A stretch of 63,332 bases of DNA, the filler included, from Globobulimina sp. (Eukaryota), in assembly GCA_003354225.1 (NCBI GenBank). It is 28 parts of 28 records of this genome, joined end to end, with 100 filler letters (N's around TTAATTAATTAA, not from the genome) between each part and the next. Parts side by side here need not be neighbours in the genome. Positions count along the whole stretch, not along the records: positions 49,848 to 52,012 come from PIVH01008504.1; 27 more parts are not named here. One strand, given 5' to 3'. The notes beneath the pieces were generated by a model. The model ran no database searches, was not told where the DNA came from, and saw nothing but the letters and a program-made list of their open reading frames with translations. Numbering within the stretch: position 1 is the first letter of the stretch; every line of letters begins with the position of its first letter. The translations under genes and the position numbers were made by a program. Below, piece by piece: positions 1 through 63,332 of the stretch.

Positions 1-85
<85 letters not shown>

Positions 86-110
86 AAAAAAAAAAAACGA
101 AAAAAAAAAG
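1..110 (+). repeat. Poly-A tract at contig end
   Basis: About 110 nt of near-pure A. It reads as poly-T relative to the adjacent minus-strand gene, so it is not that gene's mRNA tail. Confidence 0.9.
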
Positions 111-1471
111 TCAAAAAAGTTTAGGTCGATCATGAAGACTTGACACTTTCCTTTCATGTTGATTATGTTGGTGATGTATAACACCATTCTCGTCCTCGTA
201 ACTCGGCTCTTCCCCATCAATAATTGCCTCAACGTGATGTGACTGATGTTTGTTATGCGAAGAAGATTTCGTAAATTCAGCATCCTGATGTTCTTTCGGA
301 CTGGTTACAGTTTTCTCAATTTTATACACAATTTGTCTAACCACACCACACAAAATACATCCAATAGCAACAGCAATTAAGCCACCACCGATTACAATCA
401 TTCCCATTGTACCATGTTCAAAATCATTACTTAAATCCGGTAACTTTGCTACTGTTGAAACAAAACCGACATTGCACATATTTACATCCTGAGCATCCTC
501 ACATTTCCATTCATTTGCTGCGATTTCACATGAAATATTATAGTTATTTCCGCAATGCATCACACCATTATCACCTAACGCAAAATTGCCGCTATAATCT
601 ATTTGAATGTCCTCCCATCCATATATTGCATATATTTTTGTTGAGCCAATATTATCATTTCCTGTCAAGCGTCACCAAAATTAATATAAAATAAAATCCA
701 ATTTGCAGAACATACCTTGGATGAAACAATTGACGGTGTTCTGAGACGTTGGTGGACAATATATTGACAAATCTAAACAAGAATCGATTGCAATACAACC
801 ACTGATATCCATTTGCTGTGACTGTTTTGCATTAAATATACTCCCAAAACAAGAGCTGTCACCGTTGCAATTTATACTTAAATCACCATTGATTGGTCCT
901 GTAATAGTGGAATATTTACAACTTTTGTCGCCATTACATGATACTAAGCAGTTACCAGTGATTGGACATATTATTTTCGACTGCATGCAACTTTGTAATG
1001 CTCCGTTACATAATACATTCATATTCATACCGCCATCGTTTATATGTGACGTACTGCCATGCACTGTAATGCCTAAACAATTGTCTGCTGAATCGATATC
1101 TGTGCAAATGATATTTAAATTGCCAGATAATGAATGTTGGGATAAAATAGCAACGTCTTTACAAGCTTGCCAGCCATCACAGTCAATGTTGCAGTCACCG
1201 TACATTGGGCAGGTTATTGTTGATGATATACATGATTTTTGTTCATTACATGATATGAAACAGTCTTCATTTTGCGTGCAATTTATGTTGGTGCGTGAGC
1301 ACATGTTTGGTGTTTTAGTACAATCCAATGAATATCCTATACAACCATAATCTGTGCTCATTTATTTTAATTTTAAAATATCGTTTGTATAGTTTTATGC
1401 GTGATAGCAACGCAAATAAATATACCAGCGGTGTATAGTACGATTAGAGAGAAAATGAACGAAAGCATCAT
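111..1471 (-). CDS. Type I membrane protein with Cys-rich CxGxxSC/AC repeats (3 exons)
   Basis: Exons 1471-1426, 1351-716 and 661-111, with phase-compatible GT-AG introns 1425-1352 and 715-662. Signal-like start MMLSFIFSLIVLYTA; repeated C-x-G-x-x-S/A-C units; TM helix GMIVIGGGLIAVAIGCILCGVV; His-rich tail. Confidence 0.85.
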
Positions 1472-1686
1472 GTTTGTTAGTTAGATGAACTTAAAGTTTT
1501 TTTGGGACCTTTAACTAAATATGTTGTTTAAATTGCGATGAAAGGAAAGAAATTGATGATATTTGCCTTTATAATTATGTAACAACAAAACAAATACTAA
1601 AATTAAATAAAATCAAAGGAAAAATAATAATTATAAGACATAGAAAAAAGAAGAGTTCGTTAATAGCAATGCATATTTACATGTAT

Positions 1687-2167
1687 TTATACAACATCCA
1701 CAATACGTTGAACCGCTGACATTGACCCCATCCAAATTGCGTGATGCAAATCCCATTCAATATGATGGATTCTTTTATATCCTTTCTCTTTTCTTTTATC
1801 ATTTACTCCATTTATCCCTTTTTTTATCACCTCATACGGTATTAATTTATCCTTTGTACCAGTGACCACAACATGTTCCACCATATTATTTTTCAAATCT
1901 TCAGGAAATAGACAAAATTCAAACCAATGGAAATATTTACTTAAAGTACATGCGATCATCAACTCCCTGGCCGCTAACTGTTGCATAAAATATGAGGACC
2001 AATCTCTTGCTTTCAAGCAGAAAAAACTGACAGTGGTTGGTTGAGATAAGCACATTGTCACTGGATCCAATAAAATTAAACGTGGCAAATTCATATTGGT
2101 TAAATATTGTCTGTTCGCTTTAATATAGCTATATATACCTGGCACAATACAAAAAGTATGAAAATAT
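1687..2167 (-). CDS. Alpha/beta-hydrolase fold protein, C-terminal part (5' truncated)
   Basis: LILLDPV strand, VVVTGTKDKLIP (acid residue) and LHHA (His) appear in the order expected for an alpha/beta hydrolase. Confidence 0.6.
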
Positions 2168-2267
2168 NNNNNNNNNNNNNNNNNNNNNNNNNNNNNNNNN
2201 NNNNNNNNNNNTTAATTAATTAANNNNNNNNNNNNNNNNNNNNNNNNNNNNNNNNNNNNNNNNNNNN
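2168..2267. other. Artificial contig-joining linker (N44-TTAATTAATTAA-N44), first of 27 copies
   Basis: The identical 100-bp spacer recurs about every 2,265 bp (4435, 6702, 8968, 11234 ... 61069). TTAATTAATTAA gives stops in all six frames. Contig lengths fall monotonically from 2167 to 2164. Confidence 0.99.
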
Positions 2268-3151
2268 GTGAAACCTGTGGGGAGGCGGAATACCACAGAA
2301 TTTAGGTTCACTTTTCATTACATTCAACCAAATAACAAATTGAAACAGATATCGCCGTGGCACGACATACCTTTACATCATTATGACGGGCAAAATATAT
2401 TTAATTTTGTCTGCGAAATTCCGAAATGGTCCAGAGCTAAATATGAGATTGCTACTGGTACGGCACTGTGTGAATATTTTGCAATTGAATGATATTAATT
2501 TTTCAGCGTCAGGGAAATGTCTGGAAAGGCTCTGACGCTTAAAAGTTATAATCGTTTCGTTATTTGACCCAATGTACAATCACATACTGTCAATATACAA
2601 TACATTTTTATTTTACTTAAGGTGAGAGATATAACCCAATCCATCAGGATGTCAAGAATGGGAAACTTCGGTTTTACCAACATGGCGATATGATGTTTAA
2701 CTATGGCGCATTGCCGCAAACCTGGGAAAACCCTCAACATACTCCAAAAGAGACGGGGTGCCCCGGTGACAATGATCCGTTGGACGTGATTGAATTTGGA
2801 ACAAAGCAGTTGGCCACAGGCAGTGTGACGCCTGTCAAGGTATTGGGTGTTTTATCATTGTTAGATTCTGGGGAAACTGATTGGAAAATATTGACAATAA
2901 ATATCAACGATCCATTGGCAAATATAATGAATGATGTGCACGATTTTGAGACTCAAATGCCCGGCGCTATACATGCCATCAGGGAATATTTACGAATTTA
3001 TAAAGTGTGCGCGGGCCAAGCTGAGAATGAATTTGCATTTAGAGGAGAAGCCTTAAACTCGGAATATGCATTGCAAATAATAAATGAAACGCATCAAGAA
3101 TGGACTCAATTACAAAGGCAAAAGTTGCAAACGCTTCCTGCGACTAATTAA
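2268..3151 (+). CDS. PPA: Soluble inorganic pyrophosphatase, family I (5' truncated, intron 2458-2621)
   Basis: ISPWHDIPL, EIPKWSRAKYEIATG|ERYNPIHQD, NYGALPQTWE, GDNDPLDV and DSGETDWK motifs. The intron restores the frame. Confidence 0.95.
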
Positions 3152-3209
3152 TTATATCTTAATTGCTTTTTTTTAGGTTCAGCAAGAAAAACTGTCACTG
3201 TCACTGCCA

Positions 3210-4434
3210 ATGATGCGCTCGTTATCACGGCTACACACACACAGTTATAGTACCACTCAACGTCTGCACCATTTGATATGCAGAAGCTTGCAAACAACAT
3301 CGTTGAGCAGCATCCAAGTAGAAAATCCGTATAACGGAGAGATATACTGTGAGGTTGAAAAGATAGACAGCAGAGATATAGACTCAATGTTGAATAAATC
3401 AGTGGAAATGCAAAAAGAATTCTGGTCGATGACAGGTGCAACCATTGGATTAGTGGAAAGACAACAAATTTGCACCATATTTTTAGATGAATTTGACAAA
3501 TATTCAGACGAAGTGGCCAAGGATATCTCCTCAATGATGGGCAAACCGATAAATCAGTCATACGCAGAAATAGCAACAATGCGTAGCAGAGCAGCAACAA
3601 TGATTGACATTTCAACGCAATTTCTATCCGATATGCCAGTACCACCACAAATTGGATTTGATAGAAAAATAAGAAAAGAACCAAAAGGTACAATATTAAT
3701 CATCTCACCATGGAATTACCCATTACTTTGCACCATCAACTCATTAATCCCCGCTTTGTTATCCGGTAACTCCGTAATATTAAAACTATCGTCAAAAACA
3801 CCATTGATTGCGAATCATTTTGTAAATGCTCTTCGCGATGCTGGCTGTCCGGAAAACGTCGTTACTGCGCTGCATTGTGATCATAATACCACTGCAAAGG
3901 TATATTTCTATCAAAATTTCTGGAAGTTTCCAAGCAAAGGTTTTTTGAAGTGATTTTTACTAAACCTTGCAACATTTCATGTGTTCACTGTTCAGGTCAT
4001 TGAAGATGAGAGAATCAGTGGCGTTGTGTTCACAGGAAGTGTGGAGGGCGGCTATGAAATCCAAAATGCCACAAGGAATAGATTGATTGACACAACACTG
4101 GAGTTAGGTGGTAAAGACCCAGCCTATGTGGCAGCTGATGCTGATTTAAAATATGCGGTTGAGAGTATAGTAGACGGTGCGATGTATAATACGGGACAGT
4201 CATGCTGTGCTATTGAGAGAGTGTATGTTCATAAAAATGTATACAGTGATTTTATAGATATGGCACAAGAGATTGTGAGCAATAATTATGTGATTGGTGA
4301 TCCATTATATGAGCATCCAAAAGATAGTGATCGAAGACAGGGACTGTTTGATAAAGCATATGATTTAAATCTAGCATTAACTACAAATATTGGCCCAATG
4401 GCGCAGCAAAAACAAGCCATTGAGTTTCTGTCCT
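3210..4434 (+). CDS. Aldehyde dehydrogenase with probable mitochondrial presequence (intron 3900-3995, 3' truncated)
   Basis: ISPWNYP, FTGSVEGG, LELGGKDPAYV and GQSCCAIER (catalytic Cys). Arg/Ser/Thr-rich N-terminus free of acidic residues. Confidence 0.93.
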
Positions 4435-4534
4435 NNNNNNNNNNNNNNNNNNNNNNNNNNNNNNNNNNNNNNNNNNNNTTAATTAATTAANNNNNNNNNN
4501 NNNNNNNNNNNNNNNNNNNNNNNNNNNNNNNNNN

Positions 4535-4607
4535 TGAGCGCAGCCGAACCATAAAACAATAAAAATCAGCGAAAATCTGTGTCATCTGCGTCATCTGCGA
4601 TCTATTC
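4535..4607. repeat. Bacterial short intergenic repeats (TGAGCGCAGCCGAA and ATCTGTGTCATCTGCGTCATCTGCG types)
   Basis: Tandem ATCTG(C/T)GTC units plus a GAGCG..G.CGAA motif, both resembling REP-like repeats of sediment bacteria. They lie just downstream of the bacterial ORF. Confidence 0.5.
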
Positions 4608-4645
4608 AAATGGTAGCTGAGTAGTTAGGAAATATCCAGTTAGCT

Positions 4646-5149
4646 TCACCGCAGCCGAAATTTTGTCGCCTTACGCTTTATTTGTGGCACACGGTCTGAC
4701 GACCAGGGGGCGGTAGGGGACATTGTTAAAAATGCCAGGGCGACGAGAACTGCGTCGTAGTTCACGCGCCATCCGACAAAGTCTCGCCAAGCCTGGTCCC
4801 GGTCAGCTTTCAGGGGAACGCCTTCCGCTTCCATTTCAGCGCAAGCAGCGTCAAATTCAGATCGGGAGATGCTAATAGGGTCATCTGATTTGGGGTTAGA
4901 GTCATAAGAAATTTGAAGATAGTCAGCAATGCTGCGCAAAGCGAGGAATCCGGAGCGAATACACAAGTTGGCTTGCGCATCGCGGGGGATGTCAAGGGTT
5001 GAGGCGGCTAAAGCAGCGCCATCCAGCACGGCTCCGGCGGCTATAGCCCATGATTGGTGCGGGTGGGGTGAGCGAAAGAATATCAACGCGGCCAATGAGG
5101 TATGGCTCTCTTCCAACTCCGTAAACCAGATTTCCCAGGTTTTTTTAAG
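4646..5149 (-). CDS. Bacterial protein fragment, resembling the C-terminal region of bacterial potassium-channel-family proteins
   Basis: Clearly more GC-rich than the rest of the window. The EESHTSL..L.FFRSP...QSW..AAGAVLD and AWRDF.GWRVNYD motifs are recalled from Chloroflexi/Actinobacteria proteins. The frame is cut by TAG at the junction near 5150. Confidence 0.7.
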   Translation of the reverse strand, partial: LKKTWEIWFTELEESHTSLAALIFFRSPHPHQSWAIAAGAVLDGAALAASTLDIPRDAQANLCIRSGFLALRSIADYLQISYDSNPKSDDPISISRSEFDAACAEMEAEGVPLKADRDQAWRDFVGWRVNYDAVLVALAFLTMSPTAPWSSDRVPQIKRKATKFRLR

Positions 5150-5160
5150 CTAGTTACTTT

Positions 5161-6701
5161 GTGATCATGTCTTCTATGTCACTAGATGCTTGTGATGGAA
5201 AGGAGAAAGAAAAGGAAACAGACATAGCACCAAATAAATCGCATGGTACCCATCAAAAATGGCTATGGAGTGAATCACCATCAATTGATGCAGATGAAAA
5301 TACATCAACTGATGTCAATAATAGAAATGTAAATAATTCTGGTTTTGTTTTGAGTGGAATTTATGATACTGATAATAATGCAAATGTTGCAACAGCAAAT
5401 AATAATAGTTCCAATTCCGACAAACCATGGAGTTCAACAACAATACACAATGATAATAACGATAACAATGACACATCAAATCACAACAATGACTCAATAG
5501 ACACATCAACAAATTCTTCCAACGACACAACCAATCCACCATTTACTTTGGTGGCTGATACTTCGTCTGCTGCCACAACAAGCTTTTCCGCCAAAGATAC
5601 AGATACAAATACCAATACATCCATAAACAATAGCAACCAACAACAAACCGATACGAATACACCCATAAATAATAGTGGTTGGACACCTCCGTCATCCGAT
5701 ACTACCAACACCACCGATACCAATACCAATACATTGAATACAACCACAAATGTTGGTGGTTTGGCGCCTCAGTCTTCATCAACAACGCCCAATACAAATA
5801 CAACAAATGACAACACAAATAATGGTGGCGGTTGGGTACCAGTACCACCATCAAATGTGACCACCAATCAACAAGAAACCGATACGAATACACCTAATAA
5901 TCAACAACCAAGCAATACAAACACAAATACAAATAATATCAATGAATGGACACTTCCATCATTAAATACTACCGATACCACTGATACCAATACCAATACA
6001 ACAACAAGTTTTGAATGGGCGCCTCCGTCAAATGCAACCACCACTGCTAATGGTTGGATGCCTCCATCAAATCCATCAAATACAAATACCAATAATGATG
6101 GCGGTTGGACGCCTCTATCATCCGATACCACAAATAATCCACAACCAACAAACACAAATAATGGTTGGACATTTACATCAAATACTTCCGACACCAACAA
6201 TAATGATCCATTTGCTTCAGCATTCCAAACCATTGAAATCGACAATGATCCATTCGATACATTCAGGCAAAATCAAGCAAATAATAACAACACAACAACC
6301 ACCACCACTGATACTATCACCGCCACTAATAATGCTCCTACGCAACAATCACCACCGCAAACACCAGCAAATACCAATAATAATAGCAACATCAACAGCA
6401 ACACCAACATAGACACAGACACAGACACCAACACAAACCAAGTCACACAGCCAGTCATTGATGAAACTCAAATAGATCAAGCCGGCATGGCTGCATTTTA
6501 CGCGTCATTCGCTGAGCAAACCAAAGACCAATGGTGTTGCCAAGGCTGTTCCCACTACAATCCCTTCACAATAAACATCTGTGAATCCTGTCTGCACCAA
6601 GCCAGCCATGCACCTACTACACCGACGCCAAACCCCACACAGAATCACCAGCCGGAGGAGAAAAACAACCACAACCACAACGCCCAAACCTTTGAATACC
6701 A
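5161..6701 (+). CDS. Thr/Asn-rich protein with G-W-x-P repeats, DPF motifs and a RanBP2-type zinc finger (partial)
   Basis: GWTPP, GGWVP, EWTLP, EWAPP, GWMPP, GGWTP and GWTF; NDPF twice; W-x-C-x2-C-x3-N-x6-C-x2-C (QWCCQGCSHYNPFTINICESC). Confidence 0.8.
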
Positions 6702-6801
6702 NNNNNNNNNNNNNNNNNNNNNNNNNNNNNNNNNNNNNNNNNNNNTTAATTAATTAANNNNNNNNNNNNNNNNNNNNNNNNNNNNNNNNNNNNNNNNNNN
6801 N

Positions 6802-7479
6802 AGAACATTTTACAAAGCATTCTATGTTTATTCTGACGATAAAATGAAAGGATATGAACAAATGACTGATGTTTTGCGATGTTCGTTGGTATTTAACAAT
6901 TTTCGAAATATTTATCAGACTTTCAGTATTATCGAACAATTGTCAACGGAGTATGGCGGTATACTGAGATGTAAGGACCGGTTCAATGCCGCAAACGTAT
7001 TATTTGGTTATAGAGATTTGTCAATTAACATTTACTGCCCTTCGTCGCATGCACGCATTGTGTGTGAGATACAGCTCCATCACCAATCACTGTACAAACA
7101 CAAAGATTTAGCACATTCCACATATACCAAAGCACGTTTATTTCAACAAAAGGACGGCGGAAATGGAGCCTATAAATATGCTCAAAAATATCTTAAGACC
7201 AAAAATCGTGATAAAATATATCAAGTTGCAGGAACTTTTGATGATGAGAAGCAAATGGTGGCCACTAATAGTAATAAACATAAATTCCAATCCCAAGCAA
7301 AAGCGAAATTGACAGCATGGGGTTTGGAGGAATATTATGATGTATTGGTGAAGCAATACGGATATGACGATATTGCGGATTGGAATCGATTAAGCATTGA
7401 TAAATTAAAAACGATGAAATTTAAACAAGGTCATTCCGAGAAATTTTTACGAAAGGTGTCAGGAACCAATATTATATAA
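6802..7479 (+). CDS. RelA/SpoT-like nucleotidyltransferase domain plus C-terminal SAM domain (5' truncated)
   Basis: The frame is open from the contig edge (RTFYKAF...). TDVLRCSLV, KDRF, GYRDLSINI, CEIQLHH and AHSTYTKAR follow the RelA_SpoT synthetase motif order. LTAWGLEEYYDVLVKQYGYDD...LKTMKFKQGHSEKFL is SAM-like. Confidence 0.75.
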   Translation, partial: RTFYKAFYVYSDDKMKGYEQMTDVLRCSLVFNNFRNIYQTFSIIEQLSTEYGGILRCKDRFNAANVLFGYRDLSINIYCPSSHARIVCEIQLHHQSLYKHKDLAHSTYTKARLFQQKDGGNGAYKYAQKYLKTKNRDKIYQVAGTFDDEKQMVATNSNKHKFQSQAKAKLTAWGLEEYYDVLVKQYGYDDIADWNRLSIDKLKTMKFKQGHSEKFLRKVSGTNII

Positions 7480-7965
7480 CAAGTATATTTTCGACGTACG
7501 CTTTTTTTTGTTGTGTGTGAACTTTGTTTTGTGAACAAATGTGAACTTTGTTTTTTTGTCGCTGGTGAACGTTTTGAAACCAACGACATGATATAGATCT
7601 TATTCATGGCGCTTGTTGATTTGATGATGTTTATATATCATTATTTGTTGACGTACTCATGAATTAAGTAATTTGTTATTTTAATATTGAACATAATTTA
7701 TGTTAATTAATACATAAAAATTTAACAAACACCGTACCATACTTTTCCTCTGACACTAAACGCAGTATGTTAAATCAAGGAAGTTAGAAAAACATTAGGT
7801 GCATTAGAGTTTTTGCTTTTAGTTCATTTCATCAATAGGGCTCTCCGATAAGTACTGATTTTTTTTGCTGTTTGAAAAGGTTTTTCGTTTTTTTCAGGAT
7901 CTTATCGAACACGTCGCCATTAGCTTTTATATAATTTTGTTGTTTGTGATTTGCTGGTGCTTAAA

Positions 7966-8035
7966 TCCCGCGTAGCTCAATTGGTAGAGCACTGCTTTTA
8001 TGCATGGAATCCAGGTTCAAATCCTGGTGTGGGAT
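7966..8035 (+). tRNA. tRNA-like element / pseudo-tRNA (possibly Lys-TTT derived)
   Basis: Acceptor TCCCGCG/TGTGGGA, D-arm GCTC-AATTGGTA-GAGC and T-arm CCAGG-TTCAAAT-CCTGG are intact. The anticodon arm is defective (TGC-TTTTAT-GCA). Confidence 0.7.
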
Positions 8036-9067
8036 ATTGGCGGCATGGCGCCTTAATCCAGGTTAACCTAATCAATCCACGCAATATTGAAGACAGTAAT
8101 GTGGTGATTCAGATTGTGGCCAAGGATTTGATTGATTGTAAGGCGAATAATAGATATCATCTGACATCGCATAGCCGATGCAAGGGATGTGTTAGAAGGA
8201 GAGGACGAAGATGATACATGTTCTTATGATCGATATGAATGCAAATGATATGAATAATATAATGATGAAGAATTACAACAACAGAGACAGAGACACCAGG
8301 ATCAATATTTAGAGTGTATGCCTACGCAACAAAATGGATAATCATCGGAATGCATGTACGGGACAGTTTTGTCCACTGTTTCTATACTAAATAATAATAA
8401 ATATTCAGTTGTTAATAGTAATGATATCGATGTGAGTGTTGGAGCAACGACATTGCATGAAATGCATGTAAATAAGAATAAGAATATTAATAAAAAATAA
8501 TAAATAATTTTATTGATCAACAACTGTTTACACAAAAGAAAAATAACGAATAACGAGAATGCATTAAATAACAATAATGAGTAGAATGAGTAAACCGTTG
8601 TTGTTATTTATATGTGTATATTATCCTTGCACATATTTTATTTGATAATTAAAGAAAAAAAATTAATAGTTGTCGAGCATGGCGACCAACCATAAGTCTA
8701 TCTTCTTGATTTTCACGCAGTTTCTGAGGGATAATACGTACACTTTCTTGCAGATTGGCCGTGAAACAGTGCGTGTTTATAATATATTGCATTTGTTTAA
8801 TATTAACGGGTATTGCTATCAAGTGAATATTTATTCGTATGGACAGGTTTTGAATATATTGATGAAGGGTTTGTCGAGATCAAGGAATTCGATATGGACA
8901 AACAAAAAGATGAAATGTGTTATTTAGTGGATCTGCGGGCGGCCAAACAGGAAATAAGAAGAGATTGNNNNNNNNNNNNNNNNNNNNNNNNNNNNNNNNN
9001 NNNNNNNNNNNTTAATTAATTAANNNNNNNNNNNNNNNNNNNNNNNNNNNNNNNNNNNNNNNNNNNN

Positions 9068-10009
9068 GAAATATTGGAAAATATAAGCAAATGCTAAAAC
9101 TGGTTGATTCGAAACCCACGAAGACTGAATTTTGTTATAAATAGCAGTTGAATATAACTGAGCACATCGTGAACATGACATCATTTCGTTTTCATTAAAG
9201 CTATCATCCATAGAATACATATAATCAATATGTTGCCCATCACCATCAATATATGAATTTGATTTATCCGTATCAATTTTAACAAATCCCGGATAAACAA
9301 TGCTAAAATCAACATTATATTCAATTAATTCCAATTGCAATGAATTAAAATATCCAGTCATTGCTGCTTTTGCTGCAGCGACGGAAGAACCATATGGTTC
9401 GCCAGTAATTGCAGAAATTGATGAAGTGATTGCAAACTGATATTCTTTGTTTGTATTATTCAAATTCACGCCATGATTCAAAATAGAATTTACAATCGAG
9501 ATAAAACCAAATAAATTAGTGTCAAATAATTTTGCTGTGGTTTTGAATGAAGTTTGTATTGCTTTCGAACGTTGAGGTAAACCAACATTTAATACAACAA
9601 TATCAATATCGGGATGTTGTTGATACAGTTCTGATACAAATAATTTTGCATAATTTTCATCTAAAAAATCTGTAATATCCAAAGGTTTTACATGAATTTC
9701 TTGTTTTTTGCTTGGATTTATATTGGATTTAACACGGTTTAACTGAGTTTCACGTCGTGCTGATATTATCATTTTGGAGACACCATTTTTAGCCATATCA
9801 TATGTTAAACACTCACCGATTCCGGATGACGCTCCGATAATCCATACATTTTTGCCTTGAAAACAATTTGTTACGAATTGTTGACGGTACATATCAAAAA
9901 AATATGTTATGCAATCTGCATCTTGAATGAAACCATGTACGTAACTCCATTCAACATCCTCTTTTTCTAAAATTAAAACGTTAAGGTTTTGTGAAGAAAA
10001 CATCTTCAA
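9068..10009 (-). CDS. Short-chain dehydrogenase/reductase, DHRS7-like (3' truncated), catalytic Tyr absent
   Basis: WIIGASSGIG, ISARR, DIVVLNVG and ITSSISA motifs. YxxxK appears as VAAAK. Confidence 0.88.
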
Positions 10010-10139
10010 AACTTTAAGAAATCAACCGAAGCTTCAAGCAATTGATCAGATGTCCAACCAATTAAGTAATTGAGATCCGAAATTCAATGGTCGAGTTATG
10101 CATTTATGGAATAAAAATATAAAATTAAGTCGTGAGAAA

Positions 10140-11120
10140 TCAGTAAAGATGTGAACATTGTTGAGAATGAATATATTTCCAATGTTTTTTCTGGTGATTT
10201 CTGCAACAATAATGAATTAATTTACATCCTTTGCACTTATTTTTGACATTAAATCCATTTTGTTTTTTGTCGCATATTAGCCAACCACACGTATGTTCTC
10301 TCCATGAATTTACAAGTTTATGCAGCGACACTTTGTTTACATCAACGAATAACCGACATGCATTTTTGCCAAACTCTTTGCCAATGCATTTCGCCAAATC
10401 ATCGCGTAACGTTAATCCGCCATTCTTTTCCGCATAAAAAATGCATTCATTAACTAATAAATAACCGCCCTTTAAACCTCTGTGGTGTTTAACATTAATT
10501 TGAATTAAATGTTTTAGCAATTTACATAATTTATGTTTAGCGTATTCGAAATGTACAGCCTTCCAATATTTGATTGTTAGCAAGAAATAAATCATAAAAT
10601 CCAACAATTGATCATCGTTTGATATTGCCGCTTTAGCACTGATATTAATTATTGCAGCAATTAATGCGCAAATATATGCATTGGATAACTCCCTATTTTT
10701 ATCTGTAAATATACGTTCAATCACTAAAATATTTTCAGTGATTAGATCCGAAATGAAATGCAAATCAAATAACATATGCATATGATGTCGTTTTTCAACG
10801 GACACCAAATTTCGGAGCTTGGTCGCCATCAATAACAAAAAAGATGCAAAGTTGTTCGGATTGAGAATACATTCAAAACCAAGCATATCTAGGGTTGCTT
10901 TCCGAATCACCAGCATATCAGTAGCATATCCCACAAATTCTACTTTACAACTGCCAAATACTGATTTGTTAGCTGCCGGTATCGCAGACAGAATGTATCT
11001 CCATCCCAACTGTCTTTCTTTCATGTTTCGTAAATCAAATTGCTTCCCTCGGTGGTGGAAAGTGCACGGTTCGGTAAAAAGAAATTTCTTTTTTAATACC
11101 ATGATTCTTGCTTCATTCAT
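10140..11120 (-). CDS. MYND zinc-finger protein
   Basis: C-terminal CGWLIC...CKGCKLIHYCCRNHQKKHWKYIHSQQC. Confidence 0.88.
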   Translation of the reverse strand: MNEARIMVLKKKFLFTEPCTFHHRGKQFDLRNMKERQLGWRYILSAIPAANKSVFGSCKVEFVGYATDMLVIRKATLDMLGFECILNPNNFASFLLLMATKLRNLVSVEKRHHMHMLFDLHFISDLITENILVIERIFTDKNRELSNAYICALIAAIINISAKAAISNDDQLLDFMIYFLLTIKYWKAVHFEYAKHKLCKLLKHLIQINVKHHRGLKGGYLLVNECIFYAEKNGGLTLRDDLAKCIGKEFGKNACRLFVDVNKVSLHKLVNSWREHTCGWLICDKKQNGFNVKNKCKGCKLIHYCCRNHQKKHWKYIHSQQCSHLY

Positions 11121-11333
11121 TGATGTAACAGGGGGGGGGGGGGGGCCCCTTCTCCCATTTTTTTTAAAAAAAATTTTTTGTAAAAACCACCTTTATTTAA
11201 TAAAAAAAAAACCAAATTAAAATAAAAAAATTANNNNNNNNNNNNNNNNNNNNNNNNNNNNNNNNNNNNNNNNNNNNTTAATTAATTAANNNNNNNNNNN
11301 NNNNNNNNNNNNNNNNNNNNNNNNNNNNNNNNN

Positions 11334-11432
11334 TTTTAGACATTTCTCATACATTATTTTATAATATTCTTCTTCTTCTTGTTCTTGTCCTTCTGGTGTG
11401 TTGCTTGATAATTTTGTCTCAGTTAAAATCAT
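11334..11432 (-). CDS. Possible 5' end of a hypothetical gene (truncated by contig edge)
   Basis: ATG at 11432 opens MILTETKLSSNTPEGQEQEEEEYYKIMYEKCLK up to the edge. Confidence 0.35.
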
Positions 11433-12002
11433 TTTGTATGTAAATAAATTCCAATACAATCGACAGATATTATATCAATGTCTTTTAGTATACAGAAGAA
11501 TAACTAATACAATCAATTCTGTTTGAAACTTCACTTATGAGTTGTTTGCTGATTATGAGTTTTGAAATGGATAACTTTCAATTCTGAAATTATGAAATAA
11601 ATGATTATGAATTTTTGAAATTATGAAATTGTTATATCATTTTACTGCAATAATATTATTTTAGCATTGGATAAAATCAATTTGTACAGTGTGTAATACA
11701 TGAAATCCATGAAATATTTGTTGATAAATATCCGTTATAATATTGATAAAATTGAGAAAATCGTCATGTTCGATGTTAAAATTGCTTTTTTGTCACAAAT
11801 TCTTTTCGAATTAACCAGTTAATTTAGTTAAAATACCGTATATCCGCATGATTAAGAAATCGAAAGTATAAAAATTTAAAATAATGCAAATACTGAAGAC
11901 AAACCTTGAAAAACAAAAAAAAAAGAAAGAGTATCAAACAATAAAATAATCAACAAACTCAATAATAATTGCAAAAAAATAAAATAAAAAAATAAAAATA
12001 AA

Positions 12003-13499
12003 TCACATAATAAGACAATCGTCAGCATCCTCTAACTCATTTAACTCAGAATGCGTTAATTTGGGCCAATTCGATTGTATCTCCTGATAATTTTTTAATT
12101 TCCCAACATTCACAAATTCTTTTTTAAATTTCTTAATATATTGCTTCACGCTTTCAATTTGTTTATAGTTTAATTGCACAAATTTATCACACCATTTCTT
12201 ATCATATTTATTAAATATAACACATAACGAAATATCATGTCCTGTAAAATCGCCATATCTGCCATATTTACTATATTTATCACACGCCGTCACATCAAAT
12301 ATAACGCCGTAAATTGATATTAATTTCCGACCACTGTTATAACCATGAAATGTATGCAAAATATCCAATGAAATAACACCCATTTCTTGCGGTGTAACAA
12401 TGAAATTATTTAAATCCGTATCGGTGGAATTAAACAACGAAAATAAAACACCGAACATTCCATTTCGTTTCTATTATAACATCAAAGTAAGCACAAAATG
12501 TGTGAACTGTTCTTATCATAGTCATTATGCGTAAAAATTACTGTTTTCCGCATAATATTAAATTGCTCAAAAACCCGAGCTTTATATAATTTTTACAAAC
12601 CTGTTCATTATTTGCTTGTTTTTGGTTTAATAAATGTAAATATTTTTGTTTCTCAGTTTGAATTTCATCCTCTTTGTCTTTTATGATATTATCATATTTT
12701 ATGTTACTTTGATTCATCATATTTTCATATTTTTGATGATTGTCATTCAATTTCATATCATATTCATTGACGACTTGATTTAATTTTGTTTTATATTCTT
12801 CCTCCAAATCAGTTTCCAATTCCATTTGAAATATTTTGTTTTGTTTAATTTCATTCTCATATTTATCTCTCCATTTATTTGATGACGCATTTAAATCTGA
12901 AATGTCTTGCTTTAAATCTTTAATTTCTTGCGTTAATTTTTTGATTTCTTGCTTAATATTTATATTTATATTAATGTGCGTTTTTGAAATGGACAACTTT
13001 GCAGTTTGTAGCGTTGATATTTGTGTCATGGCATTTTCATGCAATAACATTAATATTTTGGGTAATTTTTCATTTTTAAGCATTTCGTAATAATCAATTT
13101 GTCCATTCTGTAATACATCAAATCCATCAAATATTTGCTGATAAATATCCGTTGTAATTCCGATGAAAACCTTTTCGAATCCAACTAAAAACTCATTGTA
13201 ATTAATGAGTGGAACATTTGTGATTTCACCAAAGCAATGTCAGAGTTTTTGGATTAGCGAAACAAAAATCGTTTCTACTTAACAACAAGACTTTGTTGGT
13301 TTGGGTCTGATTCATTATTATTATTATTATTATTGTTATGATGCAATAATTTCGATGCAATGTCGCGATGAAAATATGTGATTTGTGACATTGAATAATT
13401 ATGTAATATTATTAAGATTTGTGGCAATCGAACATCATTTAATAATAAGTTGCAATTTATTGTATTGTCATATGATGCAACAAACCCATCATATATTTG
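12003..13499 (-). CDS. EF-hand-like repeats + coiled coil + cytochrome b5-like heme/steroid-binding (MAPR-type) domain; 5' truncated, frame break near 13240-13280
   Basis: A phase-0 intron (12600-12471) joins the coiled-coil exon to LISIYGVIFDVT...Y...GRYGDFTGHDIS. Upstream of 13083 the frame reads QIFDGFDVLQNGQIDYYEM (EF loop), and a diverged copy (QIYDGFVASYDNTINCNLLLNDVRLPQIL) lies near 13499. Confidence 0.75.
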
Positions 13500-13599
13500 N
13501 NNNNNNNNNNNNNNNNNNNNNNNNNNNNNNNNNNNNNNNNNNNTTAATTAATTAANNNNNNNNNNNNNNNNNNNNNNNNNNNNNNNNNNNNNNNNNNNN

Positions 13600-14361
13600 G
13601 ATTTAATATTTAGCGCCTATCAGAAAAATATAAATGAATGCATCGAACGAGAGTTGCTTCAATTTACAACAATTCATGATGAGAAATGGAATAAAAAGCA
13701 AGCTTTGTCGAGGATTCGCTCATTTTTGATTGATGGACATGGCATATCGAGGATGCGTTCGTTTATAACCAATAAACTTAGCAAGCAAACTACAACCAGG
13801 AAACGTTTGGGAGAGCTCGGGATTCCTGACACGGAGAGTCGCGATCAAACTGAAGACGAGGATGAAAGTCTAAGTCTACAAACGGATATTGATGTTACAG
13901 TTACTGAAACAAAAACGAACGTAGATACACAAGAAGTTTCTTTAAGTTCAGCCGATGAAGACATTTTAGAAAATATTTGTTGTGAAATTGTCGGCGATGT
14001 AGAAGAAGGTAGCGAGATTGTGCAAAGTAATGAGAATGATGCAAAAGATGATATTGATATTGGTGTTGATGCAAAGAAAAGAATATTGCCAAATAGCAGA
14101 ACATTTGAAGATAACGGAGAGAATAAAGATGAGCATGATGACATTAAAGGTGATGTAAATATTAATATAAATGTTGGTATGGATATGCAAAGAAGATATG
14201 ATGATGATAATGGAATAGAAACAGTACATTTATCACCCTTTGATCGCATCATTTTTTCGGGACCTAAGCGGTTCGTAGAAGAGTTTTTGGAGTGGTTAAA
14301 ATCCGCAGATGATTTGCAATTGTCTAAACTTGGTGGGAAACAAATTATATCTCTTGATTGA
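13600..14361 (+). CDS. Hypothetical protein, acidic C-terminal part (5' truncated)
   Basis: Long open frame with D/E-rich composition; no motif recognised. Confidence 0.65.
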   Translation, partial: DLIFSAYQKNINECIERELLQFTTIHDEKWNKKQALSRIRSFLIDGHGISRMRSFITNKLSKQTTTRKRLGELGIPDTESRDQTEDEDESLSLQTDIDVTVTETKTNVDTQEVSLSSADEDILENICCEIVGDVEEGSEIVQSNENDAKDDIDIGVDAKKRILPNSRTFEDNGENKDEHDDIKGDVNININVGMDMQRRYDDDNGIETVHLSPFDRIIFSGPKRFVEEFLEWLKSADDLQLSKLGGKQIISLD

Positions 14362-14973
14362 TTTGTAACGTTTTATATATATTATATATCTATATATCAA
14401 TCCAATATTAATCAATGATATTAATTATTAAATATTAATTAAGCATAAATATATTACACTTTTGAGTTGTTGTCCGAAATGACAATATAATTATTATTTT
14501 TTTTTTAATTGTTTATTTTTCATTTGATAACAATATTATTTTGTGGATGTTTGAATGTCTGTACATATTGTTTATTTTAAATATGAATGATTTTTTGGTG
14601 GTGTTTGTTATTGTTTATTTTTCTTGATAACAACGCCGCGAACACAACCAGTTTCAAAGGATTTATGTGCATCATACTACGCGAGAACGCTGCATCCGCT
14701 TATCACCAGCAATTGATAGGCACATCCACGGGTGATACATGTCGATGTTAGTGCGGTGGGGGGGAAATTTATTTCTTAAGTTTTGAAGAAGGATTTTAGT
14801 ACTGTACTGTAGCAAATTTAAGTAGTGCAATCAGCGAATGGCGAATTCAGACGATTCTACAACATCGCAATTAACAACTGTTCTGTGTGTACAAACAGTG
14901 CTAAACTGTGTGGCAATGGTTTGTTTTGGTATATCGTTTTTGTCATTGATGTATCATTTTTATTTTCGACCTA

Positions 14974-15765
14974 ATGTGCATTATTAATTTTATACGTTAT
15001 TCAGTGTTGTCATATTCATTTTTATATTTTATATCATTTATAATGGCCATAACAATGAGTGTTGATGAGTATAGTGAATTAATCAAAGCTGACAATTTAA
15101 ATTATTTGTCATCGTTGCAGTATGCAAGAATATATGTGATAAACAACACAATTTGGAGTATGGCACGTATGTCTTTTTTTATATTATGGGTAGGAAGACA
15201 TTACTATTCATTCGAAGGAAGTGTCTATCAATCAAAAAAAATAACATATGTGTTATTAATATCCGGTGTAATATTAATGTTTCTAGTTTTAATGTTTATA
15301 AATATTGTAATATTTGCACTGGGATACGTAGATAACAATTCTACTGTTTTATTATCATTGGTGTTGACATTTGGCATTTTAGAATTTATTATTGCTACTT
15401 GCATTATTTACTTATTCGTACATAAATTATTTAAATTAATTTTGGATACGACAAACTATGACGAAATTCTTGATGTGCACTGCAACCAAAAACGTTTAGG
15501 TATATTCTATTAATTTGGATAATATAAATAATTAATTTTAGCAAAATGTGCTACATAGAATCCACTGCAATATCAATATATGATGTTGATGCAGTACAAG
15601 ATGAGATAAATGAGGATTCTGTTGAACTTGCACTGAATACAGATGCTTACACAGTGGCTTTAAATGCAAATAATATTAACAAACATAATAATGATAATGA
15701 GGGCAATGATAGGTTACTGATTCGAGGAATGTCGAGTGCGTCAAAAATGTCATTACTTAAAAGAT
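14974..15765 (+). CDS. Multi-pass membrane protein (7TM-like), with an intron near 15500-15560, 3' truncated
   Basis: Several hydrophobic helices, then a GT...AG intron and a hydrophilic loop exon. Confidence 0.65.
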
Positions 15766-15865
15766 NNNNNNNNNNNNNNNNNNNNNNNNNNNNNNNNNNN
15801 NNNNNNNNNTTAATTAATTAANNNNNNNNNNNNNNNNNNNNNNNNNNNNNNNNNNNNNNNNNNNN

Positions 15866-18024
15866 TAAAATCCGGTTCAATTTGTCATAATCCACTTTAT
15901 CCTGTTTGTCATCGCCCGCGTTCCACGAATTGCGTTTGATTTTGTTGCGATCAAAGAAGCGATTCTTCAAATTTTTCGGTGGAAACAACAACAACGACTC
16001 TCGCTTTTTGATCACACGATGTTTAATGCCCAATCTCTGATATTTATCCTCCTCGCTCGCCTCGTCAGAATCGAACGTTTTCGATTTGGTCATCATATTC
16101 ATGCTCACACCGCTCTTCAGAGCGGAGCTGGTCACATTGACCGCGTTGTTATTCTTGCATCGATTGGTCCAAAGCGGTCGTTTGTGTTTCTTCGACAATG
16201 AGTCCGGTAAACTTTTGCGTTTCTTCAAGTCGTGCAGGGCCTTCTTATGATGGCTTCGTTTGATGCTGACCCGCTTTTTCAAGCGATGCAAACCTTCGTT
16301 AACGCCATGCGGTGCACTGATGGCCAAAGGTATGGGTATCGGCACGTATTTGTTTACTTTATTGATTTTACTGTGCACAGCCACAGGAATTATAGGCGAA
16401 ATGGGCGAAATTATGCTGTTATTTTTAAGCGTTTCGAATTTGAGTTTGCTTTGCAACTCTTGAATGCGCAGGTTTTTCTCGCGCAATTTCTTGTTGATCT
16501 CCTTTTCGTTGGTCGACACTTTGCTGGCCATGGCTCCCCCGCTGCTTTTTAATAACAACAACTGCTTTTTCATATTGTTCATCTCTTGCTGTTGGACCAA
16601 GGACTTCCTCCGAGCCTCATCGAGCTCTAACTGCGTTTTCTGGAGTTGCGGTTTGTACTTTTTCTCCATTTCTTGGCGCGCTTTCTTCTCAGCTTCGTAT
16701 TGACTCGATTTCGCCGCTTGGGTTAGATTTTAAAAATATTTCTTGGCCGAACCCCCCGCGAACGGTTTGCGTTTATAAATGTTGAATAAGTCATTCTTTT
16801 TGATGGATTTGGGCAGTTCCGACCGACTGTGTCGATGTTTATTGCTGTTGCTGTTGCTTTTTTTGATCATTTTCGACATATTGCCGATGGTATTGGAGCG
16901 TTGCTGGCCTTGCCGCTGTTGTTGTGGTGGCGGGAAAGGCGTAGTGTTGGCGGTGGAGGCCAAGGTGGACGGCGTTTTTATTCGTTGCGAGCCGCGATGT
17001 GAGATTGGATGTGGTTCGCTGTCATTGGAAGAATTGTATGTATCGTTATCACTGTCATCTGTTTGTATATTGTATAGGTATTATGCGATTTTGCGTGGAC
17101 ACATTAGTGACATTACAATGAGAACATACCAGATCGAATCACCACTGAAGAGGGCGTCATGTCGCCTACCTGCGGTATGGGTGATTTTTTAGTGTTATGT
17201 CTGCGCCGTCGATAGCTTTTTTTCTTCATTAAACTGCGAGTTATAGCTTGGGTGTCGGGGAAGGATGATTTTAAACTATTTTTGGCAGCAATTAGTTGCA
17301 TTGGATCGATTTGGTTATCTTCGGCTTCGTCGTCGGTGTAATCAGGGATATCAATCTCATTATATCTTTCTTGCAAAGGTAAATCGTTGAAATTAATAAT
17401 ATCACTTTCGTCCAAGGGAGAGGACAAAATCTCGCGTACAGTGCCACTAAAATTGCTGTCGTTCATTATATTTGCATTTGGATTTGAATGTGCATTGATT
17501 TTGTGGTGCATATTGGTGTGGTCTTCGTTTGTGTTTTTGTTGATTGTGTCGAGCGCGTCATACAATGATGATTTTTGCTGTAAATGTTTGTGGACGCGTT
17601 CTTCAAAGAAATCTTTCATGATATCTTTCTGTGATGGGATGTCGCCATCGATTACTTCCAAACTGTCATCTAAGACGTATTTAGAAATGGTGTCGTTTCG
17701 GTTATGGTATAAGTTGTTGTTTTGGTTTGAAATGGAGGCTAATGAATTATTATGAATATGCGCAAAATTATTGTTCTTTGGAACATGTTCATGTTGGAAT
17801 ATATTACTCCCATTTCCAGCGCCTATATCTTCGAAAAATCGATAATGTTCAGAGGTACTATTATGTGGTACATGGTGTATAAAGTTGGAGGAATCTTGCT
17901 TTTCATGGAATATTCTGTTGTTATTATAATTGTTGTGATGATTATAATTATTGTTTTTTTTATTTTTCGTTATTTTCATTGAATTTCCTGTCCGGATCTT
18001 TGATTTCCCGTTGTTGTGAGTCAT
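15866..18024 (-). CDS. Low-complexity Asn/His/Lys-rich coiled-coil protein (intron 17129-17059; one in-frame TAA at 16732-16730)
   Basis: Three ORF-track pieces join through one phase-1 intron and one in-frame stop (KKYF*NLTQAAK...MEKK). Confidence 0.65.
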
Positions 18025-18471
18025 AGAGCCGNNNNNNNNNNNNNNNNNNNNNNNNNNNNNNNNNNNNNNNNNNNNTTAATTAATTAANNNNNNNNNNNNN
18101 NNNNNNNNNNNNNNNNNNNNNNNNNNNNNNNGTGAAAATGAAATGATAAAATTCTTGATAAAAAAACTTTCGGATTTTATTTATCTTTCGGATTTTTATC
18201 GAAACGGGAATTTTATCATTTCATAATTTTCATTTTCTGCTAAGACATGTAATCGGATTTAACCCACCGCTTAATTTTCCTACTACTTAACAGACTCCTG
18301 TCATTCTACAAAATAGCATGTACACGAAAATAACCAGTTATACGCAGATATCATCACTGATTATGGCGGATATGTAGATAGAAAATGTGTAGGATTTGTG
18401 TGTTGAAAAAATAGAAGTATTAGTTCAATGTACTAGACACCATAACAAACAATAAAATGTAAAAAAAAATA

Positions 18472-20193
18472 TCATTGATTCCCTTGCCATTTATAATTAT
18501 TTCTATCAGACTGTCGATAATTATTCCTACCATTATTCCTACCATATCCACCATAATTATTATTATTACTATTTCTCTCATAACCATTATTGCCATTATA
18601 TCTGGAACCGCTGGTTTCAAATTTCCTGACATCCAACCTATTGTCTTTTTGCATTGACTTTGTCCGTAATGGATGCTGTGATATCAATCTCGTGGCCATC
18701 TCAATGGTCTGCACAGGAATGGGTGCCACCGTCGCCATGTTTCCATACCATCGTATCGCCGGAGGTCGAAAATTTGCAAATTTAATTTTATATTCTTGTT
18801 CAATCTCCGATAATATCTGTGGAATATTCATATCCTGCGTAAAACCGCGAATATATAATAATGTCTCCGGGTCATGCCCAGGTCGCCGATTATGCCCATA
18901 TTGATTCTCACTATTCATCTCATTCTGATTCTGATTCTGATTATAATTATGATTATAATCATTTTGCTCACATTTTCGAACATCATTATAGCTCTGCGAC
19001 TGTTTCTGTTTCTGATTATGATTCGGAGATTGCAATGAATGTGCTTCCGCATTGTGTACCACCTGATTCTGATTCTGATTGGGAGATTTCACATTATTTT
19101 TTTCTGCGGCGGGTCCATTGCAATCCCACCACTCGATCCATGCCTTATGTTTGCGCCTTCCCTCCTCGCTGATCTTTAGCATCTTTTCCCGTTTAAACAA
19201 ATCCGAATCGATTAACTTATCCAAATTGGACTGAATCCACCACGACTTCATATCCAATGCCACGCCAAACTTACTCTTAAACTCAATGCCCAACTCCTTG
19301 ATGCTCAGCTTATTCGTGCCCTGCTCCGTCAATATACAAATCATTTGATGCTTGACACTCAGCGAATAAACCTTCCATGACTCGCGTAGCGGGAACGACG
19401 GCTCATCTTTGCATAAACGAATATAATCCTCATTCTCATTGCGATATTTCTTAAACACATAGTTATGAATGTCATTGCACATCTTAGTGGACAGCTCATT
19501 CACTTGCAATCCAATGCAATATCTGAATAATTTCTCGACTTGGTCTGATTTCAAGCCCTCAGGGTGCAATCCACTGAATGTCTTATGTATTTTCTCGCGA
19601 ATAAGCACTTCCTGATGTTTTCGGTCGTAGCTGTTGAAAAAGCCTAAAATGTCCACAATCTCCCAGAAATAATATTTTTCGTCCCATTTTTTACTGTAAG
19701 TGGTGTCGTCTAAGCCATACAGCGCAAAGTAAGGATTTTCCCGTTTGCTGATCCATTTCAATGGATTCGATTCGATGATGTTATCGTTGGATAATTCTAA
19801 AGGTTCTCTGAAGTGATTGTAATATTTGGGATACAAATCGCCGACATTTATTGGGTGCGGCCATTCTGTGAATAGAAGATATGCAACATTCTTATATTGG
19901 TCGTCTGAGGATGTTGTGTGTTTTTGTCCGTTTTTGTTATTGTGCTGGTCATCAATATATGGACGCGATTTGTGTGTTTTTTGTGTATTTTGTGTTTTGA
20001 GTGCTTTGCGTGGTGGGGACAATCGGTGTTGTTTTGCTTTTGTATTATCGGCCTGATTTGTACCGTGTGTATACGCATTGGCATCGAGTTCACATTTTTT
20101 TTCCTCCGCCGAATGATAGTCCACCACTGAATTGTTTTTATTGCCATCGTCCGGAATATCTGGCAATTGCAGATTTTCATTGTTATTATTCAT
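18472..20193 (-). CDS. Putative LOTUS/OST-HTH-repeat + RRM-like RNA-binding protein with G/Y/R/N tail
   Basis: 573-aa ORF with three spaced winged-helix-like segments (PINVGDLYPKYYNHFREPL, GLKSDQVEKLFRYCIGLQV, KLSIKELGIEFKSKFGVAL) and an RRM-like LLYIRGFTQDM...RLDVRK segment. Confidence 0.6.
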   Translation of the reverse strand: MNNNNENLQLPDIPDDGNKNNSVVDYHSAEEKKCELDANAYTHGTNQADNTKAKQHRLSPPRKALKTQNTQKTHKSRPYIDDQHNNKNGQKHTTSSDDQYKNVAYLLFTEWPHPINVGDLYPKYYNHFREPLELSNDNIIESNPLKWISKRENPYFALYGLDDTTYSKKWDEKYYFWEIVDILGFFNSYDRKHQEVLIREKIHKTFSGLHPEGLKSDQVEKLFRYCIGLQVNELSTKMCNDIHNYVFKKYRNENEDYIRLCKDEPSFPLRESWKVYSLSVKHQMICILTEQGTNKLSIKELGIEFKSKFGVALDMKSWWIQSNLDKLIDSDLFKREKMLKISEEGRRKHKAWIEWWDCNGPAAEKNNVKSPNQNQNQVVHNAEAHSLQSPNHNQKQKQSQSYNDVRKCEQNDYNHNYNQNQNQNEMNSENQYGHNRRPGHDPETLLYIRGFTQDMNIPQILSEIEQEYKIKFANFRPPAIRWYGNMATVAPIPVQTIEMATRLISQHPLRTKSMQKDNRLDVRKFETSGSRYNGNNGYERNSNNNNYGGYGRNNGRNNYRQSDRNNYKWQGNQ

Positions 20194-20397
20194 TTTATTT
20201 TCGTTGTAATTGCTGTTATTTGATGAATGATAATTATTTACCAGCGGTATCGAATTGTTATTATAAGTATTTGATGGTTGTGATAGAAATAATTGATNNN
20301 NNNNNNNNNNNNNNNNNNNNNNNNNNNNNNNNNNNNNNNNNTTAATTAATTAANNNNNNNNNNNNNNNNNNNNNNNNNNNNNNNNNNNNNNNNNNNN

Positions 20398-21060
20398 TCA
20401 GTTGCATAGATATTTACTTTTGAATAAGGAGATAAATTTGTGCTTTTCATTGCCATCCAACAAATACAACTAATCGTAAATACATTTAAGATTACTGAGA
20501 TGACAGCGATTAAATCTTTAAATCCAGTAATTTCCACAATGTAATTATTTGATGGCTTACTATGTGGTATTTGTGGTAATAGAGGCAACTCAGTGTCTGC
20601 AGTGGCGAACCCATCCCCAAACTCACAAATATAACCATATGGGTGATCACAATTATAATCATTAAGAGTTCCATACGACCAAATACTGCACAATCTTCAT
20701 TTCCACCCGCATCATTTGGTTCACCTGTTGCCCATTGAGGGATATCATCACAATCCGGCACAGTGGACGAGGATGGTGCACTTTAATATTTATAATTTTA
20801 TACAAAAGAAAATATATATATTAATATAATTATATATATATATTAACGAATACCAATAACTATGATCACCATCTACAAATTCCCAGTCACCTTCTCGACC
20901 TAAATCGTCTAAACCAATCCAAGTAGAACCAGCAATTTGATGTCGTATACTTTTTAATTGCTCAAATTCTGCGGCATTTGCAAATGATGCTAATTGCCCA
21001 CCAAAACAGCTACATCTAACTTTTGCTGTCTTTTAAGTCACGGTTCACCTCTACCTACAA
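20398..21060 (-). pseudogene. C-type lectin membrane protein, disrupted
   Basis: C..FGGQLAS, TWIGLDD...EGDWEFVDG, WATGEPNDAGGNEDC, LNDYNC...YICE and a TM helix. A 1-nt frameshift lies near 20685 and an in-frame TGA near 21040. Confidence 0.8.
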
Positions 21061-21612
21061 AAAGTTTACATTCTAATTGCAAATAAAATGACGAAATCAA
21101 TACTGCCAAATACGTATACATATTGATATTGTCAAATGCAAGTACTTCAACAACGCCAACGAACGGGGATTAGTGTTTGAGGATTTAGTGTCGTGGTTTA
21201 TTTTCTGTGCCGTAAAAACTGTGTTAAAAATAACATAAGATTGCATCGTATGTTTCATAAAGAGCCCTGTGTTCAGCGTCAGATTTTTATTGGGGTAAGG
21301 TATAAGCAAACCGTTTCTGGTGACTGATAAAGCTAAAAATAATATAGGTTTGCCTTCGTTTCTGAGAAAAAACAAAAATCTGACGCTGAAAACCGAAAAA
21401 TCTGACGCTCTTAATTATAATAGATCTAAATAACTGACTAATGTGTTTTTTTAATGGCACAAACAGTTTTTCGTTCGTCTTTTGGATAGGGAGGACCAAC
21501 CACATTGCTCACAGATGCATTGCAATCATTTGAATGTTTGATTGTACAGTAATTCCCACAGAACTGATTGGATCTGACACCACATGGCTGGATCCACCAT
21601 TAAAAACAACAA

Positions 21613-21688
21613 CAACGCTTAGCTCAAGAAGAGCACTGGAATTGATGGATATGTCCAGAAGATTCAGGTTCAAATCCTGAGGCGATCT
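21613..21688 (+). tRNA. tRNA-like element / pseudo-tRNA
   Basis: TAGCTC-AAGAA-GAGC D-arm, CTGGA...TCCAG anticodon stem with a 13-nt loop, TCAGG-TTCAAAT-CCTGA T-arm and a partly paired acceptor stem. Confidence 0.6.
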
Positions 21689-22461
21689 CAAACGAAAAAG
21701 AAACGAAACAAAAAATGATTGATATTGAGAATAAAAAATGGGAAAATGTATTTGGTGGTAATAAACAGCCACGAAATGCAAAGAAATAATATGATGATGA
21801 CATTGTATATGACATTGAAGTGTCATCATAAGATTTATATTGATTGAAGGATGAAAATGTGGACAATTTAAATTAAATTAAACATTAATTAGATTGAATT
21901 GGATTAGATTGAGAGGAGAGGAGAGGAGAGATTGGATAAAGAAAATATAGAATTGGATGATGGAAATGATGATGCCGTATTGTATGGTTTTGATGACAAA
22001 CATATTTCAATTTTTTTATGTGTTTTGCTCAATTTTTTTTTGTTGTTGATCTGACAGTCAGATCAATCTTATCCTTGCACAAATAAAACATCTTTTTCTT
22101 TTTATCTCAGTTAAAAAAATTAAATAAACGAACTCATAAAACACATAAAAAAAATTGAGCAATTTGGTGCAGTTGAATCACCACGAATAAACAAAACTTC
22201 TAAAAACTGTGCCGTAAAATCACTACTTTGCAGGTTGACATTTCCGCAATGATTGTTCCATAAAACATAGCAAAAGCCCAACACTTCTGTTCCGCAAAAA
22301 ATGTGCCACAATAAACTGAAAAAAAAATACAACACAATAATGCAAAATCTGGATATATCTGGTGTGTTGATTGCAAAAAACTTAACTCTGGTGTGTTTAA
22401 ATCTAACTCTTTACAAAAAACTTAACTCTAAGTCCTTATGTATTGAGGCTGGGCGTTCTAA

Positions 22462-22524
22462 ATAGTTACAAAAATAGTTACACTAACTATTTAGTAACTA
22501 TTTAGTAACTAATTAGTAACTATT
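22462..22524. repeat. Short tandem/inverted TAGTAACTA repeats
   Basis: TAGTTAC twice, followed by three TAGTAACTA units in the opposite orientation. Confidence 0.55.
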
Positions 22525-22897
22525 TCCGTACTTTGATAAATGTTAAAAGATGGAAGAAACAAANNNNNNNNNNNNNNNNNNNNNNNNNNNNNNNNNNNNN
22601 NNNNNNNTTAATTAATTAANNNNNNNNNNNNNNNNNNNNNNNNNNNNNNNNNNNNNNNNNNNNTTTGAATTATTCATTATTGTCCAAAGCCAATTAATGC
22701 TTAGACTTGAGTTTTTTGAGTAGTAGTCATCAACATATATTCCTGATTTTCACCAATATATATTGTGACAAACTGTTCAGATCAAAATGGAGTATGTTGC
22801 ACAGACAGCACAGTATAACAATAACAATTAATGAAACAAAGCAAACGTTTTGGTTTCACAATCACACATATCCATGCAACAAATAATTAAGCACAGT

Positions 22898-24247
22898 TCA
22901 TCGGTAATTCCACCAAGATCCATCACATTCTGATAAATAACCTGTTTCTATTCCATCTTGTCCGGTAAACAACATTCTTTTTCTATTACCACGGAATTTC
23001 TTACCTTTCCCACGTACATATTTACCACCTTTTGGTTTATTATCACATTGTCCATATTCCTCTTGTTCATTTGTGAAATATACCATATTTTCACAATAAA
23101 CATATCTCACTGGGTTTTCGTCTTCGTAATCCGTTCTTTGATACTTATTTAATCCTTTAACAGTAACACGTTTACAACCCGATAACTCAATTCTTAATCC
23201 TTTAATATTGTATTTCATGATTGTGGGCAACGATTTATTTGAAATATTAGTACATGATAAGTCCAATGAGCGCAAATTAGGGATATGTTTCTTTATTGTT
23301 CTCAACAAGAAAGCTAAATGTTTATCAGATATATTATTGTATGATACATTAATTGCATCCAATTTCATTTTAATTACAATTTTGTCCGGTTTTTGCCGCA
23401 TAATCCTCTTCTTTTCCAACTGTCTTTCATACTCTTTCTGCACTCTCTTATCGAGTGAATATATTGGTCTTTGTTTTGTCTTTTTCGCAGTTTTTTCATT
23501 TTTATTGCTTGATTGATTCTGAACATGTTTTTTTTGTAGATCTGAAGGTCTTTGTTTTGAATGTTTTTGCATCCAAATATTATTATTGCTCGTTTGTAAT
23601 TTATTGCAATTGTTTATTTCCATCGATTTATATTTGATTATATTCTCAATTGAATTGCATAAATATAAAATATGATTATCATTCAGATCAATTTCAGATA
23701 AGTCCAATGTTTTGAGACAGTTATAACGTTTAAATAATATATATTCAATCAAATATAGTTGATCCGACATTGCATCACTAGCAACAGGCCACGCTCTTAA
23801 CTCATGGATTGGTAACTTTTTGCGCTGTATAATTCTGTTACAAATCATTCTCTTTTCATATCGATTTAATTCATTGAATGACTCATTAAATTTCAATACA
23901 CAGTGTGCTATTTTTCGTTTTAATTTCTTATTTTGTTCAAATTTGATATGTGTTATTGCTGGAATTATTACTTTATGCAAATTGTTTGGTTCATCAGCAA
24001 AATAGGAATGGCATAATTGTTCAACGTCAACCGGAATAGCATTACCATTGAGTACTAGTGGCTTGATTTGGCGAATGTATCCGGACAACAATATGCTATT
24101 CATATTTCTTTCAATTATTTTGAATTTATCTGCATAATTCACTTCGACTTTGTTTTTGTGTTTGTGTTGGTTTTGGATTTTGTTTTGATATTTTTTGTTA
24201 TTCTGTTTGGATTTACGTTGACGTCTTCTGCTACGTTTAGTGCTCAT
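22898..24247 (-). CDS. Leucine-rich repeat (RNI-like) protein
   Basis: LKTLDLSEIDLND, INVSYNNISD, LRSLDLSCTNISN and IELSGCKRVT; N-terminal GYIR...IPVDVEQLCHSYF motif. Confidence 0.85.
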   Translation of the reverse strand: MSTKRSRRRQRKSKQNNKKYQNKIQNQHKHKNKVEVNYADKFKIIERNMNSILLSGYIRQIKPLVLNGNAIPVDVEQLCHSYFADEPNNLHKVIIPAITHIKFEQNKKLKRKIAHCVLKFNESFNELNRYEKRMICNRIIQRKKLPIHELRAWPVASDAMSDQLYLIEYILFKRYNCLKTLDLSEIDLNDNHILYLCNSIENIIKYKSMEINNCNKLQTSNNNIWMQKHSKQRPSDLQKKHVQNQSSNKNEKTAKKTKQRPIYSLDKRVQKEYERQLEKKRIMRQKPDKIVIKMKLDAINVSYNNISDKHLAFLLRTIKKHIPNLRSLDLSCTNISNKSLPTIMKYNIKGLRIELSGCKRVTVKGLNKYQRTDYEDENPVRYVYCENMVYFTNEQEEYGQCDNKPKGGKYVRGKGKKFRGNRKRMLFTGQDGIETGYLSECDGSWWNYR

Positions 24248-25133
24248 TAAATGTAATGAATGATGGGGAAGTGAAGAGTAAGGTGTCTTTTTAGGAGTTT
24301 AAAAACCGCTAAATAAAGGGAAATATATTCTACTTATTTTACACTTTGAAACCTTAAAACGCAACATTTTTGCAACGTCTAATTTAGCAACAAAAACCGT
24401 TAAATTAGCATTTGAATTACAAATCAAGCACCATGCCAACGTATCGGAATAAATTAATCAATAAATTTGCATCACAACACGCCACACATTGATGCATAAT
24501 GAAACCACTGATTGTAAACCATCTCGATCCATTGATGTTGAACATAATCAATACAATACACGTACTAAAAAAATATGGTCTGCAATTTGTTGATCAACAT
24601 TTCGTAATATTTTGTTTGTTGATCGTGCACTGAAATCGTAATACATAGCACACACAAGCGGTAAATCTTGAAAATAAAATGAAGATTTAATTATGCGAGC
24701 ACAGCAAACATAACATGTATATGTATCCTGTAAATTCTGTGATATCAAACAATGGAATACATGTATGCAAAGGAACTGAAATTAATAAATCTGTAAATGT
24801 TCTGCGAGTGCAACAATCATTGCCAGGTGNNNNNNNNNNNNNNNNNNNNNNNNNNNNNNNNNNNNNNNNNNNNTTAATTAATTAANNNNNNNNNNNNNNN
24901 NNNNNNNNNNNNNNNNNNNNNNNNNNNNNTTAAATTAAACTGTTAAAAGCAAGTCAGTCTCACGACAGTCTGCGAAAACTGTAACAGTAAAACTGTAAAT
25001 TCGTTCTAACCATCGACCATTTCACAGGAAGCAAAAAGTCAATTTAGATTTTACTTGACCTCATTCTGAATACTTTTAGAACACAATCAAAAGTTTTTGT
25101 CTTTATACAGTATAATAAAAATATTTAAAGATA

Positions 25134-25511
25134 ATGTCCTCATCAAATGATCCAAATGTAATCGGAAAATCATTCGTGGAGCATTATTATGGCACATACA
25201 GTGCAAATAGAAGCAATTTATGCAATTTATTCAAAGATAAATCGATGATGACCTATGAAAGTTCACAACATCAAGGAACAAAATCAATAATGGAGAAATT
25301 AACAAGTTTAAAATTTAAATCAATAAAACATGAAACAAAAACAATGGACGTGCAGCCATCCGGTGCAGGCGGATTAATTATTGTTATTACTGGTGATCTA
25401 TTTATTGATGGCTCCAAAAATGGGCTTAAATTCTGTGAAGTATTTCATTTAATGAAAGAAAATAATTCATTTTGGATTCATAATCTTGTTTTTAGATTAA
25501 ATTATTGCTAA
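25134..25511 (+). CDS. NTF2: Nuclear transport factor 2
   Basis: 125 aa with IGKSFVEHYY, SMMTYE...QG..SIMEKL, TMDVQPS and FWIHNLVFRLNY. Confidence 0.93.
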   Translation: MSSSNDPNVIGKSFVEHYYGTYSANRSNLCNLFKDKSMMTYESSQHQGTKSIMEKLTSLKFKSIKHETKTMDVQPSGAGGLIIVITGDLFIDGSKNGLKFCEVFHLMKENNSFWIHNLVFRLNYC

Positions 25512-25774
25512 TTAATAATTAAAAATATTATTATAAAATTTGACTACTAATCAATTGTTTATCTATTTTAACAGTTTCTATTGTCCCTTCTTTTACCGTT
25601 TATTTAATTTAATATCAAAACTAAGATTAAAACAGCTTAAATAAATCCGAATAGCAATTTGCTGTTGATATTACAAACAAATTATTTGCTATTCTCATAA
25701 ATAATATATAGCAATCCAATATTTGTTGTTTTTTTAAGTTGTTTTTACTCTAACTCGGCCTGAACATATATAAG

Positions 25775-27095
25775 ATGATGCTGCGTGTTGTAATTGCTTC
25801 ATGGATTCTGTGCTATAGATTATGTTTTTGTCATCATATTTTGGTGAGTGGGGTAACAGCTTCGTATGGTCATTGGAATACATTATTACATATTTCCAAA
25901 GAATTATTAAATCAAAAAAACCATTTTCTTACGTTTGTGATTGACGAGCAATATGATTACTATTTGAACACAATAACAAATGACGAAGTACTTAATAATA
26001 ACAATAAAGAATCGTATCAAATATTTTATACACCAAACGAACAACAAATAGATTTTAAGAAATTTCAAGAAAACAATATTCAAATTCATGATGGATTGAT
26101 AAAACAAGCGGCAATATCATTTATACCAAAAGCAATATTTTTAAATAATTCACAACAATCGCAATCAAGCACAAACACAAACATATCAAACCTAGAATTA
26201 TTAATAAATTATAATCTAAAAAGTAAACATAACAACATTTCATTATTAAAATTTAATTTAAAAATTGATTTCTGTTTATTGGATGCATTCAATTTCTTTG
26301 GTATTATTTTATGTTCAAAAATGTTTAATATTCCAACCATAATTTATATGTTTCCTGCCATTTTATCAAAATCTGAATATTATTATATACGGAATACATA
26401 TCTTTATTTTCTTGATCCATTCTCTTTGGATTCTTACTTTCCAGATATGACAAATGGAACAATTATGACATATCAACAAAAATGGATCACTTTTCTAACA
26501 AATATTATGTATTTAATTAATCAGAAATTTACATCTTATTTTATAATTAAACAGATTTTGTATGAATTTAATTCATTACTTTCCAGACTAAATATCAATA
26601 AATCATTTGATATAAATATTTATAACAATGGATTTTCGGATTTTTGGGATGAATGCATAATTATTAGTTCTTTAGGAATACAATTCACTCCAATTTCGTA
26701 TAAAAGACCAAGAATAAAACAATTTGGATTTTTATTACATACAAATGCTTCAAATGCAAGCAATCAGATAATAAAAGATAAAGAATTATTGTCATGGATT
26801 GAAATGGATAAAAATAAACCTATATTACTAATATCAATGGGTTCGATTCATTTGTTACCCCAACAAATAAAGCAAACGATATATAAACAACTGATAAAAC
26901 ATAGCGCAGAGAATAATTATCGGGTTTTATGGGCGTTGCGGCAAAATATTAATTTAAATGCAAATCAAACAAATGATAAATTAGAGACAGGATATTTTAA
27001 GATAATGAATACTTATATTGAACAATTCGAAATATTGTCACATCCATCGATTAAATTATTTATGACTCATTGTGGTACCGGCGGTATAATGGAAG
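25775..27095 (+). CDS. UDP-glycosyltransferase (GT1, UGT-type) with signal peptide, 3' truncated
   Basis: SYGHWN (catalytic His), LLDAF, LISMGS, VLWA and QFEILSHPSIKLFMTHCGTGGIME (UGT signature). Confidence 0.9.
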
Positions 27096-27599
27096 NNNNN
27101 NNNNNNNNNNNNNNNNNNNNNNNNNNNNNNNNNNNNNNNTTAATTAATTAANNNNNNNNNNNNNNNNNNNNNNNNNNNNNNNNNNNNNNNNNNNNATGTA
27201 CATACAGAAGTCACAAATGAACATGACATATATATCACAATATATATAACAGATATCACAACATATGATGTTTTCCTTTGCATTTCGTCTGATGAGTAAT
27301 ATGGTATGCATTAAGGGAATTCTGACATGCTGGGGCAACTTAATTCCGAGCAGACATGTCAGAGTTACTTTTGCATACCACATCTTGGTTTTCTATTCTT
27401 GTGATGATTCTTGTTTTGTTTTCTTGTGATGATTCTTCGAAGTGAGATCCTAAAACAAATGATTAATATTAGTACTACTATATATAGCATGTACTTCCAT
27501 ATAGTCGTACATCCCCTTAATATAATACTAAATATGGCAACACACACTATATCTAGTAAACCCAGTACAGTCAACAGTACAGTACAGTTCAGTCAACAG

Positions 27600-28465
27600 A
27601 CTAATTTTCGGTACAATTTCTAACTCGGCCGATTTTGACACTAGACCCCTCGACATACCACTCAAATGAAAGCTCTCGAAAAGTTAGGAAGGTTGGAAAT
27701 GAAAAATTTCACATACGACCGAAATCCGGCCGCAAAACGCTGAAAACTGATTTTCGGTACAATTTCTAACTCGGCCGATTTTGACGCCAGACCCCTCGAT
27801 ATACCACTCAAATGAAAGCTCTCGAAAAGTTAGAAAGGCTGGAAATGAAAAGTTTCACATCCGACCGAAATCCGGGTCGAAAAACGCCGAAAACTGATTT
27901 TCGGCACAATTTATAACTCGGCCGATTTTGACGCTAGATCACTCGATATACCACTCAAATGAAAGCTATCGAAAAGTTAGGAAGGTTGGAAATGAAAAAT
28001 TTCACATCCGACCAAAATCCAGGCCGAAAAACGCCTTAAACTGATTTTCGACACAATTTCTAACTCGGCCGATTTTGACGCTAGATCCCTCGATATACCA
28101 CTCAAATGAAAGCTCTCGAAAAGTTAGGAAGGTTGGAAATGAAAAATTTCACATCCGACCGAAATCCGGGCCGAAAAACGCCTAAAACTGATTTTCGACA
28201 CAATTTCTAACTCGGCCGTTTTTGACGCTAGATCCCTCGATATACCACTCAAATGAAAGCTCTCGAAAAGTTAGGAGGGTTGGAAATGAAAAATTTCATA
28301 TCCGACCGAAATCCGAGCCGAAAAACGCCGAAAACTGATTTTCGGCACAATTTCTAAGTCAGCCAATTTTGACGTCAGATCCCTCGATATACCACTCAAA
28401 ATGAAGCTCTAGAGAAGTTAGGAAGGCTGGAAAAGGAAAATTTCAGACCGAAAAACGCCCAAAAC
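27600..28465 (+). repeat. Tandem array of about 5.9 x 147-bp units
   Basis: Unit starts (ACT(A/G)ATTTTCG) at 27600, 27746, 27893, 28040, 28187 and 28334. Core ATACCACTCAAATGAAAGCTCTCGAAAAGTTAGG. Confidence 0.97.
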
Positions 28466-28502
28466 CACAGTTTTTGGTTTTTTTCCACCCCGCTTTAAAG
28501 TC

Positions 28503-28590
28503 GGATCTGAAATTTTTCATTTCCAACCTTCCTAACTTTACGAGAGCTTTCATTTGAGTGGTATGTCGAGGGGTTAGCATCAAAATTGGC
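28503..28590 (-). repeat. Inverted partial copy of the 147-bp unit
   Basis: GAAATTTTTCATTTCCAACCTTCCTAACTTTACGAGAGCTTTCATTTGAGTGGTAT is the reverse complement of the unit core, with one mismatch. Confidence 0.93.
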
Positions 28591-28611
28591 GAAATTTGTA
28601 TAGTATTTTTG

Positions 28612-28811
28612 CCTGACTGTAAGAATCGTTTTCAAAATCGATTTTCTCAACTGCGGCGGGTCTGTAGAAAAAAATAAAATAACTTTCCTACGATAAAATT
28701 GGCCATAGAATCCAAATCTGAAGTCATTTCGGTGGATAAAAATCGCCGGAAAAAAACAAAATTTTTGAATAGGCCGTTTTTGGACAAAAGTATTCGATTC
28801 TTACAGTCAGG
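28612..28811. mobile_element. 200-bp MITE-like element with perfect 17-bp terminal inverted repeats
   Basis: CCTGACTGTAAGAATCG (28612-28628) and CGATTCTTACAGTCAGG (28795-28811). No clear target-site duplication. Confidence 0.6.
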
Positions 28812-29461
28812 GACATTTAATATAAAGCCTATATAAAGCAAAGTAGTGTTAGGTATTAAGGAAGGTACTGTATTAATATAAAGCCTATATAAAGCAAACA
28901 AACAAAAGATGTAATCTCACCAATTCAATTCATTTTCAATTCCATTCTTTTGTAACAATGCCCATTTCTACAAATGCCTTAATTCGCTGCCGTCCAATTT
29001 TTGATCAGGAAGTCCATTTAATCTGCCATTTGGCGGCTAAAAATATGTAAAATGTATATTTTTGGATTGAAATTTATATATTGACACAGGCTGTAACAGT
29101 CCAGGACATTATGAAAACAGTTTCCTGTCCTATTCTTGGATGTATACTATACAGACTACCTATATGTGTATAAATATATAAAGTACAATTACTCTATCTA
29201 TACTGACAATAGATAATCAAACATTTAGTAAGTAGCACATCAAGTAACTGTTTCCATATGAAAACATTTTATATCTTAGGCAAAATTTTCAAAGTTTGAT
29301 TTAGCCGATCGAAATTATATTAAATATAGATGTAGACAGGTTTAAAGATAATGGTGGAATANNNNNNNNNNNNNNNNNNNNNNNNNNNNNNNNNNNNNNN
29401 NNNNNTTAATTAATTAANNNNNNNNNNNNNNNNNNNNNNNNNNNNNNNNNNNNNNNNNNNN

Positions 29462-31627
29462 ATTGAGTATTTGCAATGCTTTTTGCAAAATTCTTAATAA
29501 ATCCTGAGCGGCCTTACGTTTTCTGGCAATCTCCGGACTTTCAGATAATAATTGTTCAAACTGGTCTTCTTTATATAATGCTAAGGCCAAATCCTGTTGC
29601 AACCTTTGCTTTGACTTATTTACCAACATAAACATTATTGATTTTGGCACTAAATCGGCAATATTCTTCTTAACAATGCCGAAATACGAACGAATAAATC
29701 TTTTAATTACTAACAACTCCAATTGTTCTCTTTGCGTTGCATTGGTTAAACTTTTCCCTTTCTGCGAATAAGAATCATTACTAAATGATTGAGACGCCGC
29801 CTTTGCCGAATTAACATTAATATTTCTTCTCTGTTGATTGGATTTCCTCCTTTTTTGCTGCTGCTGCTGTTGCTGTTGGGACTCTCTTTTTATTCTTTGT
29901 TCATTGCTTAGCTGTTCACTGAATGGATTGGTTTGATCCTTATTATTGCCTTGTTTTTGTTTATTTCCCCAAAAGCCCCATCCACCGCCTTTACCACCGC
30001 CATTTGCCTGATTCATGCCGGAATTGCCATGTTGCGGTGGTGACGGTGCACTTTTTATAGAATTGGATTTATTCGCCTTACTACTTGCAGTATTTAATGG
30101 ATGTGAGGATGGATTTTGTTGTGGGGCCGCATGAGTGTTGTGGTGTGGTGGCGGTTGGGGTGCTTGTCTCGATTGTCTTTGTTGCCTTTGTTGATGCAGT
30201 TGCTTTTGTTGTACGTGTTCCTCCTCAGATTGATTTCCAATTTGTTTATACATCTCTGCCTGTGAGTGATGATTGGCTCTCTCCGTAAATACATCATCCA
30301 TTGAGATAAAATCGGGATGATTGGTGTTGACATATGCTAACTCGATGTCAATCACTTGGTTTACAAACAATCGGCACGGATCTAAGTGCCTTTTGAGCAT
30401 CGAAGTGACCGTATCATTCAACGCCGCTCTAAACTGACCAAACCGGGCAATCTCCGTAGTTTCAGATTGCGCGGCAATCCGTTTTAATTCGGCAAATACC
30501 AAATCGACGCATTGCATGCACGGTCTACGCAATTTCTCAATTTGCATTTTCACTAAATTTTCAAAGCACATTTCGGGGATAAAGAGCGATGAGCGGATAC
30601 CCGATGCGTTCCTCATTGAGTTTAATATAAATTGATCCGATAAGCCGTCAAAGGGTCTGATTTTAGTCAGATAGTGTTTGAATTCGGTGCGAAATATATA
30701 TAATATCCTGGCACCACCAAATAATTGCTTCGCTTGTTGCGATACTTGCGACATATTGTCATCGTCAGTAATATCATTTTTATATTCCAATCTCTTGGAT
30801 TTATTATTATATTTCCTCATCATCATAGTATTCACATTTGCGCCATCGATGGAATCACTAAAATTCTCTGAAAATTTCGAAATTAAATGCAATAACAACG
30901 CGCCTTTGTTATTATTCATGTCATTATCGAGAGAAATAGGGGTGCCATAGGATGCAATTTCCTGCTGTAAATCCTGTATATTGTCGTGAATGGACTGTTT
31001 TAAATCGGGTAGACATTTCTTAATATGATTGATTAAGATCTGATTCAATTTATAAGCTAAATATGGTGTGCCGCAAATATGTGCAATGGAGCGATACGTG
31101 GCATGATTTTTAAAAAATAGTTTCTCAGATTGTTGCGCATCGCTAATGGCCTTTTTATTATTGATATCTTTTTGGGATCGATTGACTACGCCAATGTAGC
31201 CCAATTGTAAAGGGATGATGTCGCCTCGTAATATTTTCAGAGCATTGGTGCCTTGGTCCATTAAGTCAATTTTTGTCACCACACCTAATGTACGGACGCC
31301 TTTCGGGTCCACTTCTTTCGCCAATTGAATGGCATCAGAGGTGGCTAAGTCTGAGGTGGCCGCAGAAACGGCCAATACTAAGCACTTTGGGCGCGATATA
31401 AAAGAACGGATTAATTTTCGAATTCGCCGTTCAATGTCTGGCGGTTGGTTGGCAACGGCCACTTTGGTCATTCCTGGCAAGTCAATTAAGGTTAAGTTCA
31501 ATACCGACGGCGAATATATTTTCAAATTGATTGGTTCATAAGAGATTGCTTTATTTGGTGCCACTCTCTCAGTCTCTTTTTCCATTTCGACGCGAATTTT
31601 ATCGAAGTCATAATATTTTTCGGATCC
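29462..31627 (-). CDS. Dynamin-related GTPase (Drp1/Dnm1/Vps1-like), both ends truncated
   Basis: LTLIDLPGMTKV (G3), VVTKIDLMD (G4), GYIGVVNRSQ, middle domain (FGGARI, NTNHPDF), Q-rich variable insert, and GED (SYFGIVKKNIADLVPKSIM). Confidence 0.96.
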
Positions 31628-31727
31628 NNNNNNNNNNNNNNNNNNNNNNNNNNNNNNNNNNNNNNNNNNNNTTAATTAATTAANNNNNNNNNNNNNNNNN
31701 NNNNNNNNNNNNNNNNNNNNNNNNNNN

Positions 31728-33764
31728 ATTTACCAATGCGATGTCGCGTTTCCTCACTCTCCAAATCATAATTTGCCATAAATTCATCCTCGTCATCCAA
31801 CCCTATCTCATCCTCATTGGCTACAACCACATCGTCATAATATCTGTTCGCATACACCGCCATTTGCGGATCCACAGAATCCATAAATATATCAAACGGA
31901 TCGACATAATCCGGATCTATCCAATTATCAATGTCCTCAAACACCTCATCCTCAGCCTCAGCCTCATATTCATCCTCTTCTTCTTCCACCACATTTCCAC
32001 TCAAAACCTCCTCAAATAAAAGCGCCATATTCTGCACTCTCCGCAGCGCAGCAAACGCCTCTTTCTCCTTCGCCTCCTTTCCACGCCGCACCGTGTAATC
32101 CATCACAATCTCATTCTGCACCGCATCGAAAGTCACACACAGCTCCGCATGGTACAACATCTTGCATTTCTGCACCGCAATCACGTGCATGTTCTCCCTT
32201 TGTACCATCCGCCGTTTCCCGCCGGGTTTCACCTTCGTATTATCAGATATTGTGATCGGTGCTTGGTTCGCCATGGCGCCCATCATCATCATCTGCATCA
32301 ATTGCTGCAATTGCGACTGCTGCGTCTTTACAATGCACGAATAATATCTGCACATCGTATGTCGGCGTCCTTTGTGCTTGCCTTTGCCCGGAAACATCAT
32401 CTTCATCATCATCATCATCTGCATCAATTTGCCCATACCGCCACCCATTCCGCCATGCATTCCGCCCCACATTCCAGCTCTGCCCATAGCTGTATACACA
32501 GACACACATTACGCAAAACACCGCGCATTGCACACACACTCACACCTCGCCGCATCAGTCGTTGCCGCAGCTTGCAATCATGCACAATCTTCATGGAGGC
32601 CATGGCGCGATCTCTGAAGCCGTGCATGCCCGCTCCCATCATCCCCATGCCGCCGCCCATCATTCCCATCATGCCGCCGCCGCCCATGCCGTTCATGCCG
32701 TTGCCCATTCCCATCGAGGTGGACAGCCCCATCTTCATACTCCGATATCTGCCGCGGGGGAACATGCCTTGCAAGTCGCCGTCGAATTTATTCCCGTTGT
32801 ACGCAATCACCACACAACACGGCGAGCCCTGCACTTTGATCGACGAGATTTTGCGCCGATTCACGCGATATTTGTGCAGTCGCCACCGATCCCACCGCCC
32901 TTCGCAAAAATGCCCCTTTTTGTTGGCGCGTTTGCGGAAACCGCGCTTGTTGTATACATGTACGCGGCAACGGGACGAGCCTGAACACGGCGGACGCGCA
33001 TAAATACCGATCCGATTACCAATGGCCCGCGCGCCCTTTTTGATGCCCTTCCAGATTTTCTTGAAAACGCCCCATTGCGCCGCGCTCATTTGCTCAGAAT
33101 ATTTGTAGTAATCCTCCATATTATAGACATCCGCCATATCGTCGTCTTGGTTGAAGAGGTAATCGTTCATTGCCTGCATGCTATCAATTTGCGATTCGTC
33201 TTGCATTTGAGCAGCAACTTCCAATTCATCATCGTCGTCATAATAATAGTATTCTTGCCCGTATTTGGAGGACAATGCGCCGCGTAATAACTGCCGTCGA
33301 TTAGTGTGCTCATTTGGGTCGTTGTGGTGTAATATATTTACTTGTGACCAATCCAAATCATTCCAGAAATCTAACGCGATGTTGTTGGATGCTATCATGT
33401 CGTCGCTGTGATAGATTCTCATTGATTTTAAGGACTTTAGCTGTTTGGTGATGGGGTCGGTGCTAAACTGAGTGTTGATGCATAAGAATGGGTGTGTTTT
33501 GGAGCAGGCTATGGTGGTATTTATGGAGTTGTTGTGGGAGGAATTCCAGGTCCATTCATTGTAATTATTCCATATAAAATGATAGGATTTCAAATATAAA
33601 ATATATTCACTCACATCTAAGGTTGGAATCGTGTTTTCCAATTCAAAATCGTTTATATCTGATGTTAATTGTTCCAATTCAGTGATGTTTACATCAGAAC
33701 AGTATGTTTGATAAATGAGAGTGGAAACGATATAATAATAGAAAATATACGACAATAATGACAT
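31728..33764 (-). CDS. Secreted precursor: signal peptide, acidic spacer, cationic amphipathic helix, beta/gamma-crystallin-like domain, Met/Gly-rich tracts, second acidic spacer (intron 32545-32490, 3' truncated)
   Basis: MSLLSYIFYYYIVSTLIYQTYCS start; RRQLL; YYYYDDDDE; WGVFKKIWKGIKKGARAIG; VHVYNKRGF...ISSIKVQG..C.VIAYNGNKFDG...MASMKI. A phase-1 intron joins the two ORFs. Confidence 0.75.
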
Positions 33765-34347
33765 TGGTGATACACGCAAAATCGCGTAAAATGAGTTTTT
33801 TTTGTGTAATTTATAAACAATATAAGCGCTTGAGCTATATTTATATATTAAAAAGTACAATCACCCATTCACAGGGACAATTATCCAATTATNNNNNNNN
33901 NNNNNNNNNNNNNNNNNNNNNNNNNNNNNNNNNNNNTTAATTAATTAANNNNNNNNNNNNNNNNNNNNNNNNNNNNNNNNNNNNNNNNNNNNGGATTTGG
34001 GTATGTTTGTTGCTGTTTGTAATATAGATAAAGAAAAGTACTGTAAACTGTACATATTATTTGGATTTGGTCTTATTGTGTTTTATAAATTATTTTGGTG
34101 TTTTATACTTTGTTTTATTATGTTTTGCTGTGTTTTATAATGTGTTTTGTATTGTTTTTTAAACTGTTTATCACTGTTTTATCATGTTTTGCATTGTTTT
34201 ATAATGTGTTTTGTTTTGACCGGTATACTTATTTTTTGCCTTAAAAATTCTTTTTCATCCATACACTTCTTGGATGTTAAATATATTTTATTTTGCACAC
34301 ATGGAGGATTTTCACGAAGTGAGTGAGTGAGTTAGTTGAAGTTGAAG

Positions 34348-36157
34348 ATGAGTACATGGTTTAAACAAGTTGCAAATAATTCGTTATCATATCTGAATGC
34401 TCAGATAGAGCCTTTAAAGCATCGCCAAAAATATGGTAAAACATCAGAAGAAATTTCAATTGAGATAAGAGAGGAGCTACAAACAACAATATCGCGCGAA
34501 AAAGACGTTGAGAGAAAAATTCAACATCAGGAGCAAAATAGGAAAAAAATACGCGCACAACATCAAGAATTAAATTTTCGGGTTCAAAATTTGGACGAAA
34601 ACCGACAATTTCTATTCAAACAAACAATGGATTACGAACAAAAACTGACGAATCAGGCCCAGACTCAGAAGAAGTTGCTGATGGCCATGGACCGCATCAA
34701 AACGCAACTAAATGACCTCCAAAGTATAAAATTGCCGAATATTGAGCTGAATTTAAAGGGAGCCACAGAATTAAAGGACGGCACTCAACGCAAAATACCC
34801 AAATTGAGAGAAAATAAAAAGAATTTGGAAAAACTACTAAACGAAAAAAGAAAAAAACACAAACAATTTACAAACATTATTCAAGAATTGAGAAAAAAAA
34901 GAGATTTGTTAGAAAAAAAAGAAAAGAATGCCTCTCAAAAAGAGATAAAAGACAAAAAGAAAAAAGCAATGAATGATAATGATAATAATAATAATAAGAA
35001 GAGCATGGCCATCGAAGTCGAAGTGGTGGTAATGGAGAATAAGAAGAATGACAACGGCAATGAGCTGGCATTGGACAATGAGTTGACCACAATCTTCGAT
35101 AATACGATATTTGAGGCCGAGAACAGTGCGTCGATTGAGGCCGAATTAGAGGCCAAACACCTTTCATTCGGTAAGATAGTTTTAGAAAAATTGAATTTGG
35201 AGCGAGAAGTGTTGCGATTGTCGGACATGTTTTCATTGCAAAAAGAGACCCTTTCATCGATAGAGAGTTTGCGCGTAAATTATTCCTCAAAAAAAGAGCA
35301 GTATTTGGCATTGGTGATAGACTTAAATGGCTCATACAATTCCTTGGAGTGCGAATTAAAAAATGTCAAAGTATCCATGAAAAAGTACCGCGATGACATT
35401 TGTGCCTTATCCGAAGCGTCGGGTTCGTTGTCACAAAAAAAATTTGATTTGGCAAATAAATTAAAAAAAACAATCGATAAAGAAAATGAAATTATTGATG
35501 GCTTAAAAATATTACATAGAAACAGAATGTCTTTAAGATCGAGAAAATCGCAGCTAATCAAACAGCAAATATCATTACAACGAGAATACAATACGCAAAG
35601 TTGTAAAATTATTCGTTGTGACTGCAAACAGAAAAATAAACAGAAAAATAAACAGAAACACCGGAAAATAAAGAAATTGTGTGGAACATTGATAATATCC
35701 TCAGAGTTTGTGAGCTTTTGCGCTGACAATACATCGACAAATATGTATGACATCAAACATGAAATAATTGACATGTCGCACTCGGCTTTGATTGGCTATG
35801 CCTCGCAGTCGCAGTCGCAGCCATTGCTGCTGTTATATGTAAATAAAGAGGTTGCATATCAGGGACATCATAATGAGAGCGACAATTGCTACAAATTTAA
35901 AATTGCAGAGCTCTCCGACAAGAACACATTGTTATTAATGCACAATTTCGTGGAAACAATAAAGGAGATCCAGTTAGAAAAGCAAGTCCTTATTAAGAAG
36001 AAAGTGAAAGAAGCGAAGGAGGAAAAGAATGAAAAGACTGAGATTGAGATCGAGGACGAGTATTATTGCGGCCATGGCTGCGTTTCTGTGAATGCGCTGA
36101 GATCGATAATCAGTTCGTGTCCATCGCGAACACACATATTTAAATGGAAACTGTTTT
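34348..36157 (+). CDS. Long coiled-coil protein with PH/GRAM-like segment and probable start of a TLDc domain (3' truncated)
   Basis: About 430 aa of heptad pattern, then GTLIISSEFVSF...LLLLYV...YKFKI. It ends in IISSCPSRTHIFKWKLF, which resembles a TLDc N-terminus. Confidence 0.6.
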
Positions 36158-36257
36158 NNNNNNNNNNNNNNNNNNNNNNNNNNNNNNNNNNNNNNNNNNN
36201 NTTAATTAATTAANNNNNNNNNNNNNNNNNNNNNNNNNNNNNNNNNNNNNNNNNNNN

Positions 36258-37043
36258 CCGGATCAAATATGGAAAAGACACCAAGAGCAAGGCATACCAT
36301 TAAGGAAGTCGACTCTTTTACATTTAACAAATATTGATGATGATGATGATAATGATAATGATAATGAGGAAGATTCACACCGTAAACGCACACAAAATAT
36401 CGATAACGATCAACAATCCGAACCAGTTACTAATACGCATGGATTATGCAGTTGTTTTGATACAAAAATCCATCTTAAAAATATAATCCGTACGCGGAAT
36501 GATGTAGAATTTGGACGTGATGATGATGGCAATATTGTATATGTAGCGGTTGCGAATTTTGAAGCGCATGGCATCAATGAGGGCGTGAAAAGAATCAAAA
36601 TCCGTGTCATGTTGTGGGCGGTGATGTTTTTTAGTGTGGCGGTCATATCCATCGCTGGCGTGGCGTCCACCATTCAATACTTAAGAGACCAGGACTTGGC
36701 CTTTGTGCCGGCAGTGTTTTGCCTAAGCATTGGTTTGTCGGTTGTTGGCTGCGGCTTTAATGTGTTGCGGTATCAGGCGGCACATGAGATAAAATCTTAT
36801 ATTGTAGAGAAAAATATCTCTGATAACGTGTTGGCAAAATGTATATATCCAAAGACGAAAGGACAGAGAGGCGGTGCAGTGGTGCAAGAGACGCATATGG
36901 ATCACATTAATGTGTTATTGCCAGAAACCACCGCACATCCAAAAGCTTTGAAATCGTTGACCAATTTAGATTTGTTAGTCATGCAATCTTCAATTGAGAG
37001 ATTTGACTCAAATGAGTCCAATGTTGATGATCTATATCAATAA
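36258..37043 (+). CDS. Membrane protein, C-terminal part (5' truncated)
   Basis: Frame open from the contig edge; two hydrophobic helices (VMLWAVMFF..., AFVPAVFCLSIG...). Confidence 0.7.
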   Translation, partial: PDQIWKRHQEQGIPLRKSTLLHLTNIDDDDDNDNDNEEDSHRKRTQNIDNDQQSEPVTNTHGLCSCFDTKIHLKNIIRTRNDVEFGRDDDGNIVYVAVANFEAHGINEGVKRIKIRVMLWAVMFFSVAVISIAGVASTIQYLRDQDLAFVPAVFCLSIGLSVVGCGFNVLRYQAAHEIKSYIVEKNISDNVLAKCIYPKTKGQRGGAVVQETHMDHINVLLPETTAHPKALKSLTNLDLLVMQSSIERFDSNESNVDDLYQ

Positions 37044-37513
37044 CATATTATTTCTGGTTTTCTTTTTTTTTCTGCCTCAGTTTTTGTGTGATATAATTAA
37101 ATGAAGATGTTTTGTGTTGTATCATTTATTTTGCTTTTTTTTGTAAAATAACACATAAATTTCACGAAAAGTATTTGTCACGAAAAGAATATCTCCTATA
37201 CAAGTCCTATGCAAATTTCACGAAAGTAGAATTATCACAAAAAGTACTTTTAGTGAATATCCAAGGGCTAGAATTTCAGGAATTGCCGCATCTCTTTTCC
37301 GTCATTATTATCTTATTAATATCTGAAAACAATTAAGGAAAAATAGTTGAAACAAATAAAATAAAATAGTGCATGGCTTTGCCATTGCCATCGCATGCAT
37401 TTATTTAATTTGTTCAAATGGCGAATAAATCTCTTAATTTTACTTTATAAAATTAAACACATTACAGACACAGAGAGAAGGTGAAGGTCAATACATGTTT
37501 ATAATATTTAATA

Positions 37514-38329
37514 TCAACTGGCTTCTGTCGTGTCGGCGTTAGTTTGACTTTGCGTTTCTTGTGGTTTTGGTGCTTCTGTCTCTGTTTCTGTTTTTGTTTC
37601 GGTTGTTTCTGTTTTATCATTTTTTGCTGCGTCATCAGTCTCTGTTTTATTTTCATTTTCATTTTCATTTTCATTTTCATTTTTTTTTTGAGCGTCGTCT
37701 GGTTTATCATTGTCATCATCATTTTTATTCTCATCATTATCCGGTTTATCATCGATATCTGGTTTATTGTCTTGATCTTGATCTTGTTTTTTTACTTCAT
37801 CGGATTGTGCCACTTGTTCAAAATTTAAATCCTCATCAATTAACATTGGGACATCCCCATCGTCGGCAGCAGAAACCATATTATTTGCATTCACCGCATC
37901 ATTGTCATCCTCGTTGTTTGGCTTTAAGGCTTCGAATTTCTCGGCGTAATCTTTTAATTGCGTTAAATGATCAGAACCAATCTGGGGTAAGATATCCGGT
38001 AATAACTCCTCAATCTTATTATGTGTATAATTACCGGACACAATAAACGTATTCGACGATACTTCCGCGTCGACCTTTGGTGATATAAAATGGATCACAG
38101 TGCCATCAGATTTGAATAAATTGACTTCTTCTATCCCTGGAATGGTATTACACGATAATTTCTTTAAATTTGCTTGTAATCTTTTCTCGAATTCATTGGT
38201 TGATTTCTTTTGTCGAAATTTCTTCCGTCTCATTGCATTCTTTCCTCCTCCGGTTCGCGTCGAACCGGCTTTGTTACCATAACGCGCACGAAGTTTTGCT
38301 TGCACTTCGGATGCTGATGGCTGCGGCAT
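37514..38329 (-). CDS. BTF3: Nascent polypeptide-associated complex subunit beta with long acidic C-terminal extension
   Basis: RTGGGK..MRRKK, LQANLKKL..NTIPGIEEVNLFKSDGTVIHF..PKV, NTFIVSG and ELLPDILPQIG. Confidence 0.93.
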   Translation of the reverse strand: MPQPSASEVQAKLRARYGNKAGSTRTGGGKNAMRRKKFRQKKSTNEFEKRLQANLKKLSCNTIPGIEEVNLFKSDGTVIHFISPKVDAEVSSNTFIVSGNYTHNKIEELLPDILPQIGSDHLTQLKDYAEKFEALKPNNEDDNDAVNANNMVSAADDGDVPMLIDEDLNFEQVAQSDEVKKQDQDQDNKPDIDDKPDNDENKNDDDNDKPDDAQKKNENENENENENKTETDDAAKNDKTETTETKTETETEAPKPQETQSQTNADTTEAS

Positions 38330-38522
38330 TATTTCTTGCTTTTTGTTGCTTGTTTATTTGATTTGATTTGCTTTGCTTTGATTGATTTATTTATGTAATT
38401 TAAGACAATGTTTACTGTACAANNNNNNNNNNNNNNNNNNNNNNNNNNNNNNNNNNNNNNNNNNNNTTAATTAATTAANNNNNNNNNNNNNNNNNNNNNN
38501 NNNNNNNNNNNNNNNNNNNNNN

Positions 38523-39494
38523 ATGAATGAATAACCACATTTTAGATGGGCGCACAAAGCCAACTTATTTCCATGTAATCTTTTGACTGTTCTCCGCAAC
38601 AAATAGTGATCTATCAGATTATTGGTGGTTTTATGTTATGGCTATCAGTAATTGGTGAGTGCAATAAATTGCTTCCTAAATTTATCCGCGACGCACAGCC
38701 AAAATGGTCTAGCCGCCACAACGGCGATTGGGAGCATGTCATGGTGGAGTTATCCGTTGCTATCAAAGCAGAAACAGACGAATATGCGATTACAAACGTT
38801 ATCTACAATGCGCACGGCGACCATTTCACGAAGAAAGCCGGAGAATTTGAGCTAAGTGGTTCTACGCATCCTCATAAATCCGCATAAAACGTTGTTGTAT
38901 GCCTGTTTATATTGGGATGATATGCGCAGGAAACGGGACAGTAAACAGTTAAAAACAGAGACTAATTTGGTTGATATGGATGTTTGCCGCGATGACTGGT
39001 GTCTGTATTATGGAGGGGATGAAACTCCAAAAAAGGAGTGGGGCCCAAATGGGAAGGATGGAATTGGCACAAATCCGATGCACTATGATACAAACAGCAA
39101 ATGCGAGCTTAGCCAGTCGAAGTGCGATGGTGCTGCGTGTGACACCCATTGGCAATCTAAGATTGATAGAGCTGGTCGAAGGGCCCGGGCGGGGTTGAAA
39201 AAAGTGGGCGGTTTCTTTAAAAAGACAGGAGGACATATTCGCAGAGCTCCTAAGAAAATTAAAAAATGGTTTAAGGGATTGTTTGGTGCTCGGATGGGAT
39301 ATGATGATTATTATGATGCGGATTATAATTATGTGACTGATGAGGAATTGTATGATTTAGTGGTGGATCAATTGTATGGAGATGGATATTATGAATATAT
39401 GGATGATGATGATGGGGATTTTGGATATTATTATTATTATTTTCCAAAATGGTGGACACAGAGAACGAGTGCGAGGAGAAAATATAAAGACTGA
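38523..39494 (+). pseudogene. Vps62/NPP1-like-domain protein with cationic helix and Asp/Tyr-rich tail, disrupted
   Basis: PTYFHV, YWWFY(GYQ), HNGDWEHVMV, YNAHG, THP and CLYWDD motifs lie in different frames. A 5-bp TTATG duplication near 38631-38640 breaks WWFYGYQ. Confidence 0.65.
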
Positions 39495-39774
39495 AATTAA
39501 ATGTTGTTTGTTTGTCTTTTTTTAGTTGCTATGTATACGAAATCAATGATTTTTCTGTAAGGCTTGCAGTTATTCAACGGAACTGAGAACTGTGAATATT
39601 TAATAATTTTAATAGAATCATAAACAAACATTTAAACAAAAAAAAGATCATCTCAACAAAAACAAAACAAACACAATACACTCAATAAATCATATCAATA
39701 CCTTCACAAACAATGAAACAAAAAAAAACACTCAAAGATATCGATTATACACTTTTTTAATTCAATTTTAATTC

Positions 39775-40687
39775 CTATTGTATGGTTTCAAAATTATCAT
39801 CACCACCAATATCCCCATCCTCATCCCCATAAACCTCATCTATAGCTACATTCCCATCCATTCCATCTTCATTCTGTTCATCATTGCCTTGTCCAACCAC
39901 CCAGTCATCCATACCATCGTCCATAGCCCCAATCGTTACTTCCTGCTCAATGTCCACATCCACACCATCTCCCTCCTCATCATGACCATGACCACCATCC
40001 TCCTCCTTCCCTTCATCCACGTCACTCAGCGACGCCATCTTCCCATACGCACCATTATCAACCACAGGGAGTTGTAACTGTATTTGCACCTCATTAACAT
40101 CATCATTTCCCTGCGGTGTCCTCACCCTCAGATTATCCAACACCTCCTCATCGCTGCTACGCGTTTCCGATCCGATTATAAATTCGTGCTTATCATCAGT
40201 CAACATCTCATCATCATATTCCTCATCGTTCGTATCCATCTGTACACCAACAATAGCATCGCCTTTATGATCATCATCGTATCCACCAGTCGTCGCATGA
40301 CTGTTTTTCTCGATTTCCGCCCTCTGTGCTGCACTTAGATAATCATTTTTGTTCTCATACAATTCATTAATATCAGAACTCGCCAACGACGCACCACCAC
40401 GGCCGTCACGAGCAGTGATATAACGGTGTTCCCGTTGCGCTTCGCTCAGATTATCATTCAATATCTGTGCCTGCGGCGAGTCTGAGGCTGGTCCGCCCGG
40501 AGTGCCTTTCTGCAGCGCTTGTTTTTGTGCGTCCGATAAATAGTGTTCCTGGCCATTGTCAGCCATGGCCAGTCCCATTCGGGTTACCTTTATCACTCCA
40601 TCCGGTGTATAGGGCGAGGACGGAACATTACGGTCGGGGCCGTCATACATTTACCCAGTGTTTATATTGATGTCATTCACACCCATT
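39775..40687 (-). CDS. Acidic low-complexity C-terminal tail of a larger protein (5' truncated)
   Basis: Open D/E/G-rich frame with TPDG, TPGG, TTGG and TPQG motifs and two YLS.AQ repeats. Confidence 0.7.
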
Positions 40688-40787
40688 NNNNNNNNNNNNN
40701 NNNNNNNNNNNNNNNNNNNNNNNNNNNNNNNTTAATTAATTAANNNNNNNNNNNNNNNNNNNNNNNNNNNNNNNNNNNNNNNNNNNN

Positions 40788-41565
40788 AAAGTCGTCCTCC
40801 CATTACTTTGAGCCAGAATGCATTGAATACAGTGTTTAATATGAAACCGGAAGGAATCATAATTTGTGAATATTTATCCCATTCATCGTAATGATCATTA
40901 AGCACTCGGACAAAACAATACGGTGTATGATAAAATCGAAAATAAACAAAAATTAGTAATTGCGCGAAATATAACACAGTAAATTGTCCGCGTTGTTTTA
41001 AATCATAAACATCCAACGTATGACAAAACATTACCATACCAACAATAATTGGCGTCCAAACCGATAACGAAATGATCATATATTGAACGCCAATGTGATG
41101 TGAATAAATATTTCCGGGGATTAACAGAGTTAATATCGAGGAATGATGAAATATTAAAGATAGGAAGATAACATTTGGTAAATCGTTATCTTTGTAAACA
41201 AATTTATTTAATATAATCTTTACTGAATCAGTAATATCAAACGCTGCTTCCATTAACACGCCTTCACGAATGAAAAAAAGTGAATTAGAATAAAAGCCGT
41301 ATAACACGAATATGACCGTACACGAATGCTGAACCCCGGCACACCAATACAATAAAAACTCCGCCTCCGTAGTGATCGTAATTGCTCTTTGATAGGGTGC
41401 TGTTTTTGAAAATTGCTTTTTTGCGGAATATACAACAAATTTAAATATATAGTGCCAAAGGATTGATTCAAATACAAGATGAATCATATTTCCTTCGATT
41501 GTTGCATTGTCAGCAATTAGGTCCATGGGAAATCTTTGTTGCTTTAATTTTGTTAGGCCGCGCAA
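40788..41565 (-). CDS. TLC (TRAM/LAG1/CLN8)-domain membrane protein, partial
   Basis: Multiple TM helices with IFHH, FVYFRF and NAFWL motifs. An upstream intron has a GTAAGT donor near 41606. Confidence 0.7.
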
Positions 41566-42550
41566 CTATTTAGTCAGTACAAAAATGGCAAAAATTTACT
41601 TACTAGTTTTTTTTTATTAATGAAGAAAGTATTTCTTAGAATCAAACATAGGAAACCTAGTGCATTATGATTTATTTATGGAATCGAATCAATTGACTTG
41701 CAATTATATATTATGAACAGGTTTGTCAAGCAACAATTTTTTGTACTTTACTATCTGTATTTTCTTTCCAATATTATCCTTGTACATATACTTAGTTCCA
41801 TACGGTAATATGTGTCGAGTGTCGATTTCAAGCAATATCCAGACCATTAATTGTTGTCCATTATTTGAAATGTGCACATTTTATGGTTCGAACAGTTCAA
41901 AGTTAATAAGTAACATATATTGCCCCTGTTTCATATTTCTATTTATTACAAAAATACAGTTCAATGGATATTTATTTTCGTTGAATATCTATTTTGTATG
42001 TATATCGAAACGGGTGTACGTATATAAATAAAGGATAAGCAATGTCAGAAGTCAGATCGCAGCATGTTTTTTATGGAAAGCCGACCTCTATTCATGAACA
42101 CGAGGTTGATATGTTGATACTGCCCCGGCCCTTTTGAGAACGGTATTATCTCTGTACTCACTTCTTAACACATCACGGAAGCTAGACAATTGTGTTGCTT
42201 CTAACATTTCTAACATTAATTGGTGACCGGACGAATGTTAGAAACCCCGGCCAGAAACGAAGAAACTTCATAAGATTAAAAACAGCTTAAATGTAACTTT
42301 TGTTCGAGTTGACAGAATTAATCTGTCATCTTTGTATATATATATTAAATCGGATTAATCCTGTTGTCAGCGAACAGAAACCTCCAGTTCAGCTGTTTTT
42401 AATATTAACTTCGTGATGTGTTGAAGTAAGAATAAAAAAACTTCAAAAACACCAAACCCACACCTCTTCATTCTACAACCTCTTTTTGTACCTTCTAAAC
42501 CTGAAAAAAAAAAACACAAACCCCTTTTGCAAAGTGTTACCCAAACGTAG

Positions 42551-42952
42551 ATGATGGATATATCCCGTAAGCAAACCGATGACCTACAAATGCAAATTGA
42601 AATGATGAAGGAAGATTTAGATGCATTGCGCATGGACGATATTGGCCGCAACCGAGAACAAAGCGTAATCCCCGACAAATACGAGCATCAACATTCAGCC
42701 GACGACGAAAGTTTTAGTTTAATTCCAGACATCGCGGATAAAAAGAATGCCTGGAAGCGCTATTTACCGATCACGTACTGGCTCCCACGCTATAAATGGA
42801 AAGAGTGGTTCCCTATGGATTTAGTCGCTGCCATCACCGACGTCGTCATGGTGATCCCGCAAGGTATGGGCTATGCGTTGGTGGCGGGTTTACAGCCCAT
42901 CAACGGCTTATACGCGGCCTTGATGGGCCATTGCTTGTATTCGCCCTTCGGT
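42551..42952 (+). CDS. SLC26/SulP anion transporter, N-terminal part
   Basis: WLPRY...DLVAAIT..VMVIPQGMGYALVAGL.PINGLY...YSPFG (SLC26 signature). Confidence 0.92.
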
Positions 42953-43052
42953 NNNNNNNNNNNNNNNNNNNNNNNNNNNNNNNNNNNNNNNNNNNNTTAA
43001 TTAATTAANNNNNNNNNNNNNNNNNNNNNNNNNNNNNNNNNNNNNNNNNNNN

Positions 43053-44688
43053 GTACGTTTATCGTTGGATGAGGATATGAGCCATTCTCCATCCATACTG
43101 AAGGATAAATGGGTGATTTCATCGCCATGTCCCTCTAATATATATTGTGTGTTTGAAGGTATATTGGACTGTGTTTGGATGTGTTTGTGTTTGAGAGAGA
43201 TGGAGTTACTGCGCAGATTGAAATGATTGGATTGTAATAATTGACACTTTATAAACTCGTCAAATATGTTTAACAGTGTATGCGATGAAGTGTTGATGTT
43301 ATATGACGACGCTGACGAAGAAGAAGAGGAATTAATTAATTTTTTAACGATTTGATGGTATAATTTGTGTCTCGAATCGTTGATATTATACCAATTTAAT
43401 GCATTTAATTCGTTTTTAATTTGAATGTTGGGATTTGTAGCCATGGAATGAATGGAATGCATCGTATCAATGTATAATAATTTACATAATTTATTCCATC
43501 GCCAGGTTGGATATAAATTGTTGTTATTTACATTGATATCCATCTCAATTATCGGTGTCTCCATTATCGATCGATTAATATATCGATTATTGTTGTTGTT
43601 ATTAGTTAATTGCGATAGTAATTGAATATCGCTCAAATTGTTATTGTTTCTATGCAGATTCGGTATGTTTGTAAATATTTGTTTACTGTTTGGCGAAACC
43701 AATGGTATTAACTCTTTATTCATGACTTCGGTGGCCAATAATTTCGCATTTTGATAGATTAATTCTAAGAATCTGTTTATATTATATTTAATTTAATTAA
43801 TTATTGTCGAAAATGCGTACACAAATTTAACTTTTGTTCAAGAATTAACACTTTGCCATAGAAGAGGTCCTGTGGTGTAATACGATAATTTTTGAACTCA
43901 AAAGTGTTTGTAAATGGCGACAGTTTGAATTTATTAAACCATTCCATTAATTTCTCCCAATTCCCATCCAATATCCATTGCTTTATATTATTTTTATTAT
44001 CACCATTATAAGGCATAGTTATTCCAGATTCGTTGGATAAACATTTAACACTTTGAACATAACCCGCATTGTCTAAATATTGCAGCAATACATTAATTAT
44101 TTCAGGTTCGCTTAAATTGAAACCCATTGGCGTTGATATTATATTATTATTATTTATTATTTGTGTTTGTGGATCAATGTTAATATCGAATTGTGGATCA
44201 TTCTCAAATAACAAGGGTGGAATTGGTGTTATTGTGGTGGTTGATGGCGACATGGATATAAAGTCCGTAATGCCTCCGTTTATCGTTGGTTGTGGCGATA
44301 ATTCCTTCTCTTCGGCGTGCTCAACGTGTTGCTGTTGTTGCTTAGGGATATGATGATTGTTATTAATATGGTCATTATGGTGATGTATATGATTATTATT
44401 ATTATTGTTGTTCATGGAATGATTAATTGCATGATTTCCTATATTGATTGCATTTATATTTATGTTGGTGGCTTGTGAGGATTGCTTGGATTGCTTTTCG
44501 TGTTTAGATGGTTGATCTGAAGAGACCAAGGACGCAACAGATTTGTTTTTTACATCCTGGTCCATTCGGTTTAAATTTTTGTTTGTGTTTGATGGATGAG
44601 AAAGTTTTTGTCTTTTTGAAACTGGCAAAATTGGTGAATCAGAATCAGGTAATCTTCTTTTTTTCGATTTTTGTTTACTATGTGACAT
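43053..44688 (-). CDS. WDR26: LisH-CTLH-WD40 protein, WDR26/Gid7-like (intron 43831-43773, 3' truncated)
   Basis: LisH (LLQYLDNAGY..SVKCL.NESG), CTLH (ILDGNWE...LILEQK|FLEL) and first WD40 repeat (LEGHGDEITHLSFSMDGEWLISSSND). Confidence 0.85.
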
Positions 44689-44823
44689 TTAATAAACCAA
44701 AAATATATTTCTGCTCTCGTTTACAAATAACTTGAACACCAAATAAAAGCGCATTGTTCAAAAGACACAAAGTAAAAAACTTTCACCGACAACAAAAAAA
44801 AAAACCAAACATTTTATTTGATA

Positions 44824-45217
44824 ATGGCAACTTTTGAAGCAATTATGAAAAAGTCTCCAACGTACTTAACCGCCAAATTCGATACAGCGGTGGCGGATGC
44901 ATTTGCAAGCTACATTGAAGAAGAAGAGATCGAGGAAATCGATGTGATAATCAATGACATCACAGGCGAAGCATCCGCCAGTAGCATTGTTGAATTTGTA
45001 TCAGACAAATTTTCCTGGAATGACAAAGAGAAAACATCATTTTTTGCTGCCTTGCGTGTATTATTTGAATTAGACTCATACGGCGATGATGAGAACAAAT
45101 TGCAAACCACTCCGCAAGATATTGACTGGACCTATTTTACAGAAAAGGACTTGATAGAAACGCGCGAATATATAAATAAACAATGTTTCAATGCGTTCAG
45201 TACATTGGATCAATCCT
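44824..45217 (+). CDS. Hypothetical acidic protein, N-terminal part
   Basis: ATG-initiated frame open to the contig edge, divergent from the WDR26-like gene. Confidence 0.6.
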
Positions 45218-45317
45218 NNNNNNNNNNNNNNNNNNNNNNNNNNNNNNNNNNNNNNNNNNNNTTAATTAATTAANNNNNNNNNNNNNNNNNNNNNNNNNNN
45301 NNNNNNNNNNNNNNNNN

Positions 45318-47188
45318 TACCAAATACACGCGATCAAATCAGAATACATGTATTAAAATATAAACACAGACTCAGATTTTTACATATCGAGGATGAGGAT
45401 GATGATGCATCGGATTCTGTGGATGAGGATGATGAGGATGATGATGATGATGATGAAGATGAAGAAGATATTAATATTTCGCAACAACGACAATATGAAA
45501 TGAATGTGTTTTTGAATGAAACCCAACGATTTAATTGGAATTTAATTGGCATTGATGATAACAATGAGAATGGTAAGAATAGCTTATTTAAGTGTTTTTA
45601 TTCAGAGATATATGGCAATGGCCATGGTCATCAGCATGAGAATAATAAACATAAAGTGCTGAAGAAAGAGGTGGAAGAATATAAGTTAGAGAATAATGAT
45701 TATTTTAAGCACTTATTATTTAATAAAACAGACAAAGATTTTATTTCTATGATAGCGTTATCGGAGTTATATAGTGTTCGAATTCGCGTATTTTTTATTG
45801 ATAAAAGAAATAGAAACAAATTAACCTTATTATACGATATCGGCAGTTTTAATGAAACGTTATGTTTACCGAGCATTACATTGGCGTCTTTATACAATCA
45901 TAGCCATTATTTCATAATACAAGATATAAATTCATTTAATATCCATCCGCGACCATTAATAAACCATCAAAACAGCGAAAATAACGAGATTGATTTGCGG
46001 CAGTTTCGATTTACTAAATTTTATGAGAAATTATTTAATTATTTTGATATAGATTGCGACGGGCAACTAAATGGGGAGCAAATTTATGATTTTTTTGTAT
46101 CTTCAAACTTAAACACCGATATTTTACGTACAATTTGGGATGAAAGTGTCGGCGATAACTGTCCAACCATGAACTTACAGCAATTCATCATTGCCATGAC
46201 CTTAATATTGCGGCAACAAACGGAAGAAAGAGAGCAAGAGGCCAATAATACCAAGTTCCCAATAATAATAAAACACGGCTCCTTTAATATACATGGCGGC
46301 AACAATGACAATAAGAAGCGCAAAATAAATGTGTCCAAATATTACAGAAAGCAACGAGAGAATGGGAATGAGCAGCTGCACCGACATGGGCCGCATTCAT
46401 TAAATAGGAACTCTGCAAATGATGCAAACTCATTAAATGATGAATATAATATATTAAATGCGGGCGTTGCAAATCTGAAATATCCAATAAACCCGTTTGA
46501 TATATTAAATATTGGTGTAGTCGATCAGCAGCAGCAAGTACCACAGATACAACAATCAATAAATAATACCGAAAATGAGCATGACGTCGACGATGAATAT
46601 CACGAGAATATGATCGCAGTAAATCACTCCGGAAACAGTAAGCAAATGTATTTAAACGGATATACAAATTATACAAATATGAGGGAGCGGCTATCCAATT
46701 CAACAAAAACCAAACAAACAAACAGTAAAACGACCAATACAAACTACAAATCGGTCATGAATTTTAATAAAAAAACTGACGAATTTTTACGATTCTATAA
46801 TGAAATCAATTTTGGCAACAAACAAATTGCAGAGATTTATTATGACAGAATTGCAGAGTTTGAATATAATGACATTGAGAAGATGATGGAATTGGACCAT
46901 GATATATTGATTGATGAGTTTGAAATGAATCAAGATCATGCAATTATACTTATAAATAAAATCAATAAATTCATTAAAAACCATAAAATATTCAAAAAAT
47001 GGTTGCTTAATCAACTCAAAATGAGAAGATATTTTGTCAAATTTGTAAATGAAGGGGTCCTCACATTTGATATATTTCTGAGTCGGTTTCAATCATTTCA
47101 TGATTTAATACCTGTCATTGGACAAAAAAATGTCAATGACACTAAAGTATTGTTTAGAAAATTACCGAATAAATACAAAATTATTTAA
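45318..47188 (+). CDS. Degenerate OTU domain + EH domain + two SAM-like domains (5' truncated)
   Basis: OTU-like NSLFKCFYSEIYG...H...YF...ALSELY..RIRVF...SHY; EH FNYFDIDCDGQLNG...LRTIWD...FIIAMTLI; SAM-like YYDRIAEFEYNDI and WLLNQLKMRRYFVKFVNEGV. Confidence 0.75.
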
Positions 47189-47970
47189 TTTCTTTCGTTT
47201 TTCATAATTATTGTAACTTAGTTATTACATATATTTATTGTATAGTTTATTTTGTGATAGTTTCATATTTTGCGTGTTGTTTGTTTGTTTGTTGGTTTTT
47301 GCTATTTTTTTATTTTTAGGTTTAAATTGTAATAAATTTCTGTTTTTTTTCTCCTTTTTTTTTGGGTTTCTTTTTAATTTTTCCCTTTTCCGTATCAATT
47401 TAAATTTTTTTTTTGGTTTTGAATCATGCACTTGATCGTTATCAAGCAATCTACGCACCTTCTTCTATTGTTTGGTTTTCATNNNNNNNNNNNNNNNNNN
47501 NNNNNNNNNNNNNNNNNNNNNNNNNNTTAATTAATTAANNNNNNNNNNNNNNNNNNNNNNNNNNNNNNNNNNNNNNNNNNNNGCCAGTAATCTAAAAAAA
47601 AATTTTTTTGTCCCTTAACCTGTACATCGTTGATCATACTACGACACCAATTGGTGATCATGTTTTGCTATTTTCGTTTCAGGAACTATCGGGTTACTGT
47701 AGGGCGGAAATTTGATTTGCCCATTGAGGTCAAGAAACAAAAAATGGGCCCTTATGGTCGTACTCCAGTAACTGGACAAGCGAGAACACAGTTATGACAC
47801 ATTCCAGTTATGGCTCTGGCCAGTTATGACACAGGCCAGTTTTGGCACATGCCGGTTACGGCAAGATATGACACACCAGCAGCGCACGCAACGCGCTATC
47901 TTCGTTCTCGAGGCAAGTGCGACGAGCACGGAGCGCCGCGCACGCGCTACTGTTTCATAATTCGGCACGT

Positions 47971-47979
47971 TATATAAAA
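47971..47979 (+). promoter_or_regulatory. Candidate TATA box upstream of the F-box gene
   Basis: TATATAAAA follows a GC-rich patch, about 165 bp upstream of the ATG. Confidence 0.35.
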
Positions 47980-48141
47980 CCGATTTGTTGTATCTATAAA
48001 TTAGATCGGTCTTGTGCTTACTGGTATTGTATTTCGTATCGTATTTCAACAGTATTACTGTTTAGTTATCTTTGAATTATCGTTCATACAATGTACATAC
48101 ATACATATTTTTAATTTAAGATTCAATCGGAAAAGCAAATA

Positions 48142-49747
48142 ATGATACACTTGATGGATCTTCCAGATGAATTGTTGCAAAAGATATTCTCTTACATTAC
48201 TCATATTTCTGAAAAAATTCAATTGGAACAAGTTAGTAAAAAAGTGAAAAGTATATCATCCCATACTCAAAGTTGGAAAGGAATACATACACTTGATTTG
48301 GGTTAGTTGTATTTTTAAGTGTTTTTTCTCTTAGGCTTATGCCACCATGTCCCCTATGGGAGGGACCAGTCTTGAAGAAAATACATTTTTGGCAAGGAAA
48401 ATCATTTTTGCCTTAAATTTATTGTGCTCTACTAAGAATCAACACAAATTCTTGGTTTTAACCCACCTCAAAATATTGGACACGTGACTGGAGTTAGTTA
48501 CCTCGGGATGCCCCTGGTACATGTGCCAATGCATATGTCACCCCCTAATAAACTAAACGATCGATAATTTTGAAAAGTTGTAAACGGCTTGTCATCTACA
48601 TATGTATTTTCGCGAGACACTGTACGAGCTGGTCTATCTTTTATTGTAGTGTAGTACTTTTGACCATACATATATTATGGTAATCGCTTGTATACTGTGT
48701 GGTACGGGGTATTAGGAAATTAGGAAATTTTCGACTTTTCGGATCCCACTTTCAAATTTTGGACCTCGACCCCCCACTACGATCGAGCCTACCCATGTAT
48801 GTGATGAAACACACCTAGAGTTAGTGTATAGCACGATTTTATTCCTTATAATTTGAATATTTATTTTTTTTAGGATTTCGTTGTGAGAAAGATCATATTC
48901 CTTGTAGATTGAACAAGAAATACAAAATTAAATATGAAAAGTGGCCGGCTGCTGTTCAACAATTACTCCAAAGAACAGAAATACGTAGATTGATAGTACG
49001 TTACGGTTACGACGATAATGGTTATTCTGTACATTTTCACGTTTTGGATGTTTTGAGAAGAAATACGAATAAATTAAAGATAGAATGTCTAAAGTTTTTT
49101 GATGTTGACGAAGGATCTTGCAAACATTGCGGATACTACATGGATGGACCTATGATTGTATTTCTACAACCGTACGATGGACAACCAATGAAATATTTTT
49201 TAAACGTTTGTCTAGAACTTTCTACTGTTCATTTGAAAGTATTAATGTTGCAAGGTGTCACTTGGAAAATTATGTTGTCAGAGGACAGTACTTTGTTGTC
49301 AAATATTGATCAATGCAAGAATATAAATTATTTCGGATTTCAATTTATCGATCATGAAACCGAATATTATCCAAATCGAAATTTTTATCAATATCTTCCC
49401 AAAGCTATCATTGGAAGAAAATCTCTTAAGAAACTAGTGTTTGCCAAAATTGACCAACCCATATTCGTGAATGTTATTAGAAATACACTAAATGGTTTAA
49501 AAGGTGGAGTGGAACATTTAGTGCTTAAGAGAAAAGAATCGTTTTCATGGCCAAGTTTTCTTCAAACTATCGATTTGAATACATTTTGTCGAATGTTAGA
49601 CGAAAATTCTAGAGAAAAACTCAAATTATTGACGGTAACTGGTTTGTTCGAAGATGTCATGATGCATTGCCATTATTTACCATCCATGTTACCAAATCTC
49701 TATAAATTGGAAGCATCTAGAGCTATAATGCACTTTGAAGATTACGA
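48142..49747 (+). CDS. F-box protein with degenerate LRR region (intron 48302-48873, 3' truncated)
   Basis: MIHLMDLPDELLQKIFSYI...LEQVSK F-box. The phase-1 intron joins in frame to ORF 48909. Confidence 0.85.
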
Positions 49748-49847
49748 NNNNNNNNNNNNNNNNNNNNNNNNNNNNNNNNNNNNNNNNNNNNTTAATTAAT
49801 TAANNNNNNNNNNNNNNNNNNNNNNNNNNNNNNNNNNNNNNNNNNNN

Positions 49848-49966
49848 ATGTAAATCAATATATATATATAGTCATATAGTCAGTATTCATTAATATAATT
49901 AATATAATTGATTTGTTGGTTGTTTTGTTTTGTTGTTTTTGTTGTCTCTTTCTTTTCATCATCAGC
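49848..49966 (+). repeat. 119-bp terminal direct repeat, copy 1
   Basis: Identical to 51894-52012, the other end of the same contig. Confidence 0.97.
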
Positions 49967-50096
49967 CCTTTCATAATCAAATACAACCTGTGATTATGGC
50001 ATACCGTATATTTTTATAACATGTTTTGTCTATAATTAGAAATTTGAACCTATTTACATTGCAGACCAGTGAGATCACAAAATTATTATTATTACC

Positions 50097-51005
50097 ATGC
50101 AAGAAACTGTACCACCAGAAATTGAGGAAAATGAAATGAGACAAAAACAAGAAAGTACAGAACAGCTTCAATTATGTCCAATACCAACAACATTTGATGA
50201 TTTTATCGGTACAGAGTTGAGCATTGAGGAGAAACTAAGATTACGAAACGATTTATTAACGTTACCACCAACTAAATTAGCGCAAGTTATGTGCGTGTTA
50301 CGAAAAGCACAACCACAAAATATTAAAGTTAAGTAATTTTATTTTTGTTTATTTGGTATCTTTCTAACTAAAATTAATCATAAACAGCAACATGGTGATG
50401 AATTAGAAATTGATTTGAAGAATTTAAATACTAAGACCTTAAGACATTTACAGCATCATATTACGAGTGTATTTACAGCATTAAATATTAATCAACCACC
50501 AGCTGCAGCACCTTTTGTGTCGCCAGCTATATTACAATCAATGTATAACGATCAAACGTTTATAGTTCAACCCAATGGCAATGTACAGCAACAACCAATC
50601 TACAGCCAACATCATAATCATAATCACCATAATTATCGCAAACCACGGCAAAGACGCCAAAGACGCAAAGATATTTTAGACAAAAATCAAAGAGAAATTA
50701 GTGACGCAGACAAAGCAGAAATGACAAATATTTGCAACAAAGTGGGTATTCAACAAGGTATGAATATTTCCACTCAATTATATGGTTTTGATGAACATGT
50801 TGCCGTTTATCGCAAATTATTGCAAATCATCGCAGAGCAAAATGTAAATGATCAAAATAAAATGATTGAGAACTTAGGAACTAACAAATTGAGAGATATT
50901 AAAACTAAGCTGGCGAGTTGTGGCAGAGTTGGAAGAAAAAGTGAAATGATGCTTGGCATCAAAAAGGAATTACCGAACTTAATGCACAATTATACAGATA
51001 ATTAG
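50097..51005 (+). CDS. ET (extra-terminal/NET) domain protein with SAP-like C-terminus (intron 50328-50387)
   Basis: LSIEEKLRLRNDLLTLPPTKLAQVMCVLRK...|...DELEIDLKNLNTKTLRHL matches the BET/TAF14 ET consensus. C-terminal NLGTNKLRDIKTKL...GRKSEMM is SAP-like. Confidence 0.8.
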
Positions 51006-51119
51006 AAATTGTAATTATTTAAACGTAATATTAATTTTATTTTTGTTTAAGTATATATTAAATCTTGAAATCTTGATATATATTATATATATATATACTG
51101 AATCAGTGTAATTTCGTGT

Positions 51120-51739
51120 GTACAGTGATGTATCGGATAAGATGAAGACGGTGTGATCAAAATATTGGTATGATCATGGTATGATCAAATATTTTTTTTG
51201 GTATGATCATGGTTGTGATTACAATATAATACAGCTTGCAATTTGTAGCTTAACATCACATAAACTGGTACAACAATGTGGTCATTGGATTACAAACTGG
51301 ATATTTTGTTACAATGTGCATTATGTGCCAACCAATCAGCACGTACACAATACTATGGTTCGCAGGCTGTAAATGAATATTTTTTATAATTTTCTGTTTA
51401 TATGCCACGATGTGATTTATAATTTTCGTGTTTTACAGAAGAAAAATGACGGCAGCGCTGCAACAGCATGCTCTCGTTATGAATTATTCGATGCTGTGAC
51501 GAGAAATGGCAGTACTTCATCCTATACAAAGTTTATGACAGCAGCAATCAGTTTGTAGTCTCGTTGCTTATCCTCCAAGTATTTATCAGCGGGGAGCTAG
51601 AGCGAAAAATAATTAATTTAAATGACGTAATTTGCGGCAGATTTGTAGTTATGAAAACAGATTTGCGGATGTCTTTGTATCTTGTTTGAAATTATGGTAC
51701 AGTGATGTATCGGATAAGATGAAGACGGTGTGATCAAAA
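51120..51739 (+). repeat. 43-bp direct repeat pair (51120-51162, 51697-51739)
   Basis: GTACAGTGATGTATCGGATAAGATGAAGACGGTGTGATCAAAA occurs twice. Confidence 0.93.
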
Positions 51740-51893
51740 ATTTACATATTGGTAATATTTAAAGGGGAACATGTCCGGTCATATTGGTAATATTGGTAAT
51801 ATTTTATTTTGGTAATTAAATGCATTAAAATTTACATGCAGAGCATGGGATTGTCATATGGTTATAAGTACTCCATATGGTCATATGGTTATA

Positions 51894-52012
51894 ATGTAAA
51901 TCAATATATATATATAGTCATATAGTCAGTATTCATTAATATAATTAATATAATTGATTTGTTGGTTGTTTTGTTTTGTTGTTTTTGTTGTCTCTTTCTT
52001 TTCATCATCAGC
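51894..52012 (+). repeat. 119-bp terminal direct repeat, copy 2
   Basis: Identical to 49848-49966. Confidence 0.97.
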
Positions 52013-52421
52013 NNNNNNNNNNNNNNNNNNNNNNNNNNNNNNNNNNNNNNNNNNNNTTAATTAATTAANNNNNNNNNNNNNNNNNNNNNNNNNNNNNNNN
52101 NNNNNNNNNNNNTAAAAAATAAAATAAACATACTGATTGACAAAAAAATATAAAATAAGCGTAATATTTGCGATGGGTTTGATTTAATTCCTTGTTTAAT
52201 ATCATTGATTTCCATTTGATATTTATGTATCACATCATATTAGGATTCAACATATTTTTGAGATAATATTTTATGGAAATGTAAGGGATTGATGTAGTTG
52301 GTTTAAAAAAGTTTTACTGTTTCACTATTTTATGAGAATGGGCGGTGCCAGCAGTAATTTAGATTATCCTTTAAAAGATTCATTATGTGTTTCCTGGAAT
52401 ATTTTGCTGTTATTTTTAATT

Positions 52422-53891
52422 ATGAACGCCGTTGTTAAAAAGATAATAATTTTTGGTTTTATTAAAAAAAAAAGAGAACCAATTTCACGTCAAATATATG
52501 ATGTAAAAAGTAGAAAGAAACGCTGGCAATATAATTCCTTACCTACCCAAGACAAAAATAAATATCTATTACAATATCAAACATTAATTTATCAGCGTTT
52601 ATCCAACATATTACCTCATGACATCAGTTTAATTGTGATTGGCTATTATATTCCAAATGAAATAAATGATAAAACTCATATTCAAATTAGTACAAAATCA
52701 GAAACAAAAAATGTTGAAATGACAAAATATAAAAACAAAAACGTTAAGAAACATTCTCTGCAGTTTATATAAACAAAAACAAAAACGAAAATATAGAAAA
52801 GGTCAAAATTACAAGAAAAGTTCAATGAAGAAATTAAAATTAATGTTCCTGAACAGGTATCAATGAAAAACGAATTATTTACAGATTTTGCGCGATTTGA
52901 GAAATGGTGTTATAATAACAACAATGAGTTAGACGCAGATCGTAAAGAAGAAATTGAAGAATTTTTAAAAAAGAAGCCGCCGCGACGCAGACGGAGGAAC
53001 AGAGCGAATTTAACTATTCCAAAATATGGTGACCAATATCTGAACATCATAACTAGGATTATGAACTCTTGCTATTTGCCACAGCACAATGAAAAATATG
53101 TGGATATAGAAATGGAAAAGAAATTAGAAATGGCATATGCCAAAGATCATAAATGGAGATTAATTGAAACACTTTATGTTTTAATGAAAAACATTATGAT
53201 ATTTATATCATTTATAGTGATGTGGCAAGCATTTATTGAATGGTATCCGACACAGAAAAGTGGTTATTTACAATTTATAGGCTTTTTAATATTGTTCCAT
53301 TATCACCCATCCATAACATCAATTAACTTGATGCGTTGGATCAAATTAGAAGAATATTACTATGGTATGTTGCCATGTGCATCTCCGATATTCATTCCAT
53401 TAATATTATGGTCAAAACGGAAGGAAAGAAAGAAATTTAAAGATAGTCATAGTGCGACAATATTATATTATGATGAAATGTTAAGAATATTTACATTTGT
53501 CAATTATTGGATGGGTATCTATGGAATATGGTTATTAGCAATGCCCTTTGTATTTGGTGGTGGTTTCTGGTTCATTCATATTATGTGGGCAGTATATCTT
53601 GGAATTGGTGTTGTGATTTGTTGTTTTGTTGGATTTGCGCATCTTTTATGTACAAAATGTTTTAACAATAATGATTGGGCGGATCCATGGGCCGCACAAT
53701 CAAGTTTATGGATATTGACATTTTTTTATCACACAACAGGTGTTATGTATATCATTGGTTTCGTGTTTCATAATCGTACGGGAACAGATTGGCTGCAAAT
53801 ATGGATAGGGACATATTGTAATAATAAAGTTGTTTCATTGGATTTGAGTGATGCAAGAGTTATATTGATTGTGCTTTCTTGGATATTGTGA
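52422..53891 (+). CDS. Multi-pass membrane protein (probable intron near 52743-52796; start uncertain)
   Basis: Two ORFs can be joined by GTTAAG...TAG; 6-7 hydrophobic helices in the C-terminal half. Confidence 0.65.
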
Positions 53892-54534
53892 ATGATGTTT
53901 CCCACATCATATGATTCAAAAACTTCCACTCTGTATATATATTTGTATACTTTAGAATAGGACGTGTTTATAATACAGCGTGTTTAATAGTATTTTACCC
54001 ATATTCAGTAATATCGAGACTGGGTAACGTGTTTCCAGAAACAAAGTTTTTCACGTCGAGGGGGCGGGCCAACTGAATATGGGTACAATATTTTTCCCAA
54101 AAAAAGACCCTACAGTGAATCCATCGGAGCATGAGAAAAAAAATAATATTCCAGCGATATTTTTGAAATTATAAATATGATCATGTACATATTTATAATT
54201 TCAGAGGTATTGATTTGTTTCATGGGACATAAAATATAACAAAACACAAAACAAAACAAAACAGATAATATAGATTNNNNNNNNNNNNNNNNNNNNNNNN
54301 NNNNNNNNNNNNNNNNNNNNTTAATTAATTAANNNNNNNNNNNNNNNNNNNNNNNNNNNNNNNNNNNNNNNNNNNNGTGTGTTTTTAATGTTTCACCGCA
54401 TTCAAATAACTGATTAATGCCGATGACCCATACTGTATTATTACGTATTTTGCTGAAAAATTGTGACATGCTTAATTATATATAATTAATCAGCATGAAA
54501 AAAAAACAAAATACAAATCAGCCTCTTGGATTAA

Positions 54535-56540
54535 ATGCAAAGCAAGGTAGAATTCAAAGAAACATCGGTGTCCGTAGCAGAATGGTTATCAGCCAGATAT
54601 CTATTACGTTCATTACCAACTACTGTGATAGAATCATGTTTTGATAAAATTATCCATTCGTTTAAAACAAAAATTGATGTAATTTCAACATTAGTTCGTG
54701 CATCGACAGCGGACCAAATTACAAATATTATTAGCATTTTAAACGATGCACAAATTAAAGAAATTGAAAAAAATAATCATAAAATAATGGGTCAATATTA
54801 TGATGAAAATGATGCCAAACGGTCATATTTTGATTTTTTATCAGAAAATTCTGTAATTAATATTTGTGAATATTTGGAGAAATGTGATTTATATAAATTA
54901 AGAATGACATCGATTTCAAATTCATTGATTGTTTTTGATATAATGAAAAGTTTCAAAGTTGGTGTTTGTAATTTAAATGAGTTAATTGAACAAAATGAAT
55001 ATAAATACGCAATAAATCAGCAATTAAATAATAACATCAAAATGAATTTTATTAAACCATTTATTAAATACAAAGCATTATTAAATATGTATTCCGATCG
55101 ATATCATATTGATACAAATAATATATTCCTATTAAAATCATGCAAATTAAATAATATTAAAAAGATAAACGACAAAAACTTTAAATGTTTAATTTGTGGA
55201 AAGGCGTTTAAAGCGATGCATTATATTCTAAAACATATGAGAATGAAGCACGGAATTAATGAACAGCTTATATTCAATGCAAAAGTTGTTACAAATATGA
55301 TAAAATTTAGTCAAAGTAAAATAGAGAAAAACACATGTTTTTGGATATTGGACAAATCCAAAACATTGATATTAAACAATAGCAACAAATTGCAATTTAT
55401 GTCTCAAGATAACACATTAAGCAAATCTCATCGTTATCGACCTGTAATATTGCGATATTTTGATGCTCAGCAACAAAAATTACAAAATGTACAGTTTTTG
55501 TGGTTGGAAGTCGGTATTTCTTTTGATCGAATTCAAAGTTATATATTTCAAATGCAATCAATTTATAAAAAAACATATCCTCATTCATCATTTTCATTTA
55601 TTACAAGATTGTTATACAAATTAAATGGTTTAAAACAGGTTGGATCAGGTTCTCAATGTAAATTAATTAGAATATATAGCAGTTACTCCGATTTTACTTC
55701 AACTGATCCAATGTTGGGGTCGTTGGAATCGCGCAAAAATTATAATTTTGGAGTTATGACATTTGAAATAAATTTCCTTCATACTTATTTTATACATTTT
55801 AGACCAATGCATTTAGGTCAAACATTCCATTCTAATGTTAAAGAATTTATAGCCGACCGGTTGCAGCAATTTTGTATTAAAATCAAAAGCATTCACAACA
55901 AACATATATTAATGACACAAATGGAACATTATAAGTGTTGCCAATATAACAATCACTTCCTATCAAGTGATGAAATCGAAGTAACTGTCACTCCGTTATC
56001 TACATTTTCAATGGTTCGAGAACAAATTTCATCCTTTTTTAACTATACTGTGCCGGCGAGAAATATTCAAATCTATAAATGTTGTGATAACCAATGGGGA
56101 TGGAACGCGTCGCCAAAACAAAATGATGTAATTTCCATTCATTCGGAATTAGATCATTTTATATCATCAAAACAATCGCAGTCAAAAAAAGCTATAATAT
56201 TTCCGTCTCAATATTTTTGGGAAATAGTTGTTTATGACACAATGCACGATGAACAATATAATATTTATAATTTAGCTATTTACTCATATGACATTGATAT
56301 GGATGACTTTGTCAATATTTTTACTTTTCCAAATACTCCACATACAAAATTTTATGTTAATTACCAACCTGAACATGACAGTGATGATGAATGTAAATCT
56401 AATAATTATTCATTTGGTGTCGATGCATTTATACATAATACAATCGATGCAATGTCTCATTCATTGTATGGGGATATATATGAATCAGTAATTAACAGAT
56501 TTAAAAATAAAGAGAAATATGCTTTTGTTGTTATGAATGA
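54535..56540 (+). CDS. Hypothetical protein with F-box-like segment and C2H2 zinc finger (3' truncated)
   Basis: FDFLSENSVINICEYL...L..LRMTS and CLICGKAFKAMHYILKHMRMKH in a long intronless ORF. Confidence 0.7.
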
Positions 56541-56642
56541 NNNNNNNNNNNNNNNNNNNNNNNNNNNNNNNNNNNNNNNNNNNNTTAATTAATTAANNNN
56601 NNNNNNNNNNNNNNNNNNNNNNNNNNNNNNNNNNNNNNNNAC

Positions 56643-58601
56643 CGACGCAAATCCAAAAGAACCCAAACGGAGAGCAAATAGCTCAAAAACAAGTACAAAA
56701 AGACAGAAATCCGCAGGAGAGTCTCGAAACGGATTGAAATCCAAAGTAAATCACTCAAAAAACCATCGGCAAAACCATCCAAACCCACTACAAAAAGAGA
56801 AAATCGATTGCGCGCACCAGCAAAAGCGAGGAAAACCAATGAGTTTTTTGTAGATCGTCCACGCTCCAAATCGCCCCAACCGCCCATCTCATTATCGCCG
56901 CAACCACCGGTACGCCCACGCTCTAAATCGCCGCAGCCGCCCATTGTGTTGTCCTCGTCGCCGGCGCCGGTCTCTGTGCTTGGCCTTCGATCCAAGTCAC
57001 CGTCGCCGGCACCATCGCCGCTGGCGGCAAATATGGAGATAGATTTCAAAGAGATGGATTTGAATATGTTGTACGCGATGTATGTGGACATCAAGCGGTG
57101 CAAATGGAATATTGGCAGCAAGGTGGAGATATTCAGCGTGTCGCAGAGTTTGTGGAACCGGGGCAAAGTGACGAAAATATCTCGCGACTTCCAAGGGGAA
57201 TATTTGACGGTGATTTACAATGATAAACAAAAGACATTGTTGCGAGGAGACGAGCATTTGAGGGCGGTCCAAATCGATTTGTGTGATGACAGAATGAAGG
57301 AGAAAACGATAGAGTTCATTAAGAAAAATGGGCGCTACAAAGAGGAGAAGCTGCAGAGAGCGAAGAATGAGATGTTTTATGTGGCGCAAAAGTGTGAGAT
57401 CAAAGACCCGAAATATGGCTGGTCGTGGTGCGAGATCTTGGAGATATTTCGCGATGCAAAGGGCGAGTTTGTCACTATCGAGTATAAGGTCTATGACGTG
57501 ATGCACAATGATGCGCAGTACAAACGGTACCATATTCCCATTGCTTTCAAAGCCTTAAAAGCGTCGTTGCCCCGCGACGTCGGCCCGGTGTTGGACCATA
57601 AATGGAAGGTATTGCTAAAAACAAACCACGCGTATCCTCAGCAATCGACTTGCGATCATATGGCAGCGCGAAACGTGGAGCTCGGATCGATGGGCGATTT
57701 CTATAAACGATATAAGATCTCCTTTGCGCAGCATATCCCCGACGCCGTCTGTAAATTGATTGAGTCGCAAAACATCAAAATATACGCAATCTTGGTGTTA
57801 GATTTGGAGAACACACTGATTCCCAGCAAATTGATACGGAGCATCAAGAAAAAGAACGACATTGCGAGCTCGCGAGAGTTGTTCACGAATTTCGACGTTT
57901 GGTGCTATGATACGGACTATAAATATTTGAAGCAGTTGCAGCGAATTATGAAGCAGACGGCGGAGACTATGAATACTTTCGTGAATAATTTCCGAGGCAA
58001 AATAATGATTTATTCGCAAGGCCAATATGTAGCGTGGAACAATTTAATTAATTGTTTGTCAGAGAGTGCTGGCGGCGATTTGTGGAGAGATATTTACAAA
58101 AAAGCAGTGAATAAGAATGGCAGTGATATTATGAGTATTTTTGCCTGCAAAAATGTGTACATTCAACACATCGAACAAGAGTTGGATATGGATGATATTA
58201 ATGACATTATTGCCGCCAAACAGTTGGTGTTGGAGGAATATTTTAAATCTATTCAAATGGGACTGGAATATGAGAGGTTGAAGAATGAGACTTATTACAT
58301 ACCGGTTATATTTGCAGCAGGCGATGACAAATCGGATCAGATCGCGGTGAGTCAAGCCGTCCACGGCGTGTTTCAGAATTTTTATAGATTGGTTAACTTC
58401 GAATTGGTGAGAAATAAACAAAAAATCGGCGACAAGACCTTATCGGATAATATTTTAAGACAATCTTTGTTTGATACCATGAACCATCCGCATATTCAAC
58501 AGTTTATGGCTGATAACGACAACGATTCGTTTAAAAAGGATACATGGCACGGTTTGTTTGGTGGGGATATGCAATATATGCACCAATTGGAAAAAATATA
58601 A
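56643..58601 (+). CDS. Pro-rich repeats + two Tudor/Agenet-like barrels + HAD-like domain (5' truncated; in-frame TAG at 56679-56681)
   Basis: PRSKSPQPP twice; WNIGSKVEIFS...W..GKV...YLTVIY and a second similar copy; ILVLDLENTLI (motif I-like) and FAAGDDKSD (motif IV-like). Confidence 0.7.
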
Positions 58602-58904
58602 ATAGTCAGTCAATTCTTTTCTTATTTTTTAATTTTATTTTTTTTTTATTGTTTTTTCGCTTCTTTTTTTTTTGTAATTGTTTTTTTTTGTATGTTTTAT
58701 TATTAGTTATAGTGCATGAATAATTATTGTGTCATTAAATTGAAAACAATTTATCACATTAATTTGAAAAACCTTTACTGAGCAGCATGGCTTCCATGGG
58801 AACANNNNNNNNNNNNNNNNNNNNNNNNNNNNNNNNNNNNNNNNNNNNTTAATTAATTAANNNNNNNNNNNNNNNNNNNNNNNNNNNNNNNNNNNNNNNN
58901 NNNN

Positions 58905-59846
58905 ATCCTGCAAATTAGAAGGGAAAAATGGAGTCAGTAAGATTGAAATTCTTTGCATTTTCGGTAATATTACATCGCGCTTTTCATATTTAATCGCTTC
59001 CATGATTTCATCACAAACATATTCTGGTTCTAACATCTTTGTACCGGTAAACAATGTTGAACCCAAATAATTTTTATATGTTGCACCTGCAAACATTCCA
59101 CTATTCTATACATAAAATATAAATAAAATGTATAACTAAAATATATACGTATACAGTACCATTAAACCCGGAAATATTGAAGAAAATACAATGCCTTCAT
59201 CTAATCCTAAATCGATTAATTCCCTTTTTACGCTTTGATCCAAAGAGCGTGCGGCTGCTTTCGAAGCGCCATAATCTGTTTGATGTGAAATAGCACAAAA
59301 AGCTGCCGTACTGACAATGCTTACAATGTGGCCACTCTTTTTTTGAATCATTCTTGGCAAAAACGCTTTTAATGTCCAATATTGAGAAATAACATTAACA
59401 TCAAATGTACGTCTTATATCTCGTTCTGACAATTCGAATAAAGGACGCCCTGCAACCACCCCTGCATTGTGTATTAATATATCAACATTACCAAATTTTG
59501 ATAAAATTAATTTTGCTTCGGCATCAACTTTTGATTTATTTGTAACATCGACAAAAAAAGCATATATTGCACCACCATTTGCATTTGCTTTTATTGCAGC
59601 ACATTGTTTAAGTGCTTGTTTATTAACATCCCATATAATTACAATGCTTCCCTCATCATAACATCTCATTGATAATAACTTGCCGAGTCCGCATGCTCCG
59701 CCTGTGACTAACACAATTTTGCCTTTTAACGATTTCGGAGTTTTTAACCACTCTTTTGCCGTATTATATGTCGAAAGTAATCCTATTGTTGATAAGAATG
59801 CTGCTGTTTTTGGGTTCTGGGAACACCAATTTAAAACGGATGACAT
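58905..59846 (-). CDS. SDR of the RDH10/17beta-HSD11 type (intron 59159-59106, 3' truncated)
   Basis: VTGGACGLG, HNAGVV, YGASKAAA and PGLM|NSGMF. Confidence 0.93.
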
Positions 59847-59918
59847 GCTTTAACTTAAGCATGCAAAGCAGAAAAAGACGTTTTTTGGTTCAAAAACTTA
59901 GTTATCAACGGGTTGAAG

Positions 59919-61068
59919 ATGCGTATTGAAGAGCTAACACAGTTTGAAGAGTATATTCATATAATAACATTAGTTACAATGAGTTTATTAATGTTGATCT
60001 CAGCATATGAAGTATGCGTATCATCAATAAATGACCAACCACAAATAAAATATAGATTTACAACAATGTTATTTTGTTTCGTTCAATTAATTATAACATT
60101 GATGGCAACATTATATTTTTTAGTAACTGAACAGAAATGGAGATCATCGATAGCATTATTTATGCGATTATGTGGTGTCACGGGACGTATATTGGCTGTA
60201 TTATGTTGTTATTCCTTTATAGTAACAATTATTAAATCATTATATAAAGCGCCAATATATAAACATAACGTGCCTCGATGGTTTAGAGCATTTATTAAAA
60301 TTTTGTGCATATTAATAATGTTAATAGATATTATTCAAACAATTATATCATTTTCTATTCATGGTATTAACGGTACGACGTATTTACAAAATATATTTCT
60401 GTTTATATTGGAAACATGGATTTTATTGTTTAATATTGCATTATTTATCGCATTATTGGACGCAAAAAAACAAACCACAGAATTATTAAAAAGAGCAAAA
60501 GGAACGTATGGTAATAACGTTATGTCTCCATCAAAACCATCGGTCGATGCTAAACATAAAAAAATGAATCCCTCGTCGTCAAAATTTAATATTAAGAATG
60601 TGGTCTTACCGAAAACAGTCAATTTAATGGATATTGATGGTAAATCTATGCGAAGCAAACATATTAACAATGAACCATATGAAATATTAAAAAAACGATT
60701 ATTTAAAATATATTTACTGCTCTTCTTAAATTTTGTTATGTTTTTAATGTTAATATTGGGAGCGTGGTACACCTGGCATTTATATAAAAGTATTGAAAAC
60801 CGTCGATATCGTTTTCCATTGTTAACAGAATCACCAATGTCATCATTTGAGAGCTATTTAGTGTATAATGGAATGGCTATCATATACATTACATCATTAT
60901 TGTGGTGGTTATATATTCCAAAATCACTTTGTTGTGATAATATTGCTATAGATTCATTATTATATTATTGCTGCGTTCAGAATTGTTGTTTGGTATTTTC
61001 ACCGTCGGAGTATAATAATGCTAATTCTGATAAGCTTAAGAATGAGGCACAATTGCAAAATGAGGAGA
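59919..61068 (+). CDS. 7TM-like membrane protein (3' truncated)
   Basis: Seven hydrophobic segments with a long basic loop between the fifth and sixth. Confidence 0.75.
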
Positions 61069-61168
61069 NNNNNNNNNNNNNNNNNNNNNNNNNNNNNNNN
61101 NNNNNNNNNNNNTTAATTAATTAANNNNNNNNNNNNNNNNNNNNNNNNNNNNNNNNNNNNNNNNNNNN

Positions 61169-63266
61169 CACCATGTCACAGACATTAACGCCATGGATTC
61201 CGGACTGGAAAGTGAGTCACCTTTGTATCCATATGGATTGAATATCGGCGGAGGAACTCCAGTGGACACATTTGCAGCGTTACGTGCGTATATTGGTCAA
61301 CAAGAAGGTAAAAATATGAGTGACGAAGGCTCCAAATATAACGGTGGATTGTGGAGTTCAGATGAATCTGAAGGTGCTGCATCCGATTCAATGCTAGATG
61401 ATGAAGATTGGGTCAATAAACAACATCGGGCACGACAAGCATCACTAGCACAAACCTTTGCTGATGCCATCACAATCCCCGCATTGCATTCTGTGCAGCA
61501 AAAAGTGGCATATTACATTGGCCACAAAGAAAAATGGAAACCACCAAAGTATGATATGGTACCCGATCATTCCAATATGTTGACTGAGAAATTGCTGCAT
61601 CATAAAAAACATTTAGGTATTTCCCAGAAACGTTTTTCAGATTTTTTAATTTTCAGAAACGTTTTTCAGAGTTTTTCTGATTTTTAAATATTAAGATGAG
61701 AATATTAACGATGGGCTGAGTGTGCAGAAAAAATTGGGTCCGACAGATATTGGAACAGTCCATGGGTACAAACTGCCTAAATATAAGCCGCAGAAAAGTG
61801 AAAAAATGCTGTTTGGTTTCAAACCAAATGCCACTTTTCTCGATAATGACAAAGGATGGTATCCAAAACCGAGCAAACTTTATAAGAAAAGTGATACAAA
61901 GAAGAAAAAAGACAAACATGTAAAGTGCCAATCTGAAGGTGTAGATTCTGAGAAAAAAACAGGAGCTGCGAAAAAGTTCCAGGCAGTGAAAAAATTGTCG
62001 TTTGATGAGGAGACTGAAACAAATAAATATGAGTATGACAAGAAAAACGAGACTATAAAAGTAGGGAAACTATGCAATGAACATCAAAGGAGCCAGTCGC
62101 AGTTAGTTCGATCCAAAGCAAAGTTCAAAAAACAAAAGAAAAAACACGACGACGATCATAAAACATCTCAGCAAAACACAGGTTTTCATCTTATTTTGCT
62201 TTTTGAGCACTTACAAAACACACAAATGCTGCCACAGATCGCCAGGAATGGCTGGAAGATCAATTTACGTGGATTCCGAAAGTTGAGTTGAAAGCAGACA
62301 TCGAAGGAAATGCCACATCCAAGAAAAAAAAGAAAAAAACTACCAAATCTAAGAAAGCCAAATCCAAACCCAAAAGAAAGAAAAAAAAAAAGAAAATCCA
62401 GAATTTGGGTGCCATCGAAGATTTTGACGCAATCTGAAAAGAAAAAACGCTCAAACAATATGCGCATCAGTTTGCCGCCAATGAAGACGGACGGGAGGAC
62501 CAAGCAAATGGTGCTGAGTGTGTCCCCGTATCTGGACACTCCGCAAAGTACATCGCAAAGCATCTCCACGGACTCATTGTCGCCCTATTTCAGTATGGAA
62601 AATATGAAATCGACGCCGCACAGTACGGGCATCACGCCATTGGATGAATTTGTGCCTATGAGCTTGATAGAAGATGATGATGATAAACCCGTCGACTTTC
62701 GGCCCGTTCGCTATAAATCCGCGCCAGTTGCAGTGCATCAGGAAAATGAGCTGGGTGAAAATTCTGAGAGCGACTCCATGCCATTTATTATGGATATAAC
62801 GTTCAAAATGGGCATAAACAATCCGTTTGAAAACAACTTGAAACAATGTGTGAGTGCCGGCGGCAGTGTACATTCGTTGTTCGTGACTGATAATGTGATA
62901 TTTGAGGAATCGGATACGGATCAATATGGAGCTAATGAGGTGAATAAGTATCATGCCACACCGATGCCGGCTGGCAAGAGGCTGAAAAATAAAAACAATT
63001 CCGCTTCGTTTAAAATTCGAAAAAAGCAAGAAAGTAAAAAAAAAAATAATAAACAAAGATCACAGAGTTTGTTCAGTGGATCGAGCGGCAAAAAAGAAAA
63101 ATTAAAACAGCAAAATGATGCCAAGAACAAATATAAAGCGATGAACAGTGCAAAAGCGTATGTTGAAAATAGGAGTGTTAAATTAAATAAATCTGATCGG
63201 AAAAAAAGGAGAGCGAAATCAGAGAATAATAAAAATAACAAAAAAAAAATGAAACAAAAAAAATAA
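61169..63266 (+). CDS. Lys-rich low-complexity hypothetical protein (multi-exon, 5' truncated, exon boundaries uncertain)
   Basis: Three consecutive plus-strand ORFs. There is an intron donor near 61617 and a frame change near 62180-62310. Confidence 0.5.
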
Positions 63267-63332
63267 AAAAATGGGAATAAAAGAAAAAAATAAAAAAATA
63301 AGATATGAAAAAAAGGGAATGATAAAAATCCT

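Follow-up and report, generated by a model that had tools for sequence, protein, structure and literature searches.

Contigs whose two ends overlap exactly are a familiar product of multi-k de Bruijn assemblers, and the accessible part of the DomCycle report (PMC9104695) describes ‘phantom’ or non-dominant cycles, whose closing edge is not covered above the entry edge. Microhomology-mediated tandem duplications and extrachromosomal circular DNAs (eccDNAs), attributed to a-EJ/TMEJ or MMBIR, combine breakpoint microhomology with short templated replacements. As for proteins, ET domains are known from the BET family (BRD2/3/4, Bdf1), and small helical modules are known of the SAP/HEH type (Ku70, PIAS1, FAN1, T4 endonuclease VII) and the DEK pseudo-SAP/SAP type. 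Chromatin tethers serve small circles such as the yeast 2-micron plasmid and LANA-bearing episomes. LANA binds host ET domains; to our knowledge, LANA itself has none.

The window analysed here, 63,332 nt of Globobulimina sp. DNA (GCA_003354225.1), consists of 28 length-sorted contigs joined by spacers. Only one of the 28, C8504 (PIVH01008504.1; 49848-52012), has overlapping ends: its terminal 119 nt are 100% identical at a spacing of 2,046, defining a 2,046-nt unit (Table 1). Like looped assembler contigs, it has an exact terminal overlap and an entry edge overlapping the same 119 nt, and, like phantom cycles, a closing edge whose cover in public run X1 does not exceed that of the entry edge. 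Unlike either, its closing junction carries derived sequence of its own, which implies a real or chimeric molecule—more than two flanking repeats. The 8-nt breakpoint microhomology and nearby templated replacement recall a-EJ/TMEJ and MMBIR products, although the patch lies 58 nt from the breakpoint instead of at it, and the sequence fits a linear or a circular form. With the 2-micron plasmid and LANA, the unit shares only the notion of a small circle that carries a chromatin tether; the ET gene here is joined to a chromosomal contig, and the unit yielded no gene for replication or partition. C8504 is a loop off contig C624, and we hold it moderately probable that it reflects an ordinary spliced nuclear gene duplicated locally, head to tail, with the two copies merged by a short-read assembler.

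The 2,046-nt unit and its link to contig C624

Table 1 Features of contig C8504 in window coordinates
Feature	Position	Strand	Remarks
119-mer ‘B’, copy one	49848..49966	+	graph node common to the C624 3′ end
Exon 1 of ET gene	50097..50327	+	77 codons, first part of ET domain
Intron, 60 nt, GT..AG	50328..50387	+	in frame, one stop codon
Exon 2	50388..51005	+	rest of ET domain with acidic stretch, linker, basic tract, C-terminal domain, stop
Arg/Lys-rich tract	50637..50669	+	putative NLS or DNA-binding tail; similar tract in Bolivina homolog
Unnamed ~110-aa helical domain	50670..51002	+	last half (about 50832-50990) SAP/HEH-like in model
Dispersed repeat end, copy 1	51121..51176	+	starts directly after TA
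Non-coding stretch	51209..51621	+	413 nt, 87% identity to contig C32694
Dispersed repeat, copy 2	51698..51816	+	broken off within element at closing junction
Breakpoint	51809..51816	+	8-nt microhomology, 7/8 alike, repeat vs gene X end
Segment ‘A’	51809..51874	+	copy of gene X last 66 coding nt (C624:5130-5195, 98%)
Variant ‘v2’, 19 nt	51875..51893	+	stands for C624’s 20 nt with gene X last codon and stop
119-mer ‘B’, copy two	51894..52012	+	terminal overlap

The preliminary description of this DNA had reported the identical 119-nt ends, a complete intron-containing gene in one half and a non-coding, repeat-rich other half, and all three observations hold. In the non-gene half, which contains dispersed genomic repeats, no stop-to-stop frame exceeds 71 aa, and Rfam gave no match at E ≤ 1. 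The gene is treated below. Among 40 contigs examined, one other, of 2,217 nt (L081; G000:C8134), is likewise self-closing, with an overlap of 109 nt, which is compatible with a multi-k assembler. Elsewhere in the window, 27600-28445 holds a tandem repeat (147 nt, 5.8 copies, 92% alike). Frames that look bacterial by eye lie at 4646-5149 and in a further contig (L028), amid eukaryotic contigs; the assembly may include other organisms.

C624 (5,334 nt) ends in the same 119-mer, B, whose 3′ 23-mer has exactly three exact matches in the assembly: one at each end of C8504 and one at the very end of C624. Besides an M14 peptidase and a C2-domain protein, C624 encodes a 519-aa protein, the product of what we call gene X (L021:3643-5202; G000:C624). 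Gene X matched no Pfam family, but has 11 database homologs of 45-71% identity with a conserved C-terminus, one of them labelled Bolivina argentea. Since nine of the 11 end in -PD, as does C624’s copy, the C624 version of the gene end is ancestral and v2 derived. A record of run X2, read as a gene X transcript (record 8), stops at 49936, and in X2 and X6 records with segment A, that segment is followed by C624’s version, or one close to it, and next by B; B is therefore largely the 3′ untranslated end of gene X. The order gene X end, B, ET gene is present as linear DNA. The contig break falls exactly where the gene-rich contig meets the loop, whereas an isolated circle could be opened anywhere.

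Words of the unit occur in six public runs, four of which (X1, X2, X5 and X6, all as contigs) were compared. X1, which may derive from the source sample, covers the intron and the non-coding DNA and shows zero differences from the ET gene. Its record 1 (1,150 nt, depth 11.4) passes unbranched through A, C624’s 20-nt version and B up to 50587, its first 324 nt apparently being C624 sequence. The last-bin depth of 6.58 equals exactly 11.4 × 26/45, so v2 is without cover in X1, and the closing junction is not deeper than the entry path at 11.4. With a high-copy circle or a long array, the main path would run through v2, but X1 retains C624’s version; in DomCycle terms the cycle is non-dominant in X1, whose contigs bound only the abundance of the junction. 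Assembled contigs drop minor or equal bubbles, so a junction of equal depth could have merged away. Contigs confined to the unit have a mean X1 depth of 15.7, where models with one, two and ten copies predict 11.4, 13.7 and 16.3, respectively; the value is compatible with 1 to 10 copies. At 50573-50625, X2 and X5 have in common a rearranged linker allele and three substitutions missing from X1 and the assembly; X1 and X2 bear the same sample code despite this difference in linker allele.

The closing junction and its possible origins

At a second junction, a repeat situated 1.9 kb downstream is joined back to gene X, at its final 66 coding nt. Homology of the repeat to its other copies ends at 51816, and homology to gene X begins at 51809. 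In v2, which follows A, 15 nt are a second copy of sequence lying 27 nt upstream. The left flank is thereby repeated head to tail, with A (66 nt) and B (119 nt) both common to the end of C624. The repeat belongs to a family of at least two subfamilies on dozens of contigs, with dozens of copies and a depth in the hundreds. Of 18 ends found across 19 loci, 17 start right after TA, a sharp flank that we take to be a Tc1/mariner-type signature; an inverted partner was absent from all 19 loci, the majority of which are short. The family is probably a non-autonomous DNA transposon with a Tc1/mariner-like end. A repeat and a gene end cut at microhomology, with a templated patch nearby, would fit template switching or microhomology end joining, and the junction does not look like that of a purpose-built replicon.

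Under the head-to-tail duplication, a template switch at the 8-nt microhomology during replication or repair would have formed the closing junction, copying ~2 kb, and a further slip would have exchanged the stop codon of gene X for the 19-nt patch. This would yield another complete ET gene along with its short upstream region, and the assembler, splitting the path where C624 meets the loop, would have left the k-length (119-nt) overlap. Of the three options put forward in the preliminary description—nuclear plasmid, amplified extrachromosomal gene or collapsed tandem array—the last fits best, with the amendment that there are probably only about two copies. The linear copy has to exit the unit at some point, probably via the repeat; no contig leading out into a downstream flank was present among the 40 of 47 candidates that were scored, or was found by exact 19-mer.

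The same graph shape would result from a by-product eccDNA, a segment cut out of the chromosome or copied from it, circularised through microhomology end joining and persisting as a minority circle that lacks its own replication system. The entire gene lies within the unit and the closing junction is non-dominant in X1; moreover, microhomology at eccDNA junctions is on record (PMC11879418, in the portion available), and Foraminifera endoreplicate and break down their nuclear DNA, as stated in the available text of PMC11606643. Against this, v2 as a separate second change suggests a molecule with a history, depth leans slightly towards more than one copy, and the terminal overlap is the sole direct sign of circularity, leaving such a circle a possible but unlikely source. 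Somewhat less likely still is a laboratory chimera, produced by template switching in whole-genome amplification or library building and retained by the assembler: the junction is missing from X1 contigs and from all listed joints, and its breakpoint is arbitrary, within a repeat and a gene end, but the library type is not on record and, in our judgement, two switches within 90 nt are more repair-like than amplification-like. The repeat family, given its copy number and depth, could also have misled the assembler into joining A-v2-B from a dispersed partial duplicate elsewhere through similar repeat copies. This is improbable, as v2 occurs in the assembly on C8504 only, its 21-mer and a copy-specific 19-mer were each found once, both on this contig, and neither A nor B lies on any second contig besides C624 (3/3 candidates checked).

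Another option of the preliminary description was a nuclear plasmid or selfish minicircle that supplies its own tether to chromatin, and the presence of a complete gene of tether-like architecture on a self-closing contig speaks for it. We regard such an autonomous element as highly improbable. Where such a plasmid should have neither chromosomal entry nor exit, C624 shares B, and X1 record 1 crosses from the gene X end into the ET gene. The preference of X1 for C624’s version speaks against a high-copy circle, the junction cuts through a repeat and a gene end, and the unit offers no second ORF above 71 aa, its non-coding DNA being host repeat. The gene itself has foraminiferal homologs of the same architecture and chromosomal relatives.

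An ET gene without bromodomains

The ET gene is an ordinary spliced, conserved nuclear gene. Its product comprises 282 aa plus stop. The intron is skipped, and the exons are covered, in contigs of X2, X5 and X6, which come from three studies and are read as RNA-derived, and alignment to two homologs is gap-free once the intron is removed. Those homologs, P0002 and P0003 of Bolivina argentea, have the same architecture and are 55% and 40% identical, respectively. Against the diverged X6, the differences listed include 32 in coding sequence, giving 30 codon changes (14 synonymous, 16 not) over 154 synonymous and 629 nonsynonymous sites (pN/pS ~0.28 overall); for the C-terminal domain, the listed differences amount to 7 in 51 versus 4 in 219 sites (pN/pS ~0.13).

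Read through the intron, the ET domain matches Pfam BET (PF17035) with E=3e-8 and 34.1 bits, above the cut-off of 24.5. The Bolivina homolog matches BRD4 ET structures (E=4e-8). As in the BET family, the acidic stretch between ET helices 2 and 3 is kept and aligns with that of BRD4; three of four alternating acidic positions are conserved, as mapped from the spacing given in the accessible part of PMC13373324. Unlike BET proteins, this one lacks a bromodomain and has a different, unnamed C-terminal domain instead: neither bromodomain nor YEATS matched in Pfam at E ≤ 1, and P0002 had no bromodomain match at E ≤ 0.05. The previously noted absence of both domains is thereby confirmed, as is the basic tract RKPRQRRQRRK. 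The SAP-like helix pair noted with them fared less well. A fair resemblance stands, the whole unnamed domain weakly resembling the DEK pseudo-SAP/SAP domain by profile and fold, but not family membership: identity to the known modules is 13-16%, Pfam SAP (PF02037) matched none of nine family members at E ≤ 1, and C8504 is absent among the 46 SAP matches in the genome. Nor did DEK_C match the ET protein; the genome carries DEK_C in separate genes, on three other contigs. DNA binding by the domain is putative.

The unnamed domain recurs together with bromo, SET and C2H2 domains, and its labelled carriers (4 of 18 looked up) are foraminifera in 4/4 cases. It also forms the C-terminus of a weakly MULE-like transposase (P0047, 953 aa). 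The domain may have been spread by transposons.

The genome further encodes a separate bromodomain-plus-ET gene and a second ET gene without bromodomain (L027:1318-2076; G000:C102), apparently intronless, mid-way along an 8-kb gene-rich contig and 57% identical over 99 aa. By eye, the C-terminus of the latter is homeodomain-like, while the Pfam homeodomain gave no match at E ≤ 0.05. ET domains may have been shuffled onto different DNA-binding modules. On another contig (L030:107-325 and 343-993; G000:C26351), a 73-aa ET/AHD-like frame adjoins thymidylate synthase, a compact layout that suggests a giant-virus fragment.

From this architecture, the protein is predicted to act as an acetylation-independent chromatin adaptor, in which the ET domain would bring in regulators while chromatin is held by the C-terminal domain. 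The ET domain would bind basic-hydrophobic motifs of chromatin regulators, and the basic tract and SAP/DEK-like domain would hold DNA or nucleosomes in place of bromodomains.

Implications for foraminiferal chromatin

As assembly features, loops of this sort are familiar. The circle is probably unremarkable in itself and counsels caution against reading k-length overlaps as plasmids. The domain pairing, by contrast, is a new variant of ET proteins, and a protein with an ET domain, no bromodomains and a fused unnamed domain is the lasting result. Our literature searches returned no description of this pairing, which leaves its absence from the literature unproven, and none of a foraminiferal chromatin toolkit. 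According to the available part of PMC13373324, BET function in yeast transcription depends more on the ET domain than on the bromodomains, so a natural ET-only adaptor would be a usable test case.

A bolder scenario, which we consider a long shot, is that foraminifera shed gene-sized circles in the course of their extreme genome amplification, and that this one, with a whole gene for a bromodomain-free BET-like adaptor whose unnamed DEK/SAP-like domain reads nucleosomes directly, increases the dosage of that gene in one stage of the life cycle and could act as its own tether. Should such junctions prove to be eccDNA in vivo, they would provide a handle on foraminiferal genome amplification and breakdown.
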